The notes below the pieces were generated by a model. It made no database searches, was not told the origin of the DNA, and was given only the letters and a program-made list of their open reading frames with translations. A stretch of 64,000 bases of DNA, taken from assembly GCF_050320075.1 (NCBI RefSeq), contig NZ_CP190018.1, one strand, 5' to 3'. The stretch comes from Escherichia coli (GTDB lineage: Bacteria; Pseudomonadota; Gammaproteobacteria; Enterobacterales; Enterobacteriaceae). This document shows positions 1 to 64,000 of the stretch, piece by piece. The translations under genes were made by a program, and so were the position numbers. The number at the start of each line of letters is the position of its first letter. Position 1 is the first letter of the stretch.

Positions 1-9245: not shown

Positions 9246-10664
9246 TCAGACGCCGTAACGTTCGCACCAGCCAAGAATGGCTTTCTCGAAGCAGGCGAAT
9301 GGTGGATGCACAATGCCCGCGCCAATCATGCCAACGCCCGCATCTTTATGGGCAATGGCGGTGTTGATCACCGGCAGAATGCCGCTACTGCCCACGCGGG
9401 TGATGTCGATTGCCGACGGCACGCCCATAAAACCGAGCAGCGGAATGGTGACGTTGGGGTTTTCACCGAGAGTGATTTCGCGCATCTGACGGGAGAAATC
9501 GATAGCCTCTTCCACCGTGCCGCCCACCAGCGCGACGATCGCGGGCGCGGTAGCCATAGCAAATCCACCAATGCCGTAGGTTTCGGTGATGGCGCTGTCG
9601 CCAATATCCAGCCCCGAATCTTCCGGCTTATAACCGGCAAACATCGGGCCGATCACCTGCTGCGCCGGACCGGTAAACCATTGCCCCGGTAATCCGCTGA
9701 CCCGCAGGCCGAACTCGACGCCGTTACGCGCCATCGTGGTGACCACGGTGCTGTATTCGATGCCGTGCGCCGCATCCATCGCCGCTTTACACATCGCCAT
9801 CCACGTCGGGCCGGAGAAGTAGTCGCTGCTGGCGACAAACTCAAACACTTCGCGCTGTTGCTCGACGGAATAACCTGCCTGAATAATCCCCGGCGTCAGC
9901 GCCTGAATCAGCAGCGTCGTCCCGGCGTTATTACGGTTATGGCATTCATCGCCCATATGCAGCGCCTGCGCCAGCATTAAGCGCAGATCGATTTCGCCGA
10001 TAATTTTCATCGCGTCGCGCAGCATTGGCCCCTGCACATCGCGCATCCAGTTGAGGCGGTCAATCACGCTCTGGTCGTTAGCGCCCATACGCAAAATCTT
10101 CGCCATCTGCTCGCTCATATTGGTGTAAGCGATGTTGCCGTAGGTTTTGTTTTTTACGATGTGCATAAACATCGAGGCCGAGGTAACACCTGCCATCGAT
10201 CCCACACAGTCGTGTTCATGGCACGGCGAGAAGGTGATCTCCCCGGAGGCCGCCAAGTCAGCCGCCTCGTCGAGATCTTTCGCCAGCCCTTCGAACACCA
10301 GCGCCCCGGTGACCGCGCCTTTCATTGCGCCGCACATTTTTTCCCAGGTCACTGGCGGCCCGGCGTGAAGAATGGTTTTCGGCGTCATTCCCGGCACCAC
10401 GTTAATCGCCTGATCAAAACCAATCAGCACCGGATGCGACTGGATAATGCGCTCCAGCGCCTGCTGGTTAGCGGCGGCGATTTTGTCTGCCAGCGGCGAA
10501 TCGGCAATGTTATCCAGCGCCTGCACCACCTGCATATTGCCCTGCCCCGGCGGCGTCCAGTCGAGTTGGGTCACTTCTACATGCTGCTTTTTCAAATCAT
10601 CGCTAAACATGGCGATGCCGACGTTAATAACGTTCAACGGTTGGCTAAACAGTGACTGGCTCAT
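9246..10664 (-). CDS. yahG: DUF1116-family protein (YlbE paralogue), 472 aa
   Basis: Length, sequence and position match K-12 YahG as I recall it. The start codon shares a nucleotide with the yahF stop (TGATG). Confidence 0.85.
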   Translation of the reverse strand: MSQSLFSQPLNVINVGIAMFSDDLKKQHVEVTQLDWTPPGQGNMQVVQALDNIADSPLADKIAAANQQALERIIQSHPVLIGFDQAINVVPGMTPKTILHAGPPVTWEKMCGAMKGAVTGALVFEGLAKDLDEAADLAASGEITFSPCHEHDCVGSMAGVTSASMFMHIVKNKTYGNIAYTNMSEQMAKILRMGANDQSVIDRLNWMRDVQGPMLRDAMKIIGEIDLRLMLAQALHMGDECHNRNNAGTTLLIQALTPGIIQAGYSVEQQREVFEFVASSDYFSGPTWMAMCKAAMDAAHGIEYSTVVTTMARNGVEFGLRVSGLPGQWFTGPAQQVIGPMFAGYKPEDSGLDIGDSAITETYGIGGFAMATAPAIVALVGGTVEEAIDFSRQMREITLGENPNVTIPLLGFMGVPSAIDITRVGSSGILPVINTAIAHKDAGVGMIGAGIVHPPFACFEKAILGWCERYGV

Positions 10665-12211
10665 CAGGCTTCCTCCCCTTTGCAGATAAATTCACGCGCC
10701 AGCAATCCGGTATTGGTGCTGCTGCTTGCCAGAATTACCCCAGCATCAAGCAGCATCTGGCTTTGTTGTTCTAACGATGGCGTATCGAGATCGGTACCCA
10801 GCACATAGGCGAGAATGATCAACTCGCGCCCTTCGGCAGCGGCGATCGCTTTCGCCTCTTTGATCGCCTCGATGGTGGAACCGACCGGATCTTCATGCGA
10901 TCCAAACCCGAGCACAAAATCCATCACGATCACCGCCACTTCTGGATCGTGCGCCTCTTCGATCAAGCGGCTGATACGGTTGGTGGGGTCAATCATTGGA
11001 TGCGGCTTGCCGTTGGTGAAGTCGTCATCGCCAAAGTCGAGGAAGGTGTGTTTGATGCTGCGGTTGATATCTTGCAGGCGGAATTCAGGATCGGGCTGAA
11101 TGTTGCTGTAGACATCGCCATGTTTTTCCATCACCGCGAACATGGTTTCGTCACACAGCGTACCGCCGCAGAACAGGCCACGAATGTATTTCTGTTGCGG
11201 CTTCAGGCGAGCGCGCACGTCAGCAATCAATGGCTGGTTCAGGGTATGCAGATCGAGATGTTCCTGTTTCACGCCGGAGAGCATCACCGCTTTCAGCGCC
11301 GCTTCTTTGCTGCCGCGGGCAAACTTTAGCCCCTGCTCATCCACTGGCGTTTCGCCACGACCGAGGAAGCAGACCACCACCGGCTTGCGGCAGGCGCGTG
11401 CGCGTTCCAGCACTTTGCGGGCCACCGCAGGCGCAGGCGGTTTGGAGATAAGCACAATAATTTCAGTTTGCGGATCGTTTTCCAGCATCCCGATGGCGTC
11501 GAGCATCATCAGGCCGCCGATTTTCTCGCTCAGGTCGCGCCCGCCGGTGCCGATCAGTTGCGAAACGCCGCCGCCAAATTCATGGATACGGACGCTCAGC
11601 TCCTGGCTACCGGTGCCGGATGCGCCAACAATGCCGATGTTGCCGCGACGCACGGCGTTACCAAAGCAGAGCGCCGCGCCGTTGATAATCGCCGTACCGC
11701 AGTCTGGCCCCATCATCAGCAGCCCTTTTTCGTGGGCCAACTGTTTGAGCGCCAGTTCATCTTCAACTGAGACGTTATCGGAAAACAGCATCACGTTAAG
11801 ATCGTTTTGCAGCGCCTGACGCGCTTCGCGAGCGGCAAACAGACCGTTGACCGAAATCACCGCCAGGTTACTTTCCGGGATATGCTTTTTGGCGCTGGCA
11901 ATAGTGGCGTAACGCGCCTCGTGCGGGCCGCTTTGCGCTTTGCTGTTGAACAGTTCTTCAATCTCCACCAGCAACTGCTCGTTGTCTGCGCCCGATTTAC
12001 CATTGATGACAATCATCAGGTCACCGTTTTTCGCCTGCTCCAGCTCCGGCGTCAGCAGCCCTAAATTCTTCAGCACGCCTTTGTTCATTTCGGTCGCCAT
12101 CGCCACAAATGCCTGCTCGACGCCGTCAAGTTTATTTGCACGCGTGGAGATAGACATCAGCGAGACAGAATCAAAATAGGTATTCGGTTTAATGACTATT
12201 TTAACTGACAT
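10664..12211 (-). CDS. yahF: FdrA-like protein with succinyl-CoA-synthetase-alpha/CoA-ligase-like domains (515 aa)
   Basis: MMGPDCGTAIING and GIVGASGTGSQE motifs. Matches K-12 YahF. Overlaps yahE by 11 nt. Confidence 0.9.
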   Translation of the reverse strand: MSVKIVIKPNTYFDSVSLMSISTRANKLDGVEQAFVAMATEMNKGVLKNLGLLTPELEQAKNGDLMIVINGKSGADNEQLLVEIEELFNSKAQSGPHEARYATIASAKKHIPESNLAVISVNGLFAAREARQALQNDLNVMLFSDNVSVEDELALKQLAHEKGLLMMGPDCGTAIINGAALCFGNAVRRGNIGIVGASGTGSQELSVRIHEFGGGVSQLIGTGGRDLSEKIGGLMMLDAIGMLENDPQTEIIVLISKPPAPAVARKVLERARACRKPVVVCFLGRGETPVDEQGLKFARGSKEAALKAVMLSGVKQEHLDLHTLNQPLIADVRARLKPQQKYIRGLFCGGTLCDETMFAVMEKHGDVYSNIQPDPEFRLQDINRSIKHTFLDFGDDDFTNGKPHPMIDPTNRISRLIEEAHDPEVAVIVMDFVLGFGSHEDPVGSTIEAIKEAKAIAAAEGRELIILAYVLGTDLDTPSLEQQSQMLLDAGVILASSSTNTGLLAREFICKGEEA

Positions 12212-13064
12212 AATTCCCTCCGTAGGTTTGGCTCAGCGCACAACCATCGGCCATGCCATACAGCATGTCGCAGCCGGAACTGGAGCCAATATGTTTAATT
12301 TTTTCTATTGCCTGAGTTGCGTTCCCAGGGATGTCATAAATAATGTTATGAATAAAACGATGAATATCTTCCCGGCAGCGTTGTTGTAATGCGGCTTCCA
12401 GCGTTATGGCACTTAATAACGTGGTATTATTTCTGCCGCGTTGCAGACCGAGATAAAATTCCTCTTTGTATTTTTCCGCCGGATGCCCAGGAATAAATAA
12501 AATAAGCGCCAGACCTGTTAAATAATCGTCGGCTGATGGCGTAAGGCCAATCCCTAAGCCCATCATACTGGCGACCGCTGAGGCGATATTTTGTTTATCG
12601 TTTACGGCCTGAATAACTGCCCGTCGTTTAATATGTAATTCTTTATTTAACGCCTGATAAAACGGATTATCGCCGCAATAATTAAACAGGGTTTCATTTT
12701 CCCCCAGGTGCTGATGAATAATGTCATGCCACTGTTGCCAGGCGATAAGGTGAAAATTCACAGCGGTCATTTGCAAGGTTGGGGACAGCCAACGCCGACA
12801 ACGACTCATCTCTATATGAAGATGTTGACCAACCGTAATGCCTTGATCGTCAAACTGAACCTTATCACCATGCCGGAACAGACCATCAAAGTGAGTGAGT
12901 GCCAACCGACAACTGTTTGGCGCATTGTCGTACTCTTCACAAAGCAGCGTCAGCAACTGCTGGCGGGCCGGAAGTGCGATATTTACCGCTCTGGCAAAGA
13001 CCTGTTCAACCTGTCCTTGCCCCCGCTGCGCCAGAAAATCAGCATCCGCAGTTAGCGCCCACAC
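12201..13064 (-). CDS. yahE: DUF2877-family protein (YlbF paralogue), 287 aa
   Basis: Position and length match K-12 YahE. There is no recognisable catalytic motif. Confidence 0.8.
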   Translation of the reverse strand: MWALTADADFLAQRGQGQVEQVFARAVNIALPARQQLLTLLCEEYDNAPNSCRLALTHFDGLFRHGDKVQFDDQGITVGQHLHIEMSRCRRWLSPTLQMTAVNFHLIAWQQWHDIIHQHLGENETLFNYCGDNPFYQALNKELHIKRRAVIQAVNDKQNIASAVASMMGLGIGLTPSADDYLTGLALILFIPGHPAEKYKEEFYLGLQRGRNNTTLLSAITLEAALQQRCREDIHRFIHNIIYDIPGNATQAIEKIKHIGSSSGCDMLYGMADGCALSQTYGGNYVS

Positions 13065-13103
13065 ACACCGTCTTTCTGGTGTGTTGATAGCAAGCCTCCC
13101 GGT

Positions 13104-13709
13104 TTATGCACCTGCGGCCATCAGTAACTGCGCAATCTCTTCAAAGCCTCGTTCCCGCGCCAGTTCCAGCGGCGTTTTGCCATATTTATCCGTCATGTGC
13201 GGGCTGGCACCGTGTTCCAGCAATAACTGGACAATCGCCTGCTGTTTAATCCCGCCATCATTAAGCACAATTGCTTCCAGTAGCGGCGTCCAGCCAACAT
13301 GGTTGGTCTGGTTAACGTTAATCTCCGTATGCGCCAAAAGCTCTTTTACAATACTTAAATGGCCTTTTTCACAGGCAGGCGTCAGGCCGACACCGCCAAA
13401 ACGGGTGACGCAATTAAGATCGGGTTTAGCCGGTAAAATAATCCGTAACAGGGTTAAATCGCCGGTCAGGCAGCTAATTAAAAAAGGATTTGAACATATT
13501 TGATCTTGCTTATTAATATCTGCTCCGGCATCAATTAATGCCTGAACGCAAGCATATTGCTGATATAAACTTGCCAGCGTAATTGCCGTTTTCCCCTGAC
13601 GATCGCAGGTATTAATATCGACACCCAGCGCAAGGCAGGTTTTTACTTTATCGATATCACCCTGTTGCGCAGCCAATAAATAGTCGGCAGGTAGATTTTT
13701 TATAGTCAT
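13104..13709 (-). CDS. yahD: Ankyrin-repeat protein (201 aa)
   Basis: Repeated ankyrin consensus, for example GWTPLLEAIVLNDGG...VQLLLEHGASPHMTDKYGKTPLELARERGFEEIAQLLMAAGA. Confidence 0.9.
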   Translation of the reverse strand: MTIKNLPADYLLAAQQGDIDKVKTCLALGVDINTCDRQGKTAITLASLYQQYACVQALIDAGADINKQDQICSNPFLISCLTGDLTLLRIILPAKPDLNCVTRFGGVGLTPACEKGHLSIVKELLAHTEINVNQTNHVGWTPLLEAIVLNDGGIKQQAIVQLLLEHGASPHMTDKYGKTPLELARERGFEEIAQLLMAAGA

Positions 13710-13812
13710 TCACATTCCCCTGGTTTTTGTGGCTGTTTTCGATGAATTGAGAATAGCAACGATAATCTGATAAAAGAACCCGCTTAAATTTAATTCGCCG
13801 TATTTCGCCTTT

Positions 13813-13833
13813 TTGTTGAATGATGTTCAACAA
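13813..13833. promoter_or_regulatory. Perfect inverted repeat TTGTTGAA-N5-TTCAACAA in the yahD/yahC divergent region (candidate LysR-type site)
   Basis: The arms are exact reverse complements. The core TGAATGATGTTCA fits T-N11-A. It lies ~105-125 bp upstream of the yahD start. Confidence 0.35.
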
Positions 13834-13966
13834 TCTTTTCGCAGTGTGCGGTAGTGCAATATTTGTTTCTTTGACCCGATACCCTTTCACTCAATCAGGT
13901 TTTATTTCTCTATAGTCTGCACATGTAAGAGTAGCTTTCGTCCATGTCTAACCAGAGGGGAACAAG

Positions 13967-14464
13967 ATGAACGGACTCACGGCAACGGGTGTCACCGTCG
14001 GTATTTGTGCAGGGCTTTGGCAGTTAGTGTCTTCACATGTTGGGCTCTCTCAGGGATGGGAATTATTAGGAACCATTGGCTTCGTCGCCTTTTGCAGTTT
14101 TTATGCCGCAGGCGGCGGTAAAACGGGGTTTATCAGAAGCCTGGCGGTTAATTATTCCGGGATGGTGTGGGCGTTTTTCGCCGCGCTGGCTGCCGGTTGG
14201 CTGGCCTCGGTGAGTGGATTGTCCACGTTCTGGGCGAGCGTGATTATGACTGTACCCTTCTCGGCGGTAGTGGTCTGGCAAGGACGTTTCGGTTTATTGT
14301 CTTTTATTCCCGGAGGCTTTCTCGGCATGACGCTATTTTTTGCCAGCGGGATGAACTGGACGGTGACATTACTGGGTTTTCTGGCGGGTAACTGCGTGGG
14401 GATAATTTCAGAATATGGCGGACAAAAATTAAGCGAAGCGACGACTAAACGCGACGGGTATTAA
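13967..14464 (+). CDS. yahC: Inner-membrane protein (165 aa)
   Basis: Hydrophobic multi-TM ORF. Matches K-12 YahC in position and length. Confidence 0.8.
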   Translation: MNGLTATGVTVGICAGLWQLVSSHVGLSQGWELLGTIGFVAFCSFYAAGGGKTGFIRSLAVNYSGMVWAFFAALAAGWLASVSGLSTFWASVIMTVPFSAVVVWQGRFGLLSFIPGGFLGMTLFFASGMNWTVTLLGFLAGNCVGIISEYGGQKLSEATTKRDGY

Positions 14465-14555
14465 AAGTTATTCAAAAATGATTATCTATCTTTAACCGAT
14501 ACCTCTACAGTCATGGCTGGAGAAATTCATAGTAGATAATGGCGGGAATGGTTTA

Positions 14556-15488
14556 ATGAACTCAATTTTTACCGAAGAGAATCTGTTGGCATTTACTACC
14601 GCTGCGCGTTTTGGCAGCTTCAGTAAAGCCGCAGAAGAGTTGGGTTTAACCACTTCCGCCATTAGCTACACCATCAAGCGAATGGAAACAGGGCTGGATG
14701 TGGTGCTGTTCACTCGCAGTACCCGAAGCATTGAGTTAACGGAGTCCGGGCGTTATTTTTTCCGCAAAGCTACCGACCTGCTGAATGATTTTCACGCCAT
14801 CAAACGCAGCATCGATACTATTTCGCAGGGTATAGAAGCACGGGTGCGCATTTGTATTAACCAACTGCTTTATACGCCCAAACACACCGCACGCTTATTA
14901 CAGGTACTGAAAAAGCAGTTTCCTACCTGCCAGATTACCGTCACCACCGAAGTGTATAACGGCGTCTGGGATGCGATTATTAATAATCAGGCGAATATCG
15001 CTATCGGCGCACCCGACACGCTGCTGGACGGTGGCGGCATTGATTACACGGAGATTGGCGCGATTCGCTGGGCTTTTGCCATCGCCCCGGATCACCCGTT
15101 AGCCTTTGTGCCGGAGCCGATCGCCGAAAGCCAACTGCGTCTCTACCCTAATATCATGGTGGAGGACACCGCACATACGATTAATAAAAAAGTGGGCTGG
15201 TTGCTGCATGGGCAGGAGTCAATTCTGGTGCCAGATTTCAACACCAAATGTCAGTGCCAGATTTTAGGTGAAGGAATTGGTTTTTTGCCGGATTACATGG
15301 TCCGTGAGGCGATGGCGCAATCCCTGCTGGTTACCCGACAAATCCATAATCCGCGCCAGGATTCGCGCATGTTACTGGCGACCCAGCACTCTGCCACCGG
15401 TCAGGTGACGCAGTGGATTAAAAAACAATTTTCGCCAAATGGCATATTAACGGGGATCTATCAGGATTTACTGCATCGGGAGAATTAA
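14556..15488 (+). CDS. yahB: LysR-family transcriptional regulator (310 aa)
   Basis: N-terminal HTH FGSFSKAAEELGLTTSAISYTIKRMETGL. Synteny with K-12 yahB. Confidence 0.9.
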   Translation: MNSIFTEENLLAFTTAARFGSFSKAAEELGLTTSAISYTIKRMETGLDVVLFTRSTRSIELTESGRYFFRKATDLLNDFHAIKRSIDTISQGIEARVRICINQLLYTPKHTARLLQVLKKQFPTCQITVTTEVYNGVWDAIINNQANIAIGAPDTLLDGGGIDYTEIGAIRWAFAIAPDHPLAFVPEPIAESQLRLYPNIMVEDTAHTINKKVGWLLHGQESILVPDFNTKCQCQILGEGIGFLPDYMVREAMAQSLLVTRQIHNPRQDSRMLLATQHSATGQVTQWIKKQFSPNGILTGIYQDLLHREN

Positions 15489-15529
15489 TCGCTGCCAACT
15501 TCCCGATGCGCTGTGAATAGCGGTTTACA

Positions 15530-16618
15530 TCAACCACCTGCTTTCATTACCCATTCAGAGATAAATTTATTACCCGGTACTGGCGGAGAGTACAAATAGC
15601 CCTGCAAAAAGTGAACGCCTTTGCCGATCATTAAATCCGCCTGCTCCTGGGTTTCTACCCCTTCCGCCACGATACTCAGACCAGGCTTACGCGCCAGTTC
15701 GACAATATTGTCCACAATATGACCGGATATTTCGTCCACGCTCGCCATTTGCACAAATGACTTATCGATCTTAATAAAATCGACCGGGAACGCCTGCAAG
15801 TAACGATAGGTCGCATAACCCGTACCAAAGTCATCCAGCGCAAAGGTAATGTTGTGCTGATGAAGGCTGTCAAATATCGCTCTGGCTTCTGGCGTTACCG
15901 GAATAGGGTTACGTTCCGTTAGCTCGAGAACCAGTTTGATTTTATCGTTACCTAATTTCTTAACCAGGTTCAGGCATTCTTTTTCAAATCCCGCAGCCAA
16001 AAAACAACCCGCCGAGACGTTGATGCCAATATGGAAATTGTCCGGCAGCAAATGTTTTACCGGCATCAGAATATCCGCAGTCTGTTTCATCAACTGGCGA
16101 GTCATTATGACGATAAGACCAGATGACTCCGCCAGAGGAATAAACTGATCCGGTGGGATAATTCCCGTTTGTGGATGTTCCCAGCGGACAAGCACCTCAC
16201 AGCCCGTCAGTACCCCAGTCTGCGCGCAGAAAACCGGTTGGATCCACGGTTTAAATTCATGGTTTTCCAACGCCAGACTGATGGCTTCAGGCGTGACGAT
16301 ATGGTGATAGTGATTATCATTAATATATTTGTGACTATTATTACCCGTGGCGGATATGATCTCCGGATTGTACTGAAAGAAAATATCCCGCCAGAAAGTA
16401 ATATCGCTCTGAATCCCCAGTTTCTCAAAGAGCTGTTTCTTTTGATGTGAAATGGTCTTTGCACTGCGATTTCTGTACTGTGATATTTCTGTTACAGACA
16501 TTCCCTGCATCAGCAGCTTGAGTAGCAGTCGTTCTTTCTCGGATACGCTACCAGGCAATGACAAATGAACCGTTGTACCGAACTCTTGCAGAAAAACACG
16601 AAAATCACATGAATTCAT
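15530..16618 (-). CDS. pdeL: c-di-GMP phosphodiesterase / LuxR-type DNA-binding regulator PdeL (YahA), 362 aa
   Basis: LuxR HTH (SEKERLLLKLLMQGMSVTEISQYRNRSAKTISHQKKQLFEKLG) plus an EAL domain (CEVLVRW, LELTE, DDFGTGYA). Start at MNSCDF (16618). Confidence 0.9.
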   Translation of the reverse strand: MNSCDFRVFLQEFGTTVHLSLPGSVSEKERLLLKLLMQGMSVTEISQYRNRSAKTISHQKKQLFEKLGIQSDITFWRDIFFQYNPEIISATGNNSHKYINDNHYHHIVTPEAISLALENHEFKPWIQPVFCAQTGVLTGCEVLVRWEHPQTGIIPPDQFIPLAESSGLIVIMTRQLMKQTADILMPVKHLLPDNFHIGINVSAGCFLAAGFEKECLNLVKKLGNDKIKLVLELTERNPIPVTPEARAIFDSLHQHNITFALDDFGTGYATYRYLQAFPVDFIKIDKSFVQMASVDEISGHIVDNIVELARKPGLSIVAEGVETQEQADLMIGKGVHFLQGYLYSPPVPGNKFISEWVMKAGG

Positions 16619-17102
16619 GAACACACCTTTTATCTTTTATCGCTGTTCAGTATGAGTGATTACCTGTGGATTCCTGAGCACACATAAGGGGTAACCATAA
16701 ACATCAGCGATGCCATACGCATAACATCCCACATCACTATCAAAAAGATTATCTTTACCTCTGATGCTCGCTCAAAAACAGTTACGCTAAATACCTTAAA
16801 AAGGTAATCACAAGTCAAACTCAGGAGATAATCACGCAAGAATGCAATATTAAAATTCAGATACTCATTTTTGGTAATAAAGAAGTAGTTGGACTATTTC
16901 AATATTTATAATTTCCCACTACGTATTGACGCCCATTCATGAGTAAAGGCGCATTATATGAATTTAACAATCCAGATCAACTGAAAATACCTCAACCTCA
17001 TAAACACATAGCGTCAACATTCAATGACATAATGAGTAAAGATGTTGGTTATGCATACACGTCATTACTCTATGCCTATCCCTTAACAACCTGCTTTTTA
17101 AG

Positions 17103-17118
17103 GCTGAATCCATTCAGC
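17103..17118. promoter_or_regulatory. Cra (FruR)-like operator GCTGAATC/CATTCAGC
   Basis: A 7-bp perfect inverted repeat (GCTGAAT/ATTCAGC) matching the TGAAWC half-site consensus. It lies in the pdeL upstream region. I recall Cra being reported to activate pdeL. Confidence 0.45.
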
Positions 17119-17450
17119 AATAGATAGCCAACATTATAACAATGACAATAAAAACAATATTTAAAACAATCAATAAAATATCAGACACAGACAATTAAAC
17201 CTTAAACAACAAACAGTTACATTGATTTTAGTTGATTTGCGCTACGCGTTTCCCATGAATAAAGCGTCATTTCAAATTAGCACCAATATTTACATTAAAT
17301 AAGACTAAGCTTATTGAACATTCACAACAGTCCAAGCGTAGGTTTTGGGCTTCAATAGTTCTTTTCTTTTTTATTATCTGTTGCCTGGCAATCATCAATC
17401 GATACTAAGGGCTTAACTGTACACAGATATAACGTATCAAGAGGTAAGAG

Positions 17451-17482
17451 AAACCGCGCCATATGCAGACATGGCGCGGTTT
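17451..17482 (-). terminator. Rho-independent terminator of betT (symmetric, possibly bidirectional)
   Basis: A 12-bp perfect stem AAACCGCGCCAT/ATGGCGCGGTTT with an 8-nt loop, starting 14 nt past the betT stop. U-rich tail on the minus strand. Confidence 0.7.
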
Positions 17483-17495
17483 TATGCAATAACAA

Positions 17496-19529
17496 TCACG
17501 CGTCCGGGAACATCACGCTATGGCCCGGCGCTTCACGATGGAGATGGATAAAGTTAAGGTGCCGCTCGTACTGATCGAGAATATCGGTGATCACCTGCTC
17601 TTTGCTGTAGTCCATCAGGTCGTTGCCCTGGCTGCCTTCTAACAGGAAAGTTTCCAGCCGGTAGTAGGTCGATTTACCGCTACGTGCGCGGTAGGTAAAG
17701 CCCGGCACCGAATATTGCTGCGGCCAAATCTGATAGACAAAGTTTTGCTCTTCGCCCATATGCACCAACAAATCCAGATGCCCCAACTGTTGTCCCTCTT
17801 CCGGCGGCAGGCTTTTTAGCTCCACGTACGCGCCGCGCAACCGCAGCTCCTGCGCCACTTCTTCCATTGCCGGGTAACAGACCGTCTCCATCATCTGTTT
17901 AGTGTAACGCGTGCCCGGATAATTCATCAGGCGCGAGAGACGTTTTTTCCAGCTCAGGCGATCCTGAAGCCCCAGCGGTCGCGGCGCGGTATCACGGTTG
18001 GCACTTTCACGGCGGTAATCTTCTACCTTCAGAGATTTATACAACCCCGCCATCACGAAGAAAATCACAAAGCTGAACGGCAGCCCCATGATTACCGTGG
18101 TGTTTTGCAGCGCGGATATCCCGTTGGTCATCAGCATGCCGAGCGTCAGCAGGCCAATCGCCACCGACCAGAAGACGCGCAGCCAGCCGGGGGCGTCGCT
18201 GTTGATATCTTTAAGCTGCGAGGTGAAATTCCCCAGCACCAGCGCCCCGGAGTCCGCCGAGGTCACATAAAACAGCAGGCCAGTAATGGTGGCGACGGAG
18301 GCGCTAAAGGTAAACGCCGGATACTGCGCCAGCAGGCTGTAGAAGCCGCGCTCCGGATGGACCATCGCTTCCTCGGCAAATGCCGCGCCGCCGTGGATGA
18401 TTTCATACAGCGCGCTATTGCCGAACACCGAGAGCCATAACAGCGTGAAGGTAAACGGAATAATCAACGTGCCCAGCACGAACTGGCGAATGGTACGCCC
18501 ACGCGAGATACGCGCCAGGAACAGGCCGACAAACGGCGACCATGCCACCCACCATGCCCAGAAGAAGAGCGTCCAGTTATTCATCCACTCAACCGGACGG
18601 TCGAAGGCAAAACTGTTGAGCGTCATGCCCATAAAGCGATTCACATAGTCGCCAACGTTCAGCACCAGCGCATTAAGCAGGAACGAGGTGTCGCCCATAA
18701 ACAGCACGAACAGGATCAACCCCAGCGCCAGCGCAACGTTGAGTTCCGATAACACGCGAATGCCCTTATCGACACCGGAGGTGACAGAGATCGTGGCGAT
18801 GATCACCGACAAGGCGATCAGTGCCGCTTTCGCCGCCATTGAATCGGGAATATCAAACAGTACGCTCAAGCCATAGTTAAGCTGTACCACACCGATACCG
18901 AGCGTAGTGGCAATACCGAAGATGGTGCCGATTACCGCTGCAATATCCACTGAATGACCAATCGGCCCGTTAATCCGTTTACCGAAGATCGGGTACAGCG
19001 CCGAGCGGATGGTGAGCGGCAAATTATAACGATAGCTAAAGTATCCGAGCGCCATGCCCATCAGCGCATACATCGACCAGCCGGTTAAGCCGTAGTGAAA
19101 CAGCGTCCAGACCATCGCCTGACGCGCAGCCTCAATCGTCTGACCCGCGCCTTCCGGCGGCTGCATATACTGCGTTACCGGTTCGGCTACGGAGAAGAAC
19201 ATCAGGTCGATACCGATCCCGGCAGCAAACAGCATCGCCGCCCAACTCAGCAGACTGAATTCCGGTTTGGATTGTTCTGGCCCGAGCTTCACCGAACCAA
19301 AACGCGAACAAGCGATACAGACCACAAAGACAATATAGAGCGTTGCCGCCAGCAGATAGTACCAACCGAAGGTTTTAGAGACCCAGTCCAGCGTGCGTCC
19401 AATCCACAGGGCCGAGAAGTCGCGAAACAGGATCGTTGTCAGGGAAAACAACAAAATCAGTCCGGCGGAAGTGTAAAACACCACCGGATTGATTTTGTCC
19501 TTTTCCCTGCTGTGTGAAAGGTCTGTCAT
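17496..19529 (-). CDS. betT: Choline transporter BetT (BCCT family), 677 aa
   Basis: BCCT signature WTLFFWAWWVAWSPFVGLFLARISRGRTIR. Full-length match to the BetT I recall. Confidence 0.95.
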   Translation of the reverse strand: MTDLSHSREKDKINPVVFYTSAGLILLFSLTTILFRDFSALWIGRTLDWVSKTFGWYYLLAATLYIVFVVCIACSRFGSVKLGPEQSKPEFSLLSWAAMLFAAGIGIDLMFFSVAEPVTQYMQPPEGAGQTIEAARQAMVWTLFHYGLTGWSMYALMGMALGYFSYRYNLPLTIRSALYPIFGKRINGPIGHSVDIAAVIGTIFGIATTLGIGVVQLNYGLSVLFDIPDSMAAKAALIALSVIIATISVTSGVDKGIRVLSELNVALALGLILFVLFMGDTSFLLNALVLNVGDYVNRFMGMTLNSFAFDRPVEWMNNWTLFFWAWWVAWSPFVGLFLARISRGRTIRQFVLGTLIIPFTFTLLWLSVFGNSALYEIIHGGAAFAEEAMVHPERGFYSLLAQYPAFTFSASVATITGLLFYVTSADSGALVLGNFTSQLKDINSDAPGWLRVFWSVAIGLLTLGMLMTNGISALQNTTVIMGLPFSFVIFFVMAGLYKSLKVEDYRRESANRDTAPRPLGLQDRLSWKKRLSRLMNYPGTRYTKQMMETVCYPAMEEVAQELRLRGAYVELKSLPPEEGQQLGHLDLLVHMGEEQNFVYQIWPQQYSVPGFTYRARSGKSTYYRLETFLLEGSQGNDLMDYSKEQVITDILDQYERHLNFIHLHREAPGHSVMFPDA

Positions 19530-19594
19530 CCAGTATCCCCACTGTTATTGTTACCATTTAAAATCAAATTCGTAACAATTAAGACACATTTTAT

Positions 19595-19612
19595 ATTGAA
19601 CGTCCAATCAAT
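19595..19612. promoter_or_regulatory. Candidate BetI operator ATTGAACGTCCAATCAAT in the betT/betI divergent promoter region
   Basis: ATTGA...TCAAT inverted arms. The reverse complement TTGATTGGACGTTCAAT resembles BetI sites as I remember them. Confidence 0.4.
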
Positions 19613-19657
19613 AACCGCTTTAATAGATAAACAACGCTGATGAATGGAGTGGCGAAA

Positions 19658-20245
19658 ATGCCCAAATTGGGGATGCAGTCGATCCGGCGCAGACAACTGA
19701 TCGACGCCACGCTGGAAGCAATAAATGAAGTGGGCATGCACGATGCAACGATCGCGCAGATCGCCCGCCGTGCAGGCGTTTCTACGGGGATCATCAGCCA
19801 CTATTTCAGGGACAAAAATGGTCTGCTGGAAGCAACCATGCGCGATATCACCAGTCAGCTGCGTGACGCGGTTTTGAATCGATTACATGCACTTCCGCAG
19901 GGCAGTGCAGAGCAGCGATTATAGGCGATTGTTGACGGGAATTTCGATGAAACGCAGGTCAGTAATGCTGCGATGAAAGCCTGGTTGGCGTTTTGGGCCA
20001 GCAGTATGCATCAGCCAATGCTTTACCGTTTGCAGCAGGTGAGCAGCCGCCGCTTGTTGTCGAATCTGGTGAGCGAATTTCACCGCGAGTTACCGCGCCA
20101 ACAGGCACAGGAAGCGGGCTACGGCCTTGCCGCGCTGATTGACGGATTATGGCTGCGCGCGGCACTGAGCGGCAAACCGCTGGATAAACCTCTCGCACAC
20201 TCGCTGACCCGTCACTTTATTACTCAGCATTTACCCACCGATTAA
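19658..20245 (+). pseudogene. betI: betI (TetR-family repressor) with an in-frame TAG at codon 89
   Basis: [50 protein letters not shown]...SAEQRL, then TAG (19922-19924). The same frame continues [24 protein letters not shown]...HLPTD, and the total span is 195 codons, as in BetI. Confidence 0.85.
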
Positions 20246-20258
20246 CCGAGGAGACGTG

Positions 20259-21731
20259 ATGTCCCGAATGGCAGAACAGCAGCTTTATATACATGGTGGT
20301 TATACCTCCGCCACCAGCGGTCGCACCTTCGAGACCATTAACCCGGCCAACGGTAACGTGCTGGCGACCGTGCAGGCCGCCGGGCGTGAGGATGTCGATC
20401 GCGCCGTGAAGAGTGCCCAACAGGGGCAAAAAATCTGGGCGGCGATGACCGCTATGGAACGCTCGCGTATTCTGCGTCGGGCCGTTGATATTCTGCGTGA
20501 ACGCAATAACGAACTCGCAAAACTGGAAACCCTCGACACCGGAAAAGCGTATTCGGAAACCTCAACCGTCGATATCGTTACCGGCGCGGACGTGCTCGAG
20601 TACTACGCCGGGCTGATCCCGTCGCTGGAAGGCAGCCAGATCCCATTGCGTGAGACGTCATTTGTCTATACCCGCCGCGAACCGCTGGGCGTAGTGGCAG
20701 GGATTGGCGCATGGAACTACCCGATCCAGATTGCCCTGTGGAAATCCGCCCCGGCGCTGGCGGCAGGCAATGCAATGATCTTCAAACCGAGCGAAGTCAC
20801 CCCGCTTACCGCGTTAAAGCTGGCTGAAATTTACAGCGAAGCGGGCCTGCCGGACGGTGTATTTAACGTGTTGCCGGGCGTGGGCGCGGAGACCGGGCAA
20901 TATCTGACCGATCATCCGGGCATTGCCAAAGTGTCATTTACCGGCGGTGTCGCCAGCGGCAAAAAAGTGATGGCTAACTCGGCAGCTTCCTCCCTGAAAG
21001 AAGTGACCATGGAACTGGGCGGTAAATCGCCGCTGATCGTTTTCGACGATGCAGATCTCGATCTCGCCGCTGATATCGCCATGATGGCGAACTTCTTCAG
21101 CTCCGGTCAGGTGTGTACCAACGGCACCCGCGTCTTCGTTCCGGCGAAATGCAAAGCCGCATTTGAACAAAAGATTCTGGCGCGCGTTGAGCGCATTCGC
21201 GCGGGCGACGTTTTCGATCCGCAAACTAACTTTGGCCCGCTGGTCAGCTTCCCGCATCGCGATAACGTGCTGCGTTACATCGCCAAAGGCAAAGAGGAAG
21301 GCGCGCGCGTACTGTGCGGCGGCGATGTACTGAAAGGCGATGGCTTCGATAACGGCGCATGGGTTGCACCGACCGTGTTCACCGATTGCCGCGACGAAAT
21401 GACCATCGTGCGCGAAGAGATCTTCGGTCCGGTGATGTCGCTTCTCACTTATGAATCTGAGGACGAAGTGATTCGCCGCGCCAATGATACCGACTACGGC
21501 CTGGCGGCGGGCATCGTGACGGCGGACCTGAACCGCGCGCATCGCGTCATTCATCAGCTGGAAGCGGGTATTTGCTGGATCAACACCTGGGGCGAATCCC
21601 CTGCTGAGATGCCCGTTGGCGGCTACAAACACTCCGGCATTGGTCGCGAGAACGGCGTGATGACGCTCCAGAGTTACACCCAGGTGAAGTCCATCCAGGT
21701 TGAGATGGCTAAATTCCAGTCCATATTCTAA
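20259..21731 (+). CDS. betB: Betaine aldehyde dehydrogenase, 490 aa
   Basis: ALDH motifs [10 protein letters not shown] and [12 protein letters not shown]. Start at MSRMAEQQ. Confidence 0.95.
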
Positions 21732-21744
21732 CCAGGAGGTTTAT

Positions 21745-23415
21745 TTGCAATTTGACTACATCATTATTGGTGCCGGCTCAGCCGGCAACGTTCTCGCTAC
21801 CCGTCTGACTGAAGATCCGAACACAACCGTGCTGCTGCTTGAAGCAGGCGGCCCGGACTATCGCTTTGACTTCCGCACCCAGATGCCCGCCGCGCTGGCA
21901 TTCCCGCTACAGGGTAAACGCTATAACTGGGCCTATGAGACGGAACCGGAACCGTTTATGAACAACCGTCGCATGGAGTGCGGACGCGGTAAGGGGCTTG
22001 GCGGGTCATCACTGATCAACGGCATGTGTTACATCCGTGGTAACGCGCTGGATCTCGATAACTGGGCGCAAGAACCCGGTCTGGAGAACTGGAGTTATCT
22101 CGACTGCCTGCCCTACTACCGCAAGGCCGAGACTCGCGATGTAGGCGAGAACGACTACCACGGTGGCGATGGCCCGGTGAGCGTCACTACCTCCAAACCC
22201 GGCGTCAATCCGCTGTTTGAAGCGATGATTGAAGCGGGCGTGCAGGCAGGCTACCCGCGCACGGACGATCTCAACGGCTATCAGCAGGAAGGTTTTGGCC
22301 CGATGGATCGCACCGTCACGCCGCATGGCCGTCGCGCCAGCACCGCGCGTGGCTATCTCGATCAGGCCAAATCGCGCCCTAACCTGACCATTCGTACTCA
22401 CGCCATGACCGATCACATCATTTTTGACGGCAAACGCGCGGTGGGCGTCGAGTGGCTGGAAGGCGACAGCACCATTCCAACCCGCGCGACAGCGAATAAA
22501 GAGGTGCTGTTATGTGCAGGTGCGATCGCCTCTCCGCAGATCCTGCAACGTTCCGGCGTGGGTAGCGCTGAACTGCTGGCGGAGTTTGATATTCCGCTGG
22601 TGCATGATTTACCCGGCGTCGGCGAAAATCTTCAGGATCACCTGGAGATGTACCTGCAATATGAGTGCAAAGAACCGGTTTCCCTCTACCCTGCCCTGCA
22701 GTGGTGGAATCAGCCGAAAATCGGTGCGGAGTGGCTGTTTGGCGGCACCGGCGTTGGTGCCAGCAACCACTTTGAAGCAGGCGGATTTATTCGCAGCCGT
22801 GAGGAATTTGCGTGGCCGAATATTCAGTACCATTTCCTGCCAGTGGCGATTAACTATAACGGCTCGAACGCAGTGAAAGAGCACGGCTTCCAGTGCCACG
22901 TCGGATCGATGCGCTCGCCAAGCCGTGGGCATGTGCGGATTAAATCCCGCGACCCGCACCAGCATCCAGCGATTCTGTTTAACTACATGTCGCACGAGCA
23001 GGACTGGCAGGAGTTCCGCGACGCAATTCGCATCACCCGCGAGATCATGCATCAACCGGCGCTGGATCAGTATCGTGGCCGCGAAATCAGCCCCGGTGTC
23101 GAATGCCAGACGGATGAGCAGCTCGATGAGTTCGTGCGTAACCACGCCGAAACCGCCTTCCACCCGTGCGGTACCTGCAAAATGGGTTATGACGAGATGG
23201 CAGTGGTTGACGGCGAAGGCCGCGTACACGGGCTGGAAGGCCTGCGCGTGGTGGATGCGTCAATTATGCCGCAGATTATCACCGGCAATTTGAACGCCAC
23301 GACTATTATGATTGGCGAGAAAATGGCGGATATGATTCGCGGGAAGGATGCGTTGCCGAGGAGCACGGCGGGATATTATGTGGCAAATGGGAGGCCGGTG
23401 AGAGCGAAAAAATGA
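21745..23415 (+). CDS. betA: Choline dehydrogenase (GMC oxidoreductase), 556 aa from a TTG start
   Basis: [22 protein letters not shown] fold. The canonical N-terminus MQFDY corresponds to TTG at 21745, 5 nt after AGGAGG (21734-21739). The track's upstream ATG at 21700 lies inside betB. Confidence 0.9.
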
Positions 23416-23512
23416 GTCGTGATGTGAACTGACTCAGGAACCTATCAGATTGAGAGTTACCGTTCTACTATGAGGACCGAATCCTTATATAAAACACTGA
23501 GGTAACTCTCAT

Positions 23513-23546
23513 GCTTCATATCCAGTATTCATGATGCTGGTTTTTT
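23513..23546 (+). terminator. Possible betA terminator
   Basis: Imperfect stem GCTTCAT/ATGATGC followed by TGGTTTTTT. It is preceded by a 10-bp long-loop inverted repeat, GAGAGTTACC...GGTAACTCTC (23452-23510). Confidence 0.35.
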
Positions 23547-23625
23547 GCTGATATTTAACCCGAACACTCCTGATACAGCCTATTAATTCATTTATCTGCG
23601 GCAGATTTTATTTTCTGGATATATT

Positions 23626-24294
23626 ATGAGTGAACAAATCAAACAGGATATCGATCTGATTGAGATTTTATTTTATCTGAAGAAAAAGATTCGTATTATC
23701 CTTTTTATTATAACTATCTGTATGGCAATGGTGCTGTTGTTTCTGTATATCAATAAAGATAATATAAAAGTGAGTTACAGCCTAAAAATAAACCAGACAA
23801 CACCAGGCATACTTGTTAGCTGTGATAGCAATAATAACTTTGCCTGTCAGACCACAATGACTGAAGATGTTATTCAGCGAATTACTACATTTTTTCAGAC
23901 CAGCCCAGATGTCAAGAACAGAGAAATAAAGCTGGAATGGTCAGGAGATAAGAGAGATTTACCAACTGCTGAAGCGGAAATATCTCGCGTGCAGGCGTCT
24001 ATTATCAAATGGTATGCGTCAGAATATCATAATGGCAGGCAAGTTCTCGATGAGATACAAACACCTTCAGCAATTAACAGTGAGCTTTATACAAAAATGA
24101 TATACCTGACCAGGAACTGGTCATTGTATCCGAACGGTGATGGCTGTGTAACTATAAGCTCACCAGAAATAAAAAATAAATACCCTGCTGCCATTTGCCT
24201 GGCTCTGGGATTTTTTATAAGCATTGTAATTTCTGTAATGTTTTGCCTTGTCAAAAAAATGGTAGATGAATACCAACAAAACTCTGGGCAGTAA
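23626..24294 (+). CDS. ykgH: Bitopic/two-TM membrane protein with Wzz-like (polysaccharide co-polymerase) end segments, 222 aa
   Basis: The N-terminus DIDLIEILFYLKKKIRIILFIITICMAMVLLFLY and the C-terminal TM AAICLALGFFISIVISVMFCLVKK resemble Wzz-family topology. Synteny with K-12 ykgH. Confidence 0.8.
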   Translation: MSEQIKQDIDLIEILFYLKKKIRIILFIITICMAMVLLFLYINKDNIKVSYSLKINQTTPGILVSCDSNNNFACQTTMTEDVIQRITTFFQTSPDVKNREIKLEWSGDKRDLPTAEAEISRVQASIIKWYASEYHNGRQVLDEIQTPSAINSELYTKMIYLTRNWSLYPNGDGCVTISSPEIKNKYPAAICLALGFFISIVISVMFCLVKKMVDEYQQNSGQ

Positions 24295-24391
24295 TAAACA
24301 GCATTCTGACAGAGAGTGCCTGTATAAAACTATAGTGACAATGACCGGGAAGGGAGCCCGTCTTCAGGAATGGATTCCTGTCTTTTTCACT

Positions 24392-24428
24392 GTAAATATC
24401 CTGGCATTACTAATGCCAGGATATTTAC
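24392..24428. other. Perfect 16-bp stem / 5-nt loop hairpin between convergent ykgH and ykgG
   Basis: GTAAATATCCTGGCAT tacta ATGCCAGGATATTTAC. There is no flanking U-tract on either strand. Confidence 0.4.
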
Positions 24429-24536
24429 AGAAGAGCAGCATAACCATGACGGAACGGGGTTAAGTCAGGTTGTCCTTAACGCTATTCACAACCTCGTATG
24501 CCGCCTTCAGGTTTATGTCCAGACTTCATATCTCTC

Positions 24537-25232
24537 TCAGCAATCCTCAATAATCAGATACACCGCTTTCACCGGGCCATGAACCCCGACGACTTTGATA
24601 AGCTCAATATCCGCCGTTGAACTAGGGCCGCTAATGATGTTAATGCAGGACGGCATTCGTTCACCGGCCTGCGCTTTCTGATGCAATTTTTCTGCGAGTT
24701 GCGCTACACGCGGCAGGATTGTGCTTTTACGCAGGATAAAAAGAGAAGATTCCGGGAGCAGGCTCAATGAACGCCCGCGCTCGGCGGCGGAAAAAAGAAC
24801 CACGCCTCCCGATTCGGTTAAACCATATTCAGCATACACGACACCCACTTTAGCCTGCTCTGCCTGCGAGATATTCTCGGCACCTTTCGCCGGATCCCAA
24901 ACAACGGCATTGCATTCCTGCTGCAAACGTTCGCTAATCCCTAATTCCTCCAGCCTCGTGTCATCGCTAATCACGACCGACTGATCTCCCAGCTCTTTAC
25001 ACAGTCGTATTGCAGCTTCTGCCGCCTGCGCCTCGCTGGTCAGTTCGCAGCGCGTCAACATAACATCGCTGGCAAACTGGATAAACGCGTCACAGCGCTG
25101 CTGTTGGTTAAGTTCGGTAAGCCGCTCGTTAGCATAGTTGTTAAGCGGCGCATCTTCTGCTTGCGGTTCAAGTCGCAGCGGGCGACCCAGTGCCTGAGCA
25201 ACGTTATTCAAAAATTCGCTCCGATTATCCAT
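24537..25232 (-). CDS. ykgG: LutC-like (LUD domain) protein, 231 aa
   Basis: Start at MDNRSEFLNNVAQALG (25232), overlapping the ykgF stop by 8 nt. Matches K-12 YkgG. Confidence 0.9.
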   Translation of the reverse strand: MDNRSEFLNNVAQALGRPLRLEPQAEDAPLNNYANERLTELNQQQRCDAFIQFASDVMLTRCELTSEAQAAEAAIRLCKELGDQSVVISDDTRLEELGISERLQQECNAVVWDPAKGAENISQAEQAKVGVVYAEYGLTESGGVVLFSAAERGRSLSLLPESSLFILRKSTILPRVAQLAEKLHQKAQAGERMPSCINIISGPSSTADIELIKVVGVHGPVKAVYLIIEDC

Positions 25233-26652
25233 TCTTTTTCTCCTGCGCCTGATGTTTCTTAAACCAACTACGGAAACTCTCTCCGTCAGCTTCAGGAAGA
25301 TCGCGTGCTTCCATCCAGTCGCTAATCGCGCCAAATTTGAGTGGTGTTTTGCCGCCATTGATAAACCAGCTTGCCGCATGAGCGCCGGCCATCATCCCGA
25401 CTTTCCACAATCCTGGATGACTATTGGCATAAGCGAACATTTTTATCGCCCGTTGCTCTGCTTTTGCGGTGATCCCTTTTTCAGCCATCACCCGACGATG
25501 ACGCAAAATCAGTTTTGACAGCGGAATACGCACCGGACACACGCTGTCACAAGCGGTGCATAAAGAGCAGGCGTAGGGTAAATCTTTAAAATCTTTATAG
25601 CCGCCAAGTAGCGGAGAAATCACCGCACCAATTGGCCCTGGATAAATAGAGCCATATCCATGACCGCCAATATGGCGATATGCCGGACAAGTATTCATAC
25701 AAGCCCCGCAGCGAATACAGCGCAGCACATCCCGAAATTCAGAGGCCAGCACCTCAGAACGCCCGTTATCGACAATAACCAGATGAAACTCTTCAGGACC
25801 ATCAACGTGCCCCGCTTCGCGCGGTCCTGTCAGCCAGGTGTTGTATCCCGTCAAACGTGCACCAACGGCACTGCGCGCCAGCATGGTGATCAATACATCT
25901 ACCTCGGCAAACGTGGGGGCAATACGCTCCATTCCCATCACTGCAATATGCGTTTTAGGCAGCGTGGTACACATTCGCGCATTACCTTCATTGGTCACCA
26001 GGCATACCGAACCTGTCTCTGCCACCGCGAAATTACAGCCGGTAATACCTATTTCAGCACTGAGGAAATCTTCGCGGATTTTTTGCCGGATGAATAAGGT
26101 CATTGCTTCAGGCGTTTCCGACCCCTCATAGCCCAGACGTTCGTGTAGCACCCGACGGATCTGATGGCGATCTTTATGAATTGCCGGGACCACAACATGA
26201 GAGGGCGGATCTTGATCCAGCTGGAGAATGTATTCACCCAGATCGGTTTCAATCACCTGAATGCCAGCATCCTGCAACACATGATTGACACCAATCTCTT
26301 CGGTCACCATCGATTTAGATTTCACCACCTTCCGGGCATTTTTGCGTTGGGCAACCTGTAAAATGTAGCGGGTAGCGTCTTCTTTGGTTTTTGCAAAATA
26401 GACGTGACCGCCGTTTTGCGTCACTTTTTCTGAGAGCTGGTACAGATAAGCGTCGAGATTACTCAGAACATGATCACGTATCTGGGCGGCCCGATCGCGC
26501 CACTCCTCCCAGTGCCCCAATTCATCGACCATTTTTTGCCGATTTGCCCCGATACGCTGCTGCGCGTTTGCCACCGCTTTGCGCATGATCGGATCTTCAA
26601 TTTGCTGACGGATGCGTGTCTTAAAATCTGTATTACTGGTTTTGATCGACAT
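25225..26652 (-). CDS. ykgF: LutB-like iron-sulfur protein, 475 aa
   Basis: Two ferredoxin-type clusters, CIRCGACMNTCP and CSLCTACDSVCP. Confidence 0.95.
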   Translation of the reverse strand: MSIKTSNTDFKTRIRQQIEDPIMRKAVANAQQRIGANRQKMVDELGHWEEWRDRAAQIRDHVLSNLDAYLYQLSEKVTQNGGHVYFAKTKEDATRYILQVAQRKNARKVVKSKSMVTEEIGVNHVLQDAGIQVIETDLGEYILQLDQDPPSHVVVPAIHKDRHQIRRVLHERLGYEGSETPEAMTLFIRQKIREDFLSAEIGITGCNFAVAETGSVCLVTNEGNARMCTTLPKTHIAVMGMERIAPTFAEVDVLITMLARSAVGARLTGYNTWLTGPREAGHVDGPEEFHLVIVDNGRSEVLASEFRDVLRCIRCGACMNTCPAYRHIGGHGYGSIYPGPIGAVISPLLGGYKDFKDLPYACSLCTACDSVCPVRIPLSKLILRHRRVMAEKGITAKAEQRAIKMFAYANSHPGLWKVGMMAGAHAASWFINGGKTPLKFGAISDWMEARDLPEADGESFRSWFKKHQAQEKKNG

Positions 26653-26662
26653 CTTTATATCC

Positions 26663-27382
26663 TCAGCAGCTCATCAACACTTCAGCAATATGCATCACTT
26701 TGACTTTCTGCCCTTCCCGTTGTAATCGCCCACTGATGTTCAGCAGGCAACTCACGTCAGCACCTATTAAATACTCAGGGCGGACTTCCATCAGGTGCGC
26801 AACCTTTTCTTTCACCATCTCGCCGGATATTTCGGCCATTTTGACCGAGAACGTGCCGCCAAATCCGCAGCAGGTATCCTGTTCAGCAAAGGTCAACAGC
26901 TCCAGTCCACGCACATTTTTCAGCAGCGTAAGTGGCTCGTCCTTCACCCCCAGCTTACGGGCCAGGCTACAAGATGGGTGATACACCGCTCTCCCTTGCA
27001 AACTGGCACCTACATCGACTACCCCTAATGTATTAACAATAAAAGAGGTGAGATCCTGCATACGCGCGGCAACCTTTTCGGCACGTGATGCCCATTCAGG
27101 CTCATCCGCCAGATACGTTGGGTAACTTTTTACGGCATAGGTACAGGAGCCAGCCGGTGAAATAATGGGATCGTCGTTATCCTCCAGTGCGGCGATCAGA
27201 TTTTTCATCCCTGGAATCGCTTCTTTGATATAACCACTATTGATCGCAGGCTGACCGCAGCATCCTTGTTTCTCCGGGAAATTTACGCGACAGCCGAGTT
27301 TTTCCAGTAGCAGCACGGAGTCTCGTGCCATTCTTGATTTCAGGGCGTCACCAATACAGGTGACAAAGAAATTGACATTCAC
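26663..27382 (-). CDS. ykgE: LutA-like cysteine-rich (CCG domain) protein, 239 aa, GTG start
   Basis: CCGQPAINSG and CCGFGGTF motifs. First gene of ykgEFG. Confidence 0.9.
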   Translation of the reverse strand: MNVNFFVTCIGDALKSRMARDSVLLLEKLGCRVNFPEKQGCCGQPAINSGYIKEAIPGMKNLIAALEDNDDPIISPAGSCTYAVKSYPTYLADEPEWASRAEKVAARMQDLTSFIVNTLGVVDVGASLQGRAVYHPSCSLARKLGVKDEPLTLLKNVRGLELLTFAEQDTCCGFGGTFSVKMAEISGEMVKEKVAHLMEVRPEYLIGADVSCLLNISGRLQREGQKVKVMHIAEVLMSC

Positions 27383-27495
27383 AACTAATACTCCATTACT
27401 TCATGCCCATTTATGCCCGATGGTTCCCCCCACCGGGGGATCAATCATCAATAAATATGGCGTTCTTTTTTAATTGGCTAGCAACATACCACCCC

Positions 27496-27514
27496 TCATT
27501 TGTATGACAAATGA
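27496..27514. promoter_or_regulatory. Perfect palindrome TCATTTGT-atg-ACAAATGA upstream of ykgE (GntR-type operator shape)
   Basis: The 8-bp arms are exact reverse complements with a GT-N3-AC core. It lies ~115-130 bp upstream of the ykgE start. Confidence 0.35.
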
Positions 27515-27908
27515 TAATCTTTCATCCAAACTTCAAATGCAATAACTAATTTTATTTCTTTCGGCATCGCTCACATTTTATAGGGAAATCGACGATCATT
27601 TTTGGCATAAGAAATCCATTTAAAAAGGCTACATCCCTTATACCTATTCAGTGCTACTTATTCAGGGGTTATTGAGATATACACTGATGGTGTACAAACA
27701 AAATCACCAACAATAATTACGTATCAAGTAATAATCGGCATTTTATTTAATTGAAGCAATTTAGTTTGCATTTTTATTTAAAAACTGAGCTAGAGTCCAT
27801 CAGAAAAAAATATATAAAGCCCAAACCACCGTTGGAAATAGAAATAGTTGAAAGGCTCACAACTCCCGGAATGCGGATTATCTTTGCCCTGATTTCTGGC
27901 GGTTTTAT

Positions 27909-28763
27909 TCAGGGTGCAAGCTGTCTGACCCTTTCCCGATATTCTCCCGGAGTACAACCAAACTCGCGGACAAACGCCTTGTGAAAAGATGATTCACTGG
28001 CATAGCCTACTGACTCAGCGATCACCACAACAGGGAGCATTTCCCGGGAAAACATCTGGGCCGCTATTTGTAGACGCAACTTTGTTAATACAGCTAGCGG
28101 CGTGGTTCCGGAAACATCACGGAAAAGCTGGGCAAAACTTGCCCGGGACATGTGGGCGATGCTGGCCAGCGATTCGACGGTCCAGGCGTGTCCTGGCATT
28201 TCCAGCATTTGCTGTATTACCGCACCAAGACGTGGATGCAGAAGCAAACTGAGAATGTTTTTCTCTGTATTAACCTGTGCAATCCACTCACGCACCGCGA
28301 GGGTAAAGAATGTAGCGCAGATCTGGCTACACAGAGCATCCACTCCCGGCATTGCCGATCTGGATTCCTGTTGTAAAAACGGGATCGCCTCCCTCAGCCA
28401 GTTATATTCCACGCTATGGTTCACTGGTGCTACAAACAGCGTTTCCGGCAAAGACGTTAAAAAATAACGCGCCGAATGTTGCAGCCGAAGAGTGCCACAG
28501 ACAATACAGGTCGATTCATTTTCGACATGACTCAGGCGATGAGCTGAATTTTGTGGTAGCAGGACCACATTTCCCGGGCGTAATGTAAAAATCTCTCCCG
28601 TCGGCATTTCCAGCTTCGCCGCTCCTTGCGTTAACGCATGCCAACGAATAACCGACAATTCCCCGGCACCATGTGGAAGTTGCCAGTCACTTCCTAACAC
28701 GCAATTCTTATCGATCGTTCCTTGTGGAGCGTTAAGCATCAACAAACGGCTAAGAGCATCCAT
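27909..28763 (-). CDS. rclR: Reactive-chlorine-responsive AraC-family activator, 284 aa
   Basis: C-terminal AraC HTH ESVGYASESSFHKAFVREFGCTPGEYR. Start at MDALSRLL (28763). Divergent from rclA. Confidence 0.9.
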   Translation of the reverse strand: MDALSRLLMLNAPQGTIDKNCVLGSDWQLPHGAGELSVIRWHALTQGAAKLEMPTGEIFTLRPGNVVLLPQNSAHRLSHVENESTCIVCGTLRLQHSARYFLTSLPETLFVAPVNHSVEYNWLREAIPFLQQESRSAMPGVDALCSQICATFFTLAVREWIAQVNTEKNILSLLLHPRLGAVIQQMLEMPGHAWTVESLASIAHMSRASFAQLFRDVSGTTPLAVLTKLRLQIAAQMFSREMLPVVVIAESVGYASESSFHKAFVREFGCTPGEYRERVRQLAP

Positions 28764-28989
28764 ATCAGACTCCTGAGTAGTTTTTTGATTACAAACACCA
28801 ACAATCTTAGTCAATAATTAATCTAATACCATCAAATAGTTAATCATGATTTTTGTTTTGTGATTCTGATTAAGAAAAAGAAAATACCAGACGATAAGAC
28901 AAAACATCAAGCGTTGTGAAGAAATGTTATTTGCTCTTTTGCGTCTATAGTCATGATGTCAAATGAACGCGTTTCGACAGGAAATCATC

Positions 28990-30315
28990 ATGAATAAATA
29001 TCAGGCAGTTATTATTGGTTTTGGCAAGGCTGGAAAAACATTAGCCGTCACGCTGGCAAAAGCAGGTTGGCGTGTGGCTCTCATCGAACAATCAAATGCA
29101 ATGTATGGCGGGACCTGTATTAATATCGGCTGTATCCCAACCAAAACATTGGTTCATGACGCACAGCAGCACACAGATTTTGTCCGTGCCATACAGCGTA
29201 AAAATGAAGTGGTTAATTTTTTACGTAATAAGAATTTTCATAATCTTGCGGATATGCCCAATATCGACGTGATCGACGGCCAGGCGGAGTTTATCAATAA
29301 TCATAGCCTGCGTGTTCATCGGCCTGAGGGAAATCTGGAAATTCATGGCGAGAAAATTTTTATTAATACCGGTGCACAAACCGTGGTTCCGCCAATTCCT
29401 GGAATTACCACCACGCCAGGAGTATATGACAGCATCGGATTACTTAATCTAAAAGAATTGCCTGGGCATTTAGGTATTTTGGGCGGCGGATATATTGGCG
29501 TTGAGTTCGCCTCTATGTTCGCTAATTTTGGCAGCAAGGTAACCATTTTAGAAGCAGCTTCGCTGTTTTTGCCTCGGGAAGATCGGGATATTGCTGATAA
29601 TATCGCGACGATTTTACGCGATCAGGGCGTCGATATTATCCTCAATGCCCATGTGGAGCGAATCAGTCACCATGAAAATCAAGTGCAAGTGCATAGCGAG
29701 CACGCCCAACTGGCGGTGGATGCACTGTTAATAGCTTCCGGTCGTCAACCGGCTACCGCTTCGTTACATCCAGAAAATGCCGGTATCGCAGTAAACGAGC
29801 GCGGGGCAATTGTCGTTGACAAGCGATTACATACCACCGCAGACAATATTTGGGCGATGGGAGATGTTACCGGCGGGCTGCAATTTACTTATATTTCACT
29901 GGATGATTACCGCATTGTACGTGATGAGTTACTGGGTGAAGGCAAACGTAGTACTGATGATCGGAAAAATGTGCCTTATTCCGTATTTATGACACCGCCC
30001 CTGTCCAGGGTTGGTATGACAGAAGAACAAGCCAGAGAGAGTGGTGCTGATATTCAGGTGGTGACATTGCCTGTAGCTGCAATTCCGCGCGCCAGAGTGA
30101 TGAACGATACCCGTGGGGTATTAAAAGCGATTGTTGATAATAAAACCCAACGTATATTAGGGGCATCACTGCTGTGTGTTGACTCCCACGAGATGATTAA
30201 TATAGTGAAAATGGTGATGGATGCCGGGCTGCCTTATAGCATATTACGCGATCAGATATTTACTCATCCGTCGATGAGCGAATCACTCAATGATCTATTT
30301 TCATTAGTCAAATAA
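28990..30315 (+). CDS. rclA: Pyridine nucleotide-disulfide oxidoreductase RclA, 441 aa
   Basis: IIGFGKAGKTLA FAD fold and redox-active GGTCINIGCIPTK. Start at MNKYQAV (28990). Confidence 0.95.
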   Translation: MNKYQAVIIGFGKAGKTLAVTLAKAGWRVALIEQSNAMYGGTCINIGCIPTKTLVHDAQQHTDFVRAIQRKNEVVNFLRNKNFHNLADMPNIDVIDGQAEFINNHSLRVHRPEGNLEIHGEKIFINTGAQTVVPPIPGITTTPGVYDSIGLLNLKELPGHLGILGGGYIGVEFASMFANFGSKVTILEAASLFLPREDRDIADNIATILRDQGVDIILNAHVERISHHENQVQVHSEHAQLAVDALLIASGRQPATASLHPENAGIAVNERGAIVVDKRLHTTADNIWAMGDVTGGLQFTYISLDDYRIVRDELLGEGKRSTDDRKNVPYSVFMTPPLSRVGMTEEQARESGADIQVVTLPVAAIPRARVMNDTRGVLKAIVDNKTQRILGASLLCVDSHEMINIVKMVMDAGLPYSILRDQIFTHPSMSESLNDLFSLVK

Positions 30316-30423
30316 ACTCAAAATCAGACGCCAGAACAAATATTCTGGCGTCTCAGAGAAAAGAATCTTATTAATTCTCTGTTACTCTATAACTTCTTAA
30401 TCACTTCATTGATGGTATTTTAT

Positions 30424-30660
30424 ATGTTTAAAAAATCTGTTTTATTTGCAACACTATTATCTGGCGTTATGGCATTTTCCACCAATGCAGATGATAAAAT
30501 AATTCTGAAACATATCAGCGTCTCGTCAGTATCAGCATCACCGACAGTTCTGGAGGATGCCATTGCTGATATAGCCAGAAAATATAATGCTTCATCCTGG
30601 AAAGTCACATCGATGCGAATTGATAATAATTCAACCGCAACAGCAGTATTGTATAAATAA
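30424..30660 (+). CDS. rclB: Small periplasmic protein RclB (DUF1471/YdgH-BhsA family), 78 aa
   Basis: Signal peptide MFKKSVLFATLLSGVMAFSTNA. Synteny. Confidence 0.85.
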   Translation: MFKKSVLFATLLSGVMAFSTNADDKIILKHISVSSVSASPTVLEDAIADIARKYNASSWKVTSMRIDNNSTATAVLYK

Positions 30661-30671
30661 GGATGTTCACA

Positions 30672-31265
30672 ATGGAAAAATACCTTCACCTGTTAAGTCG
30701 GGGAGATAAAATTGGCCTGACATTGATTCGTCTGAGTATTGCGATTGTTTTTATGTGGATTGGGTTATTAAAGTTTGTCCCTTACGAGGCAGACAGCATT
30801 ACACCATTCGTCGCAAACAGTCCACTAATGTCGTTCTTTTATGAACACCCGGAAGACTATAAACAGTATCTGACTCACGAAGGCGAATACAAACCAGAAG
30901 CAAGGGCATGGCAATCGGCCAATAATACCTATGGTTTTTCCAACGGTCTTGGCGTCGTGGAGGTGATTATTGCTCTGCTGGTTTTGGCTAATCCTGTCAA
31001 TCGCTGGTTAGGTTTATTGGGAGGGCTGATGGCATTTACCACACCGTTGGTAACACTCTCATTTTTAATCACCACCCCGGAGGCATGGGTACCCGCATTG
31101 GGTGACGCTCATCATGGTTTCCCTTATTTATCTGGTGCTGGTCGCCTGGTATTGAAAGATACTCTGATGCTGGCAGGTGCTGTCATGATAATGGCAGATT
31201 CGGCGCGGGAAATTCTTAAACAACGCAGTAATGAATCCAGTTCAACGTTAAAAACTGAATATTGA
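30672..31265 (+). CDS. rclC: Inner-membrane protein RclC, 197 aa
   Basis: Hydrophobic ORF starting MEKYLHLLSRGDKIGLTLIRLSIAIVFMWIG. Synteny. Confidence 0.85.
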   Translation: MEKYLHLLSRGDKIGLTLIRLSIAIVFMWIGLLKFVPYEADSITPFVANSPLMSFFYEHPEDYKQYLTHEGEYKPEARAWQSANNTYGFSNGLGVVEVIIALLVLANPVNRWLGLLGGLMAFTTPLVTLSFLITTPEAWVPALGDAHHGFPYLSGAGRLVLKDTLMLAGAVMIMADSAREILKQRSNESSSTLKTEY

Positions 31266-31424
31266 TAATCCGAACACTGTCTGTTGTTCACTTTTTCAGG
31301 CGTCAGGCCCCCTTTCTGATGATGAAGCCTGACGCCATATTACCGGAGATATGACAGAGTGAAGATCAATATCACTCCCCTGTTAAAAGATTCTTGTCGT
31401 CTCAGGTAAAATACATGATTAATA

Positions 31425-32309
31425 TCAATCATGTATTTTTACAGCAAGACAACCACGAACAAATTCAGGATTAAAATGTTTTACCGACTCCCCAACATAA
31501 CCCAAATCAAGCGAACTAATTTGTGCCATTTCTTTCTCTGTCAGTGAGAAATCCCAGATAGCAAAATTTTCTTCGATACGCTGTTGATGTGTCGATTTCG
31601 GAATAACGACCACTCCCCGTTGAATATTCCAACGCAGAATGACTTGAGAAATCGATTTTTGATGGGCATCTGCAATACTCTGAAGCAGATTATTTTCAAA
31701 GGGTTTATGTCGTCCACCACCTAACGGAGCCCATGCTTCAGGCTGCACGTTATAATACTTCATGGTTGCCAGCGCCTCTGGTTGGGCAAAATAGGGATGC
31801 AACTCGACCTGGTTGACCATCGGTTTAACTCTTACCGTTTCACAAAAGTTCGCCAGAACATGAGGATAGAAATTGGAAACCCCAATTGCTTTTAATTTGC
31901 CCTCTTCATAGGCATCTTCGAGTGCACGCCACGCACTGAAATAATCGCGCATAGCCTGGTGCAATAAATAGAGGTCGAAGTATTCTAGTCCCGATTTTTT
32001 TAATGATGCTTCAATACCTGCTTTTGCCGTATCCTGATTCAACATATCCTGCACCCACAATTTAGACGTTATAAATAACTCATCTCGGGTACATAAACCT
32101 TCAGATATAGCTTCACGAACGGCTTCACCGACGGCATCTTCATTACCGTATACCGCTGCAGTGTCGATGAGTCGATAACCCGTGCGGATAGCATTCAACA
32201 CTGACTGTTTGCACACGTCTTTATCGGTAACCTGAAAAACACCAAATCCCATCATCGGCATTTTCAGATTGTTACTTAATACGGAAAATTCCACTGTCAG
32301 TCCCTCCAT
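31425..32309 (-). CDS. Aldo-keto reductase (DkgB/YvgN-like)
   Basis: [24 protein letters not shown] and IPKS motifs. An alternative GTG start at 32294 sits 7 nt after GGAGGG. Confidence 0.85.
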   Translation of the reverse strand: MEGLTVEFSVLSNNLKMPMMGFGVFQVTDKDVCKQSVLNAIRTGYRLIDTAAVYGNEDAVGEAVREAISEGLCTRDELFITSKLWVQDMLNQDTAKAGIEASLKKSGLEYFDLYLLHQAMRDYFSAWRALEDAYEEGKLKAIGVSNFYPHVLANFCETVRVKPMVNQVELHPYFAQPEALATMKYYNVQPEAWAPLGGGRHKPFENNLLQSIADAHQKSISQVILRWNIQRGVVVIPKSTHQQRIEENFAIWDFSLTEKEMAQISSLDLGYVGESVKHFNPEFVRGCLAVKIHD

Positions 32310-32541
32310 TAGGTATGAACAATGAGTCTACGTTAAAACGTAACCTCAAATTAGTATGTGGATTTTGATATCACTTATGCAAAAAATTCATTAATAATGT
32401 AGGACTGAAACCTCTCTATTTTTGGGGCAATGAAGCAGACGCTATCAGTGCTTTTGCCTTGGGACTTGCTGTTTTTGATACACTTAAGGCCCAGGACATA
32501 ACGAAAATGTGCGATATGACAAAGAATTAACGGAGAATGTG

Positions 32542-33399
32542 ATGATCAGGCAGAAGATTCTACAGCAGCTCCTGGAGTGGATTGAGTGCAATCTTGAGCA
32601 CCCTATTTCAATCGAAGATATCGCACAGAAATCTGGCTACAGCAGACGCAACATCCAGCTTCTGTTCCGAAATTTCATGCATGTGCCTTTGGGAGAATAC
32701 ATTCGCAAACGAAGGCTTTGTCGTGCCGCCATTCTTGTCCGACTCACCGCGAAATCTATGCTTGATATTGCACTCTCTTTACATTTTGACTCACAGCAGT
32801 CATTCAGCCGCGAATTTAAAAAGTTATTCGGCTGCTCTCCCCGTGAATACCGCCACCGTGATTATTGGGATCTCGCAAATATCTTCCCTTCTTTTTTAAT
32901 ACGTCAACAGCAAAAGACGGAGTGTAGATTAGTCAACTTTCCTGAGACACCTATTTTTGGCAATTCATTTAAATATGATATTGAAGTATCGAATAAATCA
33001 CCGGATGAAGAAGTCAAACTGCGACGTCATCATTTAGCCAGATGTATGAAGAATTTTAAGACGGATATCTATTTCGTCTCCACATTCGAACCGTCAACAA
33101 AATCGGTCGATTTGCTCACAGTTGAAACTTTTGCCGGTACGGTATGCAAACAAACCGATTCAGAGATGTCGAAAGAGTGGACAATTAACCGAGGACTGTA
33201 TGCCTCTTTCCGCTATGAAGGTGAGTGGGAGCACTACCCTGAATGGGCGCGAAACCTCTATCTGATGGAATTACCTGCCAGGGGGTTAGCCAGAGTGAAC
33301 GGCAGTGATATTGAGCGATTTTATTACAATGAAAACTTCGTCGAAATTGATAGCAATAACATTGTTTGCGAAATTTTTATCCCCGTTCGCCCGGTTTAG
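32542..33399 (+). CDS. ykgA: Rob-like AraC-family regulator with a C-terminal GyrI-like domain, apparently full length (285 aa)
   Basis: The AraC HTHs (IEDIAQKSGYSRRNIQLLFRNF; LDIALSLHFDSQQSFSREFKKLFGCSP) and the C-terminus DIERFYYNEN...CEIFIPVRP parallel Rob. ATG at 32542 follows GGAG. Confidence 0.8.
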   Translation: MIRQKILQQLLEWIECNLEHPISIEDIAQKSGYSRRNIQLLFRNFMHVPLGEYIRKRRLCRAAILVRLTAKSMLDIALSLHFDSQQSFSREFKKLFGCSPREYRHRDYWDLANIFPSFLIRQQQKTECRLVNFPETPIFGNSFKYDIEVSNKSPDEEVKLRRHHLARCMKNFKTDIYFVSTFEPSTKSVDLLTVETFAGTVCKQTDSEMSKEWTINRGLYASFRYEGEWEHYPEWARNLYLMELPARGLARVNGSDIERFYYNENFVEIDSNNIVCEIFIPVRPV

Positions 33400-33471
33400 C
33401 CTGTAAATCCATCACATAAGATTTACCCTACCCTGCCACCGTCTAATCGGTACCAGGGTAGGTATTCAGTA

Positions 33472-33504
33472 AATAATGGCGCTGCGCATGTCAACGCCAT
33501 TATT
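33472..33504. terminator. Hairpin between convergent ykgA and eaeH (bidirectional terminator candidate)
   Basis: A 10-bp perfect stem AATAATGGCG/CGCCATTATT with a 13-nt loop. A/T-rich flanks on both strands. It ends 20 nt from the eaeH stop. Confidence 0.5.
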
Positions 33505-33523
33505 ATTTATTACATCGTCGTTT

Positions 33524-36500
33524 TTATTTCTCCTCAGCACCTTCAGTATCTGCAGGAACGGCGTTAATTGTCACAGTCACTGGTTTCATTTCATACCCTC
33601 CATATGTCAAAGAGTTGAATGTGAATGTGTATGTACCTGGCTTGTTGGTACTAAATGTACGCGTGATTTTCCCGCTCGCGAAATGGTCATTTTTCGACGG
33701 CAGGAACTGATAATCCGCCTCTGTCACCCCTTCCGGAGCCTCAATGTCGACCCACATGGTTCCTCCTACGGGGTTGACACCCGACATCAGAGTAACCGTC
33801 AGTGTTGCAGTAGTCTTCCCGTCCGCCACCAGAGAATCTACACGCTCTGGAGATGCAGCGAGCTCCGCGTTTTTATCATCCGCGACGAATTTAGATTCGG
33901 CAGTTTTCGTCGATTCCTGACCGTCGGCCTGTTCCACTTTCGCCGTGAGTGTATATGTCGCTGCGACAGTGGTCGTGGCGGTGAAAATAGCCTGTCCTTG
34001 CTCATTCGTTGTCGCCGTCCCATCGGGATCCAGAGCTAAATTTGCCGGGCTAGCAGTCAGCGTCACCTCGCTATCTTTCAACAGGTTGTTATTGGCATCA
34101 GTCACCGTAACTTTATACGTCTGTTTGGCTTTGCCATCCGCCAGTGCATAGTTGCCAATCACCTCAATACCGGAGACGGTTGCGGTCGCCTTATCGGCCA
34201 CAAACGTTATAGTCTGCGCATCCGAAGGCTGGTCATTTCCTGCCGATGCCGTGATCTCATAGGTTCCGGCAGTCACGGAAACCACCTGCAACTCTGCTTT
34301 CCCCTCATCGTTGGCTTTCACCCAGACATTATCGCCAGTAAGCGGCTTGACACCCCGGGGCAGATTAAAGGTCACCAGAGTGCCTGGAACAGGGTTACCG
34401 TTTTTATCCTCAACGGTCGCCGTCAGCGTAAAGGCATCTTTGCCGTTTGCCACTTTTTGAACGGCGGTGTCAACCTGCAGGTTTGCCTGACCGGTGCTGG
34501 CATCCGCGTTGAATTTCACCGTGACCGTCTTCTGAGAGTTTTTCACCGCGGCCGCGATTTCAAGTTCCCCTGCAACGGTTGATATCAACTCAATATCCGC
34601 TTTACCTGCCGCATTGGTTGTTACTGTATTCCCCGTCTTGCTAGTCACACCCTGCGGTAAAGTCAGCGTAACTTCTTGCCCCTGCAACGGGTTACCATAG
34701 CTGTCCACGACGGTCAGGGTTATCTGGTTAGCAGACTGTCCATTAGCCAGTTGGTTATTAACCTTCACTGTCATATCACGAATCTCAGCCTGAGAAGCGT
34801 CCCCTGCAACGTTCAGCACCAGTGGCTGAGCAACAGCATTTTGGCCGTTCACTCGCGGCATCACAGACAACTGACCCGCGGCAGATCCCAGCGTTAAGGT
34901 CGACACGTAGACCCCATTACCTTTCTCTGTCCAGTTTCCTGCTGAAGGACGCTCACTCCCCGTGCTGGCGGCACCGCTAAACACTGGTGCATCTGGCTTC
35001 AGCCCGGTGACCGGATTCCCGTACGCATCCTTCACGGTGAAGGTGAGTTCCGTCGTCGTTTTAACCGTTGGAGTTTTATTGTCCGCAACAAGCGTAGAAT
35101 TCGCTGATGACATCTCTCCGGCAATAACAGTCAGCTGCGCGGCTTCGGTGGCTGCTGGCTGGCCGTTGAAGAGCGGCATGACACGAAGCTCGCCCGTCTT
35201 TCCGCCTGTAGTTAACGTAGCAACATAGGAACCGTCACCTTTTTCGGTCCAACTGGAAACGGTCGCCCCTTCAGAGGCGGTCCCCGTCAAACTTGCCGAC
35301 AACGAAAGACCACTGATAGCGTTGCCATGTGCATCTTTCGCCACCAACGTCACGGTTGTGCTTTCGCCGGCTTTTACGTGATCTTCCGCGACAGAGACTT
35401 TCGACTGGTTTGAAGATAACGCATCAGCCACCACGGTTACTTTTGCCGCATTTGCTGCCGCATCCTGTCCATTTAGCTTCGGCATAACTTCTAATTCACC
35501 CGCCGTAGAGCCGAGAGTAATCTGCGCAGTCCACGTCCCATCACCATTATTTGTCCAGCCAGATGCCGTAGAACCAACAGCAGCGGCACCCGCTAATGAC
35601 GGCGCTTCCGGCGTGAGGCTGGTCACAGGGTTGTCATTGGCATCTTTTGTCGACCAGATTGCCGTAAGCGTACCGCCGACCACCGGTTTATCAGGATTCA
35701 GGGTGATGGACGAATGTGCTGCATCAAGCGGCCCGGCAACAAACTTCAGCGTTTGTTGTAATGTGCCCAGCTGATACTGCTCGCTGAAGGCGCGCACAAC
35801 AACGTTTCCGGCACGGGTCGAAGAAACCGTGGCGCTGTAAACCCCTGGTTTTATTTCCGAAATGGCACCAACGGTAACACCATTAGTGTCTTGCGGAACA
35901 AGTCGCAGGCGGCTGGCTTCTCCCGTCACCGGATTACCCTCGGAGTCCACCGCAGTCAGCGTCAGCGTGTAGGCTTGCTGACCATCAGCAACCACGTCAC
36001 CTGACGGCTCGTTAGCGCTCAGGGTGGAGTTTGCCACATCCATCATCGTGGCCCGCAGTTCTGCAGTGACGGTTTTGCTCATGCCATCAACGCTAACAGT
36101 AATCGTTGCCTCACCTGACTGCGTTCCGGTCGTAAAGACAGACTGGTACACCCCTGCTTCAGTTTCGGTGAACTCACCCAGTGTGGGCTGTGCCTGTGAT
36201 TTAGTGGCCTTCAGGGTACGAGTCACAATATTTCCAGCCGGTTTGAAGGTTAGTTCAGTCTTGATCTGCTCCTTCATGCCCGTGACTGGCTGACCCTCGG
36301 CGTCGCGCATAGACAGCACCAGCGGCTTTTGCTCATTACCGTTAGCAAGCATTTGAATACGGCTCTGACCGTCAAGCGTTAACGCCGTGCGATCGGCGCT
36401 CATACCAGCTCCGGTAATAACCACTTCTGTCTGCACACGTTTCGAGGCATTGCCTTTGTTATCGTAGGCAACTGCTGAAATCGCATAATAATTGTCTTTG

Positions 36501-37774
36501 CCTGGACGATAAGCCGGGAGCGTTACTTGCCACTGACTACCCTGACCGGTAATTTTGCCACCTTCAGCCAGTAATGACGGCGCTTCCCACTGCACATTTT
36601 TCAGTCCGTGTGTTGCTTTGCTGACCACAAGCCCCAGGGAAACCGTCTGACCGCCCTTACCTTCAATACGCTCAGGCAGAGCAATACGGATCACTTCAGA
36701 TTTGCGGTACTCAAGAACGATGTTGTTATTACGCTCAACCAGGTCATAGCGGCTGCCTGCCAGCATTCGACGCTCGCGAATGCTGTCTGTATCGAGTTGT
36801 TTTTGCAGAGGTTCGCCAATCCGATAATTAACTTCCAAGCCAAAGCGAGTGTCATTCTCACCACTCTTGCCCTGCTTATGCCCGGCACTCAGGGTCAGAA
36901 GAGGCACTGGCGTGTAATTCACTTCAGCGGTAATCGCATGTGGATCTTTCTGGCGTTTATCTTTGCCAAACAGCCCGACTTCATCGCCATAATACTGCTC
37001 ATACATCAGGCTTGCGCCAAGCTGCGGCCAGGCGGGTAAATAGCCCTCAGCACGAATATCCCAGCCATTCGCCGGGCGTTCCTGATAATCCTCAACATCC
37101 GGCGATTTTTTCCAGCCAGAAGCCCGGATATAACCATTGGCGCTCAATTTCAAATAATCACGCCAGTATTCCGCACCAACACCAATGCGGGTATGACTAC
37201 GGGATAAATCATGGTCGATAAAGGTGTTCACCCCCGCCATCCAGTCATTTCCTGAAAAATGACGCCAGCCAAAACCAATATTTGACTGAGTACGATCGTC
37301 GGTACGATGTATTGCCCCCTGAGTGAACAACATATTTGTCGGTGTATCATAAATCGGATAAAGCATTTCCAGCGAAGAATCCTTCAGCGAGAAATCTTTA
37401 TCGACATTCAGTTTGACGCGCGCAGTACCGTATTTCCCGAGCCACTCCTGAATTTCCTGGTTAGCTTTAGCGGTGGCCATTCCGGTAATAAAGTTACGTG
37501 TCGCATCGCTATCTGGCTGACTGCTTAAAAATGTCCCGGCATTTGCGGCAAACGACGCGACATTTTTCTCCACATTATTATCAGCAGCTACTGTGGTATT
37601 TTCCATGCTCAAACGTGGCTGAACCGCATGCTGCGCACGTGCTGCCATTACTGGCGTAAAGGTGACAGCGAGTGGAAAAAGAACCTGAACAGAGATATTT
37701 GCCCACGCCACGCAGCGGGCCAGAACTGAATAACGAAATCGTGGTTGTTTATGACCTGTTTTATAACGTGACAT
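33524..37774 (-). CDS. eaeH: Intimin/invasin-family inverse autotransporter adhesin (EaeH/FdeC type), intact, 1416 aa
   Basis: N-terminal beta-barrel region (...GFGWRHF...GAEYWRDYLKLSANGY...LEYRKSE), followed by a run of ~100-aa Ig-like (Big_1-type) repeats to the C-terminus. Confidence 0.9.
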   Translation of the reverse strand: MSRYKTGHKQPRFRYSVLARCVAWANISVQVLFPLAVTFTPVMAARAQHAVQPRLSMENTTVAADNNVEKNVASFAANAGTFLSSQPDSDATRNFITGMATAKANQEIQEWLGKYGTARVKLNVDKDFSLKDSSLEMLYPIYDTPTNMLFTQGAIHRTDDRTQSNIGFGWRHFSGNDWMAGVNTFIDHDLSRSHTRIGVGAEYWRDYLKLSANGYIRASGWKKSPDVEDYQERPANGWDIRAEGYLPAWPQLGASLMYEQYYGDEVGLFGKDKRQKDPHAITAEVNYTPVPLLTLSAGHKQGKSGENDTRFGLEVNYRIGEPLQKQLDTDSIRERRMLAGSRYDLVERNNNIVLEYRKSEVIRIALPERIEGKGGQTVSLGLVVSKATHGLKNVQWEAPSLLAEGGKITGQGSQWQVTLPAYRPGKDNYYAISAVAYDNKGNASKRVQTEVVITGAGMSADRTALTLDGQSRIQMLANGNEQKPLVLSMRDAEGQPVTGMKEQIKTELTFKPAGNIVTRTLKATKSQAQPTLGEFTETEAGVYQSVFTTGTQSGEATITVSVDGMSKTVTAELRATMMDVANSTLSANEPSGDVVADGQQAYTLTLTAVDSEGNPVTGEASRLRLVPQDTNGVTVGAISEIKPGVYSATVSSTRAGNVVVRAFSEQYQLGTLQQTLKFVAGPLDAAHSSITLNPDKPVVGGTLTAIWSTKDANDNPVTSLTPEAPSLAGAAAVGSTASGWTNNGDGTWTAQITLGSTAGELEVMPKLNGQDAAANAAKVTVVADALSSNQSKVSVAEDHVKAGESTTVTLVAKDAHGNAISGLSLSASLTGTASEGATVSSWTEKGDGSYVATLTTGGKTGELRVMPLFNGQPAATEAAQLTVIAGEMSSANSTLVADNKTPTVKTTTELTFTVKDAYGNPVTGLKPDAPVFSGAASTGSERPSAGNWTEKGNGVYVSTLTLGSAAGQLSVMPRVNGQNAVAQPLVLNVAGDASQAEIRDMTVKVNNQLANGQSANQITLTVVDSYGNPLQGQEVTLTLPQGVTSKTGNTVTTNAAGKADIELISTVAGELEIAAAVKNSQKTVTVKFNADASTGQANLQVDTAVQKVANGKDAFTLTATVEDKNGNPVPGTLVTFNLPRGVKPLTGDNVWVKANDEGKAELQVVSVTAGTYEITASAGNDQPSDAQTITFVADKATATVSGIEVIGNYALADGKAKQTYKVTVTDANNNLLKDSEVTLTASPANLALDPDGTATTNEQGQAIFTATTTVAATYTLTAKVEQADGQESTKTAESKFVADDKNAELAASPERVDSLVADGKTTATLTVTLMSGVNPVGGTMWVDIEAPEGVTEADYQFLPSKNDHFASGKITRTFSTNKPGTYTFTFNSLTYGGYEMKPVTVTINAVPADTEGAEEK

Positions 37775-37844
37775 TGAGATAATTTCCTGATGAACGAATT
37801 AACGAACATAGGCAGACACAAATAATGGCGTCTGCTTGTCAGAA

Positions 37845-37886
37845 AAACCGGGGATTTCCCGGTTTCCTTTTCCGCAGAAAAGGAAA
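37845..37886 (-). terminator. Two abutting hairpins with a U-tract 70-110 nt upstream of the eaeH start codon
   Basis: H1 is AAACCGGG gattt CCCGGTTT (37845-37865). On the minus strand it is followed by UU-C-U, giving CCCGGUUUUUCUG. H2 is TTTCCTTTTC cgca GAAAAGGAAA (37863-37886). The two share 3 nt. Confidence 0.4.
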
Positions 37887-38324
37887 TACCTTTATGTAAG
37901 AAAGTACACCGCCACCTAATATATCCAGTGTCTGTAGCCACTCATCAGGTGGTTGGGCGCGGGATTATATTTTTATTTATGGGTAAAAATTTAGCTTTTT
38001 GTGCAAGTTATTAAATAGATACTTAAGTTATATTTCTTACTCTGCGGGCAGTGAATAATTCATTATTAAGAGTGAATAATAATGACCCGTCTTTAATTAA
38101 CTGCTATTGGGAGTACGTCGAAGTGAGTATATACGCCAGGATAAACCAATATATTTTTTATGGACATTCATTTATATTCATCGGACTGTAAATTCCGGGG
38201 ATATCGAACTTGCACGACTAATCTCAACCCTCAAACAGATTTATGAATTTTGTTCATAACCCCTGACAAATCCTGCCGTCTAATCGAGCTTTTCCCTTTA
38301 CGTTATGCTTCTCATGAACGATAA

Positions 38325-41248
<2,924 letters not shown>

Positions 41249-41330
41249 CTAAACTTTCAGGAGATTTATTATGAATAAACGTATCCTCACGATTGCGCCA
41301 TTCTTCTTACCGATATTCTGACACACATCA

Positions 41331-42257
41331 TTAACTTTCTATTTTTACTCTTTTCTCCACCATAAAATCAATAAAAGCACGAACTTTAGAGGGCATTCTC
41401 ACCCGTGATGAAACATATATATAAAATCCAGGAAATGAAACGGCCCAATCCTCAAGAATCGGCTGTAACTTGCCCGCATTGATATGTTCAGCGATTGCAA
41501 AATCCAGATGTTGAATGATACCCGTTCCATTCAGCGCCATTCGTATCATGCTTTCGTCATCATTAGAAATATACTTACCTGAAACCTCTATTTCGAACTC
41601 TTCATTACCCCCCACAACATTAGAAAACTCCCATGCAGAGAGTGCACCGCTACTTTTATGCCGCAACCGAAGGCAATTATGGTTACTCAGTTCCTGAGGC
41701 GTTTCAGGAATACCGTGTTCTTTTAAATAATCTGGCGATGCCACAGTAACCAGTTTAATAAGCGGAGAAACAGGAACGGCAGTCATATGCTCATCCAGTC
41801 CTTGCTCAAGACGTATGCCCACATCACAGCCGTCCGCAATAATGTTAGATAAACCGTCATCCATAATGAGTTCTATCTTTGTTTTGGGGTAACGAGTAAG
41901 AAACTCGCCAATATGAGGCTCAACAAGCATCCGTGCTGCAACACGGGAGGAATTTATTCTCAACAGGCCTGTAGGTTCAAGTTGGGTATCACCAACATCT
42001 TTCAAAGCATCATCAATTTGCCCCAAAGCCGACACCAGCACTTCATACAGACGCTGTCCTTCCTCAGTAAGCGACATATTGCGGGTCGTACGGTATATCA
42101 GCTTGGTGTTAAGACGTTCCTCAAGAGATTTTAAATTCTGGGACAATGCGGCCCGCGTAATACCCATTTCAGAAGCGGCTCTGGAAAAACTGCCGGCACG
42201 AACAATAAGCGCAAACCAGGCAAGAGAAGGCAAAATTGAAGGCTCTATTTTCATCAT
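41331..42257 (-). CDS. LysR-family regulator (308 aa), divergent from the hydrolase gene
   Basis: HTH FALIVRAGSFSRAASEMGITRAALSQNLKSLEERL. Start at MMKIEPS. Confidence 0.85.
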   Translation of the reverse strand: MMKIEPSILPSLAWFALIVRAGSFSRAASEMGITRAALSQNLKSLEERLNTKLIYRTTRNMSLTEEGQRLYEVLVSALGQIDDALKDVGDTQLEPTGLLRINSSRVAARMLVEPHIGEFLTRYPKTKIELIMDDGLSNIIADGCDVGIRLEQGLDEHMTAVPVSPLIKLVTVASPDYLKEHGIPETPQELSNHNCLRLRHKSSGALSAWEFSNVVGGNEEFEIEVSGKYISNDDESMIRMALNGTGIIQHLDFAIAEHINAGKLQPILEDWAVSFPGFYIYVSSRVRMPSKVRAFIDFMVEKRVKIES

Positions 42258-42413
42258 TGTAAACCTTAACTTAACACTGTGATAGATATTAGACCATTGA
42301 TGATAACCAATACAAGTCATACTATTACGCCGTTCTCGATATGAACACGAATGCCAGTTGCGGATAATAGAAATGATATTTAAATCTGTTTAGGCAAATC
42401 CCCGGAGCTTGAA

Positions 42414-43334
42414 ATGAAAACTGTTTCGATAAAACATACTTACTGGGATATAGCTGCTGATATCTATTTCCCTGACGATTTTAATAGTGAAAAAAAGTAT
42501 CCTGCCATTATCAGCGCCCATCCAATTGGAAGCTGCAAAGAACAGACATCGGGTAGTGTGTATGGTGCCGCCCTGGCAAAAGCTGGTTTTATCGTCATTG
42601 CTTTTGATGCCAGTTTTCAGGGAAGCAGCGGTGGAGAACCGCGTTATCTGGAAGATCCAACAATGCGAGTAAAAGACTTCAGCATTGTCGTTGATTACCT
42701 TACCACCTTACCTTACGTTGATGCCGGGCGTATTGGTGTACTGGGTATTTGTGGTGGAGGTGGATATGCCATTAATGCCGCAATGACAGAACGTCGAATT
42801 AAAGCTATTGGTACTGTCACGGGTGCAAACTACGGGCGTCTTATGCGTGAGGGATTTACAGCGTTTAATCCTATCGGAGCACTCGAAGCGATGGCGCAAC
42901 AAAGAACAGACGAAGCTAACGGCGCAAAACTTCGCGTAGATGATTTACTCCCCTCTTCTCCGGATGCAGCTCTTGAAGCGGGATTAACAGAAATAGACCT
43001 TTTTGAAGCCACAGAATATTATCGTTCGCCACGAGGCTGTGCACCTAATGGGGTAAATCGTTCGCTATTCTCACATCAGACTGTTGCCGTGGGTTGGGAT
43101 GCATTTCATCTTGCAGAAGTCCTGTTAACTCAACCAATAATGGTTGTGGTGGGCGATAGAGTGGGCGCATTTGGTGCCTACCGTGACGGCTGCGAAATTA
43201 TTGGCCGCGCTGCCTCAAAACATAAAGAGCTGGTCGTGGTTGAAGGTTATTCACATTACGACCTGTATGATAAGCCAGAACCTGTGAAACAGGCACTCGA
43301 AAAATTAATTCCTTTTTATAAAACACATTTGTAA
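42414..43334 (+). CDS. Alpha/beta hydrolase of dienelactone-hydrolase type with a Cys nucleophile elbow (306 aa), cytoplasmic
   Basis: IGVLGICGGGGYA (G-x-C-x-G in place of G-x-S-x-G) and C-terminal GYSHYDLY. No signal peptide. Confidence 0.8.
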   Translation: MKTVSIKHTYWDIAADIYFPDDFNSEKKYPAIISAHPIGSCKEQTSGSVYGAALAKAGFIVIAFDASFQGSSGGEPRYLEDPTMRVKDFSIVVDYLTTLPYVDAGRIGVLGICGGGGYAINAAMTERRIKAIGTVTGANYGRLMREGFTAFNPIGALEAMAQQRTDEANGAKLRVDDLLPSSPDAALEAGLTEIDLFEATEYYRSPRGCAPNGVNRSLFSHQTVAVGWDAFHLAEVLLTQPIMVVVGDRVGAFGAYRDGCEIIGRAASKHKELVVVEGYSHYDLYDKPEPVKQALEKLIPFYKTHL

Positions 43335-43342
43335 TAATCTTA

Positions 43343-43365
43343 CAGGGAGATTCCTTATCTCCCTG
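43343..43365 (+). terminator. Hairpin after the hydrolase gene
   Basis: A 9-bp stem CAGGGAGAT/ATCTCCCTG with a 5-nt loop and a T-rich tail (acatttatcctttatt). Confidence 0.45.
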
Positions 43366-43507
43366 ACATTTATCCTTTATTGACTACACAACAATAATAA
43401 AATTACTCAAAAAGAATTCTATTAAAGGAAAAAAAGCATCAAAAAGTAGCAACTCAACTTATTAAGATTATACGCATTAAAATCAGATAAACATTTGAGG
43501 TATTGTT

Positions 43508-44650
43508 ATGACAAATAAACACCCATCATTGTTTTCTCCTTTTATGCTGACAGAAAAAATAAAGCTACGTAATCGTATCGTTATGGCTCCTATGACAACC
43601 TGGTCAGCTAATCCTGATGGAACCATCTCTGAGCAAGAACTCGAATTTTATAAACGTCGCTCACAAAATGTTGGTTTAGTAATAACAGGATGCACCTATG
43701 TCACGCCAAGCGGCATTGGGTTTACTCATGAATTTGCCGCGTATGACGACCGTTTCATTAACAGCCTTGAAAAGTTAGCAGCTGCAGCCAAAAGTGGCGG
43801 TGCTCCGGCTATTTTGCAGATTTTCCACGCTGGTAATAAAGCCATCCCGGAGCTTGTGCCAAATAACGATGTTATTAGTGCCAGCGCATCAAGCGTAAAA
43901 TCTGGTGACTTTATGAAGAGAGTGGTACAAAGCAGGGAAATGACTGAAAACGAAATTCAGGAAACCATTAGAGCATTCGGAGATGTCACAAAAAGGGCGA
44001 TTAAAGCAGGTTTTGATGGCGTTGAACTTCATGGTGCGCACGGATTCCTTCTACAGAATTTCTTCTCCCCTCTATTTAACCAGCGTAATGACCGATGGGG
44101 AGGAGATCTCGAAAGACGTATGCGATTCCCGCTGGCCGTATTACAGGAAGTAAAAAATGTAGTCTATGAATATGCGACAAAGCCCTTTGCCATCGGTTAC
44201 AGAATATCTCCTGAAGAATCTGCAACAGGGGGGCTGCGGATAGAGGATACTTATAAACTCCTTGATCGGCTCATTGCATCCGGTATTTCGTATATACATA
44301 CCTCGCTGGTCAGTATTAACGATAGCTACCCTGTTGAGTCGCCAAATGGCCCCCGAACTATTGAATTGATTTTAAATCATATTGCAGGCAGAGTGCCGGT
44401 AATCGCTGCAGGTAAAATACGCACACCGTCTCAGGCTCAAGAAGCAATTTCCACTGGCCTGCCACTTGTTGCGATCGGTAAAGGGCTGGTGATAAATCCA
44501 GAATGGGTGACTTTAGCTGAATCAGGTAGAAGCCATGAAATTCAAACAACCCTTAATCCACAACTTGTTCCTGAATTAACCATTCCGGATAAACTATGGG
44601 ATCAAATTCAGGCATCGAAAGGAACTGGCTGGTTTCCGTTAATGGATTAA
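43508..44650 (+). CDS. NADH:flavin oxidoreductase, Old Yellow Enzyme family (380 aa)
   Basis: NRIVMAPMTT and GFDGVELHGAHGFLLQNFFSP motifs. Confidence 0.9.
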   Translation: MTNKHPSLFSPFMLTEKIKLRNRIVMAPMTTWSANPDGTISEQELEFYKRRSQNVGLVITGCTYVTPSGIGFTHEFAAYDDRFINSLEKLAAAAKSGGAPAILQIFHAGNKAIPELVPNNDVISASASSVKSGDFMKRVVQSREMTENEIQETIRAFGDVTKRAIKAGFDGVELHGAHGFLLQNFFSPLFNQRNDRWGGDLERRMRFPLAVLQEVKNVVYEYATKPFAIGYRISPEESATGGLRIEDTYKLLDRLIASGISYIHTSLVSINDSYPVESPNGPRTIELILNHIAGRVPVIAAGKIRTPSQAQEAISTGLPLVAIGKGLVINPEWVTLAESGRSHEIQTTLNPQLVPELTIPDKLWDQIQASKGTGWFPLMD

Positions 44651-45121
44651 ATATCTATTACTCTCCCGAGTGTAAAACTATCAAACCAATGAGTAACCGA
44701 TACAGCCTCGCAAATTCTTTCAGATAATTAACCCGTCACTGCGGCACGTTCTCTCATAAGGCGTGCCTGCTGTGTAATCCAGTATGGATCCAGCATAGTT
44801 GACGGCTTAATAGACTCAATTCCTTTCCCAGGTTACCAACAACGATATCTTGTATAACACCCCAGAAGATACGACATTATGATGAGATGAGGTATGCTCC
44901 TCAGCGCCAATCAACGCCAGGGCTGGGCCAGTTTTGAGATCAGACTCATTCCCGGACTGACTTCAGGCGACATATATCAATGACGTTGGGGCAATAAAAG
45001 ATAGCCGATGTAATACATCTATTCAAATTTGTGATACATGTCAAAAAATTGGTTGACCAAACTCGTTATTTATATAAGGGCACTTACGAAGTGCACTCTT
45101 TTTTAAAGCGAGGAAGTACCA

Positions 45122-45223
45122 ATGAAAGAGAATAAAGTACAACAAATCAGTCATAAACTGATTAATATCGTTGTTTTTGTCGCAATTGTAGAATACGCCT
45201 ATTTATTTCTCCATTTCTATTAA
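45122..45223 (+). CDS. ykgR: Small membrane protein YkgR (33 aa)
   Basis: My translation MKENKVQQISHKLINIVVFVAIVEYAYLFLHFY matches the YkgR I recall. SD GAGGAAG lies upstream. It is below the ORF-track size cutoff. Confidence 0.7.
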   Translation: MKENKVQQISHKLINIVVFVAIVEYAYLFLHFY

Positions 45224-45552
45224 TAACGGCAATAAACTGTTCACTTCAGTGATATTAAAAAATATGCATCCTCTCCCTTTTTTGTAAGTAATTATTATAT
45301 CCGTGGGAGAGGAATACACGCTGTCCGGCAATCAATCAAACTGCGATAAATCATCGGCCAGTAAAATGGAGATAGCCTCCATTCTCGAAAAATTCATACT
45401 CTCAGCGAAACCATCACTCATCAAGGCGTTTATGGGAGCGTCGCCAATGGCTGCTAACAATGCCAGACTTCCCCGTTGCCGAAATTCCACATACCACAAA
45501 TGGTCACAGGGATTGGGTGTTGAAATGATCCGGATGAGCATGTATCTTTATG

Positions 45553-45570
45553 GTTATGTTATAACATAAC
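45553..45570. promoter_or_regulatory. Zur box (perfect 18-bp palindrome GTTATGTTATAACATAAC)
   Basis: Exact self-complementarity, 12 nt upstream of ykgM. Matches the Zur consensus core TGTTATAACA. Confidence 0.75.
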
Positions 45571-45581
45571 AGGTAAAAATG

Positions 45582-45845
45582 ATGAAGCCCAATATCCATC
45601 CTGAGTATCGTACTGTGGTGTTCCACGACACCAGTGTTGATGAGTACTTTAAAATCGGCTCGACTATCAAAACAGACCGTGAGATTGAGCTGGATGGAGT
45701 AACGTATCCGTACGTGACAATTGATGTCTCTTCTAAATCGCACCCGTTCTATACAGGGAAGCTGAGAACAGTGGCATCAGAAGGAAATGTTGCACGATTC
45801 ACCCAACGTTTTGGTCGTTTTGTTAGCACGAAAAAGGGGGCATGA
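45582..45845 (+). CDS. ykgM: Zinc-independent ribosomal protein L31 paralogue
   Basis: [16 protein letters not shown]...[11 protein letters not shown]. It lacks the Cys pairs of RpmE. Confidence 0.9.
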
Positions 45846-45985
45846 TGAAAGTCCTTAACTCTCTGCGTACCGCAAAAGAACGCCATCCAGACTGTCAGAT
45901 TGTGAAGCGAAAAGGACGGCTATATGTGATTTGTAAATCTAATCCACGTTTTAAGGCCGTTCAGGGTCGTAAGAAAAAACGTTGA
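45845..45985 (+). CDS. ykgO: Zinc-independent ribosomal protein L36 paralogue (46 aa)
   Basis: My translation [46 protein letters not shown]. The ATG overlaps the ykgM TGA (TGATG). Confidence 0.9.
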
Positions 45986-46035
45986 TTCAAAATTCGACGA
46001 ATTAACGATATTTGTCTGATTAATAATCAGACCGG

Positions 46036-46073
46036 ATTAATGTTGGTGTATTTATTACACCAGCATTAATTTT
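46036..46073 (+). terminator. ykgMO rho-independent terminator
   Basis: A 15-bp stem (one G-U pair) ATTAATGTTGGTGTA/TACACCAGCATTAAT with loop tttat, followed by TTT. Confidence 0.7.
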
Positions 46074-46391
46074 CCTGGGGATGTATCTTCCTGTTCATTT
46101 AAAGTCAACTGCCTGACGTTTCTCTCCGAATATTCCATTATATTAATGTTGACTTGTTGACCAGGTGCGCCCTGTATGCTGGCATCAACTCTCTTTTAGA
46201 CTGAACACGCCACTCAGTTTCCTCCCTTTGCGACGCAGCCTGCATTTACACTCAAACGGTTAAGATGATAAATGTGGTAAATCTGTTGGTACTGACATAA
46301 AAACGTTTACGCCACAGGAACGGCCTGATCCACCGGTAACCCCATCGCCGACGTTCGAGTGCCAGTTAGAGTAACGCGCACAGATGACTGA

Positions 46392-46616
46392 ATGCAGTGC
46401 CCTGGCAAAGAGGCCATCGTTCCTGTGACAACTGGCAGTCTTCGTTTAACTTCACTTAATTTGGCTCTTAGGGGGCTTACCGGACAGATGACGTACTTAC
46501 ACCTGTTTAATTTTTCATCACTTATTGGGATGAACCCCCATAACCATTTTGTGCGGCATGTTAATCCATTAAAACACCTTACTGATTGGCAAATCATCTT
46601 TAATTATGACTCATGA
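46392..46616 (+). CDS. ykgL: Hypothetical 74-aa ORF at the position of K-12 ykgL
   Basis: Only the ORF and its position relative to ecpR/ykgO support it. No motif, no clear SD. Confidence 0.4.
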   Translation: MQCPGKEAIVPVTTGSLRLTSLNLALRGLTGQMTYLHLFNFSSLIGMNPHNHFVRHVNPLKHLTDWQIIFNYDS

Positions 46617-46688
46617 TAGTTTTATATTCTATTTCTTATCATTTAAACTTGTTTTTTTACTAGTCCATTACACAACACATTAAGACTA

Positions 46689-46715
46689 TTCCTAACACCT
46701 CAGGGCAAAGTTCCT
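46689..46715. promoter_or_regulatory. TTCCT-N17-TTCCT direct repeat (candidate EcpR recognition boxes)
   Basis: TTCCT at 46689-46693 and 46711-46715 with an exactly 17-nt spacer. As I recall, this matches the published EcpR box arrangement upstream of ecpR. Confidence 0.45.
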
Positions 46716-46999
46716 GGCTAATATAAAATGCAAGTAAGAATTGAACGTTATATTGCCAATAACCTTATGAAACTGAATGTCTTTTTCTTCTTATCAAAAA
46801 AGCAATATTTTCATTTTTTGTAAATATTGACTTAACCATGGAATTCCTTTTCTGTTCACATATTGACACTCATCAGGAAAAAAACATAAATTTAAACCTA
46901 ATCGAAATAATTAAAACTTAATCTCGTTTAACCTATATTGATATGTGCTACGTATCTTATTTACTTCCGATTTACTAAAGAAACTGAATGTACCTGTAA

Positions 47000-47611
<612 letters not shown>

Positions 47612-47685
47612 ACTCCAGGCAAGTTAGTTTTAAAAAATGACTCACAGGGACATCACGTCCTCAATTCAACTCGGGAAGAAAAGCA

Positions 47686-48273
47686 ATGAAAAAAAAGGTT
47701 CTGGCAATAGCTCTGGTAACGGTGTTTACCGGCATGGGTGTGGCGCAGGCTGCTGACGTAACAGCTCAGGCTGTAGCGACCTGGTCAGCAACAGCCAAAA
47801 AAGACACCACCAGTAAGCTGGTTGTGACGCCACTCGGTAGCCTGGCGTTCCAGTATGCCGAAGGCATTAAAGGTTTTAACTCACAGAAAGGTCTATTTGA
47901 CGTAGCTATCGAGGGTGACTCAACGGCTACCGCCTTTAAACTGACCTCACGTCTTATCACCAACACCTTAACCCAGTTGGATACCTCAGGTTCCACACTG
48001 AATGTGGGCGTTGATTATAACGGCGCGGCAGTCGAAAAAACTGGCGATACCGTGATGATCGATACCGCCAACGGCGTACTGGGCGGCAACCTTAGCCCAC
48101 TGGCTAACGGTTACAATGCCAGCAATCGTACCACCGCACAGGATGGTTTCACTTTCTCCATCATCAGCGGCACCACCAATGGTACCACCGCAGTAACCGA
48201 TTACAGCACTCTACCGGAAGGCATCTGGAGCGGCGACGTTAGCGTACAGTTCGACGCTACCTGGACCAGTTAA
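47686..48273 (+). CDS. ecpA: Common pilus major subunit EcpA (MatB), 195 aa
   Basis: Signal peptide [22 protein letters not shown]. Sequence recognised. Confidence 0.95.
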
Positions 48274-48289
48274 TCTCTCTGATGTACCA

Positions 48290-48313
48290 GCAGGGGTACC
48301 CCCCTGCTTTATT
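48290..48313 (+). terminator. Intra-operon hairpin/attenuator after ecpA
   Basis: GCAGGGG tacc CCCCTGC followed by TTTATT. It sits between the ecpA stop and the ecpB ATG (48330). Confidence 0.55.
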
Positions 48314-48329
48314 CCTGGACGGAATTGTT

Positions 48330-48998
48330 ATGAAAAAGCACCTTCTGCCTCTCGCTCTGCTGTTTTCCGGAATATCTCCGGCCCAGGCGCTGGATGTCGG
48401 CGATATATCATCGTTTATGAACAGTGACAGCAGCACGCTGAGCAAAACGATCCAAAACAGTACCGACAGTGGCCGCCTCATCAATATCCGTCTCGAACGG
48501 CTCTCTTCACCGCTTGACGACGGGCAGGTTATCGCAATGGACAAGCCGGATGAGTTGCTACTCACTCCCGCTAGCTTGCTGCTACCCGCCCAAGCCAGCG
48601 AAGTGATCCGCTTCTTCTATAAGGGACCAGCAGATGAAAAAGAGCGCTACTACCGCATTGTCTGGTTCGATCAGGCCCTCAGTGATGCGCAGCGCGATAA
48701 TGCCAACCGCAGCGCTGTAGCCACTGCTTCCGCCCGCATCGGCACCATTCTGGTCGTCGCCCCCCGCCAGGCGAACTACCGCTTTCAGTACGCCAACGGC
48801 TCCCTGACGAATACAGGAAATGCGACGCTGCGGATCCTCGCCTACGGCCCCTGCCTGAAAGCCGCCAATGGTAAGGAGTGTAAAGAGAATTACTACCTGA
48901 TGCCGGGTAAGTCGCGTCGTTTTACCCGCGTGGATACGGCGGATAACAAAGGACGGGTTGCACTTTGGCAGGGTGATAAGTTCATTCCCGTGAAATAG
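48330..48998 (+). CDS. ecpB: EcpB chaperone, 222 aa
   Basis: Start at [20 protein letters not shown] (signal peptide). The track's 16-codon extension overlaps the ecpA hairpin. Confidence 0.9.
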
Positions 48999-49023
48999 AT
49001 AGCTGTGCAGATGGATAACGACA

Positions 49024-51549
49024 ATGCCTTTACGACGGTTCTCCCCAGGACTGAAAGCCCAGTTTGCCTTCGGCATGGTCTTTTTGTTCGTTCAGCCCGA
49101 TGCCAGCGCTGCTGACATAAGTGCGCAGCAAATCGGTGGGGTGATTATTCCGCAGGCCTTCAGTCAGGCGCTTCAGGACGGCATGAGCGTCCCGCTCTAT
49201 ATTCATCTTGCCGGTAGCCAGGGTCGCCAGGACGATCAGCGAATCGGCAGCGCTTTTATCTGGTTGGATGATGGACAGCTACGCATCCGGAAAATACAGC
49301 TGGAAGAGAGTGAAGATAACGCCAGTGTCAGCGAACAAACTCGACAGCAGCTGATGGCTCTGGCCAACGCCCCGTTCAATGAGGCCCTTACCATCCCCCT
49401 GACTGACAACGCGCAGCTGGATCTCAGCTTGCGCCAACTGCTGCTGCAGCTGGTGGTCAAGCGCGAAGCGCTGGGCACCGTACTACGCTCACGTAGCGAA
49501 GACATCGGGCAGTCCAGTGTTAACACCCTCAGCAGTAATCTGAGCTATAACTTCGGCGTCTATAACAACCAGTTGCGTAACGGCGGGAGCAACACATCCA
49601 GCTATCTGTCGCTGAATAACGTTACTGCGCTGCGCGAACATCACGTGGTGCTCGACGGCTCACTGTACGGGATTGGTAGCGGTCAACAGGACAGTGAATT
49701 ATATAAAGCGATGTATGAACGCGATTTTGCTGGTCACCGATTTGCCGGTGGAATGCTCGACACCTGGAACTTGCAGTCCTTAGGGCCGATGACCGCCATT
49801 TCAGCAGGGAAGATTTACGGCCTTTCCTGGGGAAACCAGGCCAGCTCCACCATCTTCGACAGCAGCCAGTCAGCCACGCCAGTGATCGCCTTTTTACCGG
49901 CGGCGGGCGAAGTACATCTCACCCGTGATGGGCGACTACTAAGCGTTCAGAACTTCACCATGGGCAATCATGAAGTGGATACCCGGGGTCTACCGTACGG
50001 TATTTACGATGTGGAAGTTGAGGTGATCGTTAACGGTCGCGTGATCAGCAAACGCACCCAGCGGGTCAATAAGCTGTTTAGCCGGGGGCGCGGCGTCGGT
50101 GCACCACTGGCGTGGCAGATATGGGGCGGTAGCTTTCATATGGATCGCTGGTCGGAAAACGGGAAAAAGACGCGACCAGCTAAAGAGAGTTGGCTGGCAG
50201 GTGCCTCAACCTCCGGCTCACTGAGTACGCTTAGCTGGGCGGCAACGGGATATGGATACGATAATCAGGCGGTGGGTGAAACCCGTCTGACGCTGCCGCT
50301 TGGGGGGGCGATCAACGTTAACCTGCAAAACATGCTGGCCAGTGACAGCTCATGGAGCAACATCGCCAGCATCAGCGCCACTCTACCTGGAGGCTTCAGT
50401 TCTCTGTGGGTTAACCAGGAAAAAACCCGCATTGGCAATCAATTGCGACGTAGCGATGCCGACAACCGTGCAATCGGCGGCACACTCAACCTGAACTCAC
50501 TGTGGTCGAAGCTGGGTACGTTCAGCATCAGCTACAATGATGACCGCCGCTACAACAGCCATTATTACACGGCAGATTACTATCAAAATGTCTACAGCGG
50601 TCCCTTTGGTTCGCTTGGCCTGCGGGCCGGTATTCAGCGCTATAACAACGGCGACAGCAGCGCCAATACAGGGAAATATATCGCTCTCGATCTCTCGCTA
50701 CCACTGGGCAACTGGTTTAGCGCAGGGATGACCCATCAAAACGGCTACACCATGGCAAACCTGTCAGCACGCAAACAGTTTGATGAAGGAACCATTCGCA
50801 CTGTTGGTGCCAATCTGTCACGAGCCATCTCCGGCGATACCGGTGATGACAAAACCCTCAGCGGTGGGGCGTATGCACAGTTCGACGCTCGTTACGCCAG
50901 CGGAACGCTGAACGTCAATAGCGCGGCGGACGGCTACATCAATACCAATTTGACCGCCAACGGCAGCGTCGGCTGGCAAGGTAAAAACATCGCTGCCAGC
51001 GGGCGGACCGATGGCAATGCTGGGGTGATATTCGACACTGGCCTGGAGAACGATGGTCAGATCAGCGCCAAAATCAACGGGCGGATTTTCCCGCTTAACG
51101 GCAAGCGTAACTATCTCCCGCTCTCTCCCTATGGAAGATATGAGGTGGAGTTACAGAACAGCAAAAACTCACTCGACAGTTACGATATCGTCAGCGGTCG
51201 CAAAAGCCATCTGACTCTCTATCCAGGCAATGTCGCTGTCATTGAGCCAGAAGTGAAGCAGATGGTTACCGTCTCCGGTCGTATCCGTGCGGAAGACGGC
51301 ACACTGCTGGCTAACGCACGGATTAACAACCATATCGGCCGAACCCGAACCGATGAAAACGGCGAGTTTGTCATGGACGTGGATAAGAAATACCCCACTA
51401 TCGATTTTCGCTACAGTGGCAATAAAACCTGCGAAGTGGCACTGGAACTCAACCAGGCGCGCGGTGCCGTCTGGGTCGGTGATGTGGTCTGCAGCGGCCT
51501 CTCATCGTGGGCGGCGGTGACGCAGACAGGAGAAGAGAATGAGAGTTAA
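49024..51549 (+). CDS. ecpC: EcpC usher, 841 aa
   Basis: Large outer-membrane usher-like ORF with a signal peptide. Sequence recognised. Confidence 0.95.
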
Positions 51550-53182
51550 CCTACTGATAGCGATGATAATCGTTGCGCTAATCTGGCCTGCAACCGCGCT
51601 CAGAGCGGCAGTGAGCAAAACCACCTGGGCGGATGCTCCGGCACGCGAGTTTGTGTTTGTCGAAAACAACTCAGACGACAACTTTTTCGTCACTCCTGGC
51701 GGGGCGCTGGATCCGCGCCTGACCGGTGCCAACCGCTGGACCGGTTTAAAATACAATGGTTCAGGAACCATCTATCAGCAAAGCCTCGGCTACATTGATA
51801 ACGGTTACAACACCGGCCTTTATACCAACTGGAAGTTTGATATGTGGCTGGAAAATTCACCAGTTTCATCTCCTTTAACTGGCTTGCGCTGCATCAACTG
51901 GTACGCTGGGTGTAATATGACCACCAGTCTTATCCTGCCGCAAACCACCGACGCCAGTGGATTTTATGGCGCGACGGTGACCAGCGGCGGCGCGAAGTGG
52001 ATGCACGGCATGTTGTCAGACGCGTTTTACCAGTATCTGCAACAAATGCCCGTCGGCAGCAGCTTTACAATGACCATCAATGCCTGCCAGACCTCTGTGA
52101 ACTATGACGCCAGCAGCGGCGCACGCTGTAAGGATCAGGCCTCCGGCAACTGGTATGTTCGCAACGTCACCCATACGAAAGCAGCAAATCTACGGTTGAT
52201 AAATACCCACTCGCTGGCGGAGGTGTTTATCAACAGCGACGGAGTACCGACTCTGGGCGAAGGGAACGCCGACTGCCGGACGCAAACCATCGGCAGCCGT
52301 TCAGGATTAAGTTGTAAGATGGTTAACTATACCCTGCAAACAAACGGACTCAGCAACACCTCAATCCATATATTCCCGGCGATCGCCAACTCGTCGTTAG
52401 CCTCGGCCGTCGGGGCGTACGATATGCAGTTCAGTCTGAATGGCAGTTCATGGAAACCGGTGAGCAATACTGCCTATTACTACACCTTCAACGAGATGAA
52501 GAGCGCAGACTCGATCTATGTTTTCTTCTCGAGCAACTTCTTTAAGCAGATGGTGAACCTCGGGATCAGCGATATCAACACCAAAGATCTATTCAACTTT
52601 CGCTTTCAGAACACCACATCACCGGAGTCTGGCTGGTATGAATTTTCTACCTCCAACACGCTGATTATCAAACCCCGTGATTTCAGCATCAGTATTATCT
52701 CCGATGAATATACTCAGACACCGTCGCGGGAGGGATATGTTGGCAGCGGCGAGTCGGCACTCGATTTCGGCTATATCGTAACCACCAGCGGTAAAACAGC
52801 TGCCGACGAAGTGCTGATCAAGGTGACCGGACCCGCGCAGGTGATTGGCGGGCGCTCCTATTGTGTCTTCAGCTCCGATGATGGTAAGGCGAAAGTACCG
52901 TTCCCGGCGACGCTTTCCTTTATTACCCGCAGCGGAGCTACAAAAACCTACGATGCCGGGTGCGATGATAGCTGGCGGGATATGACCGATGCGCTGTGGC
53001 TGACCACACCGTGGACTGATATCTCTGGCGAAGTGGGGCAGATGGATAAGACCACAGTCAAATTTTCGATTCCAATGGATAACGCCATTTCGCTGCGTAC
53101 GGTAGATGATAACGGCTGGTTTGGCGAAGTCAGCGCTTCAGGAGAGATTCATGTTCAGGCGACGTGGCGTAACATTAACTAA
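51539..53182 (+). CDS. ecpD: EcpD tip adhesin/polymerised minor subunit, 547 aa
   Basis: Signal peptide [23 protein letters not shown]. Overlaps ecpC by 11 nt. Confidence 0.9.
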
Positions 53183-53861
53183 GGCCCTGCTGACAGTGGT
53201 CTGTATGCTGGCGGCACCTTTGACACAGGCGATTTCGGTCGGCAATCTGACTTTTTCACTGCCGTCCGAGACTGACTTTGTCAGCAAACGTGTAGTGAAT
53301 AACAACAAAAGCGCACGGATATACCGTATTGCCATCAGTGCTATTGATAGCCCGGGCAGCAGTGAATTGCGCACCCGACCGGTGGATGGTGAACTGCTTT
53401 TCGCCCCCCGCCAGCTGGCGTTGCAGGCTGGTGAGAGCGAGTATTTTAAATTTTACTATCATGGTCCACGGGATAACCGCGAGCGCTACTACCGGGTCTC
53501 ATTTCGCGAGGTCCCCACTCGTAACCTGACAAAACGCAGCCCTACCGGCGGTGAGGTCAGCACGGAGCCGGTGGTGGTGATGGATACCATTCTGGTAGTA
53601 CGACCACGTCAGGTTCAGTTTAAATGGTCCTTCGACCAGGTGACAGGAACGGTAAGTAACACTGGCAACACATGGTTTAAGCTACTGATTAAGCCAGGAT
53701 GTGATTCGACCGAAGAGGAAGGCGATGCCTGGTATCTACGTCCGGGAGAGGTGGTTCATCAGCCTGAGTTACGTCAGCCGGGGAATCATTATCTGGTCTA
53801 TAACGACAAATTCATTAAGATTAGCGATTCCTGTCCGGCTAAGCCCCCTTCGGCGGACTAA
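53151..53861 (+). CDS. ecpE: EcpE chaperone, 236 aa
   Basis: Start at [27 protein letters not shown]. Paralogous to EcpB (shared ERYYR motif). Overlaps ecpD by 32 nt. Confidence 0.9.
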
Positions 53862-54108
53862 GACTTATCCATCGGTCAAGGGAAGAACTCCACCTCAGAG
53901 ACTCAAAAATCGTTTAAATAATGTGGAAGCGATCGTCAATGTCACCTGTAACGATGGGCTTTCTCATATGTACACCATAGTGTTCAGGAGACGCGGAAAG
54001 GTACCAGGCAGCCTGCTAACGAGTGGTTTATTCACGAATTAGTACGTAAAATCGGTAACGGCTGGAAATCATTCAATACTCACACTATCGAAAGTTCCCC
54101 AGCCAACC

Positions 54109-54150
54109 GCGGTACGTTCTTACATACGATGTACCGCTGTTCTCTTTACG
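54109..54150 (+). terminator. Possible distal terminator of the ecp operon
   Basis: A 7-bp stem GCGGTAC/GTACCGC with a 15-nt loop and tail TGTTCTCTTT. Confidence 0.3.
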
Positions 54151-54173
54151 ATTTATAGCTGTACTGGTGAATT

Positions 54174-54503
54174 ATGAGCAATCTGAATCCATGCATGACG
54201 TGTGGTGCCTGTTGTGCATTTTTCCGCGTCTCTTTTTACTGGGCCGAAGCCGACGATGCTGGCGGTACCATTCCCGCCAGGCTCACTGAACAAATATCCC
54301 CTTTTCACCGATGCATGAGCGGTACCAATCAGAAAAACCCCCGATGTATTGCCCTTGCAGGAACACCGGGCAAAAATGCCTGCTGCACGATATATAAAAA
54401 TCGATCGTCCACGTGCAGAGAATTCGCCATGTCTGGTGAGAACGGAGTCGTCAATGAGGCTTGCAATCGTGCAAGAGCTAAATACGGGCTGACACCGTTA
54501 TAA
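54174..54503 (+). CDS. ykgJ: YkgJ-family Cys-rich (CxxCxxCC) putative Zn/Fe-binding protein, 109 aa
   Basis: [13 protein letters not shown] motif. Synteny. Confidence 0.85.
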
Positions 54504-54525
54504 ATATGCAATAATTAATTGCACT

Positions 54526-54559
54526 GCCCCGCCAGCTATAATCGCGGGGCTTCGTTTTT
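54526..54559 (+). terminator. ykgJ rho-independent terminator
   Basis: GCCCCGC...GCGGGGC stem followed by TTCGTTTTT. Confidence 0.65.
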
Positions 54560-54710
54560 CAGGGATAACAAAACCCGAAACTTCTTCCATCTGCCAGCAA
54601 CAATGCCTCTTCCTCTATAGTGTTCTCCGGATCTACAGCATCCTGAAGTAGCGCGATGTACTCACGGGCTATCTGCTTCAGAAAGTAAAAAGCAATGTTT
54701 TTAACCTATA

Positions 54711-54737
54711 AAAATGGCGCTGCATTTGCGCCATTTT
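54711..54737 (-). terminator. yagU terminator (symmetric A/T-flanked hairpin)
   Basis: A 10-bp stem AAAATGGCGC/GCGCCATTTT with a 7-nt loop, starting 15 nt past the yagU stop. Confidence 0.6.
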
Positions 54738-54751
54738 TATTATTCAATGCA

Positions 54752-55366
54752 TTATCTGTTTGAGCCTAAAGGGATCTCAGGGTCTGGCTCATGAGTAATT
54801 CTGTTTCGTAAATCTCTGCGAATAATTTCAATGGACCAGAACCAGACTAAATGTCCAAAAATTTCAGAAACATTCTCATACCACGGGAGATCAAACAGAG
54901 GTGGCGTCAGTCCCATGAGAGGGAATGAAATCATATGAACAAAAAGTTGGGCTAAAGCACCTGCCAGTAAGCCCTGCCAGAGTTTAATTTTTGGAAATAC
55001 TTCAGCGACCACACAATAACCGACAGCAAACACTATCGAAAAGATAATGTGCGTAACACCAACCCAGTTAAAGACATGCCCGGCAAAGGTATAAACAGCC
55101 GCATTGGGATCTGTCAGCCCCAACCAGTCTCGAAGAAAAATATACGGAGGATTGAGAAAATTACGGGAGCAATCAATTTGCCCAGCAGCCCTGATTAATG
55201 ATTCCGGGCCACACGCTGCATTAAACATATCCACCGGGCTACGTGGCGGCAATGGAACTTCAGCCCCCCACTTCACAAATGCGGAAACAACGCCAGCAAT
55301 CAGCCCAATGAATGCAGCAAGACCATAACGTCTGCGGTTCGGTGGAGTTTGTTCAAATATATTCAT
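54752..55366 (-). CDS. yagU: Inner-membrane protein YagU (DUF1440), 204 aa
   Basis: Hydrophobic ORF. Sequence and synteny recognised. Confidence 0.9.
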
Positions 55367-55771
55367 ATCTACCCTGCTTGTACCATTATGTTATACACCT
55401 CTTCAGGAGTATTCATAAAATAAGACAAATGTAAAGAACTGTATTGTTTTGTATAATGCAATGGTGACTAATCGCCAATGAATATAAGCACCATCATTTC
55501 TCCCTATTTTTATATTAAAAGTGACAACGATTTACAGGGTGATGCTGAGCTGACAATCACAGGTTTCCTTATCGGTTTTTGCATCGCACAACTAAAGCAA
55601 TAAACTAGCTCCCGTCATCGGCGAATATGAATTAATTAGCCGGGCTCATAGCTGCATTCGCGTTTTAAGAATAATCCTCCTGCTCTCACCGACTATGCTT
55701 AACGTTTAAAAAAGCATCAGCACTCTCGCAACGCACTCTTATTTTCCCCTTTAGAATACCGGAGGCCTGGT

Positions 55772-56461
55772 ATGAGCAACCAAGGCGAATACCCCGAAGA
55801 TAATCGGGTTGGGAAGCACGAGCCGCACGATTTTAGTTTGACCCGTCGCGATCTGATTAAAGTCAGCGCCGCAACGGCGGCGACCGCCGTGGTTTATCCT
55901 CATTCTACGCTTGCGGCAAGCGTTCCGGCAGCTACACCCGCGCCAGAGATAATGCCCCTGACACTTAAGGTGAACGGCAAAACCGAGCAGTTGGACGTTG
56001 ATACCCGAACCACGCTACTGGACGCTTTGCGTGAAAATCTGCATCTGATCGGTACCAAGAAAGGTTGCGATCACGGACAGTGCGGAGCCTGTACCGTGCT
56101 GGTCAATGGTCGAAGGCTTAATGCCTGCCTGACGCTTGCAGTCATGCATCAGGGGGCCGAGATCACCACCATTGAAGGCCTGGGTTCACCAGAGAATCTT
56201 CACCCCATGCAGGCGGCCTTTATCAAGCATGATGGCTTCCAGTGCGGCTACTGCACCTCCGGGCAAATTTGCTCATCAGTAGCGGTGCTAAAAGAGATTC
56301 AGGACGGCATTCCCAGTCACGTCACGGTCGATTTGGTTTCCCCTCCAGAAAGAACGGCCGATGAGATCCGTGAACGTATGAGCGGCAACATCTGTCGCTG
56401 TGGTGCATACGCTAACATCCTTGCCGCCATTGAAGACGCTGCGGGGGAGATAAAATCATGA
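55772..56461 (+). CDS. paoA: Periplasmic aldehyde oxidoreductase 2Fe-2S subunit with Tat signal, 229 aa
   Basis: Tat motif LTRRDLIK. Cluster motifs [11 protein letters not shown] and CGYCTSGQ. Confidence 0.95.
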
Positions 56462-59205
56462 AGGCGTTTACCTATGAACGTGTGAACACCCCGGCCGAGG
56501 CGGCACTTAGCGCTCAGCGCGTACCTGGCGCAAAATTTATCGCTGGCGGGACCAATCTGCTGGACCTGATGAAGCTGGAAATTGAAACGCCAACCCACCT
56601 TATCGATGTGAACGGGCTCGGGCTCGATAAGATTGAAGTGACCGACGCGGGTGGGCTGCGCATCGGCGCACTGGTACGGAACACCGACCTGGCGGCTCAC
56701 GAGCGCGTGCGTCGTGATTACGCGGTACTCTCCCGCGCCCTGCTCGCTGGCGCGTCTGGTCAGTTACGCAATCAGGCAACCACCGCAGGTAATCTGCTCC
56801 AGCGCACGCGCTGCCCCTATTTTTACGACACCAATCAGCCCTGCAATAAGCGCCTGCCCGGGAGCGGCTGCGCGGCACTTGAAGGCTTTAGCCGTCAGCA
56901 CGCGGTGGTAGGCGTAAGCGAAGCCTGCATTGCCACCCATCCGAGCGATATGGCGGTCGCAATGCGGTTGCTGGATGCGGTGGTGGAAACCATCACGCCG
57001 GAGGGAAAGACTCGCAGTATCACACTGGCTGATTTTTATCACCCTCCGGGAAAAACGCCGCACATTGAAACCGCCCTGCTTCCCGGTGAGCTTATCGTTG
57101 CGGTGACGTTACCTCCGCCGCTCGGCGGAAAACATATCTACCGCAAGGTGCGCGATCGCGCCTCCTACGCCTTTGCCCTGGTATCGGTCGCGGCGATTAT
57201 TCAGCCTGACGGCAGCGGGCGCGTCGCGCTGGGCGTACTGGCTGTCATTACCGCCAGTAACGCCGGGGCACTCGGCAAAGGCGACAAAAACACCGCCAGG
57301 CTGTTAGGCGGCCCCACTATTGAACACTATCATCAGGCCATTGCGCTGGTAGTGGCCGAGACCTTCGAACAGGCGCGAGCGGCGGCCTCGCTGGTGCAGG
57401 CGCACTATCGCCGTAATAAAGGAGCTTACTCCCTGGCGGACGAGAAACAGGCCGTCAGTCAGCCGCCGGAAGACACGCCCGATAAAAATGTTGGTGACTT
57501 TGACGGGGCTTTCACCTCCGCTGCGGTGAAGATTGATGCTACCTACACGACCCCGGACCAGAGCCATATGGCGATGGAGCCGCATGCCTCGATGGCCGTC
57601 TGGGATGGAAATAAGCTTACCCTCTGGACCTCAAATCAGATGATTGACTGGTGCCGCACCGATCTGGCAAAAACGCTGAAAGTGCCCGTGGAGAATGTGC
57701 GTATTATCTCCCCGTATATCGGCGGAGGGTTTGGCGGCAAGCTGTTCCTGAGAAGCGATGCGCTGCTGGCGGCCCTCGCCGCCCGTGCGGTGAAACGTCC
57801 GGTTAAAGTGATGCTCCCCCGCCCCACTATTCCCAATAACACCACGCACCGCCCCGCCACCCTTCAGCACTTGCGTATCGGTACTGACCAGAGCGGGAAA
57901 ATCACCGCTATCTCACATGAAAGCTGGTCCGGAAACCTGCCCGGCGGCACGCCGGAAACGGCGGTACAGCAAAGCGAATTTCTTTACGCAGGGGCGAATC
58001 GTCATACCGGCCTGCGGCTCGCCATGCTTGATTTGCCGGAAGGGAACGCCATGCGTGCGCCCGGCGAAGCCCCCGGTCTGATGGCGCTCGAAATCGCGAT
58101 CGATGAACTGGCGGAAAAAGCGGGCATCGATCCCGTCGAGTTTCGCATCCTGAATGACACTCAGGTTGACCCCGCCGATCCGACGCGCCGCTTCTCTCGC
58201 CGTCAGCTTATCGAGTGCTTGCGCACCGGAGCGGATAAATTTGGCTGGAAGCAGCGCAACGCCACACCCGGACAGGTACGCGACGGGGAGTGGCTAGTCG
58301 GCCACGGTGTTGCGGCGGGCTTTCGCAATAATCTGCTGGAAAAATCGGGTGCGTGGGTTCACCTGGAGCAAAACGGCACCGTTACCGTGGAAACGGACAT
58401 GACCGATATTGGCACTGGCAGCTACACCATTCTGGCCCAGACGGCAGCGGAAATGCTTGGCGTACCGCTGGAGCAGGTTGCGGTTCACCTCGGCGATTCC
58501 AGTTTCCCGGTTTCTGCGGGGTCTGGTGGACAATGGGGCGCGAATACCTCCACCTCCGGCGTTTACGCCGCCTGTGTGAAGCTTCGCGAAATGATTGCCT
58601 CGGCAGTCGGGTTTGATCCTGAGCAGTCGCAGTTTGCCGACGGCAAGATTACCAACGGTACCCGAAGCGCCACGCTACATGAGGCCACCGCAGGCGGCAG
58701 ACTGACAGCGGAAGAGAGCATTGAATTCGGAATACTGAGCAAGGAGTACCAGCAATCGACCTTTGCCGGGCATTTTGTGGAGGTCGGCGTGCATAGCGCG
58801 ACGGGAGAAGTTCGGGTCCGGCGTATGCTCGCCGTGTGCGCAGCGGGGCGCATTCTGAATCCGAAAACTGCACGCAGCCAGGTCATTGGCGCGATGACTA
58901 TGGGCATGGGCGCGGCACTGATGGAGGAGCTGGCGGTAGATGACCGTTTGGGCTACTTCGTTAATCACGATATGGCGGGGTATGAAGTGCCGGTTCATGC
59001 GGATATCCCAAAACAGGAGGTGATTTTCCTGGATGATACCGACCCCATCTCCTCCCCGATGAAGGCCAAAGGTGTCGGTGAGCTGGGCCTGTGCGGCGTG
59101 AGCGCGGCTATCGCCAACGCGGTGTATAACGCCACCGGTATTCGGGTACGGGATTATCCCATCACTCTGGATAAGCTGCTCGATAAGCTGCCGGATGTGG
59201 TTTAA
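56458..59205 (+). CDS. paoB/paoC: Single 915-aa ORF: PaoB (FAD subunit) N-terminal ~259 aa fused in frame to PaoC (molybdopterin subunit) lacking its N-terminus
   Basis: It begins [15 protein letters not shown]...[14 protein letters not shown] (PaoB). It switches at ...[22 protein letters not shown]... (nt ~57232-57237) and ends ...[14 protein letters not shown] (PaoC C-terminus). Confidence 0.8.
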
Positions 59206-59214
59206 GGAGGAACA

Positions 59215-60168
59215 ATGTCATACTCGCTTTTTGACAAAGACGAGCACTGGCATAAGCCAGAGCAGGCGTTTCTCACCGATGACCACCGGGCCATTCTGCG
59301 CTTCGCCGTAGAGGCGCTAATGTCCAGTAAAGGAGCGGTGCTGGTGACGCTGGTGGAAATACGCGGCGGCGCGGCGCGCCCGCTCGGGGCGCAGATGGTG
59401 GTGCGCGAAGATGGTCATTACTGCGGTTTTGTCTCTGGCGGCTGCGTGGAGGCCGCTGCCGCTTTTGAAGCGCTGGAGATGATGGGCTCAGGCCGCGATC
59501 GCGAAATTCGCTATGGTGAAGGTTCGCCGTGGTTTGACATCGTTCTGCCCTGCGGCGGTGGGATCACGCTGACGCTCCATAAACTACGCTCGGCACAACC
59601 TCTGCTCGCCGTGCTGAACCGCCTGGAACAGAGAAAACCGGCGGGTCTGCGCTACGATCCGCAAGCACAATCGTTGGTGTGCCTGCCCACGCAAACCCGG
59701 ACGGGCTGGAATCTCAATGGCTTTGAGGTGGGGTTCAGACCATGCGTCAGGCTGATGATTTACGGACGTTCTCTTGAGGCGCAGGCAACCGCGAGTCTTG
59801 CAGCAGCCACAGGCTATGACAGCCATATCTTCGATCTTTTTCCGGCCTCAGCCAGCGCTCAGATCGATACCGATACGGCGGTCATTTTGCTGTGCCATGA
59901 TCTCAACCGGGAACTGCCAGTGTTGCAGGCCGCGCGAGAAGCAAAACCCTTTTATCTCGGCGCATTGGGCAGCTATCGAACCCACACTTTACGTCTGCAA
60001 AAGCTCCACGAGCTGGGATGGTCCAGGGAGGAGACAGAGCAAATCCGGGCACCTGTCGGGATATTCCCCAAAGCCCGGGATGCGCATACTCTGGCCCTTT
60101 CCGTACTGGCAGAAGTCGCCGCTGTACGTCTCCGTCAGGAGGATTCATGCCTGCCCCCATCGTCCTGA
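59215..60168 (+). CDS. paoD: XdhC-family molybdenum cofactor insertion chaperone, 317 aa
   Basis: Sequence and synteny recognised. SD GGAGGA upstream. Confidence 0.9.
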   Translation: MSYSLFDKDEHWHKPEQAFLTDDHRAILRFAVEALMSSKGAVLVTLVEIRGGAARPLGAQMVVREDGHYCGFVSGGCVEAAAAFEALEMMGSGRDREIRYGEGSPWFDIVLPCGGGITLTLHKLRSAQPLLAVLNRLEQRKPAGLRYDPQAQSLVCLPTQTRTGWNLNGFEVGFRPCVRLMIYGRSLEAQATASLAAATGYDSHIFDLFPASASAQIDTDTAVILLCHDLNRELPVLQAAREAKPFYLGALGSYRTHTLRLQKLHELGWSREETEQIRAPVGIFPKARDAHTLALSVLAEVAAVRLRQEDSCLPPSS

Positions 60169-60254
60169 TCCTCGCGGCGGGGCGTGGGGAGCGCTTCCTC
60201 ACCTCCGGGGGAAATACCCATAAATTAAGAGAAAAATCTGCAGTAGCCGTTTAA
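60147..60254 (+). pseudogene. Remnant of a MobA/MocA-like nucleotidyltransferase gene (first ~27 codons only)
   Basis: ATG at 60147 follows AGGAGG and overlaps the paoD end. MPAPIVLILAAGRGERFLTSGG carries the LAAGxGxRF NTP-transferase motif. The frame then degenerates and stops at 60254. Confidence 0.5.
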
Positions 60255-60271
60255 GAAAATCACCTAAATCG

Positions 60272-60303
60272 TTTAAAAGAGCGCCCAACCCATAGTGGGC
60301 GCT
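60272..60303 (-). terminator. Terminator of the MFS transporter gene
   Basis: An 8-bp stem AGCGCCCA/TGGGCGCT followed on the minus strand by CTTTTAAA, ~45 nt past the stop. Confidence 0.6.
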
Positions 60304-60346
60304 TATCGCCTTGTGAAACTTATTCAGCAACGCGCGCCTCGCCGGA

Positions 60347-61540
60347 CTAAAGCGCACCGGCCTTCTGGCGTGCGGTAACAAAGGTCAGTACGCCAGCGCA
60401 AAGGAGCAGCACGCTACTCATAGCAAACGTGCTCTGCCAGCCAAGGCGGTCAAACACAATGCCTCCTGCCGTTGATCCAAGGGCGATGGCGAGCTGAATC
60501 ACCGCGACCATGAGCCCGCCTCCAGCTTCGGCGTTGTCAGGCAACGTACGCGCAATCCATGTCCACCATCCGGTTGGCGCGGCGGTGGCCAGCATGCCCC
60601 AGAGTCCTAACAGCAGCGAGACCGTCCAGACGTGATGCCCGGTAAGCATCAGACCGATGGCAATGACGGCCATCAGTCCGGGTATGGCCATCAGCGTGGG
60701 GTAGAATTTTCTGTTGAGAAATGCCGAAACAACCAGCGTGCCAATAAAACCGGCCACGCCGATAATCAGCAAAATCGACGACAAGCCTAAGGAATTAACC
60801 CGTGTCACCGACTCCAGAAACGGGCGCACATAGGTGAATAGCGCAAACTGCCCCATGAAAAACAGGCCACAAGCTATCATGCCGACCACAACCATGCGGC
60901 GGCTAAATAAGCGGAATACCGCGCCACATGAAGTGTGGCTTTTATTCGCATCCATGCTTGGCAGGCTGATGCACTGCCAGATAAAGGCGACAACCGCGAT
61001 GGGCACCAGGCACAAGAAAGCGCCTCGCCATCCGACCGTAGCCCCCAGATAGCTTCCCAGCGGTGCGGCCACGACCGTCGCCAGCGCATTACCGGCGTTG
61101 AAAATTGCCAGCGCACGCGTGACCTGATGCTGCGGCACCAGACGAATCGCCGTTGCCGCTGACATCGACCAGAATCCGCCAATAGCCACACCAATCATCG
61201 CACGACCGACCATATACATCAGATAACTGGAAGCCAGCGCAATAATAAGCCCCGATACGGCCATCAGAACCGTCATCCCCAGCTGCAGGAACTTACGATT
61301 CATCTTTCCAGCTAGCGTTGAAAGCGTCAGGCTGGTCAGAACCGCCAGCGCGCCGGAGATAGCAATCCCCTGCCCTGCCAGCCCCTCCGTCACGCCTAAA
61401 TCGCGGGTAATCGGCGTGAGCAGGCTGACGGGCATAAATTCAGAAGCAATCAGCACAAACACGCACAGGGTCATGGCAAAAATACCGCCCCAGTATGCGC
61501 GCTGATGATGAGGTGATAGTGTTTGGCTTAGTGTCGACAT
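60347..61540 (-). CDS. MFS transporter (397 aa, DHA1/sugar-efflux-like)
   Basis: Twelve-TM-like hydrophobic profile. N-terminus ...GGIFAMTLCVFVLIASEFMPVSLLTPI... is typical of the family. Confidence 0.9.
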   Translation of the reverse strand: MSTLSQTLSPHHQRAYWGGIFAMTLCVFVLIASEFMPVSLLTPITRDLGVTEGLAGQGIAISGALAVLTSLTLSTLAGKMNRKFLQLGMTVLMAVSGLIIALASSYLMYMVGRAMIGVAIGGFWSMSAATAIRLVPQHQVTRALAIFNAGNALATVVAAPLGSYLGATVGWRGAFLCLVPIAVVAFIWQCISLPSMDANKSHTSCGAVFRLFSRRMVVVGMIACGLFFMGQFALFTYVRPFLESVTRVNSLGLSSILLIIGVAGFIGTLVVSAFLNRKFYPTLMAIPGLMAVIAIGLMLTGHHVWTVSLLLGLWGMLATAAPTGWWTWIARTLPDNAEAGGGLMVAVIQLAIALGSTAGGIVFDRLGWQSTFAMSSVLLLCAGVLTFVTARQKAGAL

Positions 61541-61566
61541 AGTGAAATTTCACAAAGATCAGGATA

Positions 61567-61595
61567 AAAGCCACCAGCCTATGGCCGGTGGCTTT
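61567..61595 (-). terminator. Hairpin with U-tract between the hydrolase and MFS genes
   Basis: A 13-bp stem with one mismatch (AAAGCCACCAGCC/GGCCGGTGGCTTT). On the minus strand it is followed by UAUCCU. Confidence 0.5.
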
Positions 61596-61615
61596 GCATC
61601 AATTCAGGAGAGGTT

Positions 61616-62752
61616 TTATTTCAGTTTGGTCTGGAAAAATTGTTCGAACTTCGCGAAAGGTATTTTTCCGGCCACGTTATCGTACAGGTCCACGTGATTT
61701 GCCCCTGGTACCACCACCAACTCTTTGTCTTTACTGCCAACCGCCTTGTAAGCATCTTCAGCAAAATAGCGTGAATGTGCTTTCTCACCGGTCACAATCA
61801 GCGTCGGAATGGTGATTTCACTGGCGTAGCTCAACAGCGGCATATTCATAAATGACAGCGGCATCGTTGCCGTCCACGCCCCGGTAGAGTTAACGGAACG
61901 TTCGTGGAAGCCGCGCGGCATGCGATAGTAGTCAAAGAACTCTTTCAGTACCGGATGAGGATTTGCCGGCAGCGTTTCTGGCAGAATGCGCTCGCCCGCA
62001 CTGACCTTGCCGTTGCTGTCGACATTAATATCATGACCACCGTGAGCGAACGTTCCGCTCTGCGCATCCTTCCAGCGCTGTTCATTCAGATATTGCAGAA
62101 CAGCACGACGGTCGGCGGTAGAATAACGGTCTTTGCCATCCCCCACACCATGGCCCATCGCCCGGCTCATGTCATACATCACGCTGGTAGCTACCGCTTT
62201 AACGCGGGTATCCATCGCCGCGTCGTTCAGCGCCATGCCGCCCCAGCCACAAATACCGAGCAGCCCGATACGGTTGCGATCTACCTCTTTTTGCAGCCCT
62301 AAGAAATCCACTGCCGCGCTGAAATCTTCAGTGTTGATATCCGGTGAGGCGACGTTTCGCGGATAGCCGCCGCTTTCCCCGGTGTAAGAAGGATCGAACG
62401 CCAGGGTAACAAACCCTCGTTCCGCCAGCGTCTGCGCATACAGGCCGCTGGATTGCTCTTTCACCGCGCCAAATGGCCCACTGACCGCAATCGCCGCCAG
62501 CTTGCGATCGCCACGGTCTTTAGGCAGGTAAAGATCGCCCACTAAGGTGATGCCATATCGGTTCGGGAACGAGACTTTACGGTGATCGACTTTCTGGCTC
62601 TCGGCGAACGTTTTATCCCATTTATCTGTCATGGACACAGGGGCATTAGGATTGGTTGAATCAGCATAACTCATTGTCGTGACTCCACTTAATGATGCGA
62701 AAAGCAGCATGGTCGGCATCGCGGTTTTTAGCGTGCGGGTGAAGGCTTTCAT
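61616..62752 (-). CDS. Exported alpha/beta hydrolase with a Cys nucleophile elbow (378 aa), paralogue of 42414-43334
   Basis: Signal peptide MKAFTRTLKTAMPTMLLFASLSGVTTMSYA. Motifs IGLLGICGWGGMA and GANHVDLY. Confidence 0.8.
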   Translation of the reverse strand: MKAFTRTLKTAMPTMLLFASLSGVTTMSYADSTNPNAPVSMTDKWDKTFAESQKVDHRKVSFPNRYGITLVGDLYLPKDRGDRKLAAIAVSGPFGAVKEQSSGLYAQTLAERGFVTLAFDPSYTGESGGYPRNVASPDINTEDFSAAVDFLGLQKEVDRNRIGLLGICGWGGMALNDAAMDTRVKAVATSVMYDMSRAMGHGVGDGKDRYSTADRRAVLQYLNEQRWKDAQSGTFAHGGHDINVDSNGKVSAGERILPETLPANPHPVLKEFFDYYRMPRGFHERSVNSTGAWTATMPLSFMNMPLLSYASEITIPTLIVTGEKAHSRYFAEDAYKAVGSKDKELVVVPGANHVDLYDNVAGKIPFAKFEQFFQTKLK

Positions 62753-62938
62753 AAAAATCCCCATAAAAAACAACAGAGAGATACAGGTTTCCGACGGACA
62801 ACGCTGCGGTGCTTTACTTTGATGGGGTCATTATAGTGAGCAGAATTAGTGCTGATTAGGGGGCGATTAATGCTAAGATTAATACCATATTGTTATAAAT
62901 TAATGTGGAGATTGCCGGCATGAAGGGGGGATGTTTCA

Positions 62939-64000: not shown

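Follow-up and report, generated by a model that had tools for sequence, protein, structure and literature searches.

Premature amber codon in betI of Escherichia coli, a probable loss-of-function allele predicted to release the bet genes from choline-dependent repression

The bet genes of E. coli are found together in the DNA analysed here, a stretch of 64,000 nucleotides referred to below as the window (contig NZ_CP190018.1 of assembly GCF_050320075.1). The gene for the choline transporter BetT, a BCCT-type protein of 677 amino acids, is intact on the minus strand at 17496-19529 according to both the open reading frame (ORF) list and RefSeq, and its product (WP_000131044.1) is common to the close relatives that have CAG at codon 89 of betI. 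Divergent from betT on the plus strand are betI (19658-20245), betB, which encodes betaine-aldehyde dehydrogenase (20259-21731), and betA, which encodes choline dehydrogenase (21745-23415, obtained by adding 15657 to the locus coordinates). This order matches the usual context of BetI genes. Both betB and betA are intact, and their products (WP_000089106.1 and WP_001159140.1, respectively) are those of the CAG relatives. A Shine-Dalgarno sequence, GAGGAG (20248-20253, plus strand), is located 5 nt 5' of the betB ATG at 20259, and betB begins 14 nt past the betI stop, as the initial annotation of this DNA had stated.

The intergenic control region between betT and betI (19530-19657) contains the inverted repeat TATTGA-N8-TCAATA at 19594-19613, which is the putative operator. 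The initial annotation described an intact putative operator at 19595-19612, and the repeat is indeed present and the same as in the CAG relatives; the whole control region is without any difference from the CAG strains 746, MS14384 and CE2050. Genomic SELEX has indicated that BetI binds a single genomic target, the betI-betT spacer (PMC5934670), and BetI represses bet transcription when choline is absent (PMC11007814). Shimada et al. reported that choline-bound BetI remains on its operator (PMC5934670). An Rfam scan found nothing near the bet genes, and the only match at gathering score in the window is IS009 (RF02111) at 54546-54746 on the minus strand (187.8 bits), in the yagU-ykgJ area.

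Direct translation of betI identifies TAG at 19922-19924 as codon 89 of the gene. The codon is preceded by 88 sense codons (MPKLG...GSAEQRL) and followed by 106 in-frame sense codons that run to ...HLPTD and end with TAA at 20243-20245. The gene comprises 195 codons plus the stop, and apart from the amber codon is the same as intact alleles. An in-frame amber codon within a 195-codon frame is what the initial annotation had proposed, and the translation agrees with it exactly. That the codon derives from CAG by a single C-to-T change (Q89*) is likewise borne out, given that the nearest relatives (746, MS14384 and CE2050) have CAG; the alignment with other E. coli betI genes that had been suggested as a check also gives CAG in strains 7/2 and AMSHJX01. 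Compared with BetI of K-12, the gene is the same in identity, in its position between betT and betB-betA and in its 195 codons, but differs in having TAG rather than CAG at codon 89, with only the N-terminal 88 residues able to be made.

Repaired at codon 89, the 195-residue protein scores 306.2 bits against the NF001978 profile (cut-off 118) and 265.3 bits against TIGR03384 (cut-off 201.3), covers profile positions 1-193 of 197, and has an exact match on more than 1,000 contigs in the protein collection. Both halves of the interrupted gene match these BetI equivalog models, in their N- and C-terminal parts respectively. The scores of the repaired protein fix the identity of the gene rather than the integrity of its product. 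The 88-residue product alone reaches 118.2 bits against TIGR03384, which is under the cut-off, and 135.7 bits against NF001978, which is over it. An uninterrupted frame that joins the TetR_N domain to a C-terminal ligand-binding and dimerisation domain is absent in betI. Pfam instead places TetR_N on the 88-residue ORF (19658-19924 with its stop, plus strand) and TetR_C_6 on a leftover in-frame ORF of 90 residues that starts at Met106 (19973-20245, plus strand). No Shine-Dalgarno sequence was seen upstream of the in-frame ATG at 19973 on reading the sequence, which suggests that the 90-residue ORF is probably unexpressed, and any product from this ATG would miss residues 89-105.

The extent of the loss can be judged from an AlphaFold2 model of intact BetI (27 sequences, mean pLDDT 85, pTM 0.80), which consists of nine helices (residues 8-25, 32-39, 43-50, 53-77, 84-95, 103-116, 120-141, 147-171 and 177-191). 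Residue 89 falls within helix 5, so that the 88-residue ORF covers the first four helices and five residues at the start of the fifth. TetR-family proteins use helices 5-7 for the ligand pocket and helices 8-9 for the dimer interface, and they bind palindromic operators as dimers held together by the last helices. On this model the truncated product is predicted to retain the three-helix DNA-binding unit plus helix 4 and to lose the ligand-binding core and the dimerisation helices; the modelled helices and the Pfam split agree with the initial annotation, which had the helix-turn-helix (HTH) kept and the ligand-binding and dimerisation domain lost. Position 89 itself is variable; an alignment of 27 orthologues shows Q, R, S, C, E or L there. 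Many residues past the stop are invariant among BetI proteins of the Enterobacterales, including I91, V92, G94-D97, W109, F112, W113, D162, G163, W165 and L166. The PDB holds no solved structure of E. coli BetI, the best match being 3e7q (E = 8e-16), an entry that also served as a template in published BetI engineering (PMC11007814).

The window is the DNA of the YZLc1-3 chromosome (NZ_CP123240.1), from chicken faeces in Yangzhou, China, with 0 differences over 8,588 nt and 100% identity over 24,755 nt; window position p corresponds to position 3895581 + p in that record. The NCBI pipeline PGAP had already flagged betI of this chromosome as a pseudogene with an "internal stop". Among 5,426 complete E. 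coli genomes, betI is found in 5,177, and a query with a 55-mer centred on the T, in which every 28-nt megablast seed must include the T, detected the T allele in three: YZLc1-3, Ec-U3 (human urine, Burkina Faso) and 19AR0254 (midstream urine, New Zealand). The "internal stop" annotation is attached to betI in all three. In a collection of 15 billion proteins, the exact 88-residue product is present on 145 contigs (NCBI, ENA and Logan) and the 90-residue remnant ORF, in the form seen in the window, on 117. The 88-residue product occurs in 191 blocks of the contig index, a window-type neighbourhood surrounds it in 20 of the 24 longest contigs examined, and one NCBI draft (GCA_032675585.1) equals the window over 6,267 nt.

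The presence of TAG in other E. coli had been named by the initial annotation as an observation that would speak against its reading, and two further complete genomes and many drafts do carry it. These carriers do not refute loss of function because the allele is rare and heritable; at 3 of the 5,177 betI-bearing complete genomes, TAG has the distribution of a rare inherited allele and not that of a codon normally decoded as sense. It is hardly credible that the true base is C, with betI intact and the T a sequencing or assembly artefact. Long-read assemblies do carry single-base errors, but three complete assemblies, produced by different laboratories on different continents, agree on the T, the exact truncated protein recurs on the 145 contigs from NCBI, ENA and Logan, and the T co-segregates with the four SNPs and the indel that define a subclade (see below).

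Two of the contigs that were compared with the window depart from it within the bet locus. In an ENA metagenome scaffold with the TAG allele (L014), an indel splits betB into ORFs of 239 and 266 amino acids (3602-5075 of the scaffold), which may be either a further lesion in the pathway or an artefact of assembly. Contig L013 departs from the window at 19 clustered sites, mainly within betB (window position 21374 onward), a pattern that suggests a recombined patch.

The history of the allele was traced by comparing 50 kb of the window with the close relatives 746 (dog, Scotland), MS14384 (human blood), CE2050 (silver gull, Australia) and Ec-U3. The window and Ec-U3 have in common the T at 19922, SNPs at 25530, 36310, 40485 and 45698, and a 6-bp indel at 56613-56618, whereas 746, MS14384 and CE2050 agree with one another at these sites and all have CAG at codon 89. 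Over the 50 kb, Ec-U3 has six private SNPs and the window has none. Because the CAG relatives agree at the sites that define the subclade, the comparison shows TAG to be the derived state, with a single origin of the stop on the branch leading to the YZLc1-3/Ec-U3 subclade.

Several other features of the window and its relatives were noted. An IS150 element (IS3 family) at 4261-5630 splits a gene for an autoinducer-2-type ABC transporter substrate-binding protein into two fragments (3416-5849). At about 56458-59200, the annotation gives paoB and paoC as partial genes lying end to end in the window, 746, MS14384, CE2050 and Ec-U3, which suggests an internal deletion that fused the two; the 6-bp indel that separates the TAG subclade from the CAG relatives sits inside the paoB remnant. 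ykgL (about 46020-46245) carries a frameshift, according to the annotation, in every member of the clone that was examined and is intact in 19AR0254. Ec-U3 carries an IS1A copy between pdeL and betT (equivalent to window position of about 17068) that is not in the window and that, being downstream of betT, is unlikely to affect bet expression.

19AR0254 belongs to a different background. Its flanks share only 95-97% identity with the window, ehaA and an ipbA/hyx island are present at its locus, and its betI is a very common allele changed by one base; relative to the CAG strain AMSHJX01, 19AR0254 is the same over 10.4 kb but for the C-to-T change in betI. The haplotype of 19AR0254 is found exactly in the Logan assembly SRR35395840. 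Differences between 19AR0254 and the window lie on both sides of the stop, at 19570 and 19711 before it and from 19935 onward after it. Import of TAG by recombination was considered and set aside, as the markers at 19711 and 19935 are both of the recipient type and an imported tract would have to be shorter than 224 bp. Unless so short a tract was imported, the flanking markers indicate that the same C-to-T change happened independently in 19AR0254. Beyond the region of identity, dense mismatches between AMSHJX01 and 19AR0254 (L010 and L009) begin at position 10412 of L010, just past ipbA, which encodes a FimX-type invertase, in the ipbA/hyxR region; this zone would fit an invertible segment present in opposite orientations.

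A mutational hotspot at codon 89 was likewise rejected as an account of the repeated change, since the codon is outside any CCWGG Dcm site and several other independent truncations of betI are known. The gene has 63 one-step routes to a nonsense codon, 23 of which are transitions, and codon 89 is among these 23. Given these other truncations, two independent changes at codon 89 need no special mechanism. The truncations, which come from E. coli and Shigella and fall in the same protein cluster, include Q126* in Shigella dysenteriae (P0003; 42 contigs) and E98* (P0015; 14 contigs). Two more are frameshifts, one after Q86 that a 5-bp GCAGA duplication would account for (P0014; 50 contigs) and one after R87 that fits insertion of a single T (P0007). 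Like Q89*, they cut the protein after the DNA-binding domain within a bet locus, but they differ in site and type of mutation. Q89*, with its 145 contigs and at least two origins, is the most widely seen of the betI truncations examined.

The C-to-T change at 19922 also alters the opposite strand, where it turns TGTAAT of the CAG allele into the consensus -10 hexamer TATAAT (19923-19918). Together with TCGAAA as the -35 element and an 18-nt spacer, this makes a promoter-like site by consensus match (19918-19947, minus strand) that faces betT and is antisense to the 5' half of betI. The scan does not find it in the CAG strain 746, and in 19AR0254, which has a different -35, it falls below the threshold. 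One could imagine that the change was selected because it gave rise to a new minus-strand transcript towards betT that is independent of BetI, with truncation of BetI incidental. The site has 10 of 12 consensus matches and is confined to the TAG allele as found in the window lineage, and the mutation supplies the A of the -10 hexamer at its critical second position. Even so, this account is quite improbable. Consensus matches in the region are not above those in shuffled sequence (2 versus 1.1 +/- 1.1), the match at the -35 is poor, the spacer measures 18 nt, and natural truncations of betI at other sites suggest that loss of BetI is the common outcome. Creation of a promoter, moreover, does not explain the recurrence of the allele since the independent TAG lineage, with its even weaker -35, fails the scan.

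The consequences of the stop depend on whether it is obeyed. Some coliforms from nature are reported to carry amber suppressors, and the tolerance of position 89 for Q, R, S, C, E and L implies that any inserted residue would probably work, and so readthrough or suppression could in principle supply enough full-length BetI for near-normal regulation. Basal readthrough of UAG in E. coli is very low, however, and the 64-kb window contains no tRNA gene. A query for supE centred on the anticodon change matched 158 genomes, among them the built-in positive controls C600, DH5alpha, J53 and DH1, and a joint query with the supE 55-mer and the TAG 55-mer returned 161 records, none of them with a second matching place in the same genome; a supE-type tRNA-Gln(CUA) (glnV/glnX) is present in none of YZLc1-3, Ec-U3 and 19AR0254. 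This covers one suppressor gene type, supE, of the search for amber suppressors that the initial annotation had recommended. Programmed recoding, for which a stop conserved across lineages would be expected, is not indicated by a stop found in so few betI-bearing genomes, and neither TAG lineage has close relatives that carry the stop outside the lineage itself. Rescue of BetI by suppression or readthrough is accordingly very improbable.

Taken with the genomic evidence, these observations favour reading betI of the window as a young Q89* loss-of-function allele in which choline-dependent repression of betT and betIBA is lost, a reading to which we assign a probability of about 0.85. Translation would stop after residue 88, and the resulting product, which is expected to be unable to dimerise because it is missing the C-terminal pair of helices along with the ligand-binding core, would not form a dimer on the palindromic site between betT and betI. 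The betT and betI-betB-betA transcripts would then be freed from choline-dependent repression, while control by osmolarity and by oxygen through ArcA, which is separate from BetI, would stay. Osmotic control of the bet genes was reportedly found to be independent of BetI by Lamark et al. in 1996. Three later papers that cite this work describe oxygen (ArcA) and osmotic stress as acting on bet expression separately from choline and BetI (PMC5727454, PMC5934670, PMC7927397). Because of these separate inputs, loss of BetI would remove the dependence on choline and not confer full constitutivity; the 'de-repressed, choline-independent' of the initial annotation is a reasonable description of the predicted expression, but 'constitutive' is too strong. 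Retention of choline-bound BetI at the operator, as reported by Shimada et al., implies that induction is not a matter of simple release, and the size of the derepression in a null mutant cannot be read from sequence.

It is conceivable that the fragment itself represses. An isolated TetR N-terminal domain might retain weak affinity for DNA, and the 88-residue product, alone or with the separately translated 90-residue C-terminal fragment, would then act as a weak repressor that is non-inducible because the choline pocket is gone. The HTH and helix 4 are complete in the model, the fragment clears the NF001978 cut-off, its mRNA would be abundant without autorepression, and an in-frame ORF with an ATG spans residues 106-195. 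We consider this improbable, given that the last helices, which hold TetR-family dimers together, are absent, that residues 89-105, with the invariant I91, V92 and G94-D97, would be missing from any two-piece assembly, that the ATG at 19973 is without a Shine-Dalgarno sequence, and that truncated proteins are usually degraded.

Under loss of BetI function, the output of betB and betA need not rise in proportion to their transcript. The 334 nt before betB would go untranslated, and BetB and BetA levels might be somewhat reduced relative to the mRNA. The untranslated stretch is richer in G than in C up to its last ~100 nt (20148-20255), which are 35% C and 15-19% G, and a strong early rut site is not evident in it from base composition. 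Rho-dependent polarity on betB is possible and, as no early Rho-loading site is evident, would probably be modest. Folding has the betB ribosome-binding site partly paired in naked mRNA, so that translational coupling may also be lost in part, and the net change in BetB and BetA output is uncertain. The folding and the base-composition reading are both predictions made without controls.

Loss of a local repressor through a premature stop is a familiar event in the TetR family. Loss-of-function stops in acrR and envR are well documented in natural isolates of the Enterobacterales, and betI stops are not reported in that survey (PMC6790063). As with betI, premature stops in acrR, envR and ramR derepress the adjacent operon and recur in natural isolates; the difference is that those repressors govern efflux pumps under antibiotic selection, whereas betI governs an osmoprotectant pathway. 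Our literature searches returned no description of a natural betI nonsense allele and nothing on strain YZLc1-3. It is possible that Q89* is a recurrent adaptive mutation, not neutral decay, which leaves betT, betB and betA intact, primes the synthesis of glycine betaine independently of choline and is favoured in niches of high osmolarity that contain choline, for which urine and the gut of poultry are candidates. Of the three complete TAG genomes, two come from urine, and the allele arose at least twice and is in at least 145 assemblies on several continents, all of which fits such a reading, though we regard it as unlikely. On the same reading, the base change may also give the window lineage a new promoter directed at betT. 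Q89* is an ordinary strain-level pseudogene, an event of a known kind that was already flagged publicly.

While the allele bears on no open question of gene regulation, it is a clean natural knockout of a repressor with a single target, and the wild-type relatives 746, MS14384 and CE2050 differ from the window at few sites over the 50 kb that were compared. Together they offer a ready strain pair for asking what role BetI has beyond the sensing of choline and what value constitutive uptake and oxidation of choline would have for E. coli in urine and in birds.

What the first reader, a model, noticed from the sequence alone, without database searches (positions are those of the whole stretch)
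37812..37886. Stack of hairpins ending in an intrinsic-terminator-like structure just upstream of the eaeH start codon
On the eaeH (minus) strand, three structures appear in order:
- a 10-bp A/U-rich hairpin, TTTCCTTTTC-tgcg-GAAAAGGAAA (37886-37863)
- an 8-bp GC-rich hairpin, AAACCGGG-aaatc-CCCGGTTT, running into a UUUUUCUG tail (37865-37839)
- a third 6-bp hairpin, GCAGAC...GTCTGC (37835-37812)

All lie within ~110 nt of the ATG at 37774. There is no minus-strand gene upstream that would need terminating.

The arrangement fits two readings. It could be a transcription-attenuating leader controlling eaeH. Or it could be the 3' end of an unannotated small RNA encoded in the 565-bp A+T-rich spacer (37775-38339).
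Basis: seen in the sequence. Interest (0 to 1): 0.45.

Follow-up and report, generated by a model that had tools for sequence, protein, structure and literature searches.

The report
Conserved structured leader of adhesin gene fdeC
The three hairpins are real, evolutionarily maintained RNA structures in a roughly 185-base untranslated leader in front of the E. coli adhesin gene fdeC (eaeH). They most likely hold the gene off after transcription has started, which could explain why this vaccine-candidate adhesin is made only at 39 C or above.

Summary
All three hairpins sit at the stated coordinates on the fdeC-sense (minus) strand, and a compact GC hairpin followed by a T-run is very unlikely here by chance (about 0.002 for the spacer).

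They lie downstream of a conserved promoter: an invariant TATAAT, with a marbox-like box exactly 18 bp upstream. That makes them part of a roughly 185-nt 5' leader.

The leader is single-copy, unannotated, absent from Rfam and present in 5035 of 5426 complete E. coli genomes. It travels with fdeC into E. ruysiae, E. whittamii and two more distant lineages whose upstream neighbours differ.

Each hairpin shows a compensatory double change. Most one-sided changes are G-U wobbles that pair only on the sense-strand RNA.

As a terminator, hairpin 2 is weak (-8.1 to -4.5 kcal/mol). Its U-tract is complementary to the Shine-Dalgarno sequence (UUUUCUG with CAGGAAA), and CAU..AGGUA just 5' of hairpin 1 is complementary to UAUCU..AUG. 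Those segments are invariant, so this pairing cannot be tested by covariation, and it is not significant against shuffles (about 11%).

Best reading: a cis-regulatory leader that masks the ribosome-binding site, possibly as a thermosensor, with partial premature termination. A stand-alone sRNA is disfavoured. No transcript data exist for this locus.

The parts
37988..38007 (-). Marbox-like box CTTGCACAAAAAGCTAAATT, forward orientation, 18 nt upstream of the -10 hexamer. Putative activator site of the fdeC promoter.
   Evidence: GCACNNWNNRYYAAAY has one match in the 64-kb window, against 0.26 expected. The box and its spacing to TATAAT are invariant in 7 lineages while the sequence between them varies. 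The consensus and the class II geometry are from my memory of Martin et al. 1999.
37964..37969 (-). Putative -10 hexamer TATAAT, inside the invariant AAAAATATAATCC. Predicted transcription start about 37958-37954.
   Evidence: Invariant in all lineages, including L007 and L175, whose upstream genes differ. The start site is inferred, not mapped.
37908..37958 (-). Variable 5'-terminal stem-loop of the leader (GCC...CCACCUGAUGAGUGG...AGGUGGCGGU).
   Evidence: Present in the minimum-free-energy fold. Sequence identity to distant lineages is only 27-73%, but other hairpins occupy the same place in L007 and L175. Some paired changes appear in RNAalifold.
37887..37896 (-). CAUAAAGGUA, the predicted 5' strand of long-range helix P1. 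It pairs with UAUCU..AUG (37781-37772).
   Evidence: RNAalifold consensus. Never varies in the paired positions. The two substitutions seen both fall on one unpaired column, at 37893. It competes with a local hairpin in single-sequence folds.
37863..37886 (-). Hairpin 1: 10-bp A/U-rich stem UUUCCUUUUC-ugcg-GAAAAGGAAA. The 5' arm contains AUUUCCU (anti-SD) and the 3' arm contains AGGAAA (SD mimic).
   Evidence: The stem is identical in all protein-anchored orthologues except L175, where U-A becomes C-G (compensatory) and the loop becomes UUCU. Loop variants UGUG and UACG occur in E. coli.
37848..37862 (-). Hairpin 2: CCGGG-aaauc-CCCGG, the terminator-shaped stem-loop.
   Evidence: Five loop sequences occur, plus a loop inversion. 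Stem changes are U-G, G-U (two positions) and G-C to A-U in L175. Two lineages lose the top pair.
37839..37847 (-). U-tract UUUUUCUGA: a terminator tail and, at the same time, an anti-Shine-Dalgarno strand. UUUUCUG(A) pairs with (U)CAGGAAA at 37790-37783.
   Evidence: Invariant except one metagenome contig with U to C at the first U. The helix is predicted by RNAalifold and by single-sequence folds with probability 0.35-0.92, depending on construct and temperature. Conservation stops just 3' of it, from position 37838 onward.
37812..37835 (-). Hairpin 3: GCAGACGC-cauuauuu-GUGUCUGC.
   Evidence: G-C to A-U occurs in ruysiae-type leaders, with a G-U intermediate in L007. GU/GC and CG/UG alternations occur, and the hairpin is rebuilt with different sequence in L175.
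37772..37809 (-). Invariant translation-initiation block AUGUUCGUUAAUUCGUUCAUCAGGAAAUUAUCUCAAUG. SD AGGAAA at 37788-37783, fdeC AUG at 37774-37772.
   Evidence: 97-100% identical in all lineages, above the adjacent coding sequence at 73-87%. One T to C in L175.
33524..37774 (-). fdeC (eaeH), inverse autotransporter adhesin, 1416 aa: the gene served by the leader.
   Evidence: ORF list. RefSeq annotation of the identical strain 746 region.
32509..33399 (+). ykgA-like Rob paralogue (AraC HTH plus GyrI-like domain), convergent with fdeC. Candidate regulator acting at the marbox-like box.
   Evidence: Pfam and NCBIfam hits, full length to RobA models but below their cut-off. The same neighbour occurs in L175, L178 and L181. 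The regulatory link is inference only.

Best explanation
The hairpins are the core of a conserved, roughly 185-nt structured 5' untranslated leader of fdeC. The leader is transcribed from an activator-type promoter: TATAAT with a marbox-like box in place of a -35 element.

Proposed folding. Three local hairpins (1, 2 and 3) fold first. The U-tract after hairpin 2 (UUUUCUGA) then pairs with the Shine-Dalgarno region (UCAGGAAA), and CAU..AGGUA just 5' of hairpin 1 pairs with UAUCU..AUG. The ribosome-binding site ends up closed inside a multi-branch structure.

Proposed function. The leader keeps fdeC off after transcription initiation, mainly by masking translation initiation. The weak, A-U/G-U-rich masking helix makes it a candidate for the unexplained induction of FdeC at 39-42 C. 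The same GC hairpin plus U-run probably also causes some premature termination or pausing.

What is shown and what is inferred.
- Shown: the hairpins exist, are conserved and covary on the sense strand, and the leader is specific to fdeC.
- Inferred: the start site, the long-range helices, the masking, the thermosensing and any termination.
For: Location and extent.
- The invariant TATAAT and the box, at fixed spacing, travel with fdeC even where the upstream gene differs.
- There is one copy per genome in 5035 of 5426 E. coli genomes, with nothing annotated.
- The covariance model finds the leader only at fdeC, and not at 46 loci of related or more distant inverse-autotransporter genes. It has no Rfam family.

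Selection.
- Positions -119 to -60 and -29 to 0 are 80-100% identical in lineages whose first 90 coding bases are 73-93% identical. Sequence upstream of -240 is essentially unalignable.

RNA structure on the sense strand.
- 99.4% of cells are paired. Each local hairpin has one compensated pair. There are 6 double-changed cells against 1.7 in shuffles (0 of 500 shuffles reach it).
- Seven pair positions show G-U/U-G variants, which would be A-C mismatches on the other strand.
- Hairpin 3, downstream of the U-tract, is also maintained by compensation. So the selected RNA extends into fdeC.

Masking.
- The U-tract:SD and CAU/AGGUA:UAUCU/AUG helices appear in the RNAalifold consensus.
- The U-tract:SD helix has probability 0.92 falling to 0.67 between 25 and 42 C in the construct running from the start site to the AUG.
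- Sequence conservation ends just after the 3' boundary of the U-tract strand, and the only substitutions in the P1 strand fall on one unpaired column.

Physiology.
- FdeC protein is reported only at 39 C or above in EHEC, and at 42 C but not 37 C in APEC, with no mechanism known beyond H-NS repression (PMC11143625).

Terminator shape.
- It is rare by chance.
Against: - No transcript 5' or 3' end has been mapped. The start site is a prediction, and the folds change with the assumed ends.
- The long-range helices never vary, so covariation cannot test them.
- SD masking is not better than in about 11% of dinucleotide shuffles of the upstream leader. AUG masking is no better than average.
- Predicted melting between 30 and 42 C is gradual, not switch-like.
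- P1 competes with a local hairpin.
- The extreme conservation of the hairpin 1 sequence and of the 20 nt 5' of the SD is not explained by these helices. It may reflect a protein or sRNA partner, or a DNA-level site.
- Reported thermoregulation could be entirely H-NS-dependent transcription.
- The metagenome loci were retrieved by an exact match to the hairpin 1 stems. Their hairpin 1 invariance is therefore by construction. Only the protein-anchored loci (L003-L009, L175, L177, L178, L181) count for that hairpin.
Confidence: 0.5

Rival explanations
1. Transcription attenuator. Hairpin 2 plus the U-run is a working intrinsic terminator inside the leader, and control of read-through is the main regulatory step for fdeC. 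Read-through would be set by a factor bound to hairpin 1, by NusA, or by temperature. The complementarity to the SD would be incidental.
For: - Canonical shape: a perfect GC stem, a 5-nt loop, then immediately U5CU, with an A-run upstream.
- That shape is rare by chance, about 0.002 in the spacer, and only 5 such sites occur in 128 kb.
- The stem is kept by wobble and compensatory changes, and the U-run is invariant.
- I could not see a usable promoter between the U-run and the AUG, and the built-in scan lists none on this strand. So fdeC transcripts must pass through it.
- The adjacent, strictly conserved hairpin 1 resembles the upstream hairpin needed for L4-mediated attenuation in the S10 leader (from my own knowledge).
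Against: - The stem is short and weak: -8.1 kcal/mol here, -6.3 in the commonest haplotype, and -6.0, -5.5 and -4.5 in other lineages. Natural variants that weaken it are tolerated.
- There is no conserved leader ORF, and no alternative antiterminator pairing turned up on inspection.
- No 3' end near eaeH appears in the K-12 Term-seq tables, though expression there is very low.
- Invariance of CUGA after the U-run, and of the whole SD block, is not required by a terminator.
Confidence: 0.22
2. The 3' end of an independent small RNA of roughly 110-115 nt, running from the TATAAT promoter to the U-run. It would act in trans, or on the fdeC ribosome-binding site through CAUAAAGGUA.
For: - A consensus -10 lies about 115 nt upstream of a terminator-shaped hairpin.
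- The conserved single-stranded CUUUC..CAUAAAGGUA is complementary to the fdeC start region.
Against: - The 5' two-thirds of the putative sRNA is the least conserved part of the leader (27-73% identity).
- The U-tail has only five U, and the terminator is weak.
- Hairpin 3 and the block beyond the U-run are maintained as RNA structure or sequence and have no promoter of their own. This implies one continuous transcript.
- There is no Rfam family.
- There are no eaeH, fdeC or ykgP entries in the EPEC RIL-seq, K-12 RIL-seq-derived sRNA predictions, Hfq CLASH or Term-seq tables searched.
Confidence: 0.08
3. DNA-level elements. The perfect palindrome of hairpin 1 and the TTCGTT-AA-TTCGTT repeat would be operators for a DNA-binding regulator (for example YkgA, H-NS or another repressor acting as a roadblock). 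The RNA hairpins would be by-products.
For: - Hairpin 1 is a perfect 10+10 palindrome with a 4-bp spacer, and its sequence is nearly invariant.
- The invariant block 5' of the SD contains a direct repeat that the proposed RNA helices do not explain.
- fdeC is reported to be H-NS-repressed (title of Easton et al. 2014, cited in PMC11143625).
Against: - The only hairpin 1 stem change seen is a symmetric, pair-preserving double change.
- In hairpins 2 and 3, seven pair positions carry changes that keep pairing only as G-U on the sense-strand RNA, and hairpin loops vary freely. That is the pattern of RNA structure, not of sequence-specific protein contacts.
- The sites would lie at +70 to +180, which is unusual for operators.
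Confidence: 0.08
4. A constitutive structural 5' UTR. The hairpins would only stabilise the mRNA against RNases, or set a fixed low translation rate, with no signal-responsive switch.
For: - Stable 5' hairpins are present in all lineages, though with differing sequences.
- The predicted structure changes only gradually with temperature.
- Masking is not significant against shuffles.
Against: Conservation of the hairpin 1, hairpin 2, U-run and SD blocks is higher than in the coding sequence and far higher than a generic stabiliser needs. FdeC is tightly condition-dependent.
Confidence: 0.12

Closest known systems
fourU-type RNA thermometers (Salmonella agsA, Yersinia lcrF, Vibrio toxT, Shigella shuA / E. 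coli chuA); from my own knowledge
   Same: - A run of four U pairs with the purine core of the Shine-Dalgarno sequence through A-U and G-U pairs.
- The element lies in the 5' UTR of a virulence or host-contact gene.
- The gene's product appears only at elevated temperature.
   Different: - The anti-SD strand is about 50 nt from the SD, and the helix closes a three-way junction rather than a simple hairpin.
- The reported threshold is 39-42 C, not 37 C.
- The U-run also directly follows a GC hairpin, like a terminator.
- No melting data exist, no covariation is available, and the masking is not significant against shuffles.
Intrinsic-terminator attenuators in enterobacterial 5' leaders (trp, pyrBI, the S10 operon leader with L4/NusA); from my own knowledge
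   Same: A GC hairpin followed at once by a U-run, inside a leader between promoter and start codon. An adjacent conserved upstream hairpin is present, as with HD/HE in the S10 leader.
   Different: - The stem has only 4-5 strong pairs (-4.5 to -8.1 kcal/mol).
- There is no conserved leader peptide and no identifiable antiterminator.
- There is no evidence of 3' ends.
Dual-acting expression platforms, in which one strand serves both a terminator and SD sequestration, as in some riboswitches; from my own knowledge
   Same: The same U-rich segment is the terminator tail and the anti-SD strand.
   Different: No ligand-binding aptamer is recognisable. There is no Rfam match even at E = 10.

Membership tests
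Intrinsic (Rho-independent) terminator | G+C-rich stem-loop followed immediately by a U-run | tested here: met
   CCGGG-aaauc-CCCGG then UUUUUCU. It is one of 5 strict sites in 128 kb, and chance in the spacer is about 0.002.
Intrinsic (Rho-independent) terminator | Hairpin stable enough to release RNA polymerase; typical E. coli terminators are roughly -10 kcal/mol or stronger with 7 or more pairs (typical values from my own knowledge) | tested here: not met
   -8.1 kcal/mol in this window, and -6.3, -6.0, -5.5 and -4.5 in other natural haplotypes. The AAA/UUU extension competes with hairpin 1.
Intrinsic (Rho-independent) terminator | Transcript 3' ends at the U-run in vivo | not testable with these tools
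   The K-12 Term-seq tables list no eaeH, ykgP or ykgR end, but the gene is almost silent in K-12.
Leader-peptide transcription attenuator | Conserved short leader ORF whose translation selects between alternative hairpins | tested here: not met
   No leader ORF is shared across lineages. The 28-codon ORF of L007 and L175 is absent or in another frame elsewhere, and its differences are all non-synonymous (sequences).
fourU RNA thermometer | Four consecutive U paired with the SD core in the 5' UTR | tested here: inconclusive
   UUUUCUG with CAGGAAA is predicted. However, about 11% of shuffled leaders mask the SD as well, and the columns never vary.
fourU RNA thermometer | Helix melts within the physiological range and frees the SD | tested here: inconclusive
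   In silico, helix probability falls from 0.92 to 0.67 (25 to 42 C) and the unpaired SD fraction rises from 0.06 to 0.15 in the construct from start site to AUG. The change is gradual and depends on the construct. No probing data exist.
fourU RNA thermometer | Temperature-dependent expression of the downstream gene independent of its promoter | not testable with these tools
   FdeC is made only at 39-42 C or above (PMC11143625), but promoter and leader effects have not been separated.
Hfq-dependent trans-acting sRNA | Conserved seed, and a terminator with a long U-tail | tested here: not met
   The 5' region is the least conserved part. The tail has five U. Structure is conserved beyond the tail.
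Hfq-dependent trans-acting sRNA | Detected as an Hfq-bound RNA | tested here: inconclusive
   No entries in the EPEC RIL-seq, K-12 sRNA-prediction or CLASH supplements as held. The locus may simply be silent under those conditions.
Any described RNA family (Rfam 15) | Match to a covariance model | tested here: not met
   No hit at gathering thresholds. Only chance-level hits at E up to 10.
Repetitive extragenic palindromes or mobile repeats | Many copies per genome | tested here: not met
   Median of one place per genome. One match in the window even with 3 mismatches allowed. Unrelated metagenome hits share only the hairpin 1 palindrome.
Class II marbox promoter (MarA/SoxS/Rob type) | Match to AYNGCACNNWNNRYYAAAYN in forward orientation, 18-19 bp from the -10 hexamer (definition from my own knowledge) | tested here: met
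   GCACAAAAAGCTAAAT is the only match in the window. It lies 18 nt from TATAAT, and box and spacing are invariant in 7 lineages. Consensus position 1 is C or T rather than A.
Class II marbox promoter (MarA/SoxS/Rob type) | Activation by a MarA/SoxS/Rob-family protein | not testable with these tools
   A Rob paralogue (ykgA-like) is the conserved convergent neighbour. No literature link was found.

The most novel reading that the evidence does not exclude
The fdeC leader is a two-lock post-initiation switch tuned to fever, bovine or avian body temperature (39-42 C). A weak hairpin-plus-U-run aborts part of the transcripts. In those that read through, the same U-run works as a fourU-like thermometer strand on the Shine-Dalgarno sequence. 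The promoter is switched on by the neighbouring Rob paralogue YkgA through a class II marbox. That would give a dedicated three-layer circuit (H-NS and YkgA, termination, RNA thermometer) for a broadly conserved E. coli adhesin and vaccine antigen.
Probability: 0.2. Interest if true: 0.7.

Novelty: new member of a known kind. Interest (0 to 1): 0.5.

Why it matters
FdeC (EaeH) is a widely conserved E. coli adhesin and a vaccine candidate. Its expression is notoriously tight: it is made at 39-42 C or above, or on host contact. The only published control is H-NS repression.

This work gives that problem concrete handles:
- A defined RNA element of about 130 nt that is under stronger constraint than the protein's own N-terminal coding sequence.
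- Complementarity between that element and the ribosome-binding site.
- A marbox-like promoter box next to a Rob-like regulator gene.

These turn 'why is FdeC only made at high temperature?' into a small set of reporter, probing and termination experiments. It is not a new kind of mechanism.

Tried and rejected
- Rfam at gathering and permissive thresholds gave nothing relevant.
- The built-in promoter and terminator scan missed hairpin 2 and the TATAAT promoter, because of its stem-extension rule and its -35 requirement.
- My first loose terminator scan was too permissive: 200 sites, with hairpin 2 only mid-ranked. I replaced it with a strict scan plus shuffles.
- My first temperature fold used a wrong 5' end (37946). 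It gave different long-range pairs, which shows how sensitive the global fold is.
- Leader-peptide attenuation is rejected: no conserved ORF.
- A repeat or mobile element is rejected: single copy.
- Extension of the element to other inverse-autotransporter genes is rejected: the covariance model finds none in 46 loci. The Salmonella 66% and the 58% homologues have unrelated upstream DNA.
- Literature. No paper in the searchable library describes a start site, leader or sRNA for fdeC/eaeH, or a ykgA-fdeC link. Easton et al. 2014 and Thomason et al. 2015 are not held.
- Supplement searches for eaeH, ykgP or nearby coordinates came back empty in Term-seq, RIL-seq, CLASH, Cappable-seq and SMRT-Cappable-seq tables. 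Some stored files may be truncated.
- L179 was discarded as a C-to-T converted (bisulfite-like) read assembly.
- CsrA binding (four GGA motifs, one in the SD) was considered. I had no way to test it.
Full report
**What the window is.** The region is Escherichia coli and is 100% identical to strain 746. The minus-strand ORF 33524-37774 is fdeC (eaeH), a 1416-aa inverse autotransporter adhesin. An aldo/keto reductase gene diverges from it at 38340. In K-12 that reductase is lost and homology begins at window position 38325, but the whole spacer next to eaeH is retained.

**Checking the observation.**
- Hairpin 1 is a perfect 10-bp stem, 37886-37863 (-11.5 kcal/mol).
- Hairpin 2 has a 5-bp G/C core, CCGGG/CCCGG at 37862-37848 (-8.1 kcal/mol), followed at once by UUUUUCUGA.
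- Hairpin 3 extends to 8 bp, 37835-37812 (-11.4 kcal/mol).

The leader folds far better than shuffles, z = -4.8. Under a strict definition of a compact terminator shape there are 5 sites in both strands of the window, against 1.1 in shuffles. The chance of one on this strand of the 565-bp spacer is about 0.002. A looser scan shows that hairpins of similar energy with T-rich tails are common. The shape alone is therefore suggestive, not decisive.

**Where the hairpins sit in the transcript.** I aligned fdeC upstream regions from E. coli, Shigella, Escherichia sp. E1V33, E. whittamii, E. ruysiae and two more distant lineages. Those two are L007, from a record titled Salmonella enterica strain s1 (FdeC N-terminus 86% identical), and L175, from GCA_051411795.1 (81%). 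The alignments show a block structure.
- Upstream of about -240 nothing aligns.
- Then comes an invariant TTGCACAAAA(A/T)GCTAAATT.
- Thirteen variable bases follow.
- Then comes an invariant AAAAATATAATCC.

The box matches the MarA/SoxS/Rob 'marbox' core GCACNNWNNRYYAAAY. It is the only match in 64 kb, against 0.26 expected. It lies 18 bp from TATAAT in forward orientation, which is the class II geometry as I remember it from Martin et al. 1999. There is no recognisable -35, as expected for such promoters. This unit stays with fdeC although the upstream gene differs: an aldo/keto reductase in E. coli, a GlgX-like gene in L007 and other genes in L175. The gene convergent with fdeC encodes a Rob paralogue (ykgA-like), and it is a conserved neighbour. 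I infer a start site at about 37958-37954, which puts all three hairpins inside a 5' UTR of about 185 nt. This start site is not mapped.

**Conservation.**
- The 196-nt leader is present once per genome in 5035 of 5426 complete E. coli genomes. It is at least 95% identical in all but three, and nothing is annotated on it. The wider 700-bp region is only 90-95% identical in about half of them.
- Against E. ruysiae, L055, L007 and L175, positions -119 to -60 (hairpins 1 and 2 and the U-run) are 80-100% identical.
- Positions -29 to 0 are 97-100% identical.
- The first 90 coding bases are 73-93% identical.
- The 5' stem-loop and hairpin 3 regions drop to 27-77%.
- A covariance model of the 129-nt core finds it only at fdeC in the window, and in none of 46 loci of related or more distant inverse-autotransporter genes.
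- Homologues at 66% and 58% identity have unrelated upstream DNA.
- Rfam has no family for it.

**RNA structure.** I collected 38 leader haplotypes (20 for the 129-nt core) from genomes, from a metagenome scan and from protein-anchored look-ups. One caveat applies: the metagenome scan required the hairpin 1 stems exactly, so only the protein-anchored loci speak for hairpin 1.

On the core alignment, 99.4% of cells pair and each local hairpin has one compensated pair.
- Hairpin 1: U-A to C-G in L175.
- Hairpin 2: the top pair goes from G-C to A-U in L175. A G-U intermediate occurs in L177, and A-C or G-A breaks occur in L055 and E. whittamii.
- Hairpin 3: G-C to A-U in ruysiae-type leaders, with G-U in L007.

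Double-changed cells number 6, against 1.7 in shuffles (0 of 500 shuffles reach it). Sliding the partners destroys the pairing. Seven pair positions carry G-U or U-G variants that would be A-C mismatches on the plus strand, so the selected structure is the fdeC-sense RNA. Loops vary freely. The hairpin 2 loop has five sequences plus an inversion of the loop and inner stem in 8 metagenome loci. L175 rebuilds hairpin 3 from different sequence (-7.1 kcal/mol). Because hairpin 3 lies beyond the U-run and has no promoter of its own, the RNA under selection runs through the 'terminator' into fdeC.

**What the terminator-like element does.** As a terminator it is weak. The core stem is -8.1 kcal/mol here, -6.3 in the commonest E. 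coli haplotype (the K-12 type, with U-G), and -6.0, -5.5 and -4.5 in other lineages. No conserved leader peptide exists, and I found no antiterminator alternative.

RNAalifold and single-sequence folds instead pair the U-run UUUUCUG(A) with (U)CAGGAAA, which is the Shine-Dalgarno region. They also pair CAU..AGGUA, just 5' of hairpin 1, with UAUCU..AUG. These are exactly the invariant blocks. Conservation stops just 3' of the U-run strand (position 37838 onward). The only two substitutions in the P1 strand both hit one unpaired column.

The limits of this reading are as follows.
- The helices never vary, so covariation is silent.
- About 11% of dinucleotide-shuffled leaders mask the SD equally well, and AUG masking is average.
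- Predicted opening between 25 and 42 C is gradual (helix probability 0.92 to 0.67) and depends on the assumed ends.

**Link to biology.** According to PMC11143625, FdeC is expressed at 42 C but not 37 C in an avian pathogenic strain, from a construct carrying its own promoter region. The same paper states that in EHEC the protein was detected only at 39 C or above (citing Easton et al. 2014). The title of the Easton paper reports regulation by H-NS and temperature. I could not read that paper and do not know whether it mapped a start site. No paper I could search mentions a leader, thermometer, attenuator or sRNA for this gene. No eaeH entry occurs in the Term-seq, RIL-seq, CLASH, Cappable-seq or SMRT-Cappable-seq tables I searched. 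That fits a locus that is nearly silent under laboratory conditions.

**Verdict.** This is a cis-acting, structured leader of fdeC, not a terminator for an upstream gene and probably not a stand-alone sRNA.

I commit to translational masking of the ribosome-binding site by the U-run and the CAU..AGGUA strand as the main mechanism. It may be temperature-sensitive, and the weak hairpin 2/U-run probably contributes some premature termination. My confidence is about 0.5. The existence of a selected RNA structure is much more certain than this mechanism.

It is a new member of known kinds of element (5' UTR thermometers and attenuators). It is of moderate interest because it makes the unexplained thermoregulation of a vaccine-candidate adhesin directly testable.

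Noticed in passing
window 37988-38007 (-) and 32509-33399 (+): A marbox-like box lies exactly 18 bp upstream of the conserved TATAAT of fdeC. A Rob paralogue gene (ykgA-like) is the conserved convergent neighbour. Together they suggest a dedicated activator-promoter pair for fdeC. No literature link was found.
   Followed up: partly
L073:7352-7480 and seven other metagenome loci (e.g. L097, L110, L122, L130): There is a natural polymorphism in which the loop and inner stem of hairpin 2 are inverted: CGGGAAATCCCCG becomes CGGGGATTTCCCG. The stem is kept and the loop is flipped. This is the signature of a template-switch or hairpin-inversion mutation.
   Followed up: partly
window 37648-37941 (-); ATG at 37809: A 97-codon ORF (GTG start) runs through all three hairpins and overlaps the fdeC start out of frame. 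Its inner ATG (37809) is invariant but has no Shine-Dalgarno sequence. In L007 and L175 the same frame holds a 28-codon ATG ORF ending in the hairpin 3 loop. It is not conserved in E. ruysiae, and the differences are non-synonymous, so it is probably not coding.
   Followed up: partly
window 37793-37806 (-): A direct repeat TTCGTT-AA-TTCGTT lies inside the invariant block just 5' of the Shine-Dalgarno sequence. The proposed helices do not explain its conservation. It could be a binding site for a protein or an sRNA.
   Followed up: no
window 54546-54746 (-): This is the only Rfam hit in the window: IS009 sRNA (187.8 bits). A bidirectional terminator-shaped palindrome lies at 54713-54734.
   Followed up: no
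window 38280-38325; hit H30 (NZ_CM169495.1): Homology between this strain and K-12-type genomes breaks at 38325, where the aldo/keto reductase genes are missing in K-12. One genome retains only a 46-bp piece of this junction, at 100% identity, with nothing annotated.
   Followed up: no
L007 (CP191473.1): The record is titled Salmonella enterica. It carries an FdeC 86% identical to E. coli's, with the full leader, next to a GlgX/TreX-like gene. By contrast, proteins named Salmonella enterica in the protein search are at most 66% identical and lack the leader. The taxonomic label looks doubtful, or the locus was transferred.
   Followed up: no
L179 (Logan SRR24798440 contig): This copy of the leader and fdeC start has nearly every C read as T. 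It looks like bisulfite-converted or damaged reads, so I excluded it from the alignments.
   Followed up: yes
window 37872-37848 and 37788-37783 (-): Four GGA motifs lie within 90 nt: GCGGAA, AAGGAAA, CGGGAAA and the SD CAGGAAA. This is the arrangement seen in CsrA-bound leaders. I could not test it.
   Followed up: no

What the first reader, a model, noticed from the sequence alone, without database searches (positions are those of the whole stretch)
57200..57270. In-frame deletion fuses the paoB and paoC subunit genes into one 915-aa ORF
ORF 56458-59205 starts as the FAD subunit PaoB ([15 protein letters not shown]..., [14 protein letters not shown]). At ...[35 protein letters not shown]... 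it continues as the molybdopterin subunit PaoC through to its normal C-terminus (...LDKLPDVV).

From memory, K-12 PaoB is 318 aa and PaoC is 732 aa. About 135 codons are therefore missing: the last ~59 residues of PaoB, the gene junction, and the first ~76 residues of PaoC.

The junction DNA (ctgGGCGTActg) is compatible with a microhomology-mediated deletion. I recall both parental sequences containing GGCG there.

The heterotrimer PaoABC is Tat-exported via PaoA. A covalently fused, truncated B-C polypeptide is either an inactive relic or an unusual natural fusion. paoA and paoD remain intact.
Basis: partly seen in the sequence, partly recalled or inferred. Interest (0 to 1): 0.6.

Follow-up and report, generated by a model that had tools for sequence, protein, structure and literature searches.

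The report
Deletion-fused, inactivated paoB-paoC pseudogene
A 404-base deletion between two tiny repeats has welded two subunit genes of an E. coli periplasmic aldehyde-detoxifying enzyme into one open but crippled gene; it is a real, inherited marker of one clonal lineage (ST38/ST963) and most likely an ordinary pseudogene.

Summary
ORF 56458-59205 (+) encodes 915 aa: PaoB residues 1-259 joined directly to PaoC residues 77-732. Compared with intact alleles (K-12, C4, XJ6.1), exactly 404 bp are missing. The breakpoints lie in a 5-bp microhomology, GGGCG, inside imperfect 10-mers.

It is not an assembly artefact. The same junction is in 25 of 5426 complete E. coli genomes, and the exact protein is on 685 public contigs. 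The window itself is identical to strain YZLc1-3. Carriers with a published type are ST38 or ST963 (clonal complex 38, phylogroup D), and all carry one haplotype, so this was a single event.

The fusion has lost most of PaoB's C-terminal domain and the first 40 profile positions of PaoC's hammerhead domain, and it has no linker. Natural full-length FAD-Moco fusions found here keep all of these.

Later changes among carriers all alter the protein: two independent nonsense mutations, two small in-frame deletions and three missense changes, with none synonymous. PGAP already annotates both halves as partial pseudogenes.

Best reading: a lineage-specific loss of PaoABC through a microhomology-mediated deletion. 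The open frame is a one-in-three accident. Interest is low.

The parts
55772..56461 (+). paoA: intact [2Fe-2S] subunit with Tat signal peptide. Its stop overlaps the start of the fused ORF (ATGA).
   Evidence: One search gives the ORF. One search gives Pfam Fer2, Fer2_2 and TAT_signal. Searches give the same protein accession (WP_000070677.1) as in the intact strain C4.
56458..57235 (+). paoB remnant, codons 1-259. The FAD_binding_5 domain and the Cys-rich stretch are kept. Residues 260-318, most of the CO_deh_flav_C domain, are lost.
   Evidence: It matches PDB 5g5g_B residues 1-262.
57231..57235 (+). Deletion junction: the single retained copy of the GGGCG microhomology. The breakpoint cannot be placed more precisely than these 5 bases. 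404 bp are missing here.
   Evidence: The chance of 5 bp or more is 0.007. The 49-mer across the junction is in 25 of 5426 genomes.
57236..59205 (+). paoC remnant, codons 77-732 plus the stop. The a/b hammerhead domain lacks its first 40 profile positions. MoCoBD_1 and MoCoBD_2 are complete.
   Evidence: It matches PDB 5g5g_C residues 69-732.
59215..60168 (+). paoD: intact Moco-insertion chaperone, 317-aa allele.
   Evidence: XdhC_CoxI, XdhC_C. The 3' end of this allele is in 255 genomes, so it is a normal polymorphism.

Best explanation

Origin: one microhomology-mediated deletion, either replication slippage or illegitimate recombination, between two GGGCG copies 404 bp apart. It removed paoB codons 260-318 with the stop, and paoC codons 1-76. 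paoC lies in the +2 frame relative to paoB, so the 404-bp loss happens to leave one continuous 915-aa (97.6 kDa) frame that is still translationally coupled to paoA.

Consequence (inferred): the product lacks most of PaoB's C-terminal domain and the start of PaoC's hammerhead domain, and it has no linker. It probably cannot form a native complex with PaoA. PaoA export by the Tat pathway needs both partners, so no active periplasmic enzyme would be made.

Spread: the allele arose once and is inherited within clonal complex 38 (ST38 and ST963). There it is now picking up further damaging mutations.

Shown: the deletion, its breakpoints, its distribution, the domain losses and the secondary lesions. 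Inferred: misfolding, lack of export and lack of activity.
For: Anatomy: establish the 404-bp gap and the fusion of PaoB 1-259 to PaoC 77-732, with GGGCG at both parental sites in K-12, C4 and XJ6.1. The microhomology is non-random (P = 0.007).

Real and inherited: the junction 49-mer is in 25 of 5426 complete genomes from many laboratories, hosts and countries. The deleted 404 bp is present in 3579 genomes and the locus in 3606. The exact protein is on 685 contigs.

Single origin: all carriers are within 1 SNP or a 3-6-bp indel of each other over 2.9 kb, whereas the nearest intact allele is 99.3% identical.

Lineage: CE2050 and MS14384 are ST963 (PMC9429958, PMC10024524). MRSN346647 is ST38 (PMC8454413). 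Ecol_545 is close to an ST38 outbreak strain (bioRxiv 10.1101/850628).

Loss of function:
- The intact PaoB has a weak CO_deh_flav_C match at residues 228-301 (22.3 bits, below Pfam's 25.5-bit cut-off). The fusion has no match at all.
- The hammerhead match falls from profile positions 1-109 (85.9 bits) to 41-109 (47.4 bits).
- Natural 1042-1083-aa FAD-Moco fusions keep all five domains plus a linker, and they align across the gap.
- Secondary changes in the fused ORF are Q102* (TUM1886), Q808* plus a 3-bp deletion (Br_112), a 6-bp deletion (CE2050 group), C399Y, V881M and F239L. None is synonymous.
- PGAP calls both halves partial pseudogenes.
- PaoA export is blocked when PaoB or PaoC is absent (PMC4273604).
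- The pao locus is dispensable: megablast finds it absent from 1820 of 5426 genomes.
Against: The frame stays open in 23 of the 25 complete genomes, and paoA and paoD are intact, so a translated product is plausible and has not been excluded.

No activity, expression or structural data were available. The omics supplements for the carrier MS14384 held no pao entries.

The count of secondary mutations is small (5 SNPs and 2 indels). In very recent clonal divergence, an excess of non-synonymous changes is also seen in functional genes.

One of the two nonsense carriers, Br_112_kylling, comes from a visibly poor assembly.

The six substitutions private to the deletion haplotype, relative to three intact alleles, are 4 synonymous and 2 missense. 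That is no sign of long neutral decay.
Confidence: 0.88

Rival explanations
1. The fusion is a functional neo-enzyme: a covalently linked FAD-Moco polypeptide that still assembles with PaoA, or works alone in the cytoplasm, and is kept by selection in CC38.
For: The frame is open and coupled to paoA. paoA and paoD are intact. The domain order FAD then Moco matches natural fusions and eukaryotic XDH (PMC3958847). The allele persists across ST38 and ST963 and is on 685 contigs.
Against: It lacks 135 residues of conserved domain core and has no linker, whereas natural fusions keep everything. Carriers show two independent nonsense mutations plus indels, and no synonymous changes. An open frame after the deletion has a 1-in-3 prior. 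Persistence is expected for a neutral marker in a clonal lineage.
Confidence: 0.04
2. Assembly or sequencing artefact: collapse of about 400 bp in this one record.
For: None beyond the prior possibility. The region contains short GC-rich repeats.
Against: The identical junction is in 25 independently assembled complete genomes made on several platforms and in several countries. The exact protein is on 685 contigs.
Confidence: 0.005
3. A recurrent hotspot: the same microhomology deletion arose independently several times, not once.
For: Carriers have two upstream flank haplotypes about 0.5% apart. Both GGGCG sites are conserved across E. coli.
Against: All carriers share one pao haplotype, within 1 SNP over 2.9 kb, which is 0.7% from the nearest intact allele. 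No genome outside this backbone has the junction, although 3579 genomes carry both repeats. Longer exact direct repeats (11 nt) in paoBC have not produced a comparably common deletion: only about 2 locus-bearing genomes lack both the junction and the segment. Recombination at the locus is documented (XJ6.1 and KY178) and can explain the mixed flanks.
Confidence: 0.04
4. Loss of PaoABC was positively selected in this extraintestinal pathogenic lineage (adaptive gene loss), not neutral.
For: The allele appears fixed in the sampled backbone, except for two genomes carrying a recombinant intact tract. Further hits in the same gene have followed.
Against: No test of selection was possible. A third of E. 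coli genomes lack the locus anyway, which fits simple dispensability. The window holds other unrelated pseudogenes (betI stop, IS150-split transporter gene, ykgL frameshift), which suggests general drift.
Confidence: 0.1

Closest known systems
E. coli K-12 PaoABC (YagTSR) periplasmic aldehyde oxidoreductase, PDB 5G5G/5G5H
   Same: Same operon (paoA-B-C-D), same genomic neighbourhood (ykgJ, yagU) and same cofactor domains. The fused ORF shows 56 SNPs against K-12 paoBC (about 98% nucleotide identity). The PDB chains B and C match residues 1-262 and 251-915 of the fused protein.
   Different: K-12 has separate PaoB (318 aa) and PaoC (732 aa). Here, 59 C-terminal residues of PaoB and 76 N-terminal residues of PaoC are deleted and the remnants are fused.
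Natural single-chain FAD-Moco proteins of the xanthine oxidase family (P0018, P0019 and P0029 found here; eukaryotic XDH/AOX by established knowledge)
   Same: Same N-to-C order, FAD domain then Moco domain, in one polypeptide. They are 40-54% identical to the window protein. PMC3958847 describes the family-wide FeS-FAD-Moco order.
   Different: They are 1042-1083 aa long, have all five Pfam domains complete or nearly so, and have a linker of tens of residues. The window protein has a gap exactly across the end of CO_deh_flav_C, the linker and the start of the hammerhead domain.
Lineage-specific pseudogenes made by short-repeat (microhomology) deletions in enterobacteria
   Same: One copy of a short direct repeat is left at the junction and no mobile element is involved. 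The lesion is inherited clonally, has acquired later secondary lesions, and is flagged as a pseudogene by PGAP.
   Different: By chance the reading frame stays open across two genes, so gene callers that do not compare lengths report a normal-looking 915-aa protein. That protein is deposited under PaoC and PaoB names.

Membership tests
Functional PaoABC-type (xanthine oxidase family) enzyme | FAD_binding_5 domain in the medium subunit | tested here: met
   PF00941 at residues 3-220, 138.8 bits.
Functional PaoABC-type (xanthine oxidase family) enzyme | C-terminal domain of the flavoprotein subunit (CO_deh_flav_C) | tested here: not met
   The intact PaoB has a weak match at residues 228-301 (22.3 bits, below Pfam's 25.5-bit cut-off). 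The fused ORF has no match, and residues 260-318 are deleted.
Functional PaoABC-type (xanthine oxidase family) enzyme | Complete a/b hammerhead domain at the N-terminus of the Moco subunit | tested here: not met
   The intact protein matches profile positions 1-109 at 85.9 bits. The fusion matches only 41-109 at 47.4 bits.
Functional PaoABC-type (xanthine oxidase family) enzyme | Both molybdopterin-binding domains (MoCoBD_1, MoCoBD_2) | tested here: met
   200.8 and 191.9 bits.
Functional PaoABC-type (xanthine oxidase family) enzyme | Assembly with PaoA, Tat export and aldehyde-oxidising activity | not testable with these tools
   Only literature applies: PaoA export needs both PaoB and PaoC (PMC4273604).
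Natural single-chain FAD-Moco fusion | All domains of both subunits retained, joined by a linker | tested here: not met
   P0018, P0019 and P0029 have five domains plus a linker. The window protein is gapped across that region.
Pseudogene / gene remnant | Truncated relative to full-length family members and flagged by reference annotation | tested here: met
   PGAP notes 'incomplete; partial in the middle of a contig' for both halves in every carrier inspected, including the record identical to the window.
Pseudogene / gene remnant | Further disabling mutations accumulate in descendants | tested here: met
   Q102* in TUM1886, Q808* in Br_112, two in-frame indels, and no synonymous change among 5 SNPs. 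The sample is small and one of the assemblies is poor.
Pseudogene / gene remnant | No functional product | not testable with these tools
   No pao entries in the held omics supplements for the carrier MS14384.
Microhomology-mediated deletion | A short direct repeat at both parental breakpoints, with one copy kept in the product | tested here: met
   GGGCG is at both sites in K-12, C4 and XJ6.1, and one copy remains at 57231-57235.
Microhomology-mediated deletion | Microhomology longer than chance; no mobile element or foreign DNA at the junction | tested here: met
   P(5 bp or more) is 0.007 in simulation. The junction is made of parental sequence only.

The most novel reading that the evidence does not exclude
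The open 915-aa frame is not an accident. CC38 strains make a stable PaoB::PaoC chimera with some retained or altered redox function, or loss of periplasmic PaoABC was itself selected during the emergence of this extraintestinal pathogenic, multidrug-resistant lineage.
Probability: 0.06. Interest if true: 0.35.

Novelty: new member of a known kind. Interest (0 to 1): 0.12.

Why it matters
It matters little for biology in general. It adds one clean example of a microhomology deletion that disables a dispensable operon.

It has some practical uses:
- The 49-bp junction is a simple, specific marker. It is in 25 of 5426 complete genomes, and every carrier with a published type is ST38 or ST963, a clinically relevant lineage associated with ESBL and carbapenemase carriage.
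- The 915-aa product is deposited on hundreds of contigs under normal PaoB or PaoC names. It should be treated as a pseudogene product in pangenome and functional inference.
- CC38 strains are predicted to lack periplasmic aldehyde oxidoreductase activity.

Tried and rejected
1. Assembly collapse: rejected by the junction survey and the exact-protein look-up.

2. paoD also decaying, being one codon shorter: rejected. The 3' end of that allele is in 255 genomes, most of them with intact paoBC.

3. Long neutral decay on the deletion haplotype: not seen. The private substitutions are 4 synonymous and 2 missense.

4. The deletion used the best available repeat: rejected. Exact 11-nt direct repeats exist elsewhere in paoBC. 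The junction repeat is only 5 bp exact, or 9 of 10 over the 10-mer.

5. An IS element in the Br_112 pao promoter as further decay: a 1208-bp insert with a 9-bp duplication begins like IS10, but the sequence is garbled with homopolymer runs. I treat that assembly as unreliable.

6. The probe for the C399Y SNP was typed before I read the window and had two unintended mismatches. Its 31-nt exact core still discriminated (8 genomes), and the other four one-SNP carriers were then read directly.

7. The PaoABC structure paper (ACS Chem Biol 2016) is not held, so residue-level contacts of the deleted segments could not be cited.

8. Omics supplements for MS14384 held no pao entries.

9. No structure prediction was run. 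AlphaFold is insensitive to destabilising deletions, and the tool returns no coordinates from which to measure the distance between PaoB residue 259 and PaoC residue 77.

10. A literature search for a prior description of the lesion found nothing.

Full report
**Observation**

The window holds an ORF at 56458-59205 (+) of 915 aa. Its N-terminal part is PaoB-like and its C-terminal part is PaoC-like. The join is ...[15 protein letters not shown]..., at DNA ctgGGCGTActg, 57228-57239.

Pfam finds FAD_binding_5 (residues 3-220), a partial a/b hammerhead (residues 257-320, profile positions 41-109 only), MoCoBD_1 and MoCoBD_2. There is no CO_deh_flav_C match. PDB chains 5g5g_B and 5g5g_C (PaoB and PaoC) match residues 1-262 and 251-915.

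**Exact lesion**

I aligned the window to the intact allele of strain C4 (L002) and later to K-12 MG1655, C4 and XJ6.1 together. In all of these, PaoB is 318 aa and PaoC is 732 aa, and the window lacks exactly 404 bp.

The left parental sequence reads ...GTCGCGCTGGGCGGAGTAGC.... The right parental sequence reads ...AAAGCGCCGGGCGTACTGGC.... The product keeps one GGGCG (57231-57235). The repeat extends to GCGC[T/C]GGGCG, 9 of 10 bases.

The fusion is PaoB 1-259 plus PaoC 77-732, which gives 259 + 656 = 915 aa. paoB and paoC overlap by ATGA, so paoC is in the +2 frame relative to paoB, and a deletion of 404 bp (2 mod 3) closes the frame.

In a simulation of 200,000 random deletions in this sequence, 5 bp or more of junction microhomology occurred in 0.7%, and in-frame B-C joins in 34%. 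So the microhomology is informative about mechanism, and the open frame is not remarkable. Longer exact direct repeats (11 nt) exist elsewhere in paoBC, so this site is not a unique hotspot.

**Real, not an artefact**

The probe was a 49-mer across the junction, built so that neither half can seed megablast alone. It hits 25 of 5426 complete E. coli genomes, all at 100% identity. The deleted 404 bp is present in 3579 genomes, and the locus in 3606.

The exact 915-aa protein is in the public protein collection on 685 contigs, under the names PaoC or PaoB. The window itself is identical over all 64,000 bases to E. coli YZLc1-3, NZ_CP123240.1:3895582-3959581.

**Lineage and origin**

Published types place the carriers in clonal complex 38, phylogroup D:
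- CE2050 and MS14384 are ST963 (PMC9429958; PMC10024524).
- MRSN346647 is ST38 (PMC8454413).
- Ecol_545 is a close match to an ST38 outbreak strain (bioRxiv 10.1101/850628).

Over the 2.9-kb pao segment, all carriers are within one SNP or a 3-6-bp indel of the window. The nearest intact allele is 99.3% identical. That points to a single event.

The 24.7-kb upstream flank shows two haplotypes among carriers, at about 100% and about 99.5% identity. Two non-carriers, XJ6.1 and JNEC-KY178, share the window's flank. In those two, a 5.1-kb tract (window 56194-61284, 90 SNPs) is divergent and carries intact paoBC, while both sides are identical to the window. Homologous recombination has therefore shuffled alleles at this locus. 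I did not test whether every CC38 genome carries the deletion.

**Function**

The intact PaoB has a weak CO_deh_flav_C match at residues 228-301 (22.3 bits, below Pfam's 25.5-bit cut-off). The intact PaoC has a full hammerhead match at residues 34-137. The deletion removes PaoB 260-318 and PaoC 1-76. That is most of the first domain and the first 40 profile positions of the second, and no linker is left between the remnants.

An exhaustive HMMER search with the fused protein found three natural long proteins: P0018 (1083 aa), P0019 (1049 aa) and P0029 (1042 aa). All three have all five Pfam domains. In P0019 and P0029 the hammerhead match is complete, and in P0018 it covers profile positions 15-107. 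They also have a linker of tens of residues between the halves. In the alignment, the window protein is gapped exactly across that region. So covalent FAD-Moco fusion is a known architecture, also in line with the family-wide FeS-FAD-Moco order (PMC3958847). The working versions keep what this one has lost.

PaoA export through Tat is blocked if PaoB or PaoC is missing (PMC4273604). A misassembled fusion is therefore expected to give no periplasmic enzyme. This step is inference.

**Decay after the deletion**

I read nine carrier chromosomes directly and assigned the rest by identical BLAST scores. The changes in the fused ORF are:
- a 6-bp slip in GGGCTCGGGCTC (ΔGL52-53; CE2050 read directly, 4 more genomes by score);
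- a 3-bp deletion plus Q808* (Br_112_kylling, both copies);
- C399Y, which is PaoC Cys216 (8 genomes);
- Q102* (TUM1886);
- V881M (2 genomes);
- F239L (1 genome).

None is synonymous. paoA has no change, and paoD has one missense change in strain Ch1. Two independent stops within one clonal complex fit relaxed constraint, though the numbers are small and the Br_112 assembly is poor.

PGAP annotates paoB and paoC as partial pseudogenes in every carrier examined. The locus is also absent from 1820 of 5426 complete genomes, so it is dispensable.

Two points against strong claims: the frame is still open in 23 of 25 genomes, and the six substitutions private to the haplotype are 4 synonymous and 2 missense.

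**Verdict**

It is a lineage-specific pseudogene made by a microhomology-mediated deletion. It is already flagged as such by reference annotation, but I found no description of it in the searchable literature. It is useful as a CC38 marker and as an annotation caveat, and it is not biologically surprising.

Noticed in passing
window 1-64000: The whole window is base-for-base identical to E. coli YZLc1-3 (chicken faeces, Yangzhou), chromosome NZ_CP123240.1:3895582-3959581.
   Followed up: yes
window 19658-20245 (+): betI, the repressor of the bet choline-to-glycine-betaine genes, has an internal stop at codon 89. PGAP marks it as a pseudogene, while betT, betB and betA look intact. This might derepress the bet operon.
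   Followed up: partly
window 3416-5849: An IS150 (IS3 family) copy at about 4261-5630 splits a substrate-binding protein gene of a sugar / AI-2-type ABC transporter into two pseudogene fragments.
   Followed up: no
window 46020-46245 (-): ykgL is annotated as frameshifted.
   Followed up: no
window 56194-61284 versus L003 (XJ6.1) and L004 (JNEC-KY178): Two genomes have flanks identical to the window but carry a 5.1-kb divergent tract (90 SNPs) with intact paoBC. This is a clean recombination patch spanning the 3' end of paoA through the MFS transporter gene. The direction is unresolved: repair of the pseudogene, or import of the deleted allele.
   Followed up: partly
L006 783-1990 and L007 (Br_112_kylling): A 1208-bp insert lies about 70 bp upstream of paoA, with a 9-bp duplication of window 55696-55704. 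It starts like the IS10 end (recognised from memory, not tested) but is full of homopolymer runs. A linear 58.7-kb 'plasmid p2' record ends inside paoB and duplicates the chromosomal locus. Both point to a poorly polished or misassembled genome.
   Followed up: partly
window 62288 versus L001 (strain Ch1): Ch1 has a 1-bp indel that frameshifts the alpha/beta hydrolase gene downstream of pao. In the window, that gene (61616-62674, - strand) is intact.
   Followed up: partly
pao locus, survey of complete genomes: Megablast finds the paoABCD region absent from 1820 of 5426 complete E. coli genomes. Fifteen matching places lie on records labelled as plasmids.
   Followed up: no
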